64,000 nt of DNA from Bryobacteraceae bacterium. Its GTDB lineage: Bacteria > Acidobacteriota > Terriglobia > Bryobacterales > Bryobacteraceae. Position 1 is the first letter of the stretch; each line of letters begins with the position of its first letter. This document shows, one piece after another, positions 1 through 64,000 of this stretch. Made by a program: the position numbers and the translations under genes. The notes beneath the pieces are model-generated. The model worked only from the letters and a program-made list of their open reading frames with translations, searched no databases and was not told the origin of the DNA. The DNA is taken from assembly GCA_035294665.1 (NCBI GenBank), contig DATGKM010000013.1:31406-95405 (forward strand), written 5' to 3'.

Positions 1-2
1 GG

Positions 3-80
3 GCCAATATGGTGACGATTACCGCCTATGATGCGGCGGGAAACTTAGCGTGGAGAGCATTTACTGTAATGCGGAATTAG
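3..80 (+). CDS. 3' end of an ORF entering from upstream of the window (...VTITAYDAAGNLAWRAFTVMRN*)
   Basis: Open frame from position 3 to TAG at 78-80. It is absent from the supplied track because the 5' end is off-window. Too short to assign a function. Confidence 0.3.
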   Translation, partial: ANMVTITAYDAAGNLAWRAFTVMRN

Positions 81-157
81 GCCGCAAAGGCGGCAAAGAA
101 AAATTCACCTAGTACGCTGCAGGATTTTCAGACCTGCGCCGATATACGTACTAGAAC

Positions 158-976
158 ATGAAACCTGACTGCTCGGTAAAAAAGAGGCCCGTCGCACGAG
201 CGGTATCCGTCCAGGAAGCGCCGGCGATTGAGTTTCCCCGCACCAGCGAGGTCCCGGGAAGCGATTCGAGAGGCGCCGAAGAGGTACTGCTGGCATTGGC
301 GATGGCTGTGGAACAGCGCGACAACGTGACAGCCGGCCATTGCGAGCGGCTTGCCCTCACCAGTCTGGCCCTTGGCATGTCCATGTCCCTCGACGAAGGC
401 AGCCTGCAAACCCTGTATAGGGGCGGCTTCCTCCACGATATTGGAAAAGTCGGAATCCCGGATTCGATTCTGCTGAAACCGGCCCAACTCACGCCGGAGG
501 AGTGGGCCGTGATGCAGGAGCATCCCAATCGCGGCGCGCAGATCTGCGGCCACCTGACGGCGCTGGCTCCGGTTCTGCCGTTAATACGGCACCATCACGA
601 GAAGTGGGATGGCAGCGGATACCCGGACCGGCTGCGCGGGGAAGAGATTCCGCTCCTGGCCCGGGTGCTGCAGATCGCCGATATTTACGATGCGCTGACC
701 AATTCGCGGTGCTATAAGCCGGCCTACACCCCGAAGGAAGCTATTCGCATTCTCGAGGAGGAGACCGCCCGCGGCTGGCGCGATCCGGAAATTGTCAGCC
801 AGTTCCTGCGCATCCACAGTGAAGTGGTCAGCCCGCTCGTGGACTGCAGCCGCAAAGCCGATGGCAGCCTCGCGGCGTTGAATTCAGCGCTTCTGAATGT
901 GGAGCCGATCATGAAACCGGTAGCCAGCTTCTTTGTGAGCCGCAGTTTCCATTACCTTTCGGGGCCGGCAGCGTAG
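158..976 (+). CDS. HD-GYP domain protein (probable cyclic-di-GMP phosphodiesterase)
   Basis: Motifs HDIGKVGIP and HHHEKWDGSGYP. ATG at 158, TAG at 974-976. Confidence 0.8.
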   Translation: MKPDCSVKKRPVARAVSVQEAPAIEFPRTSEVPGSDSRGAEEVLLALAMAVEQRDNVTAGHCERLALTSLALGMSMSLDEGSLQTLYRGGFLHDIGKVGIPDSILLKPAQLTPEEWAVMQEHPNRGAQICGHLTALAPVLPLIRHHHEKWDGSGYPDRLRGEEIPLLARVLQIADIYDALTNSRCYKPAYTPKEAIRILEEETARGWRDPEIVSQFLRIHSEVVSPLVDCSRKADGSLAALNSALLNVEPIMKPVASFFVSRSFHYLSGPAA

Positions 977-1007
977 TATTTAAGTGGCGCCGGTTCGGAG
1001 ATAGCTG

Positions 1008-2393
1008 CTAGATCAGAGCAAACTGCTCTTCGGTGGGTTCCGCTCAACAGTACCAGGGTTCGGTCAGGTATGGAATGGCTGCGCGAGCGATTCGCGGCGA
1101 TTGCCAATTTGCCGGGCCGCAGCCGGCCAGTTCCCAAACACCTTGAAAGACCTCTTTGCGGGAGGCGCCAAGCCGCTCCCGGTGGTGCACCAAACGGTGG
1201 ACCGATTTCTGCAACTCGTCGATGGCGGGATCAGGATTGCTCCAGGGATAACTGAGAGCTTGCTGGTCGAAGGGCTGGACTATCTGGCCGATCTCCGGCA
1301 GATCGAGCAACAGAGAATGCCGCGGAATGAGCAGGCGGATCGAGAGTTGGACCGGTGCTATCTGCTCTTCCAGGCCCAGGGCGGCCAGTTCTTGCAGGAA
1401 GGCGCGGTAGGACTCCCACGTGGTCCAGGGTGTGAATGGAATGAAGGTCGGCGAAAGGGGCAGGCCGGCGGCGCGGGTGATAGCGAGCGCCTCGCGGAAA
1501 TCCGCGCAGGTGTGGCCCTTGGCCAGTTTTTCGAGGACCGCGTCGTCGAAGGATTCGACCGCGCTGGTTATGAAGAGGCAGTTAGTGTTTTTGAGGGTGG
1601 GAAGCAGAGAGCGGTGGCGCAGCAGGTGCTCGATTTTGATGGTGGCATCATAGGTCAGCTTCGGCCACTCGGCGTGCAGGGCTTCCACCAGGGCCACGGC
1701 GTGTCCCGGTCCGTTGAAGAAATCGGGGTCGCCGAATGTAATATGTTCCGCGCCGGCGGCCACCTGGCGGCGGATGTCTTCGAGCACGGTTTCCCGCTGC
1801 ACCACGCGAAAGCGGCCGCCATAGACCGGGACCACGGGGCAGTGCCGGCACAGGTGCTTGCAGCCGCGGCTGGCTTCGGTATAGCCGCTGACGCGCAACT
1901 CAGAGCTATTCAGAGCTACGCGCGCATACCTATCGAGAGATGGGAGCCCCGAGCGATCCGGAGGGAGGAACTTCTGGCGGGCTAAGGAAACCACTGAGAC
2001 ATCGAATGGCCAATGGGGATGCGATAAACGCCGCGCCAGTTCCGTAAGCGGCTGTTCGAACTCGCCGCCCAGAACGGTGGCGACTCCCGCGCCGTGGAGG
2101 AACGATTCGTTGAGCGGCGCATAGAGACCGAAGGCGCACAGGTGCGCCTGCGGGTTGTGCGCGCGGACTTTTTCCACTACTGGGACCAAAAGGCGCGTGG
2201 CGGTGTGCATGGGAAGGAAGAAGCCGATCAGATCCGCGCTCTCGACCGCATCGAGCGGCAGCGGCGCTCGCGAAAGGTCGGCAAGCGTCACCTCGTGCCC
2301 GGCTGCGCGCAGCCAGGCCGCGGGAGAAGCGAGTCCAAACGGCTGGCGGCCCATCTCATATGTGGAGATCAAAAGGACGCGCACTGCTTCCAT
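1008..2393 (-). CDS. B12-binding-domain radical SAM protein with a C-U-A-E-P tail; probable selenoprotein (TGA 1044-1046 read as Sec)
   Basis: Radical SAM cluster motif CKHLCRHC. I chose the start at MEAVRVLLISTYEMG (ATG 2391-2393). The track ORF stops at TGA 1044-1046, but the frame continues as AEPTEEQFALI to TAG 1008-1010. Confidence 0.65.
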
Positions 2394-2439
2394 TATGACT
2401 GGTCTGTTAAAATAAGAGCGATTTTCCTCTCCCCCGAAC

Positions 2440-3369
2440 ATGCTTGCCGCCACCAGTATTGCCGAAGAGATTCTGGATTTGAAGAAGCAGCGCAAAGCGA
2501 TCCTGCTGGCGCACCACTATCAGCAGCCGGAGATCCAGGAACTGGCTGACGTGATTGGCGACAGTCTGGAGCTCGCGCGGAAAGCGCGGGAGTTCGCGGG
2601 CGACGTGATCGCGTTTTGCGGCGTGTGGTTCATGGCCGAAACGGCCAAGGTGCTCAACCCGGAGCGGATTGTGGTGGTGCCGGATCGCGAAGCAAGCTGC
2701 AGCCTGGTCGAGGGCTGCCCCGTCGAGCCGGTGCGCGCTTTTCGCCAGGCGAACCCCGGTCACATAATCGTGAGCTATATCAACACTTCGATAGAAGTGA
2801 AAGCCGAGAGCGACATTCTGTGCACTTCCCGCAATGCGGTAAAGGTAGTGAATTCGATTCCCGCGGAGAAGCCCATCCTGTTTCTACCCGACCGCAACCT
2901 GGGCAACTACGTGAAGCGGGAAACGGGGCGCGCGAATATGGAGATCTGGCAGGGCGCCTGCATGGTGCATGCCACTTTTCCGGCGCGGCGGGTGACGGAA
3001 GCGAAGCTGGAACATCCGGACGCGCTGGTGGTGGCGCATCCGGAATGCCCGGAAGCCGTGCTGGCAATGGCCGATTTCATAGGCTCTACTTCGGCGATCA
3101 TCGAATGGTGCGCCCGAAGCGATGCCTCCGAGTTCATCGTGATGACCGAAAGCGGGGTGAATTACTCTCTGCAGCGGCTGGCGCCGGGCAAGCGCTTTTA
3201 TTACGTGGCCAACGAGAACTGCAACTGCAGCGAATGCCCGTATATGAAGCTGAACACTTTGGAGAAGCTGCGGGACTGCCTCATCAACCTGGAGCCGAGG
3301 GTGGAACTCGCGCCCGATTTGATGCGCCGCGCGCTCGTGCCGCTCGAGCGCATGCTGGCCCTGAAATGA
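2440..3369 (+). CDS. nadA: quinolinate synthase
   Basis: LLAHHYQ..EIQ..AD.IGDSLELA and FCGVWFMAETAK are typical NadA sequences. 309 aa. Confidence 0.9.
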   Translation: MLAATSIAEEILDLKKQRKAILLAHHYQQPEIQELADVIGDSLELARKAREFAGDVIAFCGVWFMAETAKVLNPERIVVVPDREASCSLVEGCPVEPVRAFRQANPGHIIVSYINTSIEVKAESDILCTSRNAVKVVNSIPAEKPILFLPDRNLGNYVKRETGRANMEIWQGACMVHATFPARRVTEAKLEHPDALVVAHPECPEAVLAMADFIGSTSAIIEWCARSDASEFIVMTESGVNYSLQRLAPGKRFYYVANENCNCSECPYMKLNTLEKLRDCLINLEPRVELAPDLMRRALVPLERMLALK

Positions 3370-4400
3370 GCGTTGGAATGAATGACCAGGTGGAGGAAAC
3401 GCCGCAAATCGGCCCACTGATCGATTCCTTCGGCCGGGTACATGACAATCTGCGCATCAGCGTTACCGACCGGTGCAACATTCGCTGTTTCTACTGTATG
3501 CCGGAGGCGGACGTGCAGTTCGTCGACCGCCGCGAAATCCTGGATTTCGAGGAGATCGAGCGGTTTGTGCGCATTGCCGTGAAGCTCGGCATTCGCAAAG
3601 TGCGGATTACGGGTGGCGAGCCGCTGGTACGGCGCGATTTGCCGGTGCTCATCCGCAGGCTGACGGAGATTCCGGAGATCCGCGATCTGGCGCTGACGAC
3701 TAATGGCGTGCTGCTGCCCAAGATGGCGGAGCCGCTGTTCGCAGCGGGGCTGCGGCGAATCAACGTGCATCTGGATACGCTCGATCGCGAACGGTTCCGG
3801 CGGATTACGCGGCGCGACGAGGTCGACAAGGTGCTGGAAGGCCTGGCGCTGTGCAAAAAGTTGGGTTACGCGAAAATCAAGCTCAACGCGGTGGCCGTGA
3901 AGAACCTGGTGGAGCCGGACATTGTGCCGCTGGCCCGGTTTGCGCGCGAGAACGGTTTTGAGGTGCGCTACATCGAATTTATGCCACTCGATGCGCAGAA
4001 CTTGTGGGACCGGAGTAAGGTGCTGCTGGCGGACGACATGATTGCGGTGCTGAGCCGCGAGATTGCGCCGCTGGTTCCGGTGCCCGATCCCGATCCGCGC
4101 GCGCCGGCAACGGAATACCGGTTTGCCGATGGAGTGGGCGCGGTGGGATTCATCGCTTCGGTGAGCCGGCCGTTCTGCTTGAACTGCAACCGGCTGCGGC
4201 TCACGGCGGATGGCAAGCTGCGGTATTGCCTGTTCGCCATTGAAGAAGATGACGTGAAGATGCTGTTGCGAAACGGTGCGCCGGATGAAGAGATCGCGTC
4301 GCTGATCCGCCGCAACGTGGCCGGGAAGTGGATCGGGCATGAGATCAACACACCTAAATTCGTCGCCCCGCCGCGGCCGATGTACTCGATTGGCGGATAA
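3366..4400 (+). CDS. moaA: GTP 3',8-cyclase (molybdenum cofactor biosynthesis protein A)
   Basis: CNIRCFYCMP radical SAM motif and a MoaA-like C-terminus (FCLNCNRLRLTADGKLRYCLF). ATG 3366 overlaps the nadA TGA (ATGA). The 594-aa track ORF is an N-terminal over-extension of this frame. Confidence 0.9.
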   Translation: MSVGMNDQVEETPQIGPLIDSFGRVHDNLRISVTDRCNIRCFYCMPEADVQFVDRREILDFEEIERFVRIAVKLGIRKVRITGGEPLVRRDLPVLIRRLTEIPEIRDLALTTNGVLLPKMAEPLFAAGLRRINVHLDTLDRERFRRITRRDEVDKVLEGLALCKKLGYAKIKLNAVAVKNLVEPDIVPLARFARENGFEVRYIEFMPLDAQNLWDRSKVLLADDMIAVLSREIAPLVPVPDPDPRAPATEYRFADGVGAVGFIASVSRPFCLNCNRLRLTADGKLRYCLFAIEEDDVKMLLRNGAPDEEIASLIRRNVAGKWIGHEINTPKFVAPPRPMYSIGG

Positions 4401-4440
4401 GGCTTTTTGCAAGCGGATAACGCCTTTTTGTAAAGCATGG

Positions 4441-4776
4441 TTTAAGCTATAATGTGGCAGTGGAGCCGGGAACGGCTAATTCCTGGCCCCACACGGTGTT
4501 AGCGCCGGGACTTTTTAGTCCAGACGATCAGCGCCGTAAGCCGGCCGAAAAAATACGACCGGAGCTTTACCAGCAGAAGGATCATAGCTGGATCCTCCTT
4601 TCCAGCTTCGAGTGGAAGGCCCGGGCGACTCCCCGGGCTTTCCTATATGAAGCTCCGAACGCGTTATTGGCAACGCGCCTCCACACAGGAACCAGCCCAT
4701 TCCACGGTCCACCGGAAAAGGAGTAGTGGGAGCAAGCCTGGAGGAATTGCGGAAGTTTCTGCGGGCCTCAACAGAT
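4441..4776. other. Hairpin-dense spacer between convergent genes; candidate unclassified small RNA
   Basis: TATAAT at 4448-4453. 12-bp perfect-pairing stem 4614-4625/4632-4643. Further hairpins at 4466-4486, 4508-4521 and 4660-4677. No convincing protein-like ORF. Confidence 0.25.
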
Positions 4777-5904
4777 TTAGGAGCGTTTGTAGGCCGGGAA
4801 GATCACTTGCTGGATGGCTTCGCGTCCGACGGCCAACTCGCTACGAATCAGGCCATCGGCGCCCACGAGGACGGCGGTAGGTGTGGCGATGCAATCGTAT
4901 GCCTCGCCGATTTCGAACTCTCGCTGTAGCAGAATCCGCGAGGCATCGAATTCCTTCATTTTGAGTAGCAGATCGCGCGCCGGTCCGCGGCTGATCACGA
5001 CGATATTCAGAACCCCCGCGAATTCGCGCGACCAGCGGAGGAGGCTGGGAACCAGCGCGTGGCAGGACTCGCAGTAAGGGTTTGAGAATACGAGCAGGAC
5101 ATCCTTGCCCTGCTCCCGGAGGGTTCGCAGCGACCGCGTCCCGCCGGCGATTGCCGGAAGCTCGAATTCGGGGGCTCGCGTTCCAACGGGCAAGCCGATG
5201 CCCTTGGGGCTGGGCCTCGGCGGTGCGGGAGGAGCCGCCTGGACGGGGCGCCGCACCGGCGCCGGATGTTGCGCGGGTTTGGAAGGTGGCGCGGCGCGTT
5301 GCGCGGGGATATCCGCCGGGGGCGATTCCGTATCCTCGCCGTCACTGGCGGCGGGGAGCGGCGCTTCGCGGGTCTGGCGTTCCGGCCGGGCCCGGTCGAG
5401 CAGCCGGAAAAACAGGAAACCGGCCATGCCGGTCGCAATCAGAGCCGTCTTCTTTTCCTGGCCGTGCAAACCGGAGATCCATATCCAAAAACCTGGTCCC
5501 AAACGTAAGGGGCCTCGCGATACCAGCCACGCCGCGCACGCCGCCAGCCCGGCATCGCGCGACAATGCCGTCCAACCCACCGGTTTGGCGTGCAACTGAC
5601 CGAAACAACGGCAGGCTGGTTTGCGCCCGCGCAGGATCGAAATGCCGAGAGCCAGCAAAAACAAAATCAGCAGTGCGAGAGCGGCAGATGCGCCATACCA
5701 GGCGAGACCCGCGGGGACCAGCGCCGCGCCAACCAGCAATTCCACCAGTGGCAGCAGAACGATTGCGAATTTTGCCAATATTAGCGGCACGCCGAATTCG
5801 CGCAGGGTTTTGCGGAATCCCAGGGGATCTAAAAACTTGGCGGCCGCGGCCAGGAGGAATACGAAAGCCAGAAGAAGCCGGGCAGCTAGCAGGGCAAACT
5901 GCAC
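4777..5904 (-). CDS. MauE/DoxX-like membrane domain fused to a TlpA-like thioredoxin-fold domain
   Basis: N-terminal multi-TM region, a Pro/Ala-rich linker, then C-terminal VLLVFSNPYCESCH (CxxC). GTG start at 5904. Confidence 0.7.
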   Translation of the reverse strand: MQFALLAARLLLAFVFLLAAAAKFLDPLGFRKTLREFGVPLILAKFAIVLLPLVELLVGAALVPAGLAWYGASAALALLILFLLALGISILRGRKPACRCFGQLHAKPVGWTALSRDAGLAACAAWLVSRGPLRLGPGFWIWISGLHGQEKKTALIATGMAGFLFFRLLDRARPERQTREAPLPAASDGEDTESPPADIPAQRAAPPSKPAQHPAPVRRPVQAAPPAPPRPSPKGIGLPVGTRAPEFELPAIAGGTRSLRTLREQGKDVLLVFSNPYCESCHALVPSLLRWSREFAGVLNIVVISRGPARDLLLKMKEFDASRILLQREFEIGEAYDCIATPTAVLVGADGLIRSELAVGREAIQQVIFPAYKRS

Positions 5905-6380
5905 TCCATCAGTTTAATCAGTTCCGGGTGGGTGATTCGGATGGTAGCCGATTTCAGCCGTGCCGCCGCTGCCGCTCGCGAAGCAACAGGCTTACTGCTT
6001 CCCGGTTTTGTGCGGGTTCTTTTTCGTACGGAGACCAGCAAGCCGGAGATGCTGGCAGTGAATTGATCCCAGGTTTGCACCATGTCGAGGACGCGTTGAC
6101 GCCCGCTCTTGGTGAGCCAGTAATATTTTCTCGGATGGCCCACATCGGCTTCGACCCAAGCGCTTTGCAGGAGGCCTTCCTGTTTGAGTCTCATCAATAT
6201 CGGGTAGAGTGTCCCCTCGCCAATATCCAGCCTGGCGCTCTCACCGATGCGCTTCAGGATTTCCAGACCGTATAATTTTTCATTCCATATCGCGGCCAAT
6301 ATGGCCAACTCCAGGCAGCCCCTTCTGAGTTGTGCCTCCCAACGTTCATCATGCGTCCGGCCATTATTAGGCAAGCTCAT
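5886..6380 (-). CDS. PadR family transcriptional regulator
   Basis: LELAILAAIWNEKLYGLEILKRI...GTLYPILMRLKQEGLL winged-helix signature. ATG 6378-6380. The track ORF is N-terminally over-extended. Confidence 0.8.
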   Translation of the reverse strand: MSLPNNGRTHDERWEAQLRRGCLELAILAAIWNEKLYGLEILKRIGESARLDIGEGTLYPILMRLKQEGLLQSAWVEADVGHPRKYYWLTKSGRQRVLDMVQTWDQFTASISGLLVSVRKRTRTKPGSSKPVASRAAAAARLKSATIRITHPELIKLMECSLPC

Positions 6381-6399
6381 TGGATTGTCGTGAAGAATA

Positions 6400-7299
6400 T
6401 TATGCCGTGCCAAGTTTCGCCAGTTGCCGCCACTCGCGCATCGGCAGCCCGCGCGGGTCCTCCGGCAGCACCTGCACGCACACGTGGTCCGCTCCCGCCG
6501 CGTGATGCGCCCGGATACGCTCCCCAATGCAGGCCGCATCCCCCCAGGCGACAATCGCATCGATCAGCCGGTCGCTGCCCCCGCCCGCGAAATCCTCCTG
6601 GGTAAATCCCAGCCGCAGAAAATTGTTGGTGTAGTTCGGCAGCGTCAGATACAGCGCCAGGAATGCCCGCCCGATCGCCCGCGCCTTGGCCGCATCGGTC
6701 TCGAAAATCACGGCCTGTTCGGGGCACAAATATTTTCCCGGTCCCAGGATCGCCCGCGCCTGCGCGGTGTGTTCCGGCGTCACGTTATATGGATGCGCTC
6801 CATCGGCCCGCTCCGCCGCCAGCTTCAGCATCTGCGGCCCCAGCGCCGCCAGCACTCTGGGCGGCCGTGTGGCGGGTCGAACCGCGCGATATGGCGCCCC
6901 ATCCATCGCCTCCAGGTACGCCCGCATCGTAGCCACGGGCTTCTCGTACCGGTGCCCGCGCGACTCCACCAGCGGCACATGACTCACGCCCAGCCCCAGC
7001 AGGAACCGCCCCGGATACGCCTCCGCCAGCGTCGATTGGCCGCCCGCCATCGCCATGGGGTCGCGCACATAGATATTGGCGACCCCCGTGGCGATCACGA
7101 TCTTCCTGGTCGCCGCCAGCAGCAGCCCGGCGTGGGTCAGAGCCTCGCGCCCGAAGGCCTCGCCGAACCAGATCGCCCCGAAGCCGAGCTCTTCCAACTG
7201 AGCCGCCGTCTCCTGGGCCTTCGCCGCCGGATAATCTTCAAACTGGTGCGTCCAGATTCCCAGGCGTCCTAACGATATCGGCAAGTCGGTCATGCCCAC
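6400..7299 (-). CDS. LLM-class (luciferase-like) F420/flavin-dependent oxidoreductase
   Basis: LGIWT...ELGFGAIWFGEAFGREA...GLGVSH pattern of luciferase-like monooxygenase family proteins. GTG 7299 or ATG 7293. Confidence 0.7.
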   Translation of the reverse strand: MGMTDLPISLGRLGIWTHQFEDYPAAKAQETAAQLEELGFGAIWFGEAFGREALTHAGLLLAATRKIVIATGVANIYVRDPMAMAGGQSTLAEAYPGRFLLGLGVSHVPLVESRGHRYEKPVATMRAYLEAMDGAPYRAVRPATRPPRVLAALGPQMLKLAAERADGAHPYNVTPEHTAQARAILGPGKYLCPEQAVIFETDAAKARAIGRAFLALYLTLPNYTNNFLRLGFTQEDFAGGGSDRLIDAIVAWGDAACIGERIRAHHAAGADHVCVQVLPEDPRGLPMREWRQLAKLGTA

Positions 7300-7300
7300 C

Positions 7301-8314
7301 TCACGTGTGATCGAGAATAATTTTCAGCCGCCCATCCGCCCCGTCTTCCACCATGCCGATGGCGGACTCCAGTTCTCCCAAAGGCATCCGGTGCGTCACC
7401 AGCGGTTCCAGCCGAACCGCCCCGCGCTCCACCAGACCGAGCATTTCCGGAAAATCCTCAGCCTTCGCCGCCCGCCCGTTACGCACCGTCAGTTCCTTGA
7501 AATAAAGGTCGTAGAAGGGCAGGGCGCCTTCCCGGGCGCTGATGATGCCGAACAGCAGCAGTTGCCCGCCGAAGCGCGCCATGCGGATAGCCTCCGCCAC
7601 CGCCGGCATTACGCCCGTGGATTCGATGACCACATCCGCGCCGCGCCCGCCGGTTGCCTCCAGCACCTTCGCCACCGCGCCTTCGCCCGATTCAATGGCG
7701 AGATCGGCGCCCAGCGCGCGCGCCATCTCGCGTTTGAACGGGCCGCGGCTCACGCCGATGACCAGCCCTGCCCCGCGCGCCCTGGCGATCTGCACGTGCA
7801 ATTGGCCGGAGACCCCCAGCCCCAGCACCACCACCGATTCCCCCGCGAACAGCGGCGTTCGCCGCTGGCCGTGCAGACACGTGGCCGCCACCTGCACCAG
7901 CGGCGCAGTCCGCAGATCGATCGCATCGGGCAACCGGAACGCGTGAGTGGCAGGCGCCACCACGTATTCCGCAAAGCCGCCGTCCGAATCGCGCCCGATC
8001 AGCTTGCCGTTGGAGCACAGATTCGTTTGCGCTTTGCGGCAGTGAAAACAGCGCCCGCAAAACAACACCGGATCGACGATCACGCGGTCCCCGCGGGCCA
8101 ACCCGCTCGCCCCGCTCTCCACCACTTCGCCCGCGACCTCGTGTCCCATCACCAGCGGGCACTCGACGCGAATCGCCCCATTGTAAATTTTCAGATCGGT
8201 GCCGCACACCCCAGTGTGGGTCACGCGCACCAGCGCTTCGCCCGCCCGCGCCACCGGACGCGCCATCTCTTCACGCCCCATCTGTCCGGGCGATCGCAGC
8301 ACCATGGCTTGCAT
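7301..8314 (-). CDS. zinc-dependent alcohol/polyol dehydrogenase (MDR family)
   Basis: GHEVAGEVVE catalytic-zinc motif, CGRCFHCRKAQTNLC structural-zinc motif, GLGVSG Rossmann motif. Confidence 0.85.
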   Translation of the reverse strand: MQAMVLRSPGQMGREEMARPVARAGEALVRVTHTGVCGTDLKIYNGAIRVECPLVMGHEVAGEVVESGASGLARGDRVIVDPVLFCGRCFHCRKAQTNLCSNGKLIGRDSDGGFAEYVVAPATHAFRLPDAIDLRTAPLVQVAATCLHGQRRTPLFAGESVVVLGLGVSGQLHVQIARARGAGLVIGVSRGPFKREMARALGADLAIESGEGAVAKVLEATGGRGADVVIESTGVMPAVAEAIRMARFGGQLLLFGIISAREGALPFYDLYFKELTVRNGRAAKAEDFPEMLGLVERGAVRLEPLVTHRMPLGELESAIGMVEDGADGRLKIILDHT

Positions 8315-8459
8315 AAAGGTGCCGGTTTATCCGCGCCCGCGCCCCATAGCGCGGGAAACAATGTCCTCTGTCATGGTTATCTAACGGAATTTTCTAGTAG
8401 ACTTCAATCATATATCGTGGCGCGCCGTTCACCGCCGCTGTGCGCGCTGGCTAACAAAC

Positions 8460-10001
8460 ATGACAGCCCAAAAATCGAAAACCCAAAAAAACGGACTGTG
8501 GAGCCAAGGCAAGCCGGCCGGGCCCTGCGTGCTGGTCATCTTCGGCATCACCGGCGACCTCACCTCGCGCCTGCTCTTTCCAGCCCTTTACAACCTGGTT
8601 CACGATCGTTTCGTGCCGGAACAAATTGCCGTCGCCGGTTTCGCCTTGGGAGAAGTCAGCGAGCAGCAGTTGCGCGATTCGCTTGCCGGCAGTTTGCGCC
8701 AACAGTTCGGGCAAGAATGCGACCACGCATTGGTGGACAAGCTGGTATCGCGCGTACGCTTCGTTCCGTCCGATTTCGATTCCGACGAGGGCTGGCAAAA
8801 GCTGCGCCAGGTGCTTGCCGGACTGGATCGCGACTTTCAAACCGGCGGCAATTATCTGTTTTATCTCGCAACCGCGCCGCAGTTTTTTCTTCCGATAGTG
8901 CAGCGTCTGGCCAGCGAAGGCCTTTTCCAAACCAACGGCAACTGGCGGCGTGTCATTATCGAGAAGCCGTTTGGACACGATCTTGAATCGGCGCGCAATC
9001 TCAGCCGCGAGATCCTGAAAGTAATCCGCCAGGATCAGATTTTCCTCATCGATCACTACCTGGGCAAAGAGACGGTGCAGAACATCATGGTGTTCCGCTT
9101 CGCCAACGGCGTCTTCGAGCCGATCTGGAACCGCCGCTACGTGGATCACGTGCAGATCACGGTGTCCGAATCGATCGGGGTGGAACACCGCGGCCGTTAT
9201 TACGACCGCACCGGCGCGCTGCGCGACATGGTCCCCAACCATCTCTCGCAACTGCTCGCCTTGACGGCAATGGAACCGCCGGCATCGTTCTCGGCCATGG
9301 CGCTACACAACGAACAGGTGAAGGTGCTCGAATCGGTTCCGCCGATCGACCCGGAAGAGTGCCAGTGGTGCGTGGTGCGCGGCCAGTATACGCGCGGCAA
9401 AGTCGATAATCAGGCCGTCGCCGGATATCTGGAAGAGCCATACGTGGAGCCTCATTCGCAAACCGAGACCTACGTGGCTCTCAAATTTATGGTGGATAAC
9501 TGGCGCTGGGCGGGTGTGCCGTTTTATCTGCGCACCGGTAAGCGCTTGCGCAAACGCTACACGGAAATCGTGATTCGATTCCGCAACCCGCCGCTCACGC
9601 TATTCCGCCGCAGCGGCGCCACGCTGCCCCAGCCGAACCGCCTGGTGATCGCGATTCAGCCGCAGGAGGGCATCAAGCTGGAATTTGAAGGCAAGGTGCC
9701 CGGCCCGATGCTCGAAACCCGCATGGTGGATATGCACTTCGATTACCGCGATTACTTCGGCGTGGCCAACCGCACCGGCTACGAGACTTTGTTGTATGAC
9801 GCCATGATCGGCGACGCCAGCCTGTTCAAACGTACGGACATGATCGAGGCGGGCTGGAACATTATTCAGCCCGTTCTGGATGCCTGGGCGGCCGGCAAAG
9901 GAGGGCCAGTCCATCCCTATTTCGCGGGTACCGATGGACCGGAAGCCGCCGATCAACTGATCCGCCACGACGGGCGCGCCTGGAGACCTCTCTCGGAATA
10001 A
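8460..10001 (+). CDS. zwf: glucose-6-phosphate dehydrogenase
   Basis: IFGITGDLTSR and IDHYLGKETVQN motifs. 513 aa. Confidence 0.92.
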   Translation: MTAQKSKTQKNGLWSQGKPAGPCVLVIFGITGDLTSRLLFPALYNLVHDRFVPEQIAVAGFALGEVSEQQLRDSLAGSLRQQFGQECDHALVDKLVSRVRFVPSDFDSDEGWQKLRQVLAGLDRDFQTGGNYLFYLATAPQFFLPIVQRLASEGLFQTNGNWRRVIIEKPFGHDLESARNLSREILKVIRQDQIFLIDHYLGKETVQNIMVFRFANGVFEPIWNRRYVDHVQITVSESIGVEHRGRYYDRTGALRDMVPNHLSQLLALTAMEPPASFSAMALHNEQVKVLESVPPIDPEECQWCVVRGQYTRGKVDNQAVAGYLEEPYVEPHSQTETYVALKFMVDNWRWAGVPFYLRTGKRLRKRYTEIVIRFRNPPLTLFRRSGATLPQPNRLVIAIQPQEGIKLEFEGKVPGPMLETRMVDMHFDYRDYFGVANRTGYETLLYDAMIGDASLFKRTDMIEAGWNIIQPVLDAWAAGKGGPVHPYFAGTDGPEAADQLIRHDGRAWRPLSE

Positions 10002-10011
10002 GGAGTAACCA

Positions 10012-12144
10012 TTGCCCACCACCTCAATCGCTACTCTCAAAGAACTCTCGATCAATACCATCCGTTTCCTCTCGGCGGATGCCGTGCAGAACGCCAATTC
10101 CGGCCATCCCGGCATGCCCATGGGAGCGGCCGCCATGGCCTATACGCTGTGGACGCAGTTTTTGAAGCACAACCCTAAAGACCCCTTGTGGTTCAACCGC
10201 GACCGCTTTGTTCTTTCCGCCGGCCACGGCTCCATGCTGCTCTACAGTCTGCTGTATCTCACCGGCTACGATCTGCCGCTTGACGAAATCAAGCGCTTCC
10301 GGCAGTGGGGCAGCATCGCGCCGGGCCACCCGGAGCGCGGCCTCACGCCCGGCGTCGAAGTTTCAACCGGCCCGCTGGGGCAAGGCTTTGGCAACGGTGT
10401 GGGCATGGCGATCGCCGAGGCGTGGCTGGCGGCGCGTTATAACCGCCCCGGCTTTAACATTGTCGACCATTACACCTACGCGATCTGCAGCGATGGCGAC
10501 CTGATGGAGGGTATATCGCACGAAGCCGCGTCGCTGGCCGGCCATCTGAAACTGGGCAAACTCATCTACCTATACGATCAGAACCAGATTTCGCTGGCGG
10601 GCGCGACCGCCCTGGATTTCACCGAAGACGTGGCCCGCCGCTTCGAAGCTTACGGTTGGCACACTCGCACGGTGCGCGATGGCAACGATACGGACGATGT
10701 GGCGGCGGCTATCGAAGCAGCCCAGGCGGAAACGCGGAAGCCCTCGCTCATCCTGGTGCGCACGCACATCGGCTACGGCAGCCCCAACAAGCAGGACACG
10801 TTTTCCGCGCACGGCAGCCCGCTGGGCGAAGACGAGTTGCAGGCCGCCAAAAAAGCGCTGGGCTGGCCCACCATGGATAAGTTCTTCCTGCCGCGGGAAG
10901 CGGTGGATTTCTTCCGTCAGGCCGTTCCCAAAGGCGCCGAGGCGCAGCGCGACTGGCAAACCAAGCTGGCGGAATACCGGAAGGAGTATCCCAGCGAGGC
11001 CGCCGAATTGGAGCGCGCCATAGCCGGCAAGCTGCCCGAGAATTGGGCGGCCGATCTGCCGCGGTGGAAACCTGCCGATAAACCGCTGGCCACGCGCTCA
11101 GCCGGCGGCATGGCATTGAACGCTCTGGCCAAGCGCATCCCCAACATCATCGGCGGCTCGGCCGATCTGAATCCCTCCACGGATACCGCTCTCAAAGGCA
11201 TGGGCGATTTCCAGCCGCCCGAACTGGGCGGCCAATCCGTGCAGGGCGCCGTGGGCGGCGATTGGGATTACGCCGGGCGCAACCTGGCATTCGGGGTTCG
11301 CGAACACGCCATGGGCGCGGCCATCAACGGCATGGCTGCCCACGGCGGGGTAATTCCCTTCAGCGCCACCTTCCTCGTCTTCTCCGACTACATGCGTCCC
11401 GCCATCCGCCTGGGCGCGCTCAGCAAGCTGCACGCGGTGTACGTCTTCACGCACGATAGCGTGGCGTTGGGCGAAGATGGCCCCACGCACGAACCCATCG
11501 AGCACCTCGCCAGCCTGCGCGCGATTCCCGAGCTGACCGTGATTCGTCCCGCCGATGCCAACGAAACCGCCGAAGCCTGGGCCTGGGCCATCGAACACAC
11601 CTCCGGTCCTTCGCTGTTCGCTCTGACCCGCCAGCACGTGCCGCATCTCGACCGTTCCGCCGCGCGCGAGCCGGGAGTGGCCAAGGGAGCGTACGTTCTG
11701 GCCGACGACCAGGTAGGAACTCCGGACGTGATCCTGATCGGCACCGGTTCCGAAGTGGCGCTCTGCATGAAAGCGCGCGAGAAGCTGAAAGGCTACGGCG
11801 TCAAGGCGCGCGTAGTGAGCATGCCGAGCTGGGAGATTTTCGAAGCGCAGCCGGAGGCGTACCGCGAAAGCGTGCTGCCCAAAGCCATCCGCAAGCGGGT
11901 CACAATCGAAGCCGCCTCGCCCATGGGTTGGCGCAAGTGGGCCGGTGAGGAAGGCATCGTGATCGGCATCAACCGTTTCGGCGCGTCGGCTCCCGGAGAA
12001 GAAAACATGAAGCAATTCGGCTTCACCGTCGAGCACGTCACCTCCGCGGCCCTGCGGCTGATGGGCAAGAACCGCGAAGCCGAACGCGAATACGGAGCCG
12101 AAACCGCGGTGGCGCCTACAGCGGGTCACGAAGGGCACTCGTAA
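10012..12144 (+). CDS. tkt: transketolase
   Basis: [24 protein letters not shown] and [16 protein letters not shown] motifs. TTG start preceded by AGGAG at 10001-10005. Confidence 0.92.
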
Positions 12145-12153
12145 CGCGCGCGG

Positions 12154-12705
12154 TTACCCCAACAATTCGCGCCGCCATACCTGGTATTGGGCCTCGCGCA
12201 GCGCCGCCAGGCGGCTCTTCACCTGGTTCAACCCGTAGACGCAGTATTCAAACTGCTCGGCCAGCCGGCGGAATAGCGGCGCGGCCTGGCGGTACTCGAA
12301 CTGGTCGAATGCCGCCACCACGCGGTACGACTCCTTGCCGGCCTTCACATAATCGATCATGCGATCCAGCCGCAGCCCGCGGCGTGGCAAGGCCGCCACG
12401 TATTCCGGGAACATGCCGGTCAGAAACAGGGTGAAATCGCCGATGTGCTTGCGCACTTCCCGCTCGCGCCCGAACGAAGGCGCATCCAGGAGCGGATTCG
12501 ATTCCAAAAGCATTTCGCCCACCTCCTCCAGCCGCTTGCCGCGCGCGTTGCGGACGCGGTACAGACGATCGACATGAGTAAAGTCCACCAACAGACCGGC
12601 GACATAGGCGGCCAATTCCCGGTCCGCGCCGAACTCGCGTTCCACCAGTTCGGCAAAAAGGCGCCGCAGCGGATGATTGGGGCTGATGGTGTTGCTGCCG
12701 CTCAC
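12154..12705 (-). CDS. hypothetical protein
   Basis: Protein-like composition across 184 codons. I trimmed the start to GTG 12703-12705 because the longer track ORF overlaps the thioredoxin gene on the other strand. No motif recognised. Confidence 0.45.
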   Translation of the reverse strand: MSGSNTISPNHPLRRLFAELVEREFGADRELAAYVAGLLVDFTHVDRLYRVRNARGKRLEEVGEMLLESNPLLDAPSFGREREVRKHIGDFTLFLTGMFPEYVAALPRRGLRLDRMIDYVKAGKESYRVVAAFDQFEYRQAAPLFRRLAEQFEYCVYGLNQVKSRLAALREAQYQVWRRELLG

Positions 12706-12780
12706 GATTGCATCATAGCGTCTCCGCGTGCGTCCGGCGGAGGCCGGCCCGCCATGGTAGCTTACAGCTAGAGGCTTCAC

Positions 12781-13206
12781 ATGATCCGTTTGTGTCCCAC
12801 TTGTGGCTCTAATAATCGCGTTCCTGCTAAACACTTGTCCGATACCGGTCGTTGTGGTTCCTGCAAATCCACGTTGCCGCCTGTCTCCGAGCCCATCGAG
12901 GTGGACGCGGCTGCTTTCACGGAGATCACCCGAGAGGCCAAGGTGCCCGTCCTCGTGGATTTTTGGGCGCCTTGGTGCGGCCCCTGCAAAATCGTTGCGC
13001 CGGAAGTCCATGAGCTTGCGCGGGAGATGGCGGGCCGGGGCTTAGTCCTGAAAGTCAACACCGAGGAATACCCGACTCTCGCCGCGCAATTCCGGGTTCA
13101 GTCGATTCCGTATTTCGTGCTATTGCGCCGCGGAATTATCTTGGCGGAGCGGACGGGCGTCGTTCCCCGGGCGGAAATGCGGCGATGGTTTGCGACGGCG
13201 GCGTGA
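12781..13206 (+). CDS. thioredoxin with N-terminal zinc-finger (Trx2/TrxC type)
   Basis: N-terminal CPTCGSNN...CGSCK followed by WAPWCGPCK. Confidence 0.85.
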   Translation: MIRLCPTCGSNNRVPAKHLSDTGRCGSCKSTLPPVSEPIEVDAAAFTEITREAKVPVLVDFWAPWCGPCKIVAPEVHELAREMAGRGLVLKVNTEEYPTLAAQFRVQSIPYFVLLRRGIILAERTGVVPRAEMRRWFATAA

Positions 13207-13215
13207 TCCCGCGGC

Positions 13216-13746
13216 TCAGTGAAACAACGCCGCGTGCAGCTTATCGACCGGCGGCTCGATGTACCCGATGCCGCGCCCGCAAATGGCGACGCCCGTCCAC
13301 AGCAGCAGCGAGAGAGCCGCGGCCAGCTTCACCACCCCCGGCGTGGAGGGCAATTTATCCAGCGCTTCGGTGTTGCGGTAGAGGCTCGACCGGAACACCA
13401 GCCCATGCACGAACACCAGCAACAGCAGCGACATCTTCGCCCAAAAGAAGGCGTTGTAGTAGTATTCTTCCGCTTTCGAGGAAGCCAGCAGCGCGCCACA
13501 CGTGAACACCAGCAGGAAACCGATCCGCTTCGGCCAGCGCAATTGGTTGATGACATCGCCGATCGAATAGCGCCGCAGCCCCAGCCCGAGCAGCCGCAGG
13601 TTCGTGAGGAAGATCATCCCGCCAAAGATGGCAATGAACACCAGATGCAGCGAGAGCACCACGGGATAGACATACCACGAGCCCCGCAACTCCGTAGGAA
13701 TCGTGGTGAACTGCAGCCACTGCGCAAACTTAAGAAGAGCGGACAT
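13216..13746 (-). CDS. small multi-TM membrane protein (tandem paralog B)
   Basis: Start MSALLKFAQW (ATG 13744-13746). Shares LRLLGLGLRR.S..DV and later blocks with the upstream gene. Confidence 0.55.
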   Translation of the reverse strand: MSALLKFAQWLQFTTIPTELRGSWYVYPVVLSLHLVFIAIFGGMIFLTNLRLLGLGLRRYSIGDVINQLRWPKRIGFLLVFTCGALLASSKAEEYYYNAFFWAKMSLLLLVFVHGLVFRSSLYRNTEALDKLPSTPGVVKLAAALSLLLWTGVAICGRGIGYIEPPVDKLHAALFH

Positions 13747-14177
13747 TATGCGAACCCTATAAAGATTCCGCCGAAGATGACTCCGGCCCACAGCATCAGC
13801 GAAAGCGAAGCCAGCAGCTTCGCGGAAGCGCCAGGCTTATCCGAGCCCACCATCTTGCGGTGCGCCGTATAGTGAAAGACGATGGCGGCCAGCAGGCAGA
13901 CCATTTTCAACTGAAATGCGCGATTGAGGTAATACATGTCCGGGTCGGAGGAAAACATCAGCGGCCCGGAAAGCAACAGGCTGACTAGGCCCGCCAGAGT
14001 CCACGGCGCCAGATCCCGCGCCAGATCCGCAACCTTCTGCCGCCGCAGTCCCAGGCCGAGAACGCGGAAATCCACCGCCGCGATCGTCCCCAGCGTCACG
14101 GTGAACCCGAGGATGTGGCAAACCTCCAGCGTCGGAAAAATCAGCTCCGACGAATTGAGCGGGTTCTCAATAAACAT
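13746..14177 (-). CDS. small multi-TM membrane protein (tandem paralog A)
   Basis: FRVLGLGLRRQKVADL block is homologous to the downstream gene. TAA 13746-13748 overlaps the next ATG by 1 nt (TAATG). Confidence 0.55.
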   Translation of the reverse strand: MFIENPLNSSELIFPTLEVCHILGFTVTLGTIAAVDFRVLGLGLRRQKVADLARDLAPWTLAGLVSLLLSGPLMFSSDPDMYYLNRAFQLKMVCLLAAIVFHYTAHRKMVGSDKPGASAKLLASLSLMLWAGVIFGGIFIGFA

Positions 14178-14225
14178 TCCATCCGGTACTTTATCGCGAA
14201 ACGGTGCGGCCGTGTGGAGTGGCCG

Positions 14226-14698
14226 TCAGTGCGTCATCGCGTACACTACGTAGTTCACCGCGATGCGAATGCCCAGCGCGGAGTAGCGCTCGGGATAACT
14301 GGGGTCGTCGGCCCATTCCCACGAATCGCCGGTGTCGTTGTTCACCCAAATGGCCACCTGCAGACGCTGGCGGTCGTCGTAGATCGCCCGCCAGTGCGGA
14401 ATCACGCCGCCGTTCAGGTACGGAATGCCCGACCCGAGAGACCATTGCCCGGAGATCTGATACCGATGTTCGAGATCGTAGACGGTGTGGAATGCGGGAT
14501 CGCCGTCCGGAACCTCGACGATCGGTACATCAGGCGCGCAAATACAAACTCGGTTTTGTCGCGGTAATCGGGCGGCAGTGGAAAATCGTTGTACTCCTGC
14601 CCCGGATATTCGCGAAACGGTTTTTGGAACGCCCAGGAGGTAATGGCCGTCGCGCAGAGGGCCGCAGACAGAAGCCAGCGGCCCCGGCGGGAACTCAT
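14226..14698 (-). pseudogene. DUF4159-family gene remnant with an out-of-frame internal deletion
   Basis: The N-terminal piece (signal peptide, FREYPGQEYNDFPLPPD...EFVFARLMY) is in one frame (track ORF 14414..14698). The C-terminal piece (PIVEVPDGDPAFHTVYDL...HWRAIYDD...INYVVYAMTH) is in another frame (track ORF 14226..14945). The junction is near 14520-14526. Confidence 0.55.
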
Positions 14699-14837
14699 CT
14701 ACCAATCTTACGCCAGCCATCATTCGTGCCTCAGAGCCGCCATCGGATAGGCGCGCGCGGCATAGACCAAGGCTACGGAGCAGCAGCTCACGGACCGATC
14801 GAACCGCACCCGCCCCTCGGCCGACCCGTAGTATAAA

Positions 14838-15398
14838 ATGGCTGCTATGCGATTGATTTCCATGACCGCTCTCTCGCTCGCGCTGGCTGCGGCCGGCATT
14901 GCCGCGATGGACGAGGGGAAGCCCTCCCCGCCGCTTACCATTCATCAGTTGAATGGCGGCACAATCGATCTAAGCCAGTACCGCGGTAAAGTGGTCGCGC
15001 TGGCGTTCATCGATACCACTTGTCCGCATTGCCAGCACCTTACCCAGTTGCTCAACGACATTTCCAAAAAGTACGCGGGCAAGCCGGTCCAGTTTGTGGA
15101 ATGCGCCTTTAATGACCAGGCGCAGCAGCTTCTGCCGCAATTCATCCAGCAGTTCCAGCCGAATTTCCCCGTCGGCTTCGCGCAGCGGCAGGCTGTGATC
15201 AACTATCTCAGCTATCCCGTTCTGCAGCCGCTGTACGTGCCGCATATGGTATTTCTCGATCGCCGGGGCATCGTTCGCGGGGACTACCTGGGTGAGAGCG
15301 ATTTCATGTCCCATCCCGATGTGCGCATCCCGCAGGAACTCGATCAACTGCTGAAGGGCGCCACGGCCACTTCGGCTTCGGCCAAGCAGAAGAAGTAA
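14838..15398 (+). CDS. TlpA-like thiol:disulfide oxidoreductase (redoxin) with signal peptide
   Basis: FIDTTCPHCQHL CxxC motif in a thioredoxin-fold context. N-terminal hydrophobic leader. Confidence 0.75.
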   Translation: MAAMRLISMTALSLALAAAGIAAMDEGKPSPPLTIHQLNGGTIDLSQYRGKVVALAFIDTTCPHCQHLTQLLNDISKKYAGKPVQFVECAFNDQAQQLLPQFIQQFQPNFPVGFAQRQAVINYLSYPVLQPLYVPHMVFLDRRGIVRGDYLGESDFMSHPDVRIPQELDQLLKGATATSASAKQKK

Positions 15399-15444
15399 AC
15401 GGGGCATCGCTAAGTAAGGGCAATCGCGAGTAAGGGCCATCGCG
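15394..15444. repeat. three tandem ~16-17 nt direct repeats (AGTAA(AC)GGGGCATCGC / AGTAAGGGCAATCGCG / AGTAAGGGCCATCGCG)
   Basis: Read directly from sequence. The first copy overlaps the redoxin stop codon. Confidence 0.7.
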
Positions 15445-15593
15445 CGCGTTGGCTCCCGATTTGCTCGACTAATGTAGCCGATAAAAAAAATTCGCTTCTC
15501 TTTTCGCGGCAGCTTGCTCACGCTAAAGAAATCCGCACCCCGGCTGCTGCGGTGGAGCCTGCGTCGGCTACAAACCCAAAATCCGGAGGTCCC

Positions 15594-16028
15594 ATGTGCG
15601 ATTATTCTCTGGCCGGCGTTCCCACGCGTCTGGCGGCCGCGGGCGATCAGTTGATGGTGTACCGTTTCCCCAGCGGCAGTCTCGGAATGGTTTCTGCAAA
15701 GCGCCGTTTCCGGGAGATCCTCTTCCCTTCGCTGGCATGCGCCGTTTGCATCCCTCCAGGGGCGCGACTGCGGCTCGAAGACATTCCGGCCGCCCTGCAG
15801 CAGCAGCTTGGTGTATCCGCCACCGAAGAAGTGGCCTTCACTCAAAGAACTTGGGAAGCCTACATACACCGCGATAGCGTGCGTTTCCGAAACGGCACGG
15901 AGGTTTCGCTGCAGCAACTACGGCGCGGGCAGCGCGTAACTGTCTTGAGCCTGGCCCCTGACGAACCGGCCGATGCGCCCGAACTTGCGGGCGAGCGCCT
16001 GGAACCGCTTACTTCGGCACGACTGTGA
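15594..16028 (+). CDS. conserved hypothetical protein starting MCDYSL
   Basis: ATG 15594 preceded by GGAGG at 15585-15589. From memory, I recall an uncharacterised bacterial family beginning MCDYSL. Confidence 0.55.
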   Translation: MCDYSLAGVPTRLAAAGDQLMVYRFPSGSLGMVSAKRRFREILFPSLACAVCIPPGARLRLEDIPAALQQQLGVSATEEVAFTQRTWEAYIHRDSVRFRNGTEVSLQQLRRGQRVTVLSLAPDEPADAPELAGERLEPLTSARL

Positions 16029-16305
16029 TGTTCGTAACGTAGTATTTCAGATTATTCACCACGACTGTCGCCTGAATGTGATCGCCCACGTGCAGCTTTT
16101 GAAAATCGGCGTCGGGCTTGATTGGATACTCCATGGTCATGGCTTCCATCCAATCGCCGATTTTGCCGGCATTGATGGTGGCGCTTTTAGTGGAAGGGTC
16201 CAGATCGCGAATTTCGCCCTGCATGGCATATTGCTTTGCCTGTTGTTTGGCGCCGCAGGCGGCCAGCGACAGGGCCAACGCCAGTAAGCCGATTTGTTTC
16301 TTCAT
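16009..16305 (-). CDS. CusF-like periplasmic copper-binding lipoprotein
   Basis: Lipobox LSLAAC. INAGKIGDWMEAMTMEYPIK resembles the CusF metal-binding MTM.F core. Confidence 0.65.
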   Translation of the reverse strand: MKKQIGLLALALSLAACGAKQQAKQYAMQGEIRDLDPSTKSATINAGKIGDWMEAMTMEYPIKPDADFQKLHVGDHIQATVVVNNLKYYVTNITVVPK

Positions 16306-16395
16306 AAAACTCCATCATCGCAGAAACGCCCGGGGCGAAGGGTGGCGGGGGCATGGTTTGATGGGACATGGCTCGGCGGGGCATCGCCTGGGGCG

Positions 16396-17721
16396 CTATC
16401 GCTGCGGGAAGTCATCGGAGTGCGTGGGGAAATCCGGGTATGCGCCTGCGCCGAGTTCGTGCAGATCCAGGCCCTGGCGCTCGGCCTCCGGCGCCACCCG
16501 CTGGGGCAGCACCAGATTGAGCAGTGCGTTCAACCCGTAGGCGAGCGGCAGCACAAAACCCAACAGTGCGGCCACCCCCACAATTTGCGCCACCCATTGG
16601 CCGGCATCGCCAGCGCCCCTGCTTTGGAAGCTTGCCGCCGGAAAGCGGGCAAACATGCCGGTGGCGATCAGACCCCAGATGCCGCCCACGGCGTGCACGG
16701 AAATGGCGCCCGCCGGATCGTCAATCGCCAGACGCGCCTCCAGGTTCTCGATGGCGATGGGAGTCAAAACACCCGCCACCAGCCCGATCAAAATCGCGGC
16801 CGCGGGCGGAATCAACGCGCAGGCAGCGCTCGCGGCCACCAAACCCGCCACCCAGCCATTCGCGGTGAGCGATGCGTCCGGCCGCCCGAAGCGCAGCCGC
16901 GTCACGATGGCGGTCATCAACGCCGCCGCGCCAGCCGCAAGCGTCGTATTGATTCCGATCAGCCCGATGCGCGACGCTTCCAAACCGTATAACAGCAGTG
17001 CGCCTGCGATGTTCATTCCGATCCATCCCACCCAGGCCAGCAGGCACCCGAAAATCACGAACACCGCGTGGTGGGCCGGAATTGCGGTGGGCAACCCGTC
17101 GGAGGTGTATTTCCCTCGGCGGGGCCCCAGGATCCATACCATGGCCAGCGCCGCGAGGCCGCCCGCGGTCTGGATGACGCCACCACCGCCCACATCCACA
17201 AAACCGTAGCCCAAGTGAAAGTTGTTACCGAGTTGCGCGAGCCACCCTCCACCCCATGCCCAGTGAGCAAACAGGGGATACGTGATGCCGGCCAGCAGCG
17301 CCGTGGACGCGCAGATCGCTCCCAGCCGCCAGCGTTCCGCCGCCGCGCCGCTGGGAATGAGAGCGCACAGCGAGGCCGCCAGAATCTGCATCCAAATCAC
17401 CACCGATTGCGCGGAGGCCAAATCCGCGCCGCGCAGAAACAACGGCTGCCGCGCCATCCAATTCCAATCCGTTCCCGCCACGCGAATCAGCCGGCCCGTC
17501 CCGTCCGGCAGGCCCTGCCAGGAAAATCCGCAGAACACATAGGCTACAGCCGCCACGCCGGCTATACAAAGAGAAGCCATCATCAGGTGAGCGGCATTGC
17601 GGGAGCGCGCCAGGCCCGTATTGAGGATTGCCAGACCGGCGAGCGCCAGCGGCATCAGCAGAACCGCGGCGGCTGCCATCAGCGCGGCTTCGCTGAGCGT
17701 CGCGTCACCGAAGCGGTTCAT
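16396..17721 (-). CDS. amt: ammonium transporter
   Basis: Amt family blocks (GGGVIQTAGGLAALAMVWILGPRRGKY, ISVHAVGGIWG). Start trimmed to MNRFGDATL (ATG 17719-17721). Confidence 0.88.
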   Translation of the reverse strand: MNRFGDATLSEAALMAAAAVLLMPLALAGLAILNTGLARSRNAAHLMMASLCIAGVAAVAYVFCGFSWQGLPDGTGRLIRVAGTDWNWMARQPLFLRGADLASAQSVVIWMQILAASLCALIPSGAAAERWRLGAICASTALLAGITYPLFAHWAWGGGWLAQLGNNFHLGYGFVDVGGGGVIQTAGGLAALAMVWILGPRRGKYTSDGLPTAIPAHHAVFVIFGCLLAWVGWIGMNIAGALLLYGLEASRIGLIGINTTLAAGAAALMTAIVTRLRFGRPDASLTANGWVAGLVAASAACALIPPAAAILIGLVAGVLTPIAIENLEARLAIDDPAGAISVHAVGGIWGLIATGMFARFPAASFQSRGAGDAGQWVAQIVGVAALLGFVLPLAYGLNALLNLVLPQRVAPEAERQGLDLHELGAGAYPDFPTHSDDFPQR

Positions 17722-17897
17722 CGCCGCCGCTCCTTCGCGGGCGTATGCGCCCGGAACACCATCCCCAGGCCGATCGCTCCCACGCCGATTCCCAAAAGCA
17801 CGAACAGCGCCTGGGGCGAAGGCTGCCGCAGCAGAACCAGCGCGGCCAGCACCAGAAACAGTCCGGAAAGCAACAGCAGAAATCCCGCAAGTTTCAT
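17718..17897 (-). CDS. small two-TM membrane protein, translationally coupled to amt
   Basis: MKLAGFLLLLSGLFLVLAALVLL...LFVLLGIGVGAIGLGMVF. Its TGA overlaps the amt ATG (ATGA). Confidence 0.4.
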   Translation of the reverse strand: MKLAGFLLLLSGLFLVLAALVLLRQPSPQALFVLLGIGVGAIGLGMVFRAHTPAKERRR

Positions 17898-18135
17898 TCG
17901 ACCGGAATCGGACTCGCCTCGGCGGCGCATACGCGCGCCGCGCGCGTGATTGCAAAAATAGCACACTGCTTCTGACTCGCGCACAATGCCGTATACAAAA
18001 CGCTTATTTCCGTAATAAGAAATTTCCGTTTCACTTTGAGCGGAGTTGTTGGCAGCATATAGGGAAGCCGGACCCGGTTGTCCCGCCCCACGGCCCCCGT
18101 CTTAGCCGCCCATCAGATAAGGAGAAAGCGATTCG

Positions 18136-19944
18136 ATGGCGGACAACACCGCTCCTGAAATGAAACCCACTTTGGGTTTAACTGGTTTGACCATGAACGC
18201 CATGGCCCTGATTGCGCCGGGCGCCTTCCTTTGGCTGACATTTGTCGCGCAGGCCACAGCGGGCAATACCGCCCCGTCCATGTGGGCGGGCATTCTTTTT
18301 GCCGTTCTGCTTTGCCTGGCGACTGCCGTTTGCTATGCGGAGCTGGCGAAGTTGTATCCGGGAACGGGCAGCTCGTATTATTTCGCGGAGCAATCGTTCC
18401 TGAACCACGAAACGGCGTGGCCCTATGCTCGAATTTCGAAATTCATTGTCGGCTGGGGGTCGCATCTGTATTACTGGATCTATCCAGGCGTGATGTGCGG
18501 CGTCATGGGCGTGATCTGTGGGTATCTCGCCGGAACATTGTGGCCAAATTTCATGAGCGCTTCCAACCCGGGCCCGATGTTCATGATGGCCTGTGCCATT
18601 GCTACAGCTTTCGGCGTCGCTTACATCGCCCATCGCGGCGTCAGTGGTTCCACATCGGTCAATATCGCGATCAACGTGATCCAGATCAGCGCGTTGCTGG
18701 TCTTTTCCGTCATGGCGTTGAGCTATCGCCTAAACCATCAGCCGGGAACCTACGCTCTGAACTACGACTCGCAGACCACCGCCGCGTTTCCCTACGAATT
18801 TGCCACCGAAAAGCAGACCGTCAACGGGCAACAGGTCGATGTGATCTCGCGCGATGCGATGGGGAATCCCAAGCCCAAGCTGGACGCTTCCGGCAAGCCG
18901 GTTCCGTTCAAGATCGACTATCCCGAAACTGACGGCATGGGCCATTTCATGTCGCATCCCACTGCCGGGTCCGTTGTCGGAATCCACAATTTTGGCTGGA
19001 TGTTCGTTCAGGCGACCATCGCCATTCTAATTCTCGTGGGGTTCGAATCCGTCACCTCGATGGGAGGCGAGGCCAAAAACGCCAAACGCGATATACCCAT
19101 TGCGGTGATCGTCTCGCTGCTCGTGCAGGGCGTTTTCTGCTACCTGATTGAGTACTTCTGTGCAAACTACTTCCTCAATAACGGGTATCCGCTGACCGCT
19201 GCGACCGGGTCGGCCGCGCCCATCGGCGACATGATGATTATCGTTGGCGATGCGATCTTCGGCGCGGGTAACGGCAAGACGTTCATGCTGGTCGAAGCGT
19301 TTACGGTGTTTCTCGCGATCATCGGAACGACGTTATCCTGCATGAATACCGGCGCCCGCGTGACTTACGCCATGGGCAAAGATTCGGAGCTGCCGGACCA
19401 TCTGGGCAGGCTGCACGCGACCAACCTCACCCCGTCCCGGGCAATCTGGACCTTGGCGGCTATTTCCGCGGTAGTCGGCTGCCTGACGGTATCCAACCTA
19501 TTCGGCGATGCCGGAGCCTTGAGCGACTCCGCCATCAAAGCGCTGCCTCAGGGCTTCTGGTCGAGCTTCGGCTATTTATCGCATGATGCCATGGCGGCAC
19601 TGCCCAACTCGCTGCTCGCAGTCACGTTGGCCTCCAACTTCGGAACCTTCCTGCTGTACATGCTGAGCTGCATCATCTGCATCGTTGGTTACCACAACCA
19701 TCCGAACTTCAAGCCGATCCGCCACCTGTTGGTTCCGGTGTTCGGACTGCTGGCGAATCTTGCCTGCATGGCGTTCTACCTCATCGGGCCTTTTATGGGT
19801 TTCGGCACGAAACTGGAACCGTTCACGGCTTTGGGAGTCGCCGCCATCTGGTTAATTTATGGCGGTATCTACTTCATGCGATCCAGTAAGGCCGCCGGCC
19901 GAACCACTCTGGTACAACGGAAAGCCAGGCCGGCGCTCGGGTAA
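18136..19944 (+). CDS. APC-superfamily amino acid/polyamine permease
   Basis: About 12 TM segments. N-terminal GLTGLTMNAMALIAPGAF is typical of the APC family. AGGAGAA precedes the ATG. Confidence 0.8.
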   Translation: MADNTAPEMKPTLGLTGLTMNAMALIAPGAFLWLTFVAQATAGNTAPSMWAGILFAVLLCLATAVCYAELAKLYPGTGSSYYFAEQSFLNHETAWPYARISKFIVGWGSHLYYWIYPGVMCGVMGVICGYLAGTLWPNFMSASNPGPMFMMACAIATAFGVAYIAHRGVSGSTSVNIAINVIQISALLVFSVMALSYRLNHQPGTYALNYDSQTTAAFPYEFATEKQTVNGQQVDVISRDAMGNPKPKLDASGKPVPFKIDYPETDGMGHFMSHPTAGSVVGIHNFGWMFVQATIAILILVGFESVTSMGGEAKNAKRDIPIAVIVSLLVQGVFCYLIEYFCANYFLNNGYPLTAATGSAAPIGDMMIIVGDAIFGAGNGKTFMLVEAFTVFLAIIGTTLSCMNTGARVTYAMGKDSELPDHLGRLHATNLTPSRAIWTLAAISAVVGCLTVSNLFGDAGALSDSAIKALPQGFWSSFGYLSHDAMAALPNSLLAVTLASNFGTFLLYMLSCIICIVGYHNHPNFKPIRHLLVPVFGLLANLACMAFYLIGPFMGFGTKLEPFTALGVAAIWLIYGGIYFMRSSKAAGRTTLVQRKARPALG

Positions 19945-19966
19945 GTCTGCATTGAACACGTCCCTT

Positions 19967-20012
19967 CGGGCTGGCCGGAGCTGGAAGGCTCCGCCGGCCC
20001 GCTCTTTTTTTT
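19967..20012 (+). terminator. rho-independent terminator after the permease gene
   Basis: GC-rich hairpin (CGGGCTGGCCGGAGC...GGCTCCGCCGGCCCG) followed by T8. Confidence 0.7.
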
Positions 20013-20885
20013 ATGAGTCCGCGAAGCCTTCGGGATCGCCCGATGAGTAGCGCGACCGGTAATTCCGGCCGGCCCTCCGCTGCCGGCCTCGAACTCGAAT
20101 TTGCCCAACTCTCAGACTCGGGCCGGCTGCGGGACCACAATGAAGACTGTCTCGGATCGGTGCTGGCCGATACCCGCGAGCGCGCTCACACCCATGGCTG
20201 GCTCTTCGCCGTGGCCGATGGGCTGGGCGGGCATGAAAAAGGTGAAGTGGCCTCCAGCCTCGCCATCGAAACCATAACCGCCGGTTTTCGCGCCGCCGTG
20301 GCGGGCGAGCCGCACCCGGCGCTTCTGCAACGCCTGGTGCAAGCGGCCAATATTCAGGTTTATGAAGCCGGCCGCGCCGCCGGACCGGGCGGAGTTTCCA
20401 TGGGAACGACCATCGTGGCCTGCGCCCTGCGCTTCGATCGCGCGGCCATCGCGCATGTCGGCGATTCGCGCTGCTACCTGATCCGCCACGGCCGCGCCAC
20501 CCTCCTCACGCGCGATCACACCGTGGTAAACGATCAGGTCCGCATGGGCATCCTTTCCGCCAAAGAGGCCGCCCAGTCCGAAGCGCGCCATCTGCTCAGC
20601 CGCTCGCTCGGCAGCGATCTGTTCGTGGGCGTGGAAACCAGCGACCACCAGATCTTCTCCGGCGATATCCTCCTGCTCTGCTCCGATGGCTTTCACGGAT
20701 CTGTGGAAACCGCCGACCTCGGCAAACTGGTCTCGCGGACTCCCGATCTCCAACAGGCGGCGGCGAACCTGGTCGAACTTGCCAATGAGCGGGACGGCGG
20801 CGACAATATCAGTGTTCAGTTGATCCGCGTACGCGGCGTGGAGCGCGTAGGCATGTACCGCGGGCGGCCTTACCCTTTGCGGTAA
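20013..20885 (+). CDS. PP2C-family Ser/Thr protein phosphatase
   Basis: RDHNEDC, FAVADGLGGHEKGEVAS and DGGDNISV motifs. The true start may be ATG 20043, because 20013 abuts the terminator T-tract. Confidence 0.85.
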   Translation: MSPRSLRDRPMSSATGNSGRPSAAGLELEFAQLSDSGRLRDHNEDCLGSVLADTRERAHTHGWLFAVADGLGGHEKGEVASSLAIETITAGFRAAVAGEPHPALLQRLVQAANIQVYEAGRAAGPGGVSMGTTIVACALRFDRAAIAHVGDSRCYLIRHGRATLLTRDHTVVNDQVRMGILSAKEAAQSEARHLLSRSLGSDLFVGVETSDHQIFSGDILLLCSDGFHGSVETADLGKLVSRTPDLQQAAANLVELANERDGGDNISVQLIRVRGVERVGMYRGRPYPLR

Positions 20886-20919
20886 GCCGGATCGCCCTAA
20901 AGAAAGCTGAACGGCACCC

Positions 20920-21888
20920 ATGGCTGCATTGCACGCCGGCGACACGCTGGATCATTACCGCATCGAAAAGCTCGTGGCCCGCAGCGGTATGGCTTCCATC
21001 TGGCGGGCGACCGATACCGACAATGGCCGCGCGGTTGCCATTAAAATTCCGCATCCGGAAGTGGAAGCCGACCCCGTCTTTTTCGACCGCTTCCAGCGCG
21101 AGCAGGAGATCGGCCGCAAGCTCGACCATCCGTACGTCATGAAGGTGTTCGCCGATGATCGCCGCAGCGATGTCTACATGGTGATGGAGTGGGTGGAAGG
21201 CCGCTTGCTCCGCGAGATCCTTCGCGAGCAAGGCAAACTGCCCGTAGACCGCGCCGTGCGCCTAGCCGCCAGAATTGCCGAGGCGCTCGATTATATTCAC
21301 GGCCACGGTGTGGTTCACCGCGACCTCAAGCCCGAAAACATTATGGTGAACGGCCAGGACGAGATCAAGCTGATCGATTTCGGTATCGCCGGAAACGAAG
21401 GCTCGCGCCGCCTGACCTTCGCCAAGCTCTCGAACCTTATGGGCACGCCGGATTACATTTCGCCCGAGCAGGTAAAAGGCAAGCGCGGCGACGGCCGTAG
21501 CGACATCTACGCCCTGGGCGTGATGCTCTACGAAATGCTCACCGGCAAGGTGCCCTTCGAAGGGCCCAACGCTTTCGCCATTATGAACGAGCGCCTGCTG
21601 AACAACCCCGTTCCGCCGCGCGAACTCGATCCCAGGATCTCCCCGCAGTTGCAGGAGATCGTTTACCGCGCCCTCGAGCGGGACCCCAAGAACCGGTACG
21701 CCGCCGCCCGCGAAATGGTCTGGGACCTCGAGCATCAGGACCAGGTCGGTGTCGCCGAACGAGTCGAATTGACGGACTGGAAACGGCGCAAAGCGCAATG
21801 GCCCCGGCGCATCGCCTTTTATGTGCTGCTGGCGCTAATCCCGGTAGTAGTGTTCAGCGTTCTCATCTGGGTAGCCAGGCACACGTAG
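20920..21888 (+). CDS. Ser/Thr protein kinase with C-terminal TM anchor
   Basis: VAIKIP (VAIK), HRDLKPENIM, DFGIA and GTPDYISPE motifs. Hydrophobic tail. Confidence 0.9.
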   Translation: MAALHAGDTLDHYRIEKLVARSGMASIWRATDTDNGRAVAIKIPHPEVEADPVFFDRFQREQEIGRKLDHPYVMKVFADDRRSDVYMVMEWVEGRLLREILREQGKLPVDRAVRLAARIAEALDYIHGHGVVHRDLKPENIMVNGQDEIKLIDFGIAGNEGSRRLTFAKLSNLMGTPDYISPEQVKGKRGDGRSDIYALGVMLYEMLTGKVPFEGPNAFAIMNERLLNNPVPPRELDPRISPQLQEIVYRALERDPKNRYAAAREMVWDLEHQDQVGVAERVELTDWKRRKAQWPRRIAFYVLLALIPVVVFSVLIWVARHT

Positions 21889-21965
21889 AATAGCTCTAAT
21901 GGCAGCCTGACTCTTTCGGGCCAGTATTTTGTGCTCCCGCCATCCCTGGTTCAAAATTGTAAGGA

Positions 21966-23822
21966 ATGCTTCAATTCCGTCGTGTTTGCTTCCCAGGGGT
22001 CTTGTGTCTTGTATCGTTGGCCGGGGCGCAGCCGCTCGTGCCCCAAACACCACCGCATCGGCTGACTTTTCAGAATTCGTCGCGGTTCCATGACTTGATA
22101 CGCGCCGGCAACTTGTACCTTTCCGTGCGCGACGCGCTCGCGCTGGCGATCGAAAACAATCTGGATGTCGAGCTGCAGCGTTACCAGCCGGCCATCTCCG
22201 ATACCGACCTGCTGCGCGCCAAAGGCGGCGGAATCGTGCGCGGTCTCGATTTCACGCTCGCCGAAGTGCCCACCGGAGTGGGCGGCCCCCTCAGCCCCGT
22301 GCTGCTCAACCCGGCCGTCTCCACAGGTGTCTCCGGCGGTAGTTCCGTCAGTACCAACGCGCTCGAACTCGGTGTGCTCGCGGCCCCCCAAGTGAATCTC
22401 TCCATGGAGGGCACAGTCCCCCAATCCACCGGCACCGCGGTTCCCATTTACGATATGTCGGTCCTAAGCCAACTGAACTGGACTCACACCAGCACCCCGG
22501 AAGCGAATCCCTTGGCAACCGGCGGCCTGCCCTCTTTAAACAGCAGCAGTTCCGTGATCAATGCAGGAGTCACCCAGGGATTCGCCACCGGCGCGCAAGT
22601 GACGCTGAGCTATGACAACACGCACGAATCGCTAAACGCCCTGAACTACGGCTATAATCCGTACACCACGTCGAGCCTCGGCCTCACGGTCACCCAGCCC
22701 CTGCTGCGCAATTTCGGTTTGGCCCTGAACCGCCGTTTCATCCGCATCGCCGGCGACGAACGCCGCATCGGCAGCCTTCTGTTCCAGCAGCAGCTCATTC
22801 AAACGGTTTACGGCGTCATCCGCCTCTACACCGATTTCGTGGCGCTTTATGAGGACGTCAAAGTGAAGCAGGAATCGCTGCGTTCGGCGGAAAAGCTCCT
22901 GGAAGACGTGAAGGCGCAGGTGGAACAAGGCACGCTTGCCCCGGTGGAAGCCACCAGAGCCAATGCCCAGGTCTATGCGACGCGCCAGGACCTGGCCAAC
23001 TCGCAGGGGCTGGTGGAAGAGCAGGAAGCCATCCTGAAGAACGTCCTTACCCGCACCGGCAACGCCGATCCGGAAGTGCAAATGGCCCACATCGTTCCCA
23101 CCGATACCCTGAGCATCCCGGAAAAGGAAGATATCCGCCCCATTCAGGACCTGATGAATGAGGCGCTCGCCCGCCGGCCCGATCTCGACCAGGCCCGGCT
23201 GCAAGTCGATATCGGCAAGATCGGGCTGGAAGGCGACCGTAGCGCCACCAAGCCCGAACTGGACCTGGTCGGCATCGCACAAAATAACGGCCTGGCCGGC
23301 TCTTTGAACCCGCTCGCCTCCAACTCCTCACCCGCGCTCATCGGCGGATTCGGCAGCGTGCTGGACCAGATCTTCTCGCGCAAATACCCCACCTACGGCA
23401 TCGGCGTGAACTTGAATTTTCCGATTCACAACCGCATCGCCGAAGCCGACCTGGCGCGCGACCAGATTCAGCTCGAGCGCTCCCAGATTCGCGTCCGTGA
23501 ACTGGAAAACCAGGCCCGCCTGGAAATCGAAGATGCGCTCATCGCCATGCGCCGCGCGCGCGCTTCCGCCGAAGCCGCCACCCAGGCGCGGCTGCTCCAG
23601 GAGCAATCGCTCGAAGTGGAGCAGGCCAAATTCCAGGTGGGCGCTTCCACCAGCTTTTTCGTGATCCAGTACGAAACCCTGCTGGCCCAGGCCCGCTCGA
23701 CCGAAGTGGCCGCCAAAAGCGCCTACGTCAAAGCGCGCGCCGCCCTGGAGCGCGCCATCGGCACAATCCTCGATGACAATGGCATTTCGATCGCGGACGC
23801 CCAGGCGGGATCGGTGCGGTAA
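21966..23822 (+). CDS. TolC-family outer membrane efflux protein
   Basis: Signal peptide. Two repeated halves with the characteristic LSL.DALALAIENN and coiled-coil segments. Confidence 0.8.
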   Translation: MLQFRRVCFPGVLCLVSLAGAQPLVPQTPPHRLTFQNSSRFHDLIRAGNLYLSVRDALALAIENNLDVELQRYQPAISDTDLLRAKGGGIVRGLDFTLAEVPTGVGGPLSPVLLNPAVSTGVSGGSSVSTNALELGVLAAPQVNLSMEGTVPQSTGTAVPIYDMSVLSQLNWTHTSTPEANPLATGGLPSLNSSSSVINAGVTQGFATGAQVTLSYDNTHESLNALNYGYNPYTTSSLGLTVTQPLLRNFGLALNRRFIRIAGDERRIGSLLFQQQLIQTVYGVIRLYTDFVALYEDVKVKQESLRSAEKLLEDVKAQVEQGTLAPVEATRANAQVYATRQDLANSQGLVEEQEAILKNVLTRTGNADPEVQMAHIVPTDTLSIPEKEDIRPIQDLMNEALARRPDLDQARLQVDIGKIGLEGDRSATKPELDLVGIAQNNGLAGSLNPLASNSSPALIGGFGSVLDQIFSRKYPTYGIGVNLNFPIHNRIAEADLARDQIQLERSQIRVRELENQARLEIEDALIAMRRARASAEAATQARLLQEQSLEVEQAKFQVGASTSFFVIQYETLLAQARSTEVAAKSAYVKARAALERAIGTILDDNGISIADAQAGSVR

Positions 23823-24112
23823 AAGTTTTCGCCGCTGATACTTCCGCCGCGCTCAGCGGACGCCCTGCGAAGGACGGCCTTTCACCAGCGCTCGGCGCGG
23901 AATCCGCTCTCGATTCGCTTCGTCTCCGGGTACCGGCGCGTTTCCGCGCCCCGCCCGCTTCAGCAAGCGTTTCGCCGTCCCAATATTTCCACGCTGGGCT
24001 CGTTCCCGAAAGTGATCCTCCGTGCGATGGCCGCACGACCTCTCTAATTACACAGCCTATTATTTGGCAAGTCCGGCGCGAACTGCTCTTTGACCCTGGC
24101 GCTCCGAACGAA

Positions 24113-26689
24113 CTACTCTTCCCGCAAAATCTCCAGCGGCTTGCGCCCCAGCACGCGGAAACTGGCCGCCCATCCGGCAGCCACCGCCAGTGCGACCGCA
24201 ACCAGCACGGCTGCGCCGTTCGCCGCCGGGTCGAAGCGGAACGGAATCTGCATCAGGTGCTGGAGAATCAATGCCGCGAAGCCGCTCGCCAGCAGGCTGC
24301 CGATCAATCCCGCCGCCGCGCCCAGCACCAGAAATTCCAGCGAAAAAATGCCCGCGATGCGATGCCGCGTGGCGCCCAGCGTCTTCAGGATCACCACTTC
24401 GCGCATGCGGCGGAAGCGCGTCCCCGCCACGCTCGAAGCCAACATGACCGCGCCCGCCAGAATGGTGAACGCGGAAATGAACCGCACCAGCAGCGCGATC
24501 TGGTCCACCACCTGTTCCACCGTTTGCATCACGTCCGCCATATTGACCACGGTCACCGTCGGGTAGCGCTCGTATAACGCGCGCTGCAGCGGCGCTACCG
24601 ATGAGGGCAGCACGCGCGCGCTGCCGTAATACACGGCGGGAAAGCCATCCAGATGGCCCGGATTGAACAGGAACTCGAACCGCGCCGCCATGCGTAGCGA
24701 TTCCGTGCGTTCGATGCAGGCGACTCGCGTGCGCAGGTTCTGGTTCCAAATGCTCCAGTCCACGGTCGAACCCGGCTTCAAATTCAGAATGCGCGCCGAT
24801 TCCTCGTCCACGCACACCAGCGCGTCGCGCTCGCCGGGCTTCCACCACGCGCCCGCCAGGATCTGCATTTCCGCAGGTTTCTCGCTCATGGCCGTAACCG
24901 AGCGCGTGCGCAGAAAGCGCCGGCCCCAGTCGCGCAGCGGCAGTTTTTCGATCGGAACTCCGTCGATAGCGGCGATGCGCGCGGCCACGGCGCCGGCGAT
25001 CTCCGGCGGGGCCGCCACGCCGGGCTGTTTGGCGATGATACCGGAAATCTCCTGCCGCTGTTCGGCCGGAACGTCCAGCAAAAAGACGTTGGGCGTTCCC
25101 GGCGGCGCGTTGGCGCGGATCTGCCGCAGCAGACCGCTCTGCACCAGGAAGACCGTGAGCGTGAACATGACGCCGATGCCCAACGCCACCAGCGCCGCGG
25201 CCGCTTGATTGCCGGGGCGGTAGAGATTGGAAATTCCGTGCCGCCAGGCAGCCGGCAGAGCATGACCAGTATGGCGGGAGAAGAAACGCACGCCCCGCAG
25301 CAGCGCCCACGCGCTCGCGGCGAGCAAAGCGATTCCCATGGTGAGGGCCAGCGTGAAATAGAGGCCGGTGCGTAGAGCCAGCTTCCAGCCGCCGTCCGTG
25401 AGCGTGGCGGCTACCACCCCCGTGCCGATCAGAATGGCCGCGCCCGCCAGCAGTGAGGGACGCGCTTCCGCGGAAAACCACCGCCGCCGGCGCGCGGCAG
25501 CTTCCGGTTCCATATCGCGCCGGAAAATCTGCGCCGGCCGGATGGAGCGGATTCCGAGTAGCGGCGGCGCCGTGAAGAGCAACGTTACCAGGCACGCCAC
25601 CCCTACCCCCTGCAGTGCCGGCCACCATGCAATTCCGGCGGCTTCCGGTAGCGGCAGATAGCGCGCCAGCACCGCGGGAAACGCCGCCGCGGCCGAAACT
25701 CCCAGAATCACCCCCAGCACTCCGCCCGCCCCGCCCAACAGCAGCGTCTGCGCCACGTAAATGCGCAGGACTTGCCCCGAGCGGCCCCCCACGCACTTCA
25801 TTACCGCGATGGAATCGAGCTGTTGCTGGAGGTGCCCGTGCATCGCGCTGGCCACGCCCATGGCACCGATGACCAGCGCGATCAAACCAATCAGGCTCAG
25901 AAATGTTGTGGAGCGGTCGAGCCCGCGCGTGATGATGGGATGCGTTTCGCGGTAATCGGCCAGAGTGGCTTCCGGAAAAGCGCTCTTCAAAATGGCGCGC
26001 ACTTCGGCCACGCCCGGAGCGCCGGAGGCCGGCAGCTTGAACAGGTACCGTTCGGAGGCGCGGCTGCCCAGCGTGATCAGTCCGGTGCGCGCCAGCCCCT
26101 CGCGGGTCATCATCACCCGCGGCCCGACGTTCAGCGTGCCCGTCATGCGGTCCGGCTCGGAAGCCAGCACGCCGGCAATTTGAAATTCCTGTCCGCCTAT
26201 GCGCAGCGTATCGCCGGTCTTGGCATTCAGACGCGGAAGCAGGTCGCTCGAAACGGCCACAGTGCGCGCGTTGAGCGCCGCCGCCAGCGGCCGCGGCGGA
26301 TCGAGCTTCACTTCGCCATAGAACGGATAAGCGCGCGGATCGACCGCTTTGACCGAAATCAGCAGGGGATCGCCCGCGCGTGCCGAAGTTGCCATCGTCA
26401 AAGTTTCCGTGATCTGCGTGCGCTCCACGCCGCGCCTCGCGAGCCCGGCGAGCGCCGCGTTTTGCGCCGGCGAAGTAGCGCCGAAAATGCGCGCCGAAAT
26501 ATCGCCGGCCATCAACGTGCGCGCCTGGCGCAGCAGCATCCGCCGGAACGACCAGCTAAAGCCGCGCACTCCGGTGAGCGCGCCCGTTCCCAGCGCCACC
26601 GCCACGATCACAAACAGGAACTTGGTCCGCGAAGCGCGCAATTCGCGCCATCCGATGCGGAACGCCACGCTCCACGCAAGCGAGTTCAT
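24113..26689 (-). CDS. ABC transporter permease with two FtsX domains (YbbP-like)
   Basis: About 858 aa with duplicated FtsX-type 4-TM modules. Start MNSLAWSVAFRIGWRELR overlaps the ATPase stop (ATGA). Confidence 0.8.
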   Translation of the reverse strand: MNSLAWSVAFRIGWRELRASRTKFLFVIVAVALGTGALTGVRGFSWSFRRMLLRQARTLMAGDISARIFGATSPAQNAALAGLARRGVERTQITETLTMATSARAGDPLLISVKAVDPRAYPFYGEVKLDPPRPLAAALNARTVAVSSDLLPRLNAKTGDTLRIGGQEFQIAGVLASEPDRMTGTLNVGPRVMMTREGLARTGLITLGSRASERYLFKLPASGAPGVAEVRAILKSAFPEATLADYRETHPIITRGLDRSTTFLSLIGLIALVIGAMGVASAMHGHLQQQLDSIAVMKCVGGRSGQVLRIYVAQTLLLGGAGGVLGVILGVSAAAAFPAVLARYLPLPEAAGIAWWPALQGVGVACLVTLLFTAPPLLGIRSIRPAQIFRRDMEPEAAARRRRWFSAEARPSLLAGAAILIGTGVVAATLTDGGWKLALRTGLYFTLALTMGIALLAASAWALLRGVRFFSRHTGHALPAAWRHGISNLYRPGNQAAAALVALGIGVMFTLTVFLVQSGLLRQIRANAPPGTPNVFLLDVPAEQRQEISGIIAKQPGVAAPPEIAGAVAARIAAIDGVPIEKLPLRDWGRRFLRTRSVTAMSEKPAEMQILAGAWWKPGERDALVCVDEESARILNLKPGSTVDWSIWNQNLRTRVACIERTESLRMAARFEFLFNPGHLDGFPAVYYGSARVLPSSVAPLQRALYERYPTVTVVNMADVMQTVEQVVDQIALLVRFISAFTILAGAVMLASSVAGTRFRRMREVVILKTLGATRHRIAGIFSLEFLVLGAAAGLIGSLLASGFAALILQHLMQIPFRFDPAANGAAVLVAVALAVAAGWAASFRVLGRKPLEILREE

Positions 26690-27369
26690 CGGCCCACCGC
26701 CAGGCTGTCGTTGGTCACCAGGCCGTCCCGCAATACGATGCGCCGGTCCGCGCATTCGGCGATCGATTCTTCGTGGGTCACCATCACCATGGTGGCGCCC
26801 TGCTCGCGGTTCATTGCCAGCATCAGGTCGAGGACCACGCGGCCGGTGGCGCTATCCAGATTTCCGGTCGGTTCATCGGCCAAAAGAATCGGCGGGCGCA
26901 GCGCAAAGGCTCGCGCCAGCGCGACTCGCTGCTGCTCGCCGCCGGAAAGCTGCACGGGGTAATGATCGCGCCGCCCGCCCAGGCCCACCCGCTCCAGCAA
27001 TTCGCGCGCCCTCGCCGGCCCGCCCGCGCCGTTGCCCGCCAGTTCCATCGGCAGCAGCACGTTCTCTTCCGCCGTGAGTGTCGGAATCAGATGGTACGAC
27101 TGAAACACGAATCCAATTTTCCGCCCGCGCACCAGCGCCATCGCGTCTTCCTGGAGCGAAGTGATCTCTTCGCCATCCAGAACGATCTTGCCGGAGGTAG
27201 GCGAATCGAGTCCCGCCAGCAAGCCCAGCAGCGTGCTCTTGCCGCTGCCCGAAGGCCCCATGATAGCCGCGAACTGCCCGCGCGGAATGTGCAGGTCGAT
27301 GCCCTTCAGAATATCGACGCGATGCGTGCCCGTGTCGATGGACTTCGTTAACCCGCGGACTTCAATCAA
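26686..27369 (-). CDS. ABC transporter ATP-binding protein (YbbA/LolD-like)
   Basis: [25 protein letters not shown] and LLADEPTGNLD motifs. Confidence 0.9.
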   Translation of the reverse strand: MIEVRGLTKSIDTGTHRVDILKGIDLHIPRGQFAAIMGPSGSGKSTLLGLLAGLDSPTSGKIVLDGEEITSLQEDAMALVRGRKIGFVFQSYHLIPTLTAEENVLLPMELAGNGAGGPARARELLERVGLGGRRDHYPVQLSGGEQQRVALARAFALRPPILLADEPTGNLDSATGRVVLDLMLAMNREQGATMVMVTHEESIAECADRRIVLRDGLVTNDSLAVGR

Positions 27370-27570
27370 ATCTCATTATGGCAGGCGTGTGGAAAGGGGC
27401 TCGCAAGTTGTCCGGGATGGCGGCGATTATTCTTTGTTTCGCTGCCGGCCGGCGAGCAACCATTTCCCGCAGCGCCCCAGCACGAAGCACACCCAAGGTG
27501 CATATCGGTCTATTTCATTACAGCCGCTTTCCCGCCCGCGGCAGGTGAGGCTGCTTTATTATGCAATGAG

Positions 27571-28215
27571 ATGAGGAAAAGCCGATTCCTCCCTTCCCTG
27601 GCCCTCTTTACCTGCGCATACGTGCTGTTTGCCCAGGACCTCCCGCGCATCGTCTGCTTCGGAGACAGCCTCACCGCCGGCTACGGCCTCGATCCCGGCC
27701 AAAGCTACCCCGATCTGCTGCAGCGCGAACTCGATCGCCGCGGCTACCACTATCAGGTGGTCAATCGCGGCGAGAGCGGCGATACCACGCAGGATGGGCT
27801 GGGGCGGCTGAGTTCGGTCCTGAACCAGCATCCGCAAATCGTCATTCTCGAATTCGGCGCCAATGACGGCCTGCGCGGCCAGCCGGTCTCCGTCGCCGAA
27901 ATGCACCTGGCGCGGCTCATCGAAGAGTTGCGCAAAGCCGGCGCGAAAGTGATGCTGGCCGGGATTACGCTGCCGCCCAATTACGGCGCGGACTACGTAA
28001 AGCGCTTCGATGCCATGTACACGGATCTCGCCAAACGCTACCAGCTTCCCCTGCTCCCGTTTCTGCTCGATGGGGTCGCCACCAAACCCGAGCTGATGCA
28101 GCAGGATGGCCTTCACCCCAACGCCGCCGGTACGCGCATCGTGGTCCAGAATGTGCTGAAAACCTTGCAGCCGCTACTGACCGCTCCCTCACGGTCGCGG
28201 CTCGGACATAAGTAG
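27571..28215 (+). CDS. SGNH/GDSL arylesterase (TesA-like)
   Basis: IVCFGDSLTAGYG and DGLHPN motifs. Divergent from the ybbA/ybbP-like pair, as in E. coli. Confidence 0.8.
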   Translation: MRKSRFLPSLALFTCAYVLFAQDLPRIVCFGDSLTAGYGLDPGQSYPDLLQRELDRRGYHYQVVNRGESGDTTQDGLGRLSSVLNQHPQIVILEFGANDGLRGQPVSVAEMHLARLIEELRKAGAKVMLAGITLPPNYGADYVKRFDAMYTDLAKRYQLPLLPFLLDGVATKPELMQQDGLHPNAAGTRIVVQNVLKTLQPLLTAPSRSRLGHK

Positions 28216-31164
28216 CGCCTTACTCAAGTACCGCCCCGTATGCGACGCTTTCACCCGCGCCACATCCTCCGGGGTTCCGGCCGCCACCACCTGCCCGCCG
28301 CGCGAGCCTCCCTCCGGCCCCAGATCGATCACCCAATCCGCTGCTTTGATCACCTCCAGATTGTGCTCAATCACCACCAGGCTGCCGCCGTTTTCGATCA
28401 GCCGCTCGAGCGCGGCCAGCAGCTTGGCGATGTCGTCGAAATGCAGGCCGGTGGTCGGCTCGTCGAAGATGAACAGCGTGCCCGCCGAACTGGACATCGC
28501 CAGGTGCGCCGCCAGCTTCACGCGCTGCGCTTCGCCGCCGGAAAGCGTGGTCGCCGATTGGCCCAGCCGCAGATATCCCAAACCCACATCGTCCAGCACC
28601 TTGAGCTTGTCCACCAGCTTGGGCGTCGCGTGGAAAAACCCAAGCGCCTCGCGCACGGTCAATTGCAGCACTTCATGCACGTTCAGCCCGTTGTACTTAA
28701 TCTCCAGAATGCCGCTCTTGAAGCGTGTGCCCTTGCATTCGTCGCACACCAGCTCCACGTCCGCCAGAAACTGCATCTCCACCGTCACGGTGCCATCGCC
28801 CTGGCAGGCTTCGCAGCGGCCGCCGGGAATGTTGAACGAGAAGTGCCCGGCCGTGTAGCCGCGCCGCTCGGCTTCGCGCGTGGAGGCGAACAAGCCGCGG
28901 ATCGTATCGAACGCTTTGATATACGTAATCGGGTTCGAGCGCGGCGTGCGGCCGATGGGAGCCTGGTCGATCATCACCGTGTTCCGCACCCGCTCGGCGC
29001 CGTCGATCTTTTTGCACGAGATGCGCGGCGCCGCATCCAGCGCTTCGGCGGCTTCGTCGAATTCCGGCTCGTGGTCCGCCTCGCGCGCTTTGTGTAATGC
29101 TTCGAGAGAGCGGAAGATCACGTCGTGCACCAGCGTCGATTTGCCCGAGCCGGAAACCCCGGTGATCGCCACCAGCATGTTCAAGGGAATCTCGACATCG
29201 ATGTTCTTCAGGTTATGCGCGCGCGCGCCCGAAAACCGCAGCACGTTTTTCGGATGGAACGGCCGGCGCGCGCGCGCCGCGGCCACCCGCGCTTCCCCGC
29301 GCAGATAGCGCGCGGTCAGCGAAGCGGCGCCATTGCCGGTCAATGTAGCCAGCGGTCCTTCGAAGACCACGCGCCCGCCATGCTCGCCCGCGCCGGGGCC
29401 GAGATCGACAATATGATCCGCCGCCTGCATCACTTCCGGATCGTGCTCCACTACCACGATCGTGTTGCCCAGCCCACGCAGCTCCTTCAGAATCCGAATC
29501 AGCCTTCCCGTATCGCGGCTGTGCAGACCGATCGAAGGCTCGTCCAGCACGTAGCAGGCGCCCACCAGCCGCGACCCCAAACAAGTCGCGAGCTGGATCC
29601 GCTGCGCTTCGCCGCCGGAAAGCGTGGCCGAAAGCCGGTCGAAGGTCAGGTAATCGAGGCCGACATCGTTCAGAAATTTCAGCCGCTGCTGGATTTCGAG
29701 CAGAATTTTATCGGCAATCGCGCTTTCTTCCGGCGTCAATTCCAGCTTTCCGAAAAACTCCCGCGCCTCCGCCAGGTTCATCTTGAGCACTTCGCCCAGA
29801 TTCTTTCCGCCCACCCGTACGTACAGCGCTTCTTTGCGCAGGCGCGCGCCCTTGCACTCCGGACACAGCGCGTAGCCGCGATAACGGCTCAGAAAAACCC
29901 GCACGTGCAGTTTGTATTTCTTGGTTTCGAGGAAATCGAAGAAGCGGCGGATGAATTCTTCCAGGCTGGCGCGCTCGCTTTCGTTCAGATCGCATACCGG
30001 CACGTGGAACCGCACCTTGCGGGCCGATTTCTGGAAATTCCCGAGCCACGACCGGTACTTCGGCTTCGTCCACGGCTCCACCGCCCCCTTGTCCAGCGAA
30101 AGCGTGGGATCGGGAATCACCCGGTTCATGTCGAAATCGATCGTATTGCCGAAGCCCTGGCAGCGCGGGCAGGCGCCGAACGGCGAGTTGAAGCTGAACA
30201 GAATCGGCTCGGGCACGCTGAATTCCATGCCGCACGTCTTGCACTGGAACTTCTCGTTGAAGCGCAAAGGGCGGCCGCCGCCCGCGGGTTCAAAAATCAC
30301 CTCGCCGCCTTCGCGGAAGCAGATTTCGATGGTGTCCACCAGGCGCTGATGCAGATCGGGCGCAATCGCGATGCGATCCACCAGCACGAACACCGGCTGC
30401 GAAAAATCGATATCCAGCAGCGATTCGGGCGTGGAAAATTCGAACGTGCGGCCGTTCTGGAACAGCCGGCTGAAGCCCTTTTTGCGCAGCTCGAAAAGCT
30501 GGTCGCGCGGAATTTGCGTCTGCGGAACGCCTTGCGCTGGGGGGGCATCCTCCGCCGCATGGCTCACCGGGAATAGCGCATACCAGCGCGATCCCGCCGG
30601 CTGCGCCAGCATCCGCGCCGCTACTTCATCCACCGAGTCTTGTTTAACCTGCGTGCCGCACTTGGGACAGAACGTCCGGCCCACGCGCGCAAACAGCAAA
30701 CGCAGAAAATCGTAGCATTCGGTGGAAGTCGCCACGGTCGATCGCGGATTACGGCTGGTGTTTTTCTGGCGGATGGCCACCGCCGGCGCGATGCCATCGA
30801 TTTCGTCCACCTCCGGCTTTTCCATCCGCTCCAGGAACTGCCGGGCGTAGGCGGAAAGCGATTCCACGTAGCGCCGCTGTCCTTCGGCGTAAATCGTATC
30901 GAACGCCAGCGAAGATTTACCCGAGCCGGATACACCTGTAATGACCGTCAACTGGTTGTGCGGAATATCGAGCGAGATGTTCTTCAGGTTGTGGACCCGC
31001 GCGCCGCGGATCCGTAGAAAGTCTTGCACGCGTGTTCCGGGAGTTACAACCCCAGTATAGCCGCGGCCTCGGGCGTGCCCGGCCGGCGATCCCCGGACCG
31101 GTGCGATCGCACCGGTGGGATCCGAGCTTACTTCTTTGTTTTCAATAAATCGGTTCTTTTCCAC
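28189..31164 (-). CDS. uvrA: excinuclease ABC subunit A
   Basis: [31 protein letters not shown], zinc-finger CxxC pairs and a second ABC module. The N-terminus is about 50 aa longer than usual, so the true start may be internal. Confidence 0.9.
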
Positions 31165-31203
31165 CGGTGAAGTGCGCCGGTGGAAAGGCCCGGTGTGTGT
31201 GTG

Positions 31204-33402
31204 CTACCGCCGCGCGAACCGGATCGCCGCATCCACAACGCCATGCGCTGTGTACGGTTTCTGCAGGAAGCCGGCGATTCCGGGGCCGAAACGCGCGCGC
31301 GTTTCCTCTTCGCCGTAGCCGCTCGAGACCAGCACCGGCACGGACGGGTCGATCGCGCTGAGCAATTCCAGGGTCTCCGCGCCGCTCAAGCCCGGCATGG
31401 TCATATCCAGCAAAACCAGCGAGATTTCGGCGTGGCGGCGGCGGAACTGCTCCACCGCCTCGCGCCCATTGGCGCACGACAGAACGCGGAAACCGCGATG
31501 CCGCAGAGCCGCGCCGGCAGTAGTGCGCACCAGTGCTTCATCATCCACCACCAGCACCAGGCCGCTGGCGGCCCGCGCGGGTTCCGCGGCATTGCCATTT
31601 GCCGCCGGGGCCCGGTGGGCTTGCAGCGGGAAAAATATGGTGAACCGCGTGCCTTCCCCCGGTTTCGATTCCACCTCGATGCCGCCCCCATGCGACCGCA
31701 CGATCCCCAACACCGCGGAAAGCCCCAGCCCCCGGCCAGTGAACTTCGTTGTGAAAAACGGCTCGAACATCCGCTTTTGCGTCGCCTCGTCTATACCGGC
31801 GCCGGTGTCCTCGACTTCGAGCGAAACGAAATCGCCGGGCGGAATCTCTCCCAGCAGCGAATCGCGCGGCCGGTCCAGCCGCACCCGCCGCGTCCGCAGC
31901 GTTACCGTCCCCTCGCGCGCAATCGCCTCGCAAGCGTTGATCGCCAGGTTCATGATGAGCTGCTGCAACTGGCCGCGGTCGGATTCGATGTTCATTCCAC
32001 TCTCTCCCAGTTCGAGCACGAAACGCACGTCCTTCGGCGCCGACGCCTTTACCAGGGCTACAATCTCCCGCACCTGCAGCGACAAATCCACCGGCTCGAC
32101 TACGAAGTTGCCCCGGCCCGAGTAGGCCAGCATCTGGCGGGTAAGCTGGGACGCGCGCTCGCTGGCCTGCATGACCATTTCCGCCACCGCAAACAGCGGC
32201 GATTCGCGCGGCAGCCCTTCCACCAGCATGCTGGCGCCGCCCAAAATGCCGGTCAGCAGGTTGTTGAAGTCGTGCGCGATGCCGCCCGCCAGAATGCCCA
32301 GGCTTTCCAGCTTGGCCGATTCCCGGAACTTCTCCTCCATCTGCTCGGCCGTCTTGCGCTCGGTGATGTCCCGGTGGTTGAAGACCACCGCGCCGATATC
32401 CCGATCGGCCGTCATATCGGAAATCACGCCCTCGATCCACCGCCATTCGCCATTTTTGTGAAGCATGCGCACCTGCACCGGCATGGCGCACCCGGGCCGG
32501 GCGGACGCTTCCCGCCACACCTCCAGCGCCCCGGCCACGTCCTCGGCATGAATCAGCTCGAAGACGTCGCGCCCGTAAATTTCCGCGGTGCCGTATCCCA
32601 GCACCTTCGAAATCGCCGGGTTGCCGTACTCGATTTTGCCCCGCGCGTCCAACAGCGCGATACCGTCGGCGCTATGTTCCACCAGCGCGCGGAAGCGCCG
32701 CTCGGTCCGATACTGCTCGCGTACCCGGGCCACCACGCGGCGCGCCGGTTCGGGGATCGTGGCGCGCTCGATCCCCCCGTTCCGCTCGCCCCCGCTCCGC
32801 TCTGTATTGTCAACCGGGAAAGTCGCCTTCGTATGCACTTGCACGATAGGTTCAACGGCGCGCTCTTCGAAATTTTCGTCCAGGACATCGATCGGATATC
32901 CGCAGAGCAGCCCGATTCCTTCCGCCTCGACCAGTTTGCTCCAAAGCTGCTCCAGCTTTACGGCCGCCGCCACGTGGCCGGCTTGCCAGAGCAACCCCAC
33001 CACTTCGTGGCAAACCCGGCACGCGCGGCCGCCACTGGCCACCCGCACCCTCTCGATGAGCGGCAGCATCGTGGACATGAACTGGTACTCATCCGGCCAC
33101 ACCCCCACCAGGAAACGGTTGAGCGTCGATTGCGCGTCCTCAAGGACCAGCCGCCCGCTTTTCCGCGCCGCCGCGGCATCGATTCCCAGCGCTTCGAGTT
33201 CACCCGTAACCGCTTGAACATGCTCCTCGGTCAGAATGCCGAGAACGCCTTCTCCATCTTTCAACCCGTTGGCCGCATAGCTGCCTATGTTCCGCGCCAA
33301 CAATCGCGTATCGTTGCCGTAAAACTCCACCCGATGCCGGGGCTCTTCGGGGCGCAGAGCCGGTTGCCCGTCGGCCATGTCCCCGATTATTTCGCATTTC
33401 AT
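31204..33402 (-). CDS. hybrid sensor histidine kinase/response regulator with MEDS and PAS domains
   Basis: MEDS-like N-terminus (HRVEFYGND...GLKDGEGVL...LLCGYP), PAS, HisKA (GGIAHDFNNLL), HATPase and C-terminal REC (VLVVDDE...LLDMTMPG). Start choice (ATG 33402) is uncertain. Confidence 0.8.
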   Translation of the reverse strand: MKCEIIGDMADGQPALRPEEPRHRVEFYGNDTRLLARNIGSYAANGLKDGEGVLGILTEEHVQAVTGELEALGIDAAAARKSGRLVLEDAQSTLNRFLVGVWPDEYQFMSTMLPLIERVRVASGGRACRVCHEVVGLLWQAGHVAAAVKLEQLWSKLVEAEGIGLLCGYPIDVLDENFEERAVEPIVQVHTKATFPVDNTERSGGERNGGIERATIPEPARRVVARVREQYRTERRFRALVEHSADGIALLDARGKIEYGNPAISKVLGYGTAEIYGRDVFELIHAEDVAGALEVWREASARPGCAMPVQVRMLHKNGEWRWIEGVISDMTADRDIGAVVFNHRDITERKTAEQMEEKFRESAKLESLGILAGGIAHDFNNLLTGILGGASMLVEGLPRESPLFAVAEMVMQASERASQLTRQMLAYSGRGNFVVEPVDLSLQVREIVALVKASAPKDVRFVLELGESGMNIESDRGQLQQLIMNLAINACEAIAREGTVTLRTRRVRLDRPRDSLLGEIPPGDFVSLEVEDTGAGIDEATQKRMFEPFFTTKFTGRGLGLSAVLGIVRSHGGGIEVESKPGEGTRFTIFFPLQAHRAPAANGNAAEPARAASGLVLVVDDEALVRTTAGAALRHRGFRVLSCANGREAVEQFRRRHAEISLVLLDMTMPGLSGAETLELLSAIDPSVPVLVSSGYGEEETRARFGPGIAGFLQKPYTAHGVVDAAIRFARR

Positions 33403-33446
33403 TGCCCTTTGTGCGTAAGCCGGGCAACAAAACTTACGGATGATCC

Positions 33447-34466
33447 ATGCCGGCAATCTGTGCGGCAACTCACGCCGTCTGGGCGATAATGAAGAGCGCT
33501 TCCCGTATGAGCAAATACCCCAAACGCCCGCTGGACTTCGCAAACCTGCGCACGGTTGGCTTACGAGAGAGGGGCGGCAAGGTAAAGGCCGCGGATTTTG
33601 CGGCGCCCTACCGCAAAGGGTCCGGCTTGAGCGGCTGGCTGGGAGCGCTGCCGCGGATTCTGGCGGGCAATTCGTTTCGCGCGGTGCTCGAAGCGATTGC
33701 CGGCGCCCGGCGTGACGGGCGGGCCCTGGTTTGGGGCTTGGGCGGCCATGTGATCAAGTGCGGCCTCGCGCCGGTGCTGATCGACCTGATGCGCCGCGGC
33801 TATGTCACCGCCTTTGCGCTCAACGGTTCCGCCGCCATTCACGATTTCGAAATCGCCCTGGCCGGCCACACCAGCGAAGACGTGGAAGCCGTATTGCCGG
33901 ATGGCCGCTTCGGCTCGGCGGAAGAGACCGGCCGCGAAATGAACCGCGCCATTTGCGCCGGCGACAAAGCGGGCCTGGGCATGGGCGAGGCGCTGGGTCT
34001 CTGGCTCGAATCGGCCGCCGCGCCCGAGTACGCCGGATCGAGTTTGCTGCTCGAGGCGTACCGCCATGGCACGCCGGTGACGGTTCATGTGGCGATTGGC
34101 ACCGATACCCCGCACTTGCACCCGGCCGCGGAAGGCGCGGCCATAGGCAGCGCCACGCATCGCGATTTCCGCCTGCTGTGCGCGTATCTGGCGGAGCTGG
34201 ACCAGGGCGGCGTGTATTGCAACTGCGGCTCGGCCGTGGTGCTCCCCGAAGTATTTCTGAAAGCTATTTCCGGCCTGCGCAATCTCGGCTTTCCCCTCAC
34301 AGGCTTCACCACCGTCAACCTCGATTTCCTGCAGCATTACCGGCCGCGCCTGAATGTAGTGGAACGGCCACATGCCGCCAGCGGCGGAATGGGGTATGCC
34401 ATTACCGGCCACCACGAGTTGCTGATCTCCTTGCTGGCTGCGTGCATTATAGAAATGGAAGCATGA
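33447..34466 (+). CDS. hypothetical protein, possibly deoxyhypusine-synthase-like fold
   Basis: GGHVIKCGLAPVLIDLMRRGYVTAFALNGSAAIHDFEIAL resembles the DHS-family core as I remember it. The start may be at 33489 or 33510. Confidence 0.35.
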   Translation: MPAICAATHAVWAIMKSASRMSKYPKRPLDFANLRTVGLRERGGKVKAADFAAPYRKGSGLSGWLGALPRILAGNSFRAVLEAIAGARRDGRALVWGLGGHVIKCGLAPVLIDLMRRGYVTAFALNGSAAIHDFEIALAGHTSEDVEAVLPDGRFGSAEETGREMNRAICAGDKAGLGMGEALGLWLESAAAPEYAGSSLLLEAYRHGTPVTVHVAIGTDTPHLHPAAEGAAIGSATHRDFRLLCAYLAELDQGGVYCNCGSAVVLPEVFLKAISGLRNLGFPLTGFTTVNLDFLQHYRPRLNVVERPHAASGGMGYAITGHHELLISLLAACIIEMEA

Positions 34467-35272
34467 ATTCCGAGCAGCCGTTCGAGCCGTTAGGAATGCC
34501 ACCCCGGCCGGAGCCGCCGGGGAGGCCGGTGGCGGCTCCGGCGCCACCGGAAGCGCCGGCCCCACCGCCGCGCGAGCCCTTCTGGGGCTATTCGGATGTG
34601 CTGGTGTTCGTGGGATTGCTGCTGGCCGCGGCCGTCGTCAGCCTGGGCGGGGCCGCCGCGATCTTCAGCTTTCTCCCGGCGCGCGATCAATCCCAGGTGG
34701 CCGAGGCGCTGATTGCGCAATCCCTGATTTATGTGCTGGCCTATGGCGCGCTGGCCGTGCTCTTCCACATCCACTACGATCGCCCTTTCTGGAGCTCGAT
34801 GGGCTGGAAGAGCCTCAAAATTCCCGCGCCGGTAATCGTCCTGGCCGGCGCCGGCACGGCTATCGCCGTGGCGTACATTGGCGTGCTGATTCGCACTCCC
34901 ACTACCAGCAACCGCATCACGGAGATGCTGGAAAATCCGCGCACTCTCATTTGGGTGGCGCTTTTCGGACTAACGCTCGCGCCCGTTGCGGAGGAACTGG
35001 GTTTCCGCGGTTTGCTGCAGCCGCTGCTGGTGCGCAGCTTCGGGCCGGCGCCCGGGATTCTCGGCGCGGCCATCCCGTTTGGCCTGCTGCATTTTTCCGA
35101 GTACGGCAACTCCTGGCGGCACGCCCTGCTCATCTCCATGGCCGGCGCGGCCTTCGGCTGGATGCGCTATCGCACCGGCTCCACCAAAGCCTCCGCCCTA
35201 ATGCACGCCTCCTATAACGCGCTCGAATTCGTGGCTTTCATTTCGCAGCAGAAGGAATTCCACCATCCATGA
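34463..35272 (+). CDS. CPBP-family intramembrane glutamic endopeptidase (CAAX protease-like)
   Basis: [15 protein letters not shown] and HASYNA motifs. ATG overlaps the upstream TGA (ATGA). Confidence 0.8.
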
Positions 35273-36312
35273 TCGAAACCATTCAGTGGACCGCCAATGG
35301 CGTCGTGATGATCGACCAGCGGCGGCTGCCGCTTGAAGAGAAGTACGTCACCTGCGGCAGCTATGAAGAGGTTGCCGAGGCCATCCGCAACATGACGATT
35401 CGCGGCGCGCCGGCCATCGGTGTAGCCGCGGCCATGGGCGTCGCGCTGGGAGTAATGCAGGCGGCCGAAGCCCAGCTCGATGCGCGGTTCGCCACAATCT
35501 GCGAAACCCTGGCCCAAACCCGCCCTACCGCCGTCAACCTGTTCTGGGCTATCGATCGCATGCGGCGGCACTACGCTTCCCTGCGCGGCCAGCCGATCGC
35601 CGCCATTCGCCGCCGCATGATCGAAGAAGCGCTGCGCATCCGCGAAGAGGATATCGCCATCTGCCGGGCCATCGGCCGCCACGGGGCGCCGCTGGTGCCC
35701 GATGGCGCGACCGTGCTCACCCACTGCAACGCGGGCGCTCTCGCCACGGCGGGCTACGGCACCGCCCTCGGCGTGATCCGCGCGGCCGTCGAGAGCGGCA
35801 AGCGCGTGGACGTCTTCGCCGATGAAACCCGCCCTTTCCTGCAGGGAGCGCGGCTCACCGTTTGGGAATTGCAGCAGGATGGCATCTCGACCACCCTGAT
35901 CACCGACAACATGGCCGGCCATTTTCTCAAGTCCGGCCGCATCGGCTGCGTAGTGGTGGGGGCCGACCGCATCGCCGCCAATGGCGACGTGGCCAACAAA
36001 ATCGGCACCTATTCGGTGGCCGTGCTGGCCAAGGAGAACGGCGTGCCTTTTTTCGTGGCCGCGCCCATTTCCACGCTCGATCTCACGCTTTCTTCGGGCG
36101 ATGCCATTCCGATTGAACAGCGCGCCGCCTCCGAAGTGACGCATGTGTTTGGCCGGCCCGTCGCCCCCGAAGGGACCTGCGCCGCCAATCCGGCCTTCGA
36201 TGTCACTCCCGCCCGTTATGTCTCGGCGATTATCACCGAAAACGGCGTGGCGCGCGCGCCTTATGAGGAATCGCTGAAACGGGTTTCTCTTCGCGGCCAA
36301 ACCGCTCCCTGA
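35269..36312 (+). CDS. mtnA: S-methyl-5-thioribose-1-phosphate isomerase
   Basis: [26 protein letters not shown] and [18 protein letters not shown] motifs. ATGA overlap with the CPBP gene. Confidence 0.88.
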
Positions 36313-36330
36313 GAAGCTGGGAAATATCGG

Positions 36331-36786
36331 CTATTTTTGCTCGGCCGGGGTTGTGGTCATGGGTCCCATGCCGACGATTTCCAGGACGCACTCGGTATCC
36401 TTGGCCCCGTCGTAGTGGATCTTGCCTGCCAAATCCACGACATAGCTTCCAGCGGGCGCCGGAAAGGTGCTGGCGGGATCATATTTCGGGCCAGTGCCAA
36501 TCCACCAGGTACCCGAAAGGACCGTGATGTATCGATCGGTTGAGTGAAAGTGGGGGCGGCTCATGTTTCCGGGATGCCACTTGATCAGTTGGATGTAGAT
36601 TCCGGGCTTGGAAGGATCGCCTTGGACCGTGGCGGTATCCGCACCAGGCCCTTTTCGCCAAACGATGTTGTCTGGAGCGGTGTAGGTGACAACTTTCGGG
36701 TCGGGCTCGGCGGCTCGACCAGGAACCAAAATGAAAGCACCAGCAGCCAGCAAGGCTAACGAAATAGCGGTTCGTAGGTTGAACAT
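36331..36786 (-). CDS. secreted cupin-domain protein
   Basis: Signal peptide. HFHSTDRYITVLSGTWW cupin motif. Confidence 0.6.
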   Translation of the reverse strand: MFNLRTAISLALLAAGAFILVPGRAAEPDPKVVTYTAPDNIVWRKGPGADTATVQGDPSKPGIYIQLIKWHPGNMSRPHFHSTDRYITVLSGTWWIGTGPKYDPASTFPAPAGSYVVDLAGKIHYDGAKDTECVLEIVGMGPMTTTPAEQK

Positions 36787-36869
36787 AGTTCCTAATCTAT
36801 CGCAAGACTGAAGAATCCCCGGCCGAGCCGCGACCCTCGGGAAGCGGCCTTGCCTGCTCGCATGATAAT

Positions 36870-37403
36870 TTGAAGCTCATGCCCACTGTGAAACGCCTTA
36901 CCGTCGCGGCTTTGCTGTGCGCCGCCGGATTCATCTCCGCCGCTTGGCTGCGCGCCGCGGATGCCAGCCGCCGCGCCCCCGGATTTTCCCTGCCCGATTT
37001 GAAAACGCAGCAGCACGATCTGGCGGATTATCGCGGCCGGCCCGTCATCCTCGAGTTCATCCAGACCACCTGCCCGCATTGCAACGCCTTCGCCAGCGTG
37101 CTGGCCGGCGTGCAGCAGAAATACGGCGATCGCATCGCCATAGTAGCCATCGTCAATCCGCCCGACGACCAGACCAAAGTCGCGGGCTATATAGCCAGCC
37201 ATAAGATCGCTTATCCGATCCTGTTCGATTGCGGGCAGGTAGCCTATTCTTATCTGCGCAAGCCGTCTTTCGATATTCCGCACGTCTACCTGATCGACGC
37301 TAATGGCGGCATTCGCGAAGATTTCGGCTATAGCGATTCCACCAAAGACATTTTCGAAGGCAAAGGTATCTTTCCGCACCTGGAAGCCTTACTGAAGAAG
37401 TAG
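36870..37403 (+). CDS. TlpA-like thiol:disulfide oxidoreductase (redoxin), paralog of 14838..15398
   Basis: FIQTTCPHCNAF CxxC motif. Signal-like N-terminus. ATG 36879 is an alternative start. Confidence 0.75.
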   Translation: MKLMPTVKRLTVAALLCAAGFISAAWLRAADASRRAPGFSLPDLKTQQHDLADYRGRPVILEFIQTTCPHCNAFASVLAGVQQKYGDRIAIVAIVNPPDDQTKVAGYIASHKIAYPILFDCGQVAYSYLRKPSFDIPHVYLIDANGGIREDFGYSDSTKDIFEGKGIFPHLEALLKK

Positions 37404-37467
37404 GCCGCGCTCGTCTCCGGAGAAGCAGGCCGCTCTTCCGGGTTACTGTTAGATTGGAAGGAGCGGC

Positions 37468-38082
37468 ATGAAATCTTTCTCCGCGGCACATACTCGATTT
37501 ACACCTGCCTGGATTGCTGTTCTGGCGCTGGGTTTCTGCGCGCCCGGTTTGCCCCCGCGGGCCAGCGCCCAGGGGCAGGTTTCCGTTGGCTTGCCTCCCG
37601 ATTGGGATGCGGGGGTGATTATCGGCGAAATGGGCAATCACGCCGCCCGCCTGGCGCCCACGCTGAACAAGATCGACGCGAAGGCATGGGTGGCGCAGGG
37701 CGCTTCGGAAACCTACGCGGCGCAACTACAGTCCGCCAAAGACCAGGCGGCGGCCATTGCGGCGGAAGCCAAAACTCTTTCCCGCAACCCCGAAAAGCTC
37801 TCCGGCTGCCTGGAGTTTTTCTTCCGCATCCAGGGGCTGGAAGAAATGATCGATTCCCTCACCGGCGCGGTGCGCAAATACCAGAGCCCCGCGCTGGCCG
37901 AAGAACTGGCGGCGCAATGGGCGGAAAACGGCGCCAACCGCGACCGGTTCCAAATCTATATCGTGACCCTCGCCGAGCAGCGCGAGCAGGAGTGCGCCGT
38001 CATGGATAAGGAAGCGCAACGGTGCCGCTCCGTAATTGCCACGCAGCCGCCCTCCAACGTTTCGACAGGAAGGAAGAAGTAG
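37468..38082 (+). CDS. secreted alpha-helical hypothetical protein
   Basis: Signal peptide ...PRASA|QGQ. Ala/Gln/Glu-rich body. No motif recognised. Confidence 0.5.
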   Translation: MKSFSAAHTRFTPAWIAVLALGFCAPGLPPRASAQGQVSVGLPPDWDAGVIIGEMGNHAARLAPTLNKIDAKAWVAQGASETYAAQLQSAKDQAAAIAAEAKTLSRNPEKLSGCLEFFFRIQGLEEMIDSLTGAVRKYQSPALAEELAAQWAENGANRDRFQIYIVTLAEQREQECAVMDKEAQRCRSVIATQPPSNVSTGRKK

Positions 38083-38089
38083 TCCCCCG

Positions 38090-38374
38090 ATGGCATTTTA
38101 TTGCAGTATCTGCGGCGAGGAATCCATGCACATCTGCGCTCGCTGCACCAAGGACACTTGCCGCAATCATTTGTGCGAGCGCTGCCAGCGCTGCTCCGAT
38201 TGCTGCGAATGCGAAGTGGCGCTGGAGGAACCGGTGCGGGAACCGGCCCGCGCCGTTTTCCGCGCGTCCGTGGCCGGCTCGCACCCCGTGCCCGATCCCG
38301 AGCCGCCCGTTCCCCCACCCGGCCCCGATCCGTTCCCGCCGGAAGATCCGGAACCCGGGCCGATCATGCCGTAG
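38090..38374 (+). CDS. small Cys-rich / Pro-rich hypothetical protein
   Basis: MAFYCSICGEESMHICARCTKDTCRNHLCERCQRCSDCCECE has 11 Cys in 41 aa, followed by a PDPEPPVPPPGPDPFPPEDPEPGP tail. The start lies 7 nt after the preceding stop. Confidence 0.45.
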   Translation: MAFYCSICGEESMHICARCTKDTCRNHLCERCQRCSDCCECEVALEEPVREPARAVFRASVAGSHPVPDPEPPVPPPGPDPFPPEDPEPGPIMP

Positions 38375-38415
38375 AAGCGGGGCACGTGTCTGGCGCTCCG
38401 CTCTCTAGATTGGGA

Positions 38416-40635
38416 TCAGTGAGTAGCGATGCTTTTCAGCACGGTGCTGCCGACCGTTCCATTCGGGTCTAGAACGCAACTGCCGTTATCGCCGAGCACC
38501 GTATGGCCATCGGGGCCGCGCGGTAGAGCCAGGATTCCAGCCATATCGGCCTGCAGCAGCGATCCCGGACCGTAATAGTAGTTGGGGAGCCAGTTGGCGA
38601 ACAAGGCATACGATTTGCCGTTATTCGGGCTGACATAGGCGGTCAGCGTGTGTGGATCGTAGCCGGCTTCGAAATTCGCCACTCCGCATACATAAGCGTA
38701 ATCCTGCAGCGTGGGCGTGCCGCTGCCGGAGGTTGCAGGGAGCTTCAAAATAGCAAACGAACTCCCATTGAACTCACCGGTAACTACGGCCAGGTGTTGG
38801 CCTCCCGGAGCAACGGCGGATCCGGAGAGTCCGGCCGAATAAATGCCGAGGATCGTGGGAGTCGAAGTTGGCGCAGACCACGAGCCGGGCGTGCCGGGGG
38901 TGAAGGTAGCCTGCGTCAAATCGGCCAGCACGAATTGGTTGGTAAACTCCGCGGGCGCCAGGGCGATGCCCGTGGAGCAGTCCTCGGCCGACGAGTCCAG
39001 TTCCCCGATGCCGATGTTTTTGGTATATTCGGCGGTCAGCCCTCCGCTGGGATCCAGGGCCACTAGGTCGTAGTTCGATTCCTCATTCGCGGAAAGCACT
39101 GCGCCCCGGTTGGGATCGATGGAGATGTTTTCCGAAACCTCATTCGCCAGCGGAAAAGGTGGCAGGAAGGTATCGGTTGCCAGATTGAGCGTCTGTAGCG
39201 CGGAGCCACTCGGGGCGGCGCTGTCGCCGATGGTGAGCACGGCGTAGTTGCCGGCGGCATTGACGGCCACACCGCCGGTATATGGATGGCCTCCCGAAAA
39301 GTTCATAGTGGTGTCGGCCGAATCCGTGAGACTGGTAAACGTGTTGGTCGTCCCGACACCGCGGATATGGTAGACATGGGTGTTGTTCGCCACGCAAACG
39401 GCATCTCCGGTGGCGGGATTGCCGGCACAGGAGTTGATGTAGTCCGGCAAGGCCAGCGAAACGGGGGCAACGGTTGGTCCACCGCCGGTTTCCAACTGGA
39501 CTACTTGAGCGCCTGGGGTGCCATAGGACCAGGACGCGTTCGGAGCGATCGCAAACACCGGCGCGGGCCCGGTGACGGGAGCAACCACTCCGAGCGAACT
39601 GGCGGGAACGCAGGAGGACAATGTCCTGCTCGTGCCCGTAACCTGCACCAGCGAGCAGGTGGTACCGCTGGTGAAAGCTGTATCGCCGGCTGTGGAGTCG
39701 CTCAGTTGAATGTAGTAATTGCCCGTCGTGAGCGAAGCCGGAATACTCACGTTCACCCGTTTCGTGCTGCCAATGATAGTGCCAATGCTATTGGCCACAT
39801 TCGTCGCGACCGGGGTTCCGCCGCAACTCGTTTCCCAACTGACCATAATGTTTGCGGCCGCAGTGTCGCCACTCGGCCATCCGCTGGCGGTTACGTTGAC
39901 GTTATTGACTCCCGCCACGCCGGTACTTGGGGTGGTTACCGGAGCCAGTCTGACCGTGGTTACTGTCGCAGCCTGAACGGGAACCGTTGCGAGGGACAAT
40001 GCCAGCAGCAGGGCGGCCGCCACGCCGCCAGTCCGCGCGCGCAACAGAGCGCGGAAATGGCTACGCCGCGAAAAGCCCAGGAATAACCCGATGATCGCCA
40101 GCGGGAGCCAGAAACCGGGTTCGGGCACCGAACTCCCAGCGGAGGTGGCTTCGATGAGCGCCAGGTCTCCGTCCGATAAATTGGGGGGGCTGGAGGGCAG
40201 AATGGTCGCGCTAAACGTGGAAAGAATATCCACGGTACCAACGCCGGACACATCGATGCTGGTGGGGCTGAAAGTGCCGGTGAGCATCGCTTCGACCGGC
40301 ACCGGATTGACGCCGCCGATTCCAATATCCGAGCCATTCCACGACAACCCATCGGCGGCCAGAGTGAAATAGGTGGAAGGCTCCATTACGCTCGAACCAT
40401 CCGAAAAATCGATCGTCAAACTCAGGTTCGAGAGATTGACGGAACTCAGAACGGGAAAATCCGGTGGTAAGGAATTCGGGCCGGTCCCATTGAAAATATC
40501 GAAGGCCGCGGTATCCGTGCCTACGATATCGTAAGATACGTAGCCGACAGTATAAACGTCGGCAAACACCGGAGCCTGGGCGAGCAGCAGCGCTGCCGCG
40601 GCCAAACCGGCCGTTTTGCAGTGATTCCTCGTCAT
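38416..40635 (-). CDS. 739-aa ORF: N-terminal PEP-CTERM protein fused in frame to a second secreted (IPT/beta-propeller-like) protein
   Basis: Signal peptide 1 (LLLAQAPVFA|DVY). VPEPGFWLPLAIIGLFLGFSRR sorting signal at codons about 170-191 (VPEP = 40117-40128). A second signal peptide follows (RARTGGVAAALLLALSLATVPVQA|ATV). Confidence 0.6.
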   Translation of the reverse strand: MTRNHCKTAGLAAAALLLAQAPVFADVYTVGYVSYDIVGTDTAAFDIFNGTGPNSLPPDFPVLSSVNLSNLSLTIDFSDGSSVMEPSTYFTLAADGLSWNGSDIGIGGVNPVPVEAMLTGTFSPTSIDVSGVGTVDILSTFSATILPSSPPNLSDGDLALIEATSAGSSVPEPGFWLPLAIIGLFLGFSRRSHFRALLRARTGGVAAALLLALSLATVPVQAATVTTVRLAPVTTPSTGVAGVNNVNVTASGWPSGDTAAANIMVSWETSCGGTPVATNVANSIGTIIGSTKRVNVSIPASLTTGNYYIQLSDSTAGDTAFTSGTTCSLVQVTGTSRTLSSCVPASSLGVVAPVTGPAPVFAIAPNASWSYGTPGAQVVQLETGGGPTVAPVSLALPDYINSCAGNPATGDAVCVANNTHVYHIRGVGTTNTFTSLTDSADTTMNFSGGHPYTGGVAVNAAGNYAVLTIGDSAAPSGSALQTLNLATDTFLPPFPLANEVSENISIDPNRGAVLSANEESNYDLVALDPSGGLTAEYTKNIGIGELDSSAEDCSTGIALAPAEFTNQFVLADLTQATFTPGTPGSWSAPTSTPTILGIYSAGLSGSAVAPGGQHLAVVTGEFNGSSFAILKLPATSGSGTPTLQDYAYVCGVANFEAGYDPHTLTAYVSPNNGKSYALFANWLPNYYYGPGSLLQADMAGILALPRGPDGHTVLGDNGSCVLDPNGTVGSTVLKSIATH

Positions 40636-40699
40636 CTGATTGGTCGTCCTCCTACCATTGGCGAAAGTGCGCGAACATTACAGAACTAACTCAGTTTTG

Positions 40700-40830
40700 C
40701 GAGGAGCTTACCAGACCAAGATGACATTGTAAAGAAAAATGACTAATTCATATAAACTACCGGTTATAGTACTCATACCTGACTTATTAGGTACTCCCCT
40801 ATAAGTACGAGAAGTACTGCAAAACCAAAG
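40700..40830. promoter_or_regulatory. AT-rich divergent control region with four GTAC-core motifs
   Basis: 34% G+C hand-counted over 40721-40820. GTAC cores at 40769, 40791, 40805 and 40814 within TATAGTACTC / TTAGGTACTC / TATAAGTACGAG / GAAGTACTGC. Confidence 0.4.
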
Positions 40831-40963
40831 CGCGCTGATTTGGCTAGAGTGATCGCGCGATGACAATCCCTCGCTAACGCGTGCGGCTCGGATCGACGCC
40901 TTGACCGGCAGCGAACAGTCGAAGGCTTACCGGGTGATCGGGAAGCCGCTATGCTGAAGGGTT

Positions 40964-43900
40964 GTGAAGCGCATATGGCTTTTGTTTTTGGCAGTCTGGG
41001 CCGCGCGTGCCCAAACCGCCGTTATCGACTACTCCAATCTGCACGAGCGCCAGGTGATTAACGGATTTCGCGCCGCGGCGGTCTACCTGGACGATGCGGG
41101 CCGGGCCATGGGCGGGCGCTTCATTCAAATTCGCAGCGGATTCACGCTCGATCTGCTGCGCATTCCATCGGTGCCGCAAGGTTTTATCTGGGTGAAGACG
41201 TACCCGACTTCCAATATGGGCGAGCCGCACACCGAGGAACACCTGCTGCTCGGCAAAGGCACAAGGGGCCGCGCTTTGGGCAGCATCGAACCGATGTCGC
41301 TGGTCACTTCGAGCGCCTATACCTTGCAGTGGATGACCTGCTTCCATTTCTATACCGCCGCCGGGCCGGAAGTTTTCTTCGAGCACTTCGAGCGCATCTT
41401 CGAGGCGCTGAAATTCCCCAACTACACCGATGAAGAGATCCGCCGCGAAGTGCGCAACTTCGGCGTGAGCGCGGGTCCGGGAGGCACGCTGCGCCTGGAA
41501 GAGCAGGGCACGGTCTACAACGAAATGACCACTTCCATGGATCAGCCCGCCTACCGGCTCTTCAATCGCGCGGGCGTGGCCATCTACGGTCCCGATCATC
41601 CGCTGGCGTTTTCGGCCGGCGGCCTGCCGGAAGCGCTGCGCAGGATTCAGCCCGCCGATATCCGCCGCTTCCACGACGCCCACTACTTCGGCGGCAACAT
41701 GGGCATGATCGCGGCGCTGCCCAAAGAGGTGCCGCTCGAAACGGCGCTGGCCAAAATCGATGAAGCGCTCGACCGCGTGGAGCCGCGCCACCCGGTGCTT
41801 CCGGTGATGACGGAGGAGAACCTGCCGGCGCCGCATCCCGCTCCAGCCGGACGCATCGAGTACGTTCCATATCCTTCGCAGAATGCGCAGCAGCCCAGTT
41901 CGGTGTTGCTGGCGTGGCCGGCGGAGCGCAAACTGGCCAACCGCGAATACGAGCTGCTAAATCTGTTCCTGGATAATTTTGCCGGAGAGCCGGATACGAA
42001 CCTGTACGCCCGCTTGGTGAACAGCCGCACCCGCGACAGCGATTTCGGCGTTCAGGGAATTAACGCCTGGGCCGATGCCGACGAGGGCAACCCCGTTTAC
42101 ATGATGTTCCGCGACATGCCACCCGCCGCGATGGACGACAAGAACCTCGGATTACTGCGCTCCAAAGTGCTGGACGAGTTGCGCCGTGTCGCCGCGTATC
42201 CCGATGGCTCAGCCGAATTGCGCGCTTTCAACCAGCGGCTCAAAAGCCGGATTCTGCAGCGCCGGCGGGAACTGGCCCGATTCGTCAGTTCGCCTCCAGG
42301 TTTCGGCCAGCGCGGCGTAAGTTCGGATTGGGTAATGCAACTGGTGCGGCTGAATCGGGAGCCGGGCTTCCGCAAATCGCTCACCGAAAAAGAGGACCTG
42401 GACGCGATCGAAGCGCAACTGGCGGGACCGCGCAACCTCTGGCGCGAGTATCTGGCGAAATGGAAACTGATAGCGGTCGCGCCCTGGATCGAAGCGGCCA
42501 AACCAGACCCGGCGCTGATCGAGCAGGAAACGCGCGAGCGGGCCGCGCGCATCGCCGCCGAAACCGAGCGCCTGAAGCGGCAATACGGCGTGACGGACAC
42601 GCAAGCGGCGCTGCGCCGTTACAAGGCCGATCAGGACGCCGCCGCGCAGGCGATCGAAGCGGCCGCGCGCGAGATCACGCCGCCCCGCTTTATCGAAAAC
42701 CCGCCGCTGGGCCTCGACGATTCGCTCCAGTTCACTACCCGCAAGCTCGCAGGCGGAGTGCCCCTGGTCACTTCCACTTTCGACAGCATGACCGGCGCGA
42801 CCGTGGGACTCGCGCTCTCGCTGCACGCCGTGCCACGCGAGTTGCTCGTCTATCTGTCGCTGCTGCCCGAGCTGCTGACGCGCTCCGGAGTGATCGAAAA
42901 TGGCCGGCCTGTTTCCTATCCCGAAATGGCCGAGCGCCTGCGCACCGAAATCCTCGGCTTGAACGCGGACTACCGGATCAATCCGCTGACGAACCGCTAC
43001 GAACTCGTAATGCGCGGCTCGGGCAGCAACCCCGCCGAAGCGCGGCGCGCGCTGGAGTGGATGAAGCTGGCGCTGCTCCATCCCGATTGGCGGCCGGAAA
43101 ACCTGCCGCGCCTCCGCGACCTGGTAGAGGAAACGCTGGGCCTGGTACACAACACGATGCAGAGGCCGGAAGAAACCTGGGTGGAAGATCCGGCGCGCGC
43201 CTGGCTGTACCAGATGCACCCGCTGCTGCTCGCGACGTCTTCGTTTCTCACCCGAGAACACAATCTGTTCCGCCTGAAATGGATGCTCAAGGGCGGAGGC
43301 GCGCCGGATATCTACCAGTTTCTGGAAGCCCTCGCCGGCGCTAAGGGGACGCGCGCCGAGCGGATGCAAATGCTCGCCGCGATCGCGCAGGGCACATATG
43401 CGGGCTTCGATTCCCTCGCCGACTTTTCGAAGAGGCTGGCGCAGGATGCGGCCCGCGATCTCGAAACCGTTTTACCGGAAATTCCCGATTCGAGCCTCGC
43501 CTCCGATTGGGCGGATTTGTGCCACGGCATGCGGCGCGATCTGGCATCCGGGCCGGAGAAAGTTCTGGCCGATCTCGACAAACTGCGCCAATCGCTGCTC
43601 GAGCCGAACGGCGCGCGCATGTTCCTGATCGGATCGCCGGAAGCACAGCGCAGCTTGAGCAGCGCGATTGAGAAGTTTCCGGGGTTGCTCGAAAATAGCG
43701 TTCTTCAAAGGGAGGCTTCCCGAAATTACCTGGCGATCGAACAGCGCCTCCTCAGGCGCGATCGCATAGGTGGGGCTCCCCTGTTCGTTGGCCTGGTGAA
43801 TCCCAACTCGCAAGGCGGGGTCTTCCTCAACTCCGCCCCCGGCGCGAGCTACCACGACACCAGCCCCGATGCCCTGCTCGATTTGCTCGCCTCGCTGCTC

Positions 43901-44458
43901 TACGCCGGCCACGGCGCTCACAGCATGTACATGAAAACCTGGTCCGCGGGGTTGGCCTACAGCAACGGCATTCGCATTCACCCTCTCGAAGCCCGCGTGA
44001 CCTACTACGCCGAACGCACCCCGCTGCTGCCGCAAACGCTCGAATTCGTCATCGGCCAACTGAAGAGTGTCCGGCCCAATCCCGCGCTCGCCGAGTACGC
44101 CATCGCCGGCGCCTTCGACGGCATCCGCTCGGCGCTCTCCTTTGAAGATCGCGGCGAAGCCCTGGCCGAAGATCTGGCCGATGGCCTGACGCCGGAAGTG
44201 GTGGCGCGCTTTCACCGCGCCATCCTCGACCTGCGCAAGCGCCCGGATCTCGCGGACGAACTCTTTCGCAGGATGCCGAAGATCTACGCGCGCGTCCTCC
44301 CCGGCATGGGCGTTCCGGCGAAAGACGTACCCGGCGCCGTCTACTTCGTCATCGGCCCCGAAAACCAGTTGGCAGCCTACGAACAATACCTGAAAAAAGC
44401 CGAAGGCCCCGCGACCCGCCTCTTCCGCCTGTACCCCCGCGATTTCTGGGTAGAGTGA
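40964..44458 (+). CDS. large secreted M16 (insulinase/pitrilysin) family metallopeptidase-like protein
   Basis: Inverted zincin motif HTEEH (GEPHTEEHLLLGKG). Signal peptide MKRIWLLFLAVWAARAQT. 1164 aa. GTG start. Confidence 0.7.
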   Translation: MKRIWLLFLAVWAARAQTAVIDYSNLHERQVINGFRAAAVYLDDAGRAMGGRFIQIRSGFTLDLLRIPSVPQGFIWVKTYPTSNMGEPHTEEHLLLGKGTRGRALGSIEPMSLVTSSAYTLQWMTCFHFYTAAGPEVFFEHFERIFEALKFPNYTDEEIRREVRNFGVSAGPGGTLRLEEQGTVYNEMTTSMDQPAYRLFNRAGVAIYGPDHPLAFSAGGLPEALRRIQPADIRRFHDAHYFGGNMGMIAALPKEVPLETALAKIDEALDRVEPRHPVLPVMTEENLPAPHPAPAGRIEYVPYPSQNAQQPSSVLLAWPAERKLANREYELLNLFLDNFAGEPDTNLYARLVNSRTRDSDFGVQGINAWADADEGNPVYMMFRDMPPAAMDDKNLGLLRSKVLDELRRVAAYPDGSAELRAFNQRLKSRILQRRRELARFVSSPPGFGQRGVSSDWVMQLVRLNREPGFRKSLTEKEDLDAIEAQLAGPRNLWREYLAKWKLIAVAPWIEAAKPDPALIEQETRERAARIAAETERLKRQYGVTDTQAALRRYKADQDAAAQAIEAAAREITPPRFIENPPLGLDDSLQFTTRKLAGGVPLVTSTFDSMTGATVGLALSLHAVPRELLVYLSLLPELLTRSGVIENGRPVSYPEMAERLRTEILGLNADYRINPLTNRYELVMRGSGSNPAEARRALEWMKLALLHPDWRPENLPRLRDLVEETLGLVHNTMQRPEETWVEDPARAWLYQMHPLLLATSSFLTREHNLFRLKWMLKGGGAPDIYQFLEALAGAKGTRAERMQMLAAIAQGTYAGFDSLADFSKRLAQDAARDLETVLPEIPDSSLASDWADLCHGMRRDLASGPEKVLADLDKLRQSLLEPNGARMFLIGSPEAQRSLSSAIEKFPGLLENSVLQREASRNYLAIEQRLLRRDRIGGAPLFVGLVNPNSQGGVFLNSAPGASYHDTSPDALLDLLASLLYAGHGAHSMYMKTWSAGLAYSNGIRIHPLEARVTYYAERTPLLPQTLEFVIGQLKSVRPNPALAEYAIAGAFDGIRSALSFEDRGEALAEDLADGLTPEVVARFHRAILDLRKRPDLADELFRRMPKIYARVLPGMGVPAKDVPGAVYFVIGPENQLAAYEQYLKKAEGPATRLFRLYPRDFWVE

Positions 44459-44462
44459 TCTC

Positions 44463-44511
44463 TCCTGGCTCTTGGCTTCTGGCTCCTGCCTTCTGACTCC
44501 TGGCTCCTAAT
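44463..44511. repeat. 7-bp periodic microsatellite, 7 units (tcctggc tcttggc ttctggc tcctgcc ttctgac tcctggc tcctaat)
   Basis: Read directly. Begins 5 nt after the M16 stop codon. Same unit family as 55024-55072. Confidence 0.85.
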
Positions 44512-44558
44512 CGTTATTGACTGCCTCTCGGAACACCTGTCATACTCTCCGTTTTGGT

Positions 44559-45290
44559 ATGGCTGACGACAAGAAGACTGTCCTAGTGGTGAGCGCGCAC
44601 GCCGCCGATTTCGTCTGGCGCGCGGGCGGCGCAATCGCCCTGTACGCGGACCGCGGATACCGCGTCCGCATTGTTTGCCTTTCCTTCGGAGAGCGCGGGG
44701 AATCGGAGCGCCTGTGGAAGATTCCCGGAATGACCGTGGAGGAAGTGAAAAAGGACCGCTGCGCGGAATCGACCCGCGCCGCGCAGATCCTGGGGGCCGA
44801 AATTCGCTTCTTCGACATGGGGGATTATCCGATTGTCCCTAAAGAAGAAGATATGGTGGAATTTGTCAACGAGTTCCGCCTCAATAAACCGGTCATTGTG
44901 CTGACGCACAGCTTCGAAGATCCGTACAACATGGATCACCCGATGGCGAACGATCTCACGCTGAAAGCGCGCGTGTACGCGCAGGCCTCCGGCTACCCGG
45001 CCAAGGGCAAGGGCAGCCAGGACGACGCGCCGCCGGTCTTCATCTTTGAACCGCATCAGCCCGAGCAGTGCAATTTCAAGCCGCAGGTGCTGCTGGATAT
45101 CACGCCGGTGTGGGAGCGCAAGCTGGAAGCCATGAAGTCCATGGCGGCGCAGGAGCACTTGGTGAAGTATTACACCGGCCTCGGCGAACGGCGCGGCGTG
45201 CAGGCGGTGCGCAATTCGGGCAAGCGGCACATCAAGTATGCCGAAGCCTTCCAGCGCATTTATCCGCAAGTAACGGACGAACTCGCATGA
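44559..45290 (+). CDS. PIG-L/LmbE-family hydrolase, candidate GalB-type 4-oxalomesaconate hydratase
   Basis: VLVVSAHAADFVWRAGG...FGERGES PIG-L signature. Sits next to a LigK-type aldolase. Possible promoter TTGACT (44517-44522) N18 CATACT (44541-44546). Confidence 0.55.
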   Translation: MADDKKTVLVVSAHAADFVWRAGGAIALYADRGYRVRIVCLSFGERGESERLWKIPGMTVEEVKKDRCAESTRAAQILGAEIRFFDMGDYPIVPKEEDMVEFVNEFRLNKPVIVLTHSFEDPYNMDHPMANDLTLKARVYAQASGYPAKGKGSQDDAPPVFIFEPHQPEQCNFKPQVLLDITPVWERKLEAMKSMAAQEHLVKYYTGLGERRGVQAVRNSGKRHIKYAEAFQRIYPQVTDELA

Positions 45291-45991
45291 GCCACAAGAT
45301 CATTCGCAGAATCCCGCGGCCCGAAGCCGAAGCCGTGCGCATTCTGGGCGCTTCCGGTGTCGCGACCGTGCATGAGGCCCAGGGGCGCACCGGCTTGATG
45401 CGTCCCTACATGCGGCCGATTTATCCCACGGCGCGCGTGGCCGGCCCGGCGGTAACCATTTCGATCGCCCCCGGAGACAACCTGATGATTCACGCTTCGA
45501 TTGAAGTGTGCAAGCCGGGAGACGTGCTGGTGGTCGCGCCCACTTCGGAATGCACGGATGGCTATTTCGGCGAGCTGCTGGGCGTCTCTTGCCAGGCGCA
45601 CGGCATCGCCGGGCTGATTATCGACGCGGGTGTGCGCGACACCGCCGAACTCACCGCGATGAACTTCCCGGTGTGGTCGAAAGCCGTCAGTGCGCAGGGC
45701 ACAGTGAAGAACGTTCCGGGCGACGTGAATATTCCGGTGGTGTGCGCGGGCGCTCGGGTCAATCCCGGCGACGTGATCGTGGCCGATGCCGATGGCGTTG
45801 TAGTGGTCGCTCGCGAGCGCGCCGCCGAAGTGGCCAAGGCTTCCGAGCAGCGCATCGCCAAGGAAGAGAAGTCGCGCGAACGGCTGCGCAAAGGCGAACT
45901 GGGCATCGATTTTTACGGCCTGCGCGCCAAGCTGGCCGAACTCGGCGTGGAAATCGTCGAGGGCGCCGAAAGCGCGGCATCGTCCCAATAG
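45287..45991 (+). CDS. 4-carboxy-4-hydroxy-2-oxoadipate aldolase / oxaloacetate decarboxylase (LigK/GalC, RraA-like)
   Basis: VHEAQGRTGLM, GELLGVSCQAHGIAGLIIDAGVRD, and a C-terminal RLRKGELGIDFYGLR tail typical of LigK-type enzymes. ATGA overlap with the upstream gene. Confidence 0.7.
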   Translation: MSHKIIRRIPRPEAEAVRILGASGVATVHEAQGRTGLMRPYMRPIYPTARVAGPAVTISIAPGDNLMIHASIEVCKPGDVLVVAPTSECTDGYFGELLGVSCQAHGIAGLIIDAGVRDTAELTAMNFPVWSKAVSAQGTVKNVPGDVNIPVVCAGARVNPGDVIVADADGVVVVARERAAEVAKASEQRIAKEEKSRERLRKGELGIDFYGLRAKLAELGVEIVEGAESAASSQ

Positions 45992-46045
45992 CTTCACCAC
46001 GGCCAAACAGGCCGATACCAAAAACGGTTCAGCGAGGAACGGATC

Positions 46046-47014
46046 ATGAAAGTAGGTTTGGCAGGACAGGGAGCTTTCGGCATTAAGCATCTGGAAGCGA
46101 TCCAGAATATTCCCGGAATTGAAGTAATCACTCTTACCGGCAGCCGCAAGGAAACCGCCGAAGAGGTCGCTAAAAAATTCGGGATTCCGCACTATACCGG
46201 CGACCTGGCGGAAAGCCTCAAGCAGCCCGGGCTCGAAGCCATGATTCTCGCCACGCCCACGCAGATGCACGCGGCGCAGGGCGTCCAGTGCATGCGCGCG
46301 GGCAAGCACGTGCAGATCGAAATCCCCATCTGCGATTCGCTTGCCGATGCGGAATTGCTGGTGAAGACACAGCAGGAAACCGGCGTGATTTGCATGGGCG
46401 GCCACACCCGCCGCTTCAATCCCAGCCATCAGTTCATTCACAACAAAATCAAGGCTGGAGAGTTGCGGATCCAGCAGATGGATGTGCAGACCTATTTCTT
46501 CCGCCGCACCAATATGAACGCCGCCGGCAAACCCCGGAGTTGGACGGACCACCTGCTCTGGCATCACGCCTGCCACACCGTGGACCTGTTCATGTACCAG
46601 ACCGGCGAGCGCATTTCGGAATGCTACGCGCTCCAAGGGCCAAAGCACCCCGAGCTGAAGATCGCCATGGATATGAACATCGGCATGAAGGTGCCCGGGG
46701 GCGCCATCTGCACGCTCTCGCTTTCCTTCAATAACAATGGCCCGCTCGGCACGTTCTTCCGCTACATCTGCGACAACGGCACCTACATCGCCCGCTACGA
46801 CGAGCTGGTGGATGGATACCAGAAACCGATCGACGTCTCGCAGGTGGCCGTCTCCACGAACGGCATCGAGCTGCAGGACCGCGAATTCTTCGCCGCCATT
46901 CAAGAAGGCCGCAAGCCGAATGCCGATGTGACGCAGGTTTTCCCCGCCATGCAGGTGCTGGACAAACTGGAGCGCATGCTGGAAGGCGGAAAAAAAGAGC
47001 AAGCGGCGGGGTAG
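46046..47014 (+). CDS. Gfo/Idh/MocA-family oxidoreductase (LigC-like candidate)
   Basis: MKVGLAGQGAFGIKHLEA Rossmann N-terminus. Context with the two preceding genes. Confidence 0.6.
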   Translation: MKVGLAGQGAFGIKHLEAIQNIPGIEVITLTGSRKETAEEVAKKFGIPHYTGDLAESLKQPGLEAMILATPTQMHAAQGVQCMRAGKHVQIEIPICDSLADAELLVKTQQETGVICMGGHTRRFNPSHQFIHNKIKAGELRIQQMDVQTYFFRRTNMNAAGKPRSWTDHLLWHHACHTVDLFMYQTGERISECYALQGPKHPELKIAMDMNIGMKVPGGAICTLSLSFNNNGPLGTFFRYICDNGTYIARYDELVDGYQKPIDVSQVAVSTNGIELQDREFFAAIQEGRKPNADVTQVFPAMQVLDKLERMLEGGKKEQAAG

Positions 47015-47075
47015 TGGATTCGGGCTCCGCCCGGCCTAACCGGACCCCAAAACGGTTCAAGTTGAGCGGCGGCGA

Positions 47076-47100
47076 AAATCCGTAAAAAATTTACGGATTT
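47076..47100. terminator. AT-rich perfect palindrome between convergent genes (possible bidirectional terminator)
   Basis: AAATCCGTAAA-AAA-TTTACGGATTT: 11-bp arms, 3-nt loop. Confidence 0.35.
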
Positions 47101-47179
47101 CGAGTTCGAAGAAGAAAATGAACGGGCGGGCGGAACCCGGAATCGCTGGGACGCTGGTTGGTCGGGCGCCGCTAAAGCT

Positions 47180-48157
47180 TTACCCCAGCCCCGGCACGCC
47201 CGCCAGCGTTTTCGACAGCCGCACCGCCCTTAGGATCGCCTGCGTCACTGCCTCCGCCGCCGCGATGCCCAGACTGTTGATGTCGGCGCGCTGATCTCCT
47301 ATGGCGAGCGCGAACATGGTATCGCCATCGTTAGTTGTGTTGACGGGGTAAATCGCCCGCGCCAGGCCCAGGGAGCCGAACTGCGCCAGTTTCTTGGCCT
47401 CTACCTTACTCAGCCGCGCATTGGTCGCGACCACGCCGAGGGTGGTATTGGTTCCCCGCACCAGCGGACCTGGAAGCCGTTGTTTCAGCACTTCCTCCGC
47501 ATTGGCGAATTCCCGGCTCCCGGCGCTTTTGCGCGCGCCGGCGACAATCTTACCAGTCGCGGGGTCGCGCACATCGCCCAGCGCGTTCACCGCGACCAGC
47601 GCCGCAACCAGCAGCCCTCCCGGCAAACTCACCGTGTACGATCCGATGCCGCCCTTCATGGCCTGCCGCATACCCAGAGCTTTGCCGACAGTCGCCCCCG
47701 TGCCGGCGCCGACAGACCCTTCCGGCACCGCATCGGCGCTGGCCGTGTTCGCGGCGGCTTCGCCCATCGCCACTGTCGGCCGCACGTGCGCGCTGCCCAG
47801 GCCCAAATCGTAAATCACGGCGGCGGCGACGATAGGCACCTTCGCCGCCGGCGTAATTACTCCCACGCCCTTGGCTTCGAGATAGCGCCGCACGCCCGCG
47901 GCCGCTTCCAGTCCGAACGCGCTCCCACCGGTGAGCAGGATTCCATGCACCACCGGGTCCACATGCAGCGGGTCGAGCGTGGGCGTTTCCGAGGTGCCGC
48001 TGGCCGAGCCGCGAATATCCACCCCGCCCACCGCGCCCGTCTCGCACAGGATAGCCGTACACCCGGTGATCGCGTGGTAATCGGAAACGTGCCCCACCCG
48101 AATCCCGGCGATATCCGTAAGTCCTTTCATGGACAGCAGATAGTTGTATGGTAGCAT
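47180..48157 (-). CDS. P1/S58 family peptidase (DmpA-like aminopeptidase)
   Basis: GLTDIAGIRVGHVSD, TGCTAILCE and GGVDIRGSASGTSET motifs. Confidence 0.8.
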   Translation of the reverse strand: MLPYNYLLSMKGLTDIAGIRVGHVSDYHAITGCTAILCETGAVGGVDIRGSASGTSETPTLDPLHVDPVVHGILLTGGSAFGLEAAAGVRRYLEAKGVGVITPAAKVPIVAAAVIYDLGLGSAHVRPTVAMGEAAANTASADAVPEGSVGAGTGATVGKALGMRQAMKGGIGSYTVSLPGGLLVAALVAVNALGDVRDPATGKIVAGARKSAGSREFANAEEVLKQRLPGPLVRGTNTTLGVVATNARLSKVEAKKLAQFGSLGLARAIYPVNTTNDGDTMFALAIGDQRADINSLGIAAAEAVTQAILRAVRLSKTLAGVPGLG

Positions 48158-48938
48158 CGGAATTTCGGGGACCGATCGATTGCTCGACCTGTTGAAGAGG
48201 CCTGTCCAGGCGGTCCAGGATTTTTATCTGCTGGCAGGCCGCGCCCTTCGCAACATTTTCCGCGGACCTCACTATTGGGACGATATCGCCCTGCAGATGG
48301 ACTATATCGGCGTCGGGAGCCTGCCTATCGTCGTCCTCACCGGCCTGTTCAGCGGCGCCGTAATGGCACTGCAGATGTCCCGCGCGCTGGCGCAATACGG
48401 GCAGGTCGGTCAGACCGGAAAAATCGTCGCTATCTCGCTGGTGCGCGAACTCGGGCCGGACCTAACGGCGCTTATGGTCGCTGGCCGGAATTCCTCGGGA
48501 ATGGCGAGCGAACTGGGGTCGATGAAGGTCACCGAGCAGATCGACGCGATGCGCGCCCTGGGCACCGACCCAATTCGAAAGCTGGTTACGCCGAGGCTGA
48601 TCGCCACCGCGGTCATGCTGCCGTTGCTCACGATCATCGCCGATTTTGTCGGCATTTTCGCGGGCTGGGTGATTTCCGATGTGTTTCTCGGCCTCACCAC
48701 GCGGCAATACTGGATTTCCTCGTGGCAGGCGCTCGAATGGTCGGACGTAGCCCAGGGCCTGATCAAACCGTTGGCATTTGCCTTCGTGATCGCGCTGATC
48801 GGCTGCTTCTACGGCCTGCGTACCAGCGGCGGAACCCAGGGAGTCGGCCGGGCCACTACCCAAGCGATGGTCTCCGCCTCGGTTTTGATCTTTATTCTGA
48901 CTTACTTCATCACCCAGATCTTCGTCTATACCACTTAG
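48144..48938 (+). CDS. mlaE: MlaE-family ABC transporter permease
   Basis: QMDYIGVGSLPIVVLTGLFSGAVMALQ and EQIDAMRALG motifs. Start uncertain. Confidence 0.8.
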   Translation: MYGSIGISGTDRLLDLLKRPVQAVQDFYLLAGRALRNIFRGPHYWDDIALQMDYIGVGSLPIVVLTGLFSGAVMALQMSRALAQYGQVGQTGKIVAISLVRELGPDLTALMVAGRNSSGMASELGSMKVTEQIDAMRALGTDPIRKLVTPRLIATAVMLPLLTIIADFVGIFAGWVISDVFLGLTTRQYWISSWQALEWSDVAQGLIKPLAFAFVIALIGCFYGLRTSGGTQGVGRATTQAMVSASVLIFILTYFITQIFVYTT

Positions 48939-48951
48939 AGCCCAAAGCGCG

Positions 48952-49788
48952 ATGCCTGAAGCCCCCGAACCAGTGCTGCGGTTTGACGACGTGAGCGTGT
49001 CGTTCGACGGCGTCCCGGCGCTCTCTCATGTCTCTTTCCAGGCGTTTGAGGGAGAGTCGCGTATCATTCTGGGCGCCGCCGGCAGCGGCAAAACCGTGCT
49101 GCTCAAAACCGCGCTCGGATTGATCCGGCCGGATTCCGGGCGGGTCTACGTGTTCGGCAACGACATAACCGGCATGCGCGAGCGCGAACTGACCGAAATC
49201 CGCAGCAAAATCGGAATGCTTTTCCAGGAAGGCGCGCTTTTCGATTCTCTTACGATCGAAGAGAACGTGGCCTACCCGCTGCAGAACCAGAAAGCCATCC
49301 GCTGCCCGGCTTCGGAGGTCCGTTCGCGCGTCGAAGAAGCTTTGAACTTTGTCGAACTGGGCGGCACGCTGGAAAAATTCCCCGCCGAACTTTCCGGCGG
49401 CATGCGGCGGCGGGCCGCCATTGCACGCGCCGTGGTTACCAATCCGCCGCTGTTGCTCTATGATTCACCCACCGCCGGCCTCGACCCGATCACGGCAAAC
49501 ACCATCATGGCGCTGCTCATTAAAGAGCGCGACGTGGCCCACACTACTACTCTGGTTGTGACCTATCGCTATCAGGATGGCAACCTGATGGCAAACTTCC
49601 GTTACAATTCAAGTAGCGGGAGCCTGGAGCCGGCACGCAACGGGGACCGGCCGCAATTTCGGACCACATTCATGGTGCTTCAGGAGGGGCGGGTGGTTTT
49701 TGAGGGAAACCAGGGCAGCCTGGAAACGTCCCAGGACCCGTACGTTTTGAAGTTCGTCAAGCCGCGGGAGCGCAATGGCGGATCGTAG
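48952..49788 (+). CDS. mlaF: MlaF-like ABC transporter ATP-binding protein
   Basis: GAAGSGKTVLLK and LSGGMRRRAAIARA motifs. Confidence 0.8.
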   Translation: MPEAPEPVLRFDDVSVSFDGVPALSHVSFQAFEGESRIILGAAGSGKTVLLKTALGLIRPDSGRVYVFGNDITGMRERELTEIRSKIGMLFQEGALFDSLTIEENVAYPLQNQKAIRCPASEVRSRVEEALNFVELGGTLEKFPAELSGGMRRRAAIARAVVTNPPLLLYDSPTAGLDPITANTIMALLIKERDVAHTTTLVVTYRYQDGNLMANFRYNSSSGSLEPARNGDRPQFRTTFMVLQEGRVVFEGNQGSLETSQDPYVLKFVKPRERNGGS

Positions 49789-50848
49789 CAAAGTATCCTG
49801 GGCGCAGTTGAAAGTCGGGCTGGTTGCGCTGGCGGCGATGTTCATCGCCGCGGCGCTCATCTTCCTCCTCACCAGCCGGCAAGGCCTGTTCACCTCCTAC
49901 TCCGAATTGCGTACTTTCATGAGCGACGCCTCCGGCCTGCAGGATGGCACGCCGGTGCGTCTCAACGGCATCACCATCGGCTTTCTCGACCGGGTGCAAC
50001 TCACCAATTCCGCCAATCGGCGGCAGGCCGTCGAACTGTTCATGCGCGTGAAGGCCAATTATCTGCGCGACATTCCCGTGAATTCCATCGTGCAGGTTAC
50101 CGCCTCCAACCTGCTGGGCGATAAGTTCCTGAACATCACCAAGGGCAGTTCGCCGGAGCACGTGGCGGCCAACGCTACCCTACCCAGCTTAGAGACGCAG
50201 GACATTCCGGAATTGATGGCGGGCATGTCCAACCTGTTGGGATCGTTTCAAACCATAGTGAATCGCGTCGATACCCTGATGGCCGGTGTGGAACAGGGCA
50301 AAGGCACGATCGGCAAGTTTCTAAACGACCCGGAACTCTACAACCGCACCGTCGGAATCGCCACCGAAGCGCAACAACTGCTCACCGATGCCCGCAAAGG
50401 CGGCGGCACACTGAGCAAGTTGATCTACGATCCCGCGCTCTACAAGGACCTGGACGAGTCGATAAAGCGAATCAACGCCCTTCTGGCGGACCTCCAGGCC
50501 GGCAAAGGCACCGCCGGCAAGCTGATTCATGATCCCGCCCTCTACGATCAGGCCACCGATATCGGCAACCAGATAAAGGGGCTGCTGGCGGATTTGCAGG
50601 CCGGCAAAGGCACAGCCGGCATGCTGCTGAAAAGCGATCAGGTCGGCCAGCGGCTCGATACCCTGATCGGCAGGCTCGATGCCTTGGTCAACAAGATCAA
50701 CTCGGGCCAGGGCACGGCCGGCCAGTTCATCGAGAACCCGCAGCTCTACCAGGCCATGACCGGCGCTACCCGCGAGTTTCAGGGGCTAGCCAAAGACATT
50801 CGCACCAATCCGAAGAAATTTCTTCGTTTGAAGCTGGCGCTGTTTTGA
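49775..50848 (+). CDS. mlaD: MlaD/MCE-domain protein with C-terminal repeats
   Basis: N-terminal TM plus MCE domain. Five copies of G(K/G/Q)GT.GK(L/F)(I/L).DP.LY spaced about 32 aa apart. Confidence 0.75.
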   Translation: MADRSKVSWAQLKVGLVALAAMFIAAALIFLLTSRQGLFTSYSELRTFMSDASGLQDGTPVRLNGITIGFLDRVQLTNSANRRQAVELFMRVKANYLRDIPVNSIVQVTASNLLGDKFLNITKGSSPEHVAANATLPSLETQDIPELMAGMSNLLGSFQTIVNRVDTLMAGVEQGKGTIGKFLNDPELYNRTVGIATEAQQLLTDARKGGGTLSKLIYDPALYKDLDESIKRINALLADLQAGKGTAGKLIHDPALYDQATDIGNQIKGLLADLQAGKGTAGMLLKSDQVGQRLDTLIGRLDALVNKINSGQGTAGQFIENPQLYQAMTGATREFQGLAKDIRTNPKKFLRLKLALF

Positions 50849-51666
50849 GTTCCCGCAAATTACTGGTGGTGAATGCCGACGATTTCGGCTTCACCCCCGA
50901 TGTGAACGAAGGAATCGTTCAAGCCCACCGCGAAGGCATTCTAACGTCGGCCACGCTGATGGCGAATGGCGAGGCATTTGAGGACGCGATCGCCCTGGCG
51001 CGCGCCACGCCCACGTTGGACGTCGGCTGCCATCTCGTGCTCGTTGGGGGCCGGTCCCTGGTATCGGGGGAACCGCTGCCACGGACACCCGCCGCGTTGC
51101 TGGCCGCGATTGCGCGCCGCCAGGTCTCGCCCTATCGCGAACTGCGCGCCCAAGTCGAACGAATTCTCGCCGCCGGCATTGCGCCAACCCACCTCGATAC
51201 TCACAAGCACACGCATCTTGCTCCGCCCGTGCTCGATGCGGTGGCGCGCCTGGGAGAGGAGTTCGCCATCTGTTGGGTGCGGCGGCCCTTCGATTTCCCC
51301 ATGACAGCCGGCCATTCCGCCGTGCCGCTCTTCAAGCGGCTCACCAGCCGGTTGCTGGGACTCGCGCGCCATCGTTTCCACCGCGTGCTCGCGGAGCACC
51401 ACTGCCGCACCACAGACCATTTCGCGGGATTCCGCATCACCGGCCGGCTGCGCACTCCGGAGCTGGTGGCGCTGCTCGAAGCGCTTCCCGAAGGCAGCAC
51501 GGAACTGATGTGCCATCCCGGCCGCTGCGGCAAAGCCTTGCGCCGCGCCACTACACGCCTCAAAGAGAGCCGGGAAGCGGAACTGGACGCCCTGGTTGCG
51601 CCGGAGGTGCGCGGGACCATAGCGCGTGAAGGAATCGAACTGGTGAGTTACCGGAAACTCGTCTGA
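50845..51666 (+). CDS. ChbG/HpnK-family (YdjC-like) carbohydrate deacetylase
   Basis: LVVNADDFGFTPDVNEGI...TSATLMANG and THLDTHKHTH motifs. Confidence 0.75.
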   Translation: MSSRKLLVVNADDFGFTPDVNEGIVQAHREGILTSATLMANGEAFEDAIALARATPTLDVGCHLVLVGGRSLVSGEPLPRTPAALLAAIARRQVSPYRELRAQVERILAAGIAPTHLDTHKHTHLAPPVLDAVARLGEEFAICWVRRPFDFPMTAGHSAVPLFKRLTSRLLGLARHRFHRVLAEHHCRTTDHFAGFRITGRLRTPELVALLEALPEGSTELMCHPGRCGKALRRATTRLKESREAELDALVAPEVRGTIAREGIELVSYRKLV

Positions 51667-51813
51667 GCCGCGGACTACGATCCGATGGGGATGCCACCGT
51701 CCGCGCGACGTCAAAGGGATCGCTGGTTCAAAGTGATCGCTGGTTCCCCCAGCTTTCCCGAATTTGTGGCTACACTTCTGGTAAGAGCGGCGGCCGGCCG
51801 CTGGCGGTTCTAC

Positions 51814-52563
51814 TCACAAAGCGTGGACGGTCTGCTCGAGTCTGTGCGCGAGCGTGCCCGGATCGCCGCCATCGAGCCATACGGGTTGGCCAAATCTCAC
51901 TTGAGTTGCGCCAAACCTGGGGACCACCTTCCCGCGCGGCATGACTTGGTCCACACCTTCCAAATGGACCGGGACCACCGGCACTTTCAGCCGGCTGGCC
52001 AGCCATCCCACGCCCGCGCGGAATTCGCCCATCTGGTGGCTGGGTCTGCGTTCGCCTTCCGGGTAGATTAGGATCGACCATCCGTCGCTCACCAGATCTC
52101 CGGCATCTCCGGCGTACCGCAGCACATCGGGCACGCCGGCTTCTTGCTGCGGCACGGGAAAGGCATTGAAGAAGAGCGAGGTCAGATAATATTGGGCCGA
52201 AATGCTCAATCGCGTCCGCGGCGGAAACCGGTGCGGCTGGAAATGCGCGGCGAAGTACTCCTTATACATCGCGGGCGCGATCCGGTAACGCCAGCGCGCG
52301 GGCAACGCGGCGAGGATCAGCGGCGTATCCAGATGGCTCTGGTGATTGGCGGCAAAGATCGCCGGCCGCGCGAGCGAGTTCAGCCTCTCCACCCCGGAAA
52401 CCTCCGGTTTTGCCAAACGCCGAGTCAGCGGGAGGATCCACGCGGCCAGATTGGCATTCCGAAAGGCCCGCGCATACCAATGCCGGTTCCAAACGGGAAA
52501 ATCGCCTGGTGTGGGCGCCGGCGCGCGTTGGCCCCGCTTCGCCGCGCAGCACGCGTTCGACAA
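51814..52563 (-). CDS. lysophospholipid (1-acyl-sn-glycerol-3-phosphate-type) acyltransferase
   Basis: NHQSHLD (HxxxxD) and IYPEGERR motifs. TTG start at 52563 lies inside the 3' end of the upstream ORF. Confidence 0.75.
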   Translation of the reverse strand: MSNACCAAKRGQRAPAPTPGDFPVWNRHWYARAFRNANLAAWILPLTRRLAKPEVSGVERLNSLARPAIFAANHQSHLDTPLILAALPARWRYRIAPAMYKEYFAAHFQPHRFPPRTRLSISAQYYLTSLFFNAFPVPQQEAGVPDVLRYAGDAGDLVSDGWSILIYPEGERRPSHQMGEFRAGVGWLASRLKVPVVPVHLEGVDQVMPRGKVVPRFGATQVRFGQPVWLDGGDPGTLAHRLEQTVHAL

Positions 52564-54404
52564 GAGCCTGCCAGTCCCCCCACAGTTTCGGCCGCGGACG
52601 CCTCTCGTTCGCCGATTTCCCGATGGCAGCGCCGTTCGATTTCAAGCACCAGTTCTACCTTGTCGATCGAACCCAGCCCCAGTTCGTCAAGCCGCGTTTC
52701 CGCGGTAACGGCGCGCCCGCTTCTGCGCGCGAGCTCAGCCGTTACCATCTCCGGCCGGCACTCCATCGTTTCCGCGAAAGCCGCCTCGCGCCCTCGGCCG
52801 GGCTGCGCTGTAACCCGCTCGAGAATCTCGCTGCGGCGCAGCTTGCCGGTTTCGGGCGTCCGCGGCAACGAGCCTTCCGGCCAGAGGAAGGCGCCGCGGA
52901 TGCGCTGATGGGCTTCCAGCTTGCGGTTCGCATCGGCCGCGATTCGTGCGCTATCCGCGCCGGGGTTCAGCACCAGAACGGCGTGTACTTCTTCCGCGAC
53001 GCCATCGCCGGAGGGCCGCACCCCGATCACCGCCGATTCACGCACGCCGGGCAACGCATCCAGCACACGTTCCACGTCTTCGGGGAACACGTTCAAACCT
53101 TCGGCGGTGACGATCATTTCTTTCTTGCGTCCGCGGAGAAAGAGATATCCCTCGCGATCGAGAAATCCCAGGTCGCCGGTGTGAAACCAGCCATTGCGAA
53201 TCCCCGCGGCAGTCTTCTCCGGCTCGCCATAATAGCCGGGAGTGACATTGGGGCCGCGAACCAGAACCTCGTCATCCCCGGCGATGCGCACCTCCACGCC
53301 TGGCAACGGCCGGCCCACGGAACGCTTGCGCGGTTGGCGCGGATCGTTCAGGGTAATGACCGGGGATGTTTCCGTCATGCCGTATCCCTGCACAAGCAGG
53401 AAGCCCAGCCCGTCCCAGAAATCTTCCAACGGCGCTGCGAGCGGCGCGCCGCCGGGTAGAAATCCCACGAAGCGCCAGCCGAACATGCTATGAATGCGGC
53501 GATAATTCCAGAGCTTCGCCGCGAGCGAAGAGGGGCCCCGCCCGGCTTCGCCCGCTTCGGGCAGCGATGCCACCACGTAATGCCGCATCGCATCCAGAAC
53601 TCGCGGCACGCACGCCGCCAGCGTGATGTGCCTTTCGCGGATCAGCCTCACGAGCGCCGCCGGACTTTGTCGGCTTGTAATTACTGCCGAAGCAGAGAGC
53701 AGCGGCGCCAGGCCCAGTGTGATTACCTGGCCGAACATGTGACTGAGCGGCAGCAGTTGCAGCAGTCGCGTGCGGAAGAGCGGGGAAATGCGCTTGCGGT
53801 AAAACTCCAGGTCCCGCTCCACCGATTCCACTTGCGAAAGCAAATTGCCGTGCGTGATCTGGACTCCTTTAGGATCGCCGGTCGATCCGGAGGTGAAGAC
53901 GATTTCCGCCAGGTCGCCGGCTCGTGCCGGAAGATGCGGCAGCGCCGCCGGTGCTTGCCGCCAATTCTGCTTGGCCAGGCGCCATACCGGAGGCCCTGCG
54001 GGCTGCGCCAATCTCGCCGCGCGCGGCAGAACGTCCTCGCCCACCGCGATCGCCGCCGGCGCCACGATGGCGCGCACTTTCGCTGTGAAATCGGCCGATA
54101 ACTCCGGGCCGATCGGAACCACGACGGCGCCCGCCAGCAGCGTTCCCCAGAACGCAAAAATCCATTCGGGACGGCTTTCCGACCAAACCAGAACGCGGTC
54201 GCCGGAGTTTACATTCAGCTCTTGGAGACGACGAGCGAAACTCGCGGCGCCCTGCTGAATTTCACGGTGGGTGTAGCTCCACCTCCGGTAACCGTCATCG
54301 TAGATCAGGCATTTCCGGTCGTTCGTGAAGTAGTCCCGGAAGAATTCCAGCAGGTTCTCCCGGTCCATGATGGCAAGCCTTTCCTCGCTACAGATCGCGC
54401 CCAT
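52425..54404 (-). CDS. acyl-AMP ligase (AMP-binding) with C-terminal carrier (PP-binding) domain
   Basis: TSGSTGDPKG adenylation motif. LDELGLGSIDKVELVLEIE carrier-domain serine motif. The last ~45 codons have low-complexity Arg/Gly composition and overlap the acyltransferase ORF. Confidence 0.75.
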   Translation of the reverse strand: MGAICSEERLAIMDRENLLEFFRDYFTNDRKCLIYDDGYRRWSYTHREIQQGAASFARRLQELNVNSGDRVLVWSESRPEWIFAFWGTLLAGAVVVPIGPELSADFTAKVRAIVAPAAIAVGEDVLPRAARLAQPAGPPVWRLAKQNWRQAPAALPHLPARAGDLAEIVFTSGSTGDPKGVQITHGNLLSQVESVERDLEFYRKRISPLFRTRLLQLLPLSHMFGQVITLGLAPLLSASAVITSRQSPAALVRLIRERHITLAACVPRVLDAMRHYVVASLPEAGEAGRGPSSLAAKLWNYRRIHSMFGWRFVGFLPGGAPLAAPLEDFWDGLGFLLVQGYGMTETSPVITLNDPRQPRKRSVGRPLPGVEVRIAGDDEVLVRGPNVTPGYYGEPEKTAAGIRNGWFHTGDLGFLDREGYLFLRGRKKEMIVTAEGLNVFPEDVERVLDALPGVRESAVIGVRPSGDGVAEEVHAVLVLNPGADSARIAADANRKLEAHQRIRGAFLWPEGSLPRTPETGKLRRSEILERVTAQPGRGREAAFAETMECRPEMVTAELARRSGRAVTAETRLDELGLGSIDKVELVLEIERRCHREIGEREASAAETVGGLAGSCRTRAARRSGANARRRPHQAIFPFGTGIGMRGPFGMPIWPRGSSR

Positions 54405-54726
54405 GCACGTGCGAAGGCGGCGAGGTGGCTTCGACCGCGGTAAACTCGTCCAGAATGCGGTAGCGGTGCTCGGCGCCTTTCGGCACCACCCAGGAATCGC
54501 CAGGTTCGAGTTTCACCGTCTGGCCTTCGATCTCCAATTCGGCATGCCCGCTTAGCACGTAACCCGCGGTTTCATAGTCGCGCCGCGAGGTGTGATGGTT
54601 CTGTCCCTGGGACGGTTCGTGCCACAGGCGCAAACCGACGGACTTGTCAGATGCCATATAAGTTTGGCCCTGTTCGCCTTTTGGCGAAAATGTCGAGTTA
54701 GCCTTCGTGACCGTGTTGTCCGGCAT
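54388..54726 (-). CDS. cupin-domain protein
   Basis: GYVLSGHAELEIEG...GDSWVVPKGAEHRY cupin motifs. 17-nt overlap with the ligase start. Confidence 0.65.
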   Translation of the reverse strand: MPDNTVTKANSTFSPKGEQGQTYMASDKSVGLRLWHEPSQGQNHHTSRRDYETAGYVLSGHAELEIEGQTVKLEPGDSWVVPKGAEHRYRILDEFTAVEATSPPSHVHGRDL

Positions 54727-54768
54727 AGTGAACGCCGTTCAACCTTGTGCACGCCGCGTGCCGCGGCC

Positions 54769-54939
54769 TCACCGCCGTTCGATCTCCTCGATCTGCGCCC
54801 GGTCACTGGTGGCCTGGTCGAACTCTTCCCGCGAAAGCGGGAAACGGCCGCAATCCGGGCACATCACCTCAACTTCGTTCTTTCCCGGATTGAAAAACGA
54901 CCACTCGGCCTCCGCGCCGCAGCGTGGGCAAATCGCCAT
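54769..54939 (-). CDS. small zinc-ribbon protein
   Basis: MAICPRCG...VMCPDCG (two CxxC pairs). I discarded the longer track ORF because it runs through the upstream terminator. Confidence 0.4.
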   Translation of the reverse strand: MAICPRCGAEAEWSFFNPGKNEVEVMCPDCGRFPLSREEFDQATSDRAQIEEIERR

Positions 54940-54966
54940 ATGCTCATTTCGTTCTTTCCCGTTCAT

Positions 54967-54993
54967 AAAAAACGGCCGCCCATCAGCAGCCGT
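54967..54993 (-). terminator. rho-independent terminator downstream of the PQQ dehydrogenase gene
   Basis: Minus-strand RNA ACGGCUGC-UGAUGG-GCGGCCGU followed by U6. Confidence 0.6.
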
Positions 54994-55023
54994 GAAACCC
55001 ACAGCAATTCGCGCGCCGCAACA

Positions 55024-55072
55024 CCCCAACTCCTAACTTCTAACTTCTAACTCCTGACTTCTAACTCCTCAA
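55024..55072. repeat. 7-bp periodic microsatellite, 7 units (ccccaac tcctaac ttctaac ttctaac tcctgac ttctaac tcctcaa)
   Basis: Read directly. Abuts the PQQ dehydrogenase stop codon (cta 55073-55075). Same unit family as 44463-44511. Confidence 0.85.
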
Positions 55073-56809
55073 CTACGGCAGCGCGAATACAAAGATCATA
55101 TTGGTATTGCTCGGGTGCAGTTCGGGCGCGAGCACGTTCAGGCCGGAACTTACCAAAGAATTGCCGGTGCTCACTGCCACGTATTGTTTGCCGTTCGCTG
55201 CGTATGTGATCGGATAGCCAGTGACCGGCGAACCCAGGTTTACGTCCCAGAGCACCTTCCCGCTCTCCTGATCGAAGGCCTTGAAGTGCCCGGCCGTATC
55301 GCCGCCGAAAATCAGCCCGCCGCCCGTGGCTACCAGCGACATCATGCCCGCCCGCTGCTCGTATTTCCACGTAATGCGGCCGGTTTCTACGTTAATCGCC
55401 TGTAGGGTACCGATTTTGTACGTGCCCGGAGCGATTTGGTTGCGCGAACGAATCACATACGGCGAAGTGGTGAAAGGCTTATCGGGCAGAGCGGTGATGG
55501 TACCGCAGGTGTTCTGCAGCGGATAGTACATCGTGTGAGTTTGTGGGCTGTACGCGCCGGCGGGAAAGTCCTTGCCGCCGTTCGCGGTGGGGCAGACGAA
55601 GCGCTGGTCGCCCACCTTATCGAACACCGTATCCGGATTTACCGTTACTTTGCCCGTCGCGCCATCGATATTCTGCACTACATTCTGGCGAACGGTCGGC
55701 GTGGCCCAAAGAAACTCCCCGGTTTGGCGGTCGAGCGTGTAAACGATTCCGGTCTTTCCCGGAATGCCGGTCACTACCTTGCGCATCTCGCCCGGCTTCA
55801 GGCGCGGATTGATCCACTTCACCTGGCTTTTATCCGGATTCACCGGTGTATCGACGAGCAGGCGCTCAAAAGGATGATCGAAATCCCAGTGATCCACTAC
55901 GTGCTGGTAATACCAGACAATCTTGCCGGTATCCAGGTTCAGCGCCAGGGTCGAGTTGTGATAGAGGTACGTTTTATCATTGCCGGCCAGCATGAACTTC
56001 GGCGCGGGCGAAGTGACAGAAGTGCCGATATAGATCATGTTCAACGCGGGGTCGAAGCTCGGCACCATCCACGTGCCTACGTGCCGCCGCTGGGAATCGG
56101 GCAGGCCGCCCCAGGTCTCGTCGCCTGGTTCGCCCGGCCGCGGAATGGTGCGCGTGCGCCAGAGCTCCTTACCGGTCTTGCCATCGTGAGCGGTAATCAC
56201 GCAGCCGTTCGGCGTGGCTTTGTATTCGCAGCCCCGTCCGGAAATGATCTTGCCGTTGGCGATGATCGGCCCCGAAGTCTCCTGCGCGGAATCCTCGCGG
56301 TAATCGACAATGCGGTTCTCCCACGCGAGCTTCCCCGTGGTGGCGTCGAGCGCATAAACGAAATCGTCCACGCTGGTATCGATGATCAGGTTGCCGTAGA
56401 TGGCGATATTGCGGTTGATGCTCGGAACCAGAAGGTGCTTATTCACGTCATCGGGCAACTGGCGCTTGTACTCCCAGATGAGATCGCCGGTAGCGCCGTT
56501 GATGGCCTGCACCAGGTCGCTCGGGTTCGGCAGATAGAGGATGCCGCGATAGGCCAGCGGGGTGGCCTCCTGCACGCCTGGCCCCATGCCGCGCGCCCAC
56601 ACCATCCGGAGATTCGCCACGTTCGTCTTGTTGATCTGGCTGAGCGGGCTGAAGCCCCAACTGTTGAGCGTGCGGCGCCACATCAGCCAGTCCGCGGGAT
56701 CCGGATTCTGCAGCATGGAATCGGTCACCGGAACAAACGTGCCTTGCGCCAAGGCGGGCAGGGAAGCGCCAAAGAGTAAGAGAGCGAGGCGGGACTGTCG
56801 ACAGTTCAT
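55073..56809 (-). CDS. PQQ-dependent dehydrogenase (methanol/ethanol family beta-propeller)
   Basis: Signal peptide. DWLMWRRTLNSWGFSPL...VANLRMVWA start typical of quinoprotein dehydrogenases. Repeated W-containing propeller blades. Confidence 0.75.
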   Translation of the reverse strand: MNCRQSRLALLLFGASLPALAQGTFVPVTDSMLQNPDPADWLMWRRTLNSWGFSPLSQINKTNVANLRMVWARGMGPGVQEATPLAYRGILYLPNPSDLVQAINGATGDLIWEYKRQLPDDVNKHLLVPSINRNIAIYGNLIIDTSVDDFVYALDATTGKLAWENRIVDYREDSAQETSGPIIANGKIISGRGCEYKATPNGCVITAHDGKTGKELWRTRTIPRPGEPGDETWGGLPDSQRRHVGTWMVPSFDPALNMIYIGTSVTSPAPKFMLAGNDKTYLYHNSTLALNLDTGKIVWYYQHVVDHWDFDHPFERLLVDTPVNPDKSQVKWINPRLKPGEMRKVVTGIPGKTGIVYTLDRQTGEFLWATPTVRQNVVQNIDGATGKVTVNPDTVFDKVGDQRFVCPTANGGKDFPAGAYSPQTHTMYYPLQNTCGTITALPDKPFTTSPYVIRSRNQIAPGTYKIGTLQAINVETGRITWKYEQRAGMMSLVATGGGLIFGGDTAGHFKAFDQESGKVLWDVNLGSPVTGYPITYAANGKQYVAVSTGNSLVSSGLNVLAPELHPSNTNMIFVFALP

Positions 56810-56887
56810 CGGTTCTATTGGATCACAGCTTTATCCCAGGAGCCGGCGGCCGCCTGCGCGCCGCATGCGACAATGGCATCGGACGCG

Positions 56888-57952
56888 ATGAAGACATTTA
56901 CGATCGCGGTGATCGCCGGCGATGGCGTTGGCTGCGAGGTGATTCCCGAGGGCAAACGGGTCCTGGAAGCCGTTGGGAAAAAACACCATATCAGCTTTGC
57001 GTTTCAGGATTTCGATTGGGGCGCCGGTCACTTCCATCGCTGGGGCCGCATGATGCCGGCCGGCGCTATCGACCTCCTGCAGTCCTGCGATGCCATTTTC
57101 CTGGGCGCCGTCGGCCATCCGCAAATCCCCGATCACACTACACTCAACGGCCTGCTTCTGCCGATCCGCCGGGCCTTCGACCAGTATGCCAATGTGCGGC
57201 CCGCGTACCTATATCCGGGCGTCTCATCGCCGTTGGTCAAACCGAAAAGCGGCGAGATTGACCTGGTGGTGGTCCGCGAGAACACCGAGGGCGAATATGC
57301 GCAGGTGGGCGGGTTCCTGTATCAGCTTCAGCCCGAAGAGATCGCCGTGCAAACATCGGTATTCACGCGCCGCGGCACCGAGCGCGTGATGCGCTATGCC
57401 TTCGAGCTGGCCGTGAGGCGCAATAAGAAAAAGCGGGTCACTTCGGTGACCAAGTCGAACGCGCAAGGCTACAGCATGGCCCTGTGGGACCGAACTTTCC
57501 AGGACGTGGCGGCTCAGTATCCCGATGTGGAAACGGAATCGCTTTTGGTTGATGCCGCCGCCATGAATTTCGTGCGCCGCCCGGAGAGCTTTGACGTCGT
57601 GGTGGCCTCGAACCTGTTCGGCGATATTCTGAGCGACCTGGCAGCCGGCATAGTAGGCAGCATGGGACTCGCGGCCAGCGCCAACCTCGATCCCGAGCGG
57701 CGTTTTCCTTCCATGTTCGAGCCCGTCCACGGATCGGCGCCGGATATCGCGGGCAAAGGCATCGTGAATCCGCTCGCCACATTTCTGACCGCCGCCATGC
57801 TGCTCGACCACCTCGAAGCGCCGGCCGCGGCGCGCGACGTGGAAGCGGCGGTTTCCGCGGTGCTGGCGGAAGGCCGCGTGCGCACGCCCGATCTGGGCGG
57901 ACGAAGCCGCACCGGGGAAGTGACGGCCGCCGTGCTGGAGAAGTTGGGTTAG
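56888..57952 (+). CDS. tartrate dehydrogenase / isopropylmalate dehydrogenase family enzyme
   Basis: MKTFTIAVIAGDGVGCEVIPEG and SNLFGDILSDLAA motifs. Confidence 0.8.
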   Translation: MKTFTIAVIAGDGVGCEVIPEGKRVLEAVGKKHHISFAFQDFDWGAGHFHRWGRMMPAGAIDLLQSCDAIFLGAVGHPQIPDHTTLNGLLLPIRRAFDQYANVRPAYLYPGVSSPLVKPKSGEIDLVVVRENTEGEYAQVGGFLYQLQPEEIAVQTSVFTRRGTERVMRYAFELAVRRNKKKRVTSVTKSNAQGYSMALWDRTFQDVAAQYPDVETESLLVDAAAMNFVRRPESFDVVVASNLFGDILSDLAAGIVGSMGLAASANLDPERRFPSMFEPVHGSAPDIAGKGIVNPLATFLTAAMLLDHLEAPAAARDVEAAVSAVLAEGRVRTPDLGGRSRTGEVTAAVLEKLG

Positions 57953-59532
57953 TGGAGCGGACCGGACGCCACTCGGTTCTGGTCGCTGCCGGCATCCTGC
58001 TCAGCCGCATTGCCGGAGTGGTGCGGCAGCGTGTGTTCAACCACTATTTCGGCCTTACGGACCCCGCCGGCGCGTTTCTGGCCGCTCTCCGCATCCCCAA
58101 CTTTCTGCAGAACCTGTTCGGCGAAGGCGTGCTTTCCGCGTCGTTCATTCCCGTGTACGCGCGCCTGCTGGCGGAGAAAGACGAAGAAGAAGCCGGACGA
58201 GTAGCCGGCGCGATCGGCGCCATTTTGGCGCTTACCACTGCCGTAATCGTTCTGGTGGGAGTGCTGGCGACGCCGCTGTTGGTGCTTGCGATCGCGCCCG
58301 GATTTCACGGCGCCACGCGGCTGCTCACCATTCGCCTCGTGCGCATCCTGTTTCCGGGCGTAGGGCTGCTGGTAATGTCCGCCTGGTGCCTGGGGATTCT
58401 CAACAGTCACCGGAAATTTTTCCTGTCCTACAGCGCCGGGGTGATCTGGAATGCGGCCATGATCGCCACGCTGGTGATTTTCGGGGGACAGCGCCTGGAC
58501 CGGCTGGCGGAGACTCTTGCGTGGGGATCGGTGGTGGGCAGCGGCTTACAGGTCGCCGCGCAGTTGCCGGTCGTGTTCGCGCTGGCGAAGCGTCTGTGGT
58601 TTCACATCGAGACGCGCACGCCGCAAGTACGCGAGGTGCTGCGCAACTTCGGCCCGGTATTCGTAAGCCGCGGCGTGGTGCAGATCAGCGGGTATGTCGA
58701 TTCGATGCTGGCGAGCCTGATTTCGCCAGCGGCCGTAGCGGCGCTGGCAAACGCGCAATCGGTCAGTTTGTTGCCGGTAAGTCTGTTTGGAGCATCGGTC
58801 TCCGCGGCGGAACTTCCGGCCATGGCGAGCGTGCTGGGCGACCGCGAGGCTGTCAACCTCAATTTGCGGCAGCGGCTCAATGGCGGCCTGCGGCGCATCG
58901 CGTTTTTCGTGGTTCCCTCGGCGATGGGCTTCCTGGCCCTGGGTGACGTGATTACCGCGGCTTTATATCAAACCGGGCGATTCGACCGGGCCGATAGCAT
59001 CTACGTCTGGGGAATTCTCGCGGGATCGGCGGTGGGATTACTCGGGACCACGATGGGCCGCTTATACTCTTCCGCATATTACGCGCTGCGCGATACCCGG
59101 ACGCCGCTGCGGTATGCGGTGATCCGCGTGGCGCTCACTACCGCACTGGGTTATCTGGCCGCGAAACCCCTCCCGCTCTGGATCGGCATCGACCCGCGTT
59201 GGGGCGTCGCGGGTTTGACGGCCTCCGCAGGGATCGCAGGCTGGGTGGAATTCGCCCTGCTGCGCCGCACGCTGAACCGGCGCATCGGCGCCACGGGCCT
59301 CGCGGCGTCGTTAGCCGCGCGCCTCTGGATCGCCGCCATCGCCGGAGCCGCCGCCGGATGGGGCGTGAGACTGGCCCTGGGGCCGCGAGCATACAAAGAC
59401 GCAATCCTTGCGGCGATCGCCATCCTGGGCGCTAATGGCGTGGTGTACTTCGCCGCGGCCGCCTTGCTGCGGATAGAGGAAGGTCTCGATCTGCTCCGGC
59501 GCGTGAAGAAGCTCAACCGCCCGTCGCGGTAG
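57952..59532 (+). CDS. murJ: lipid II flippase MurJ
   Basis: LLSRIAGVVRQRVFNHYFG and GVLSASFIPVY motifs. About 14 TM segments. GTG start shares 1 nt with the upstream TAG. Confidence 0.85.
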   Translation: MERTGRHSVLVAAGILLSRIAGVVRQRVFNHYFGLTDPAGAFLAALRIPNFLQNLFGEGVLSASFIPVYARLLAEKDEEEAGRVAGAIGAILALTTAVIVLVGVLATPLLVLAIAPGFHGATRLLTIRLVRILFPGVGLLVMSAWCLGILNSHRKFFLSYSAGVIWNAAMIATLVIFGGQRLDRLAETLAWGSVVGSGLQVAAQLPVVFALAKRLWFHIETRTPQVREVLRNFGPVFVSRGVVQISGYVDSMLASLISPAAVAALANAQSVSLLPVSLFGASVSAAELPAMASVLGDREAVNLNLRQRLNGGLRRIAFFVVPSAMGFLALGDVITAALYQTGRFDRADSIYVWGILAGSAVGLLGTTMGRLYSSAYYALRDTRTPLRYAVIRVALTTALGYLAAKPLPLWIGIDPRWGVAGLTASAGIAGWVEFALLRRTLNRRIGATGLAASLAARLWIAAIAGAAAGWGVRLALGPRAYKDAILAAIAILGANGVVYFAAAALLRIEEGLDLLRRVKKLNRPSR

Positions 59533-59612
59533 CTTTACCGGCCGCCTCGCCGAATCGCCTTTATCTGCCCGGAAGACGGAATACTTCGCTTCCGATATAA
59601 TCGTTTCCCACT

Positions 59613-60413
59613 ATGGCCAAAATCATCATACCCCCTGGATACAATCTGCCAACCGCGCTCGAAGCGGCCGAACTGGTGACGCAAGCTTACGAGCAATTCG
59701 CAGCCTTTAAAGCGGGCCGCCAGTGGAGTCTTCAGGGCGACTACACAAACCTTCAAATCTTTTCCGCTAAAGCGGGCGGTCTGTTCACGGAGTTCGACAA
59801 GCCGGAACCGTTTGGGTTCGTGGCTCAGAACAAGAAATCCAACGACATCTTTGTGACATTTCGCGGAACCCAGACTCCGGAGGATTGGCTATCGAATATT
59901 GCGATTAACCACACGGCGCACCCCTGGGGACCGGTCGAGGAAGGTTTTGCGACGGTGTACGCGCAGTGCTCCGCCGCCATATTGGGCGCGGTAGAACGCG
60001 CGCGCGCGTCGAGGGTGGTATCGACCGGCCACAGCCTAGGCGGAGCGCTTTCGACGCTGGCGGCGGCCGATCTGGCGATCCACCAGGCAGCGGTCGAGCT
60101 ATACAATTTCGCCAGCCCGCGCACGGGAAGTTCTTCCTTCGCCGTCACCTTCAATCAGAAGATCGCGACCGCCTGGCGCATGGTGAATACGGAGGATCTG
60201 GTCACCACCGTCCCGCTATCGACGCCAAATTTGGGATCGGACAAACCCACGCATGGGCTCCTCGGCGTGCTGCTCGGCATCGCCCGCAAGCTCGATTTCG
60301 AACACGTGGGGACGCCCGTGAGCTTCACCGCTTTTAACGGATCGATCATCGCCAACCACCAGATGCCAACTTACCTGAACGCCCTAACGGCGGCGCAGGC
60401 CGCAGCGGCTTGA
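59613..60413 (+). CDS. class 3 lipase-family protein
   Basis: GHSLGGALS nucleophile elbow, [10 protein letters not shown]. No signal peptide. TATAAT at 59596-59601. Confidence 0.75.
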
Positions 60414-61333
60414 GTAGGCAAGGCTCACTAAGAGCGAGCGGCGCTTACTTTGAGCGAGCGAAGTCTTCCTGCCGGCTGATCGCGATACCGAAGATTCATC
60501 CATACGGATCCGGGTTACTGCTGCGGGGGAATTTAAATAAATGCGTTGCCAGGAGATGATTTCAGTAGCCCTCTCTAGACGATCACGTAAACAGCTTAAG
60601 TACGAGTGAATCCCAAGCTGCCAGGTGTCCCTGTACGCCTTCACCATTTCCGGCTCGCGGGTCAGATCGGTCTCTTTGTCCTTCACGTCCCGCTTCCCAA
60701 TCTCCGGATGGAAATTACTCGCGAACTTGATCCCGTATGGCGGGTCGATGTAAATCATCTGCACCTTGCCCGCGAGATCCTCCCGCCGCGCCAGCGACGA
60801 CATCACCAGGAGACTATCGCCCGGTTGGACCAGTCCACGTCATGCCGGTAGAACTGAACCGCCTCGTTGTACTCCTGTTCCGGGTCCGCGAACAACGAGC
60901 AGCGGTTCACGTCCTCCCGCGCCGCAACCCTCAAAATCGCCTGCGCGCTCACCCGCTCGTGGATGTGGAGCGCGACCGGATCGACGGCGAACGACCGCGC
61001 CTCCCGCTTGCCCGCCCATTCCAGCCACGGCTCGTGAACGCGCAGCGCCTCCGCGAGCGCCCACGCCTCCGGCTCCGTAAACGCGCGTTGCCTGGCGGTG
61101 GCCAGCAGCTCCGGCAACTCATCCGCGCCGCCGGTCGGATCGGAGCGCAACTCCGGCGGCCGGCGGGGGCTGTACGAGTACTCGGCCTTCGGCACGAGGG
61201 GTATCGTACCTTCGGCGGCGATTTTGGCCGGCGGATTGTTCTTGCGCGTGGCTTCGGGGAACCGGTAGTCAGTGACCTTCTCGAGGCTGCTGTGGGCCGC
61301 AGCGGTCTTCGCCTCCTTCTTGTTGTTCGCCAT
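60384..61333 (-). pseudogene. N6-adenine DNA methyltransferase remnant (DPPY type), frameshifted and 3'-truncated
   Basis: Track ORF 60803..61333 ends ...[16 protein letters not shown]. The next frame reads [34 protein letters not shown]...[27 protein letters not shown], then degenerates and ends at the lipase gene. Confidence 0.65.
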
Positions 61334-61367
61334 GAGCTTTGATTAGGACAACTAAGCGATTAGCGAG

Positions 61368-62144
61368 TTGCAGGGCTGGATGGGCGGGAGACAACGGCGG
61401 GGTACGTTCGGCGGTACTAGCGTATTCGAACCACAGAACTTGACATGTCATCCCTATCGGTCGTCCCGATTGCGCCGCAGTGTGCGTGGCGTTAGAATCT
61501 GGCCCGTGGGCGGATCAATCACGATAGAGGCTGGCGTCTACAACACTTGGTCGCAGATATGCCACCGGCTGTCATGCCAATCTCTCCAGAGTGCGAATGC
61601 GCGAAATCCGAGGCCAGTAGAATCTTGGACGAAGGCTGTTGAACTCGGACTCAGGCCATGCGGGATCTGTCGCCCCGACGAGATGCCGCCAATCGGCTCG
61701 GTCATGAAGGTCCGCCCGCAATCCGGTCCCCTCCCGATCATCAATCTGCCTAAGACGGATCCGAACCTGGACGAGCGGATCGCGGCAAACGATCGACGGA
61801 TTGCCGAACTGGAGCAGCAGATTGAGGCTGCAAAAAACACACAGCCGGCCCAAATTCCCCCTGCTGAAGTTATCGATTGGCGCCGACGCATTGTCCAAGC
61901 CTTGTCCCGATTGGATCGGACGACGGATAGACCGCCAAAGGAGAGTGTCGCGGCCCGTATCTCGCGGTTGTCGCGCAGCGGTATCATCCCGCGGCAGGTC
62001 GCAAATATGATGTTGACGATCACGGAGATGCGCAACGCCGTCGAGTACGATGCGAAAGAATTGTCGTTTAACGAGAACCTCGTGGCGTGGGCGAACTGGA
62101 ACGCCATTCAGGATTGGGCGAAACAGGAAGGATTACAGATCTGA
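61368..62144 (+). CDS. hypothetical protein (Cys-rich N-terminal module, coiled coil, helical C-terminal domain)
   Basis: ICHRLSCQ...GLRPCGICRP, then DERIAANDRRIAELEQQIEAAK, then MLTITEMRNAVEYD. The start is uncertain and probably lies downstream of 61368. Confidence 0.4.
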   Translation: MQGWMGGRQRRGTFGGTSVFEPQNLTCHPYRSSRLRRSVRGVRIWPVGGSITIEAGVYNTWSQICHRLSCQSLQSANARNPRPVESWTKAVELGLRPCGICRPDEMPPIGSVMKVRPQSGPLPIINLPKTDPNLDERIAANDRRIAELEQQIEAAKNTQPAQIPPAEVIDWRRRIVQALSRLDRTTDRPPKESVAARISRLSRSGIIPRQVANMMLTITEMRNAVEYDAKELSFNENLVAWANWNAIQDWAKQEGLQI

Positions 62145-62174
62145 GCGGACCGGGCGGGCATCGCTCAATACTGC

Positions 62175-62447
62175 TCATTCCCAGGGCAGAAATGTTGTGC
62201 GCTCAGCGATATCTTTCTGTTCGCACATGCCCGAAAATCGGATCGGCGGGCCGTAGTCCTTGCCCCTTGCGTCTTCGAATTGGACGCAGATCGACGTGGA
62301 CTGCTCATCAAGAACGCGAGCGGTCCATAGTGTTGGCCGATAGGCGAACGCCGCCTTGAAGACCTGCTCATACCTATAACGCCTCGCAAGGACAGATGAA
62401 TCGGCTTGATCCAGAATAGGCCAGACGAACCTGGGATTTTCGTACAT
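62175..62447 (-). CDS. hypothetical protein (orphan, lower GC)
   Basis: 90-aa ORF with protein-like composition. An overlapping 105-aa ORF in another frame looks less protein-like. Confidence 0.3.
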   Translation of the reverse strand: MYENPRFVWPILDQADSSVLARRYRYEQVFKAAFAYRPTLWTARVLDEQSTSICVQFEDARGKDYGPPIRFSGMCEQKDIAERTTFLPWE

Positions 62448-62749
62448 AGCACCCTCGCTCCGATAGTAGGCGAGAAGGCCAATCCTGTCCAGGTAAACCT
62501 ATTGGGCCGCTAGCTCGGCATGGGCGGCGGTCATCTTGCGCTGCAAACTCAATCGGAACCATCATGTGCTAGCAGCTTTCGCCGCACTTTACATCGCAAA
62601 GGACTGGTGGGGCTTTGGCGGGACTCAACTCGGGAAAGGCGGGGAAAATCGGCCAAAAACGGGTAATCCCGCATGTGGCCGCGAAGGTCGTAATCGGCCT
62701 GGAAGTCGTTGGTTTTCCAGGAGTTGGTTGGAAACTAAGGACTTGAGTT

Positions 62750-62824
<75 letters not shown>

Positions 62825-62838
62825 GCAAGGATTTCTTC

Positions 62839-62868
62839 ATTTAATCAGACCCCTTCAGCGGGTGTCAA
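62839..62868 (-). promoter_or_regulatory. sigma70-type promoter for tRNA-Asn
   Basis: Minus strand TTGACA (62868-62863), 18-nt spacer, TTAAAT (62844-62839). The -10 hexamer ends 14 nt (62825-62838) upstream of the tRNA 5' end. Confidence 0.5.
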
Positions 62869-62926
62869 ATTGAAGACAAGCGCGGCCGGCCGCCAGCAGC
62901 GCATCTCAATCATCGCCGTGTACAAA

Positions 62927-63394
62927 TCACCGCCGCATATAAATGATTGAGGTCGCCGTGCGGCCGGCCTCGCGGTATTGCGTGAGCCAGGCGCGGAGCT
63001 CCGGGTAGCGGCTCATTGCCAGGCGCGGATTGTACAGGCTCAGGCCGTCGATCACAAACGCCGGGTGGGTTTGCGCCAGTTCGGCGCGGCGGGTGCGCGC
63101 GGCGGCGGTTTCGAGCGGCGTTGCGTCGGTCAGGTGGCGGTCGGCGGGGACGCTGGTCAGCGGCTGGGAGTCGAGGAAGATCGTTGCCGCCGGCATCCGC
63201 GTATACACATACAGCTCCGGGCGGTAGCCCCACACAAACAGGGTGTCTCCCTTGTGCGCCAGCGAGCGGGTGAGTGCGGCCACTTTGCGGCTGTCGCGGT
63301 CCATCAGCGTGTCGGCCCATTCGGTGCCGCCCGCGGCCAGCCACAGGTAGCGCGGCCCGAAGCGCATTACCGGTATCAACAACAACAGGGCCAC
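62927..63394 (-). CDS. hypothetical protein resembling the C-terminal domain of ArnT/GT39-like glycosyltransferases (possibly a truncated remnant)
   Basis: LFVWGYRPELYVY...FLDSQPLTSVPADRHL matches what I recall from the C-terminal regions of such enzymes. Only one hydrophobic segment is present. An in-frame stop lies 14 codons upstream of the GTG start. Confidence 0.35.
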   Translation of the reverse strand: MALLLLIPVMRFGPRYLWLAAGGTEWADTLMDRDSRKVAALTRSLAHKGDTLFVWGYRPELYVYTRMPAATIFLDSQPLTSVPADRHLTDATPLETAAARTRRAELAQTHPAFVIDGLSLYNPRLAMSRYPELRAWLTQYREAGRTATSIIYMRR

Positions 63395-63591
63395 GAACTC
63401 CCGCTTGCGGCCTTCTGGCGGGCGATCGCGTTTCTACGGGCAAAAAAGGCGTGGGGAGTCCCCCCTTTTTGCTTCCAACCCCTACTCCTGGCTCGATTTG
63501 TCCCTCTGGAAATGGCTCTTTTGGGGTCTTGCGACAACCCCACGGATTCGATAAGCTTCGAAACGAAGTGAGGGTGTGGGTCAGGAAGCTT

Positions 63592-64000
63592 ATGAAAATG
63601 AACACATTCGCGGTTGGGTCCCTGGCTTTTCTCGGTCTCTCGCTGGCCGCTTACGCGCAGCCGCAGGCCCAGGACGGCCTCATTAAGACCGCCGATGAGG
63701 AACGCGCGTTTCTGACGAAAACGTGCAGCGGTTGCCACGGCACGGCGGCGAAAAAGGCCGGTCTCGAGCCGGCGCAGCGCCTCCTAGTGGATGCGCTCGA
63801 TCCCGCCCACGTCGAAAAGAACCCGGAACGATGGGAAGCCATCGTCCGTAAACTCCGCGCTGGAATGATGCCTCCCTCCGGTATCCCGCGGCCGAAACCG
63901 GAAGTCATGGAGTCCGCCATCGAGTTCGCCGAAAATGCGCTCGACCGCACAGCCGTCACCATGCTTCCGCCCCCCGGGCTGCACCGCATGAATCGCACCG
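63592..64000 (+). CDS. 5' part of a secreted CxxCH-containing DUF1592/DUF1585-type (planctomycete cytochrome-like) protein, continues past the window
   Basis: My own translation: MKMNTFAVGSLAFLGLSLAAYAQ...FLTKTCSGCHG...WEAIVRKLRAGMMPP. AGGAAG precedes the ATG. It is absent from the track because there is no stop within the window. Confidence 0.6.
   Translation, partial: MKMNTFAVGSLAFLGLSLAAYAQPQAQDGLIKTADEERAFLTKTCSGCHGTAAKKAGLEPAQRLLVDALDPAHVEKNPERWEAIVRKLRAGMMPPSGIPRPKPEVMESAIEFAENALDRTAVTMLPPPGLHRMNRT

Follow-up and report, generated by a model that had tools for sequence, protein, structure and literature searches.

By profile comparison, the nearest characterised relative of the protein described here is ArsL, a radical SAM enzyme with a C-terminal RCCLKC tail that binds As(III); C-As bonds form only with this tail in place, whereas SAM is cleaved even without it (10.1101/2024.02.01.577332; 10.64898/2026.04.29.721666). 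Deletion of this tail leaves the iron/sulfur content of the enzyme unchanged (10.1101/2024.02.01.577332). Cleavage of SAM by ArsL yields MTA and a 3-amino-3-carboxypropyl species. Another family, uncharacterised and named for its CUAEP or CCAEP tail (where U is selenocysteine, Sec), was mentioned by Haft in 2022, who also reported that CU motifs cluster among heavy-metal and organometallic proteins (bioRxiv 10.1101/2022.07.06.499078). Acidobacteria, for their part, are known users of Sec (PMC1794560).

We analysed a 64-kb stretch of DNA (henceforth the window) whose minus strand carries a radical SAM gene with an in-frame TGA close to its end (see Table 1). A preliminary description of this DNA had named a curated CUAEP/CCAEP-tail family into which the product might fall. 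Such a family exists and the protein fits it: with its tail included, the protein scored 625.7 bits (residues 6–459, profile positions 1–467 of 468) against NF040546, a curated NCBIfam equivalog with a cutoff of 500 bits, and it has both the CxxxCxxC motif (the CKHLCRHC named in the description, located at 1862–1839) and the C-terminal Cys-(Sec/Cys)-Ala-Glu-Pro tail. By these sequence features, the gene is a member of the already catalogued CUAEP/CCAEP-tail radical SAM (seleno)protein family, with which it shares the full-length match, the CxxxCxxC core, the C-[U/C]-A-E-P tail and the alternation of Sec and Cys in a single column. It differs from its relatives in that its hairpin stem (see below) is one pair shorter than most, and in that an ATP-grasp ligase gene, found downstream in about half of the family loci, is absent from the window locus. 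The family comprises 581 clusters (50% identity, E <= 1e-30), is common in soil Acidobacteriota and has a Sec form in Thermomicrobium roseum DSM 5159 (WP_012643191.1), which, being in culture, provides an experimental handle on this form.

Table 1 Coordinates of the predicted selenoprotein gene and its features within the window
Feature	Position	Strand	Detail or basis
Entire CDS of the predicted CUAEP-tail radical SAM selenoprotein	1008..2393	-	ATG 2393 to TAG 1010-1008; 461 residues, Sec at 450
Rossmann-type N-terminal domain, B12-binding-like (residues 16-119)	2037..2348	-	PF02310 sub-threshold; AF2 likeness
Radical SAM core domain (residues 175-333)	1395..1871	-	Pfam PF04055, 45.9 bits
CxxxCxxC, predicted [4Fe-4S] cluster ligands (C178-K-H-L-C182-R-H-C185)	1839..1862	-	Read from sequence
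Cys272 (TGC), family-specific core cysteine, nearly invariant	1578..1580	-	Cys in 78/79 proteins
Cys449 codon (TGT), first of the Cys-Sec pair	1047..1049	-	Invariant, 79/79 proteins
In-frame UGA, predicted selenocysteine 450	1044..1046	-	TGA/TGC column in 80 loci; aligns with second Cys of ArsL
Predicted 11-residue translated tail, AEPTEEQFALI	1011..1043	-	Synonymous AEP variation; Cys-form homologs CCAEPTxxQ
Putative SECIS-type hairpin, stem AGAGC/GCUCU, loop AGUUU	1015..1029	-	Offset and loop common to 66 TGA loci
TAG, true stop codon	1008..1010	-	Read from sequence

Read on the minus strand, the gene ends in ...TEPWYC, TGA (1046–1044), AEPTEEQFALI and TAG (1010–1008), exactly as the preliminary description had it. 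The Cys-Sec-Ala-Glu-Pro part of the tail corresponds to the codons TGT TGA GCG GAA CCC (1049–1035), and the codons after the TGA read GCG GAA CCC ACC GAA GAG CAG TTT GCT CTG ATC. Two assemblies of the organism obtained independently, one of them an NCBI MAG and the other from Logan (SRA), both show this TGA, so it is not a sequencing error. Every public gene call ends at this codon, giving a 449-aa product, which would be correct if the UGA were a genuine stop, the protein ended in ...EPWYC and the following 11 codons were untranslated 3' sequence. Such a stop would also agree with the UGA-truncated protein still passing the NF040546 cutoff (603.4 bits, the tail being worth ~22 bits) and with the Sec machinery not being found in the window. 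We nevertheless consider it extremely improbable in view of 80 loci sampled from species-level genomes of relatives. Specifically, the codon after W[YF]C was TGA in 68 of the 80 and TGC in 12, with TAA or TAG in none, meaning that all 68 stop-bearing loci use the same stop codon; AEP is kept after the TGC, the very pattern that the preliminary description had proposed to look for among orthologs. Among TGA loci, the pairwise differences in the next three codons (A-E-P) were synonymous in 3210 cases and non-synonymous in 191. Since these codons vary almost only synonymously, they are translated, and by this codon-level measure the tail is under purifying selection. Furthermore, the downstream codons of the window align with the tails of Cys-form homologs, which read CCAEPTxxQ, the family HMM runs through the tail, and T. 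roseum, from a distant phylum, has a like UGA-AEP arrangement, with a predicted protein end of ...SWFC-U-AEPLEDPSGPV. Judged from these comparisons, the UGA at 1046–1044 almost certainly codes for Sec, with the product ending in ...EPWY-C-U-AEPTEEQFALI. Among the closest 120 protein clusters, W[YF]C is the annotated end of 108, while the other 12 continue as CCAEP; gene callers thus cut the family protein at the Sec codon in 108 of 120 clusters, and the residue dropped by such annotation is probably catalytic.

In the archetypal bacterial SECIS element, that of E. coli fdhF, G23 and U24 are found in the apical loop. A 5-bp hairpin starting 14 nt 3' of the UGA, with GU in its loop, had been noticed beforehand in the window, and its position is right: AGAGC at 1029–1025, the loop AGUUU at 1024–1020 and GCUCU at 1019–1015, with G24 and U25 of the loop falling on 1023 and 1022, respectively (the U of UGA being position 1). 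Across loci the hairpin proved to be conserved, covarying and specific to TGA forms. Its offset and loop were kept in 66 TGA loci, in which the contiguous stem averaged 5.6 bp, compared to 1.7 bp in 10 TGC loci. Compensatory double changes were found at 4 of the 7 stem pairs in each of two clades, pairing was observed at 87–90% as opposed to 33–62% in slid controls, and the observed covariation score was reached by none of 500 shuffles. The G24 of the loop comes from a Gln codon, which was CAG in 65/66 TGA loci, while 4/10 TGC loci had CAA; in T. roseum, too, G24-U25 falls within the hairpin loop. When folded singly, the window's lone hairpin was not significant (z = +0.8, with 163 of 200 shuffles folding at least equally well), so the case for the hairpin depends on comparative data. 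The window copy is a weak one, of 5–6 bp, and a permissive scan of positions 940–1110 with Rfam models gave no match to it.

Being kept in TGA forms and largely absent from TGC forms, the hairpin behaves as a bacterial SECIS. By these comparisons, UGA recoding is directed by this small structure in the tail-coding RNA, with the clade stem at positions 17/18–22 and 28–32/33 and a loop AGUUN; G24-U25 is presented with the geometry expected of a bacterial SECIS that depends on SelB, and recoding would involve SelB. As in fdhF, the hairpin lies just 3' of the UGA and within the coding sequence, and its apical-loop G-U is at a near-equal distance from the UGA. By contrast, its stem is far shorter (5–7 bp), a bulged U is not obvious in most family copies, and the element sits near the gene end, with the true stop 2–15 codons past the hairpin.

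Searches for the Sec machinery covered the window and related loci. No matches for selA, selB or selD were found in the window and related loci (1.2 Mb) when the E. coli proteins served as tblastn queries; SelA, SelB and AIRS domains were not among the recorded gene calls across the whole window; and tRNA-Sec (selC) was found neither in the window nor adjoining the gene in 60 related loci, the Rfam gathering scan of the window returning tRNA-Asn only. A GC3-based TGA read-through scan for a second selenoprotein in the window produced only shadow ORFs and ordinary stops. That no Sec machinery was seen in this 1.2 Mb would also be expected if the UGA were suppressed by a tRNA other than tRNA-Sec (e.g., an allo-tRNA or an opal suppressor of the SelC* type) and read as Cys or another residue, and Acidobacteria do have unusual allo-tRNAs proposed to be nonsense suppressors (PMC5389517). 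We regard this as highly improbable: a position-specific hairpin with a conserved G-U loop, maintained only in TGA forms, is the signature of SelB-dependent recoding as opposed to general suppression, Thermomicrobium, which is not an acidobacterium, has this arrangement too, and NCBI curators class NF040546 as a selenoprotein family. To the explanation as a whole (i.e., a member of NF040546 in which the UGA is Sec, and recoding is directed by the hairpin, with an ArsL-like chemistry as its tentative part) we assign a probability of roughly 0.8. In our judgement, the gene is a real selenoprotein gene of an already known family, with a mechanism that we infer by analogy.

The predicted protein combines a Rossmann-type N-terminal domain with a radical SAM barrel. 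This domain order is shared with AprD4 and the B12-domain radical SAM enzymes TsrM, OxsB, MgmA and TokK, which were the best Foldseek matches to the AF2 model (E 3e-17 to 1e-10, TM 0.56–0.67). They differ from it in sequence (13–21% identity) and all lack a tail with Cys-Sec, and the B12-binding Pfam profile PF02310 remains below threshold in the window protein (24.9 bits against a gathering score of 32.1). A search of solved structures by sequence found no close homolog, the best being AprD4 (E 2.7e-5), so there is no ArsL or CUAEP structure by which the tail could be placed; in the AF2 model, the C-terminal segment with the Cys-Sec pair has moderate confidence (pLDDT 60–76). The cysteine columns of the CxxxCxxC motif are Cys in 78/79 family proteins and are kept in an ArsL-family protein as well. 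Outside the motif, Cys86 is conserved in 72/79 family proteins, and the position of Cys272 is occupied by Val in the RCCLKC/ArsL-family protein of B. cereus. We considered Cys272 as a third ligand beside the Cys-Sec pair and down-weighted it: it is family-specific, yet in the AF2 model it occupies the N-terminal end of a beta strand and may perhaps be distant from the active site.

The ArsL family profile, NF040542, was the second-best match to the window protein (271 bits, E 1.7e-80, residues 6–398). The two proteins are homologous over these residues, have an identical domain order, share most invariant core residues and both end in a short tail, in which the vicinal Cys-Cys of ArsL and the Cys-Sec found here are aligned; specifically, RCCLKC aligns on YCUAEP, with the CC pair on C-U and Pro at the position of the third Cys. 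We rejected the possibility that the window protein is itself an ArsL, as its score falls short of the NF040542 cutoff of 450 bits (a reference RCCLKC-tail protein scores 708), the RCCLKC motif is missing and the window has no arsenic-resistance or arsinothricin genes such as arsM, arsQ, arsR or ACR3. Further differences are that its CUAEP... tail offers two soft ligands instead of three, one of them Sec, that ~35 extra residues precede the tail and that Cys272 is specific to its family. Arsenic gene context also sets the two apart, with arsenic genes (ACR3 and ArsC) near 1/80 family loci and none in the window. An ATP-grasp gene, on the other hand, occurs in or near the loci of both families: it is present in the RCCLKC/ars plasmid locus of B. 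cereus, and, of the 78 family loci scored, ~38 have a ligase with ATP-grasp_4 and LAL_C2 domains directly downstream in the same orientation (typically 0–35 nt past the post-tail stop), while two more have it ~3–4 kb downstream. The window contains no such ligase. The linkage is seen only in Acidobacteriota and could reflect synteny by inheritance.

Homology with ArsL, the alignment of Cys-Sec with Cys-Cys and an amino-acid ligase as recurrent operon partner together lead to the hypothesis of a second kind of radical SAM enzyme that forms carbon-heteroatom bonds. By analogy, the enzyme may, tentatively and at less than even odds in our estimate, work like ArsL, with the Cys-Sec pair holding a soft atom for carbon-heteroatom bond formation. 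Specifically, the CxxxCxxC [4Fe-4S] core would cleave SAM reductively, and the flexible Cys-Sec tail would keep a soft atom, of a metalloid or a chalcogen, within the active site for bonding to carbon. This would yield an unusual amino acid, which in ligase-linked operons the ATP-grasp L-amino-acid ligase would join into a dipeptide. Gene context lends no support to arsenic as the substrate atom. A more specific and more speculative version, which we think unlikely in this exact form, is that the arm presents a non-arsenic soft atom (e.g., Sb, Se, Te or Hg) to the aminocarboxypropyl group of SAM, and that the resulting heteroatom amino acid enters a dipeptide antimetabolite in ligase-linked operons. 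If true, this would reveal a widespread, unrecognised soil pathway to an organo-metalloid or organo-chalcogen natural product.

The Cys-Sec pair may have other roles. One that we consider very unlikely is the ligation of an auxiliary iron-sulfur cluster, possibly together with Cys272 or Cys86: to our knowledge, there is no case of Sec serving as a ligand of an Fe-S cluster, the tail provides two ligands only, the iron/sulfur content of ArsL is unaltered by tail deletion, and a SPASM/twitch domain was not detected with NCBIfam and Pfam profiles. The extra conserved cysteines (Cys272 in 78/79 proteins, besides Cys86) would suit such a cluster, as would the fact that auxiliary clusters are common in the radical SAM superfamily (10.1101/2024.02.01.577332).

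Another role, rather unlikely in our judgement, is that of a redox arm, i.e., that the pair forms a selenenylsulfide and supplies electrons or a hydrogen atom to quench a radical intermediate or re-reduce the active site instead of holding a metalloid. Mammalian thioredoxin reductase has such an arm, with the C-terminal sequence Gly-Cys-Sec-Gly. In both proteins an adjacent Cys-Sec is found on a C-terminal extension while the main cofactor is buried elsewhere; their folds and cofactors are unrelated. A redox role here would be by analogy. An interchange of Sec and Cys is typical of redox-active sites, the moderate model confidence of the segment with the pair would be consistent with an arm, thiol-redox genes abound in the window and metalloid genes were not found nearby. 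Against this, the aligned Cys-Cys of ArsL is where its substrate, arsenite, is bound, and SAM cleavage proceeds without it; and no thioredoxin or reductase gene recurs beside the gene across loci. The pair is also followed by a conserved AEPTxxQ and is thus not at the extreme C-terminus, with 11–25 conserved residues past it compared to the single Gly of thioredoxin reductase.

Genes that accompany RCCLKC in B. cereus (ArsR, ACR3, ArsC, ArsD, MIP and GNAT) did not recur around the family genes, and neither did the neighbours found in T. roseum (aminotransferase, MFS and GNAT). The thiol-redox genes of the window encode a thioredoxin, two redoxins and a MauE/AhpC fusion.

The minus-strand radical SAM gene at 1008-2393 of the window (461 residues, with the in-frame UGA as codon 450) is shown to belong to a curated selenoprotein family, the CUAEP/CCAEP-tail family that the preliminary description had named and that does exist (NF040546). 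Scored with Cys in place of U, the protein reached 625.7 bits (cutoff 500) with profile positions 1-467 of 468 aligned, so the match extends through the tail; cut at the UGA it scored 603.4 bits, still above the cutoff. Pfam detected a Radical_SAM domain, and a B12-binding domain below threshold. The second-best NCBIfam was NF040542 (ArsL, RCCLKC-tail family; 271 bits, under its cutoff of 450), and a genuine RCCLKC-tail protein of a B. cereus plasmid scored 708 bits against its own profile but only 370 against that of the CUAEP family; judged by these profile scores, the two families are clearly related and just as clearly distinct. NF040546 is listed as an uncharacterised selenoprotein with a rare CU motif (Haft 2022, bioRxiv 10.1101/2022.07.06.499078). 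At the family level this finding is not new, and the interest of the window gene lies mainly in its enzyme chemistry.

With the UGA read as Sec, the protein ends in ...TEPWY-C-U-AEPTEEQFALI. Re-reading the sequence returned the TGA, open tail, TAG and hairpin where the preliminary description had placed them, the hairpin with exactly the position and 14-nt offset it had proposed, and its account held wherever it could be checked. The same TGA is present in two independent assemblies of the window organism and is therefore not a sequencing error.

Features of the window gene, its candidate recoding hairpin and selected relatives (hairpin stems by clade are numbered with the U of UGA as 1)
Feature	Position	Strand	Basis or detail
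Radical SAM gene start ATG	2393	minus	sequence read
CKHLCRHC (CxxxCxxC)	1862-1839	minus	sequence read
TGT (Cys)	1049-1047	minus	sequence read
In-frame TGA	1046-1044	minus	sequence read
Open frame past TGA		minus	sequence read; GCG GAA CCC ACC GAA GAG CAG TTT GCT CTG ATC
Closing stop TAG	1010-1008	minus	sequence read
Hairpin AGAGC/AGUUU/GCUCU	1029-1015	minus	starts 14 nt past UGA
Hairpin, Bryobacterales (window included)	17-22 with 28-33		typically AAGAGC/GCUCUU; loop AGUUN
Hairpin, long-tail Terriglobia/Acidoferrales	16-22 with 27-33		typically GGGACC/GGUCCC; loop AGUU
Thermomicrobium roseum family member WP_012643191.1	L091 8935-10404, megaplasmid NC_011961.1		listed CDS ends at in-frame TGA
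Two ligase-bearing loci	L062:7456-8763; L021:7295-8680

Among the closest 120 protein clusters, the gene calls end exactly at W[YF]C in 108 and continue CCAEPTEEQxxLV in 12; the more distant 50%-identity representatives comprise 38 stop-called and 42 Cys read-through proteins, with a read-through tail consensus of A-E-P-T-x-x-Q. Ortholog alignment, which the preliminary description had put forward as a check on its selenocysteine reading, shows the UGA column alternating with Cys between species: of 80 species-level loci, 68 have TGA directly after W[YF]C, 12 have TGC (Cys) and none has TAA or TAG, with an in-frame [A/S/T]-E-P tail kept after it in all 80. Within the TGA loci, variation in the three post-UGA codons is almost confined to third positions (Ala GCG/GCC/GCT/GCA, Glu GAG/GAA, Pro all four codons), with 3210 synonymous vs 191 non-synonymous pairwise differences. 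Such synonymous-biased variation is the mark of purifying selection on a translated sequence, and on this codon evidence the tail past the UGA is shown to be translated; that the UGA is a true stop, as many of the gene calls have it, is unlikely. Two tail lengths occur, 11 residues in Bryobacterales (AEPTEEQLALV) and about 25 in Terriglobia/Acidoferrales (AEPTRDQLVPIAKAKEAVRQAETFV).

Taken alone, the window hairpin is unremarkable; a single-sequence fold of the 68-nt region was no better than shuffled sequence (z = +0.8), and Rfam gave no match to the hairpin region, even at E <= 10. Comparison across relatives shows a conserved, covarying hairpin, specific to TGA forms and at SECIS distance from the UGA, which bears out the earlier SECIS interpretation. 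Ten long-tail Terriglobia/Acidoferrales cases carry one A-C mismatch or bulged A, and further stems among the loci are GCGGGC/GCCUGC, CCGGCC/GGCCGG and GGCGACC/GGUUGCC. Residues coded by the arms vary with the stem (EEQLAL, GDQLVP, SGQLAC) and change together, the RNA stem thereby being preserved. In formal pair counts, 87% and 90% of cells were paired in the two clades, with changes on both sides at 4/7 pairs in each; the observed covariation score was reached by 0/500 shuffles, and sliding the 3' arm as a control lowered pairing to 33-62%. The mean contiguous stem was 5.6 bp in 66 TGA loci vs 1.7 bp in 10 TGC loci. The Gln codon supplying loop base G24 (codon +7 past the UGA; window 1025-1023) is CAG in 65/66 TGA loci and CAA in 4/10 Cys-form loci, and this synonymous site is frozen only where it supplies the loop base. 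The stem in the window has one pair fewer than those of its relatives, since the Leu codon here is CUG, not CUU. The E. coli fdhF SECIS has G23 and U24 as its essential loop bases; with G24-U25, the family hairpin has essentially the same geometry. Two Cys-form loci (L053:7318 and L072:7309) have the tail AEP[A/E]EDPFTVV, without the conserved Gln or the hairpin; they show what the tail becomes without SECIS constraint.

We infer that recoding of the UGA depends on SelB. Within the window, ARAGORN and Rfam found no tRNA-Sec, the recorded gene calls with Pfam (whole window) included no selA, selB or selD, and no second selenoprotein candidate was found; tblastn with E. coli SelA/SelB/SelD proteins against the window and related loci (1.2 Mb in all) gave no match. 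Use of Sec is on record for Acidobacteria (PMC1794560). The phylum also has unusual allo-tRNAs for which a role as suppressors has been proposed (PMC5389517), and one of them might read the UGA as a residue other than Sec; general suppression would, however, need no TGA-specific hairpin, and we therefore consider this explanation unlikely and keep its probability low.

Beyond the Acidobacteriota, the cultured Thermomicrobium roseum DSM 5159 (different phylum) has an annotated family member whose DNA is open past the listed stop (TESWFC-TGA-AEPLEDPSGPV), with a hairpin GGACCC-GUC-GGGUCC holding G24-U25 in its loop. Next to it lie genes for a PLP aminotransferase (divergent), an MFS transporter (convergent) and a GNAT acetyltransferase.

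ArsL, which has the canonical CxxxCxxC motif, yields MTA and a 3-amino-3-carboxypropyl species on cleaving SAM, and with arsenite it forms a C-As bond; three cysteines of its RCCLKC tail bind As(III), and the tail is needed for product formation, not for SAM cleavage (10.1101/2024.02.01.577332; 10.64898/2026.04.29.721666). In a three-way alignment, ArsL-family R-C-C-L-K-C stands opposite Y-C-U-A-E-P of the window protein, so that the ArsL Cys-Cys corresponds to Cys-Sec, whereas the third tail cysteine is replaced by Pro. Most invariant core residues are common to both (E111, R147, R176, H180, H217, D222, D224, N227, H231, D249, H256, E280, K292, W323, R353, W384, D392). By analogy, carbon-heteroatom bond formation of the ArsL type may take place on a soft substrate atom held by the Cys-Sec arm, the product being an amino acid usable by a ligase; we give this reading a probability of about 0.35. 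The main alternative, in which Cys-Sec would serve as a redox arm like that of thioredoxin reductase, strikes us as somewhat less probable. Cys272, nearly invariant in the CUAEP family, is Val in the ArsL-family protein; as a third ligand it is doubtful because the AlphaFold model (mean pLDDT 87.9; tail 60-76) places it where a strand begins, and a role of Cys-Sec itself as auxiliary-cluster ligand is unlikely. The model resembles AprD4 and B12-domain radical SAM enzymes; no solved structure of a close homolog was found.

The window gene stands alone, with an HD-GYP gene (158-976) converging on it from one side and a nadA-moaA pair (2440-4400) diverging from it on the other, an arrangement also present at other Bryobacterales loci. 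Roughly half of the 78 scored loci carry a same-strand downstream ATP-grasp L-amino-acid ligase (ATP-grasp_4 + LAL_C2; weak BacD-like match), which is absent from the window. It lies directly downstream in about 38 loci, typically 0-35 nt from the post-tail stop, and about 3-4 kb away in two further loci; the ligase-bearing loci comprise most of the long-tail loci and several from Bryobacterales, with both Sec and Cys forms represented. Such tight spacing agrees with the longer reading frame and points to co-transcription of the two genes. The linkage does not extend beyond Acidobacteriota, and inherited synteny may account for part of it. An ATP-grasp gene (28% identity) also occurs at the B. 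cereus RCCLKC/ars locus (pAH820_272; L092, 1450-13218), 3.3 kb upstream of the RCCLKC gene. That gene is accompanied by a MIP channel, a GTP-binding protein, GNAT, two ArsR, ACR3, arsC, arsD and arsA, a far richer arsenic context than at any CUAEP locus. Arsenic genes are not recurrent near family genes, being found at 1/80 loci only (L013:10676-11740, with ArsC and ACR3 a few kb downstream).

Elsewhere, the window is rich in thiol-redox genes (4777-5904, 12781-13206, 14862-15398 and about 36.9-37.4 kb), namely a MauE + AhpC/TSA fusion, a zinc-ribbon thioredoxin and two redoxin-family genes, none with an in-frame TGA. At 13746-14723 (minus), the TGA stop of a DUF4159 gene (14226-14228) is in frame with a DUF6644 gene starting 16 codons on, at 14177; lacking Cys context, the shared frame is probably a coincidence. 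Two divergent large genes without a recorded Pfam hit occupy 38416-44458 (739 aa, minus, 38416-40635; 1164 aa, plus, 40964-44458), and each of them is conserved in two further SRA assemblies.
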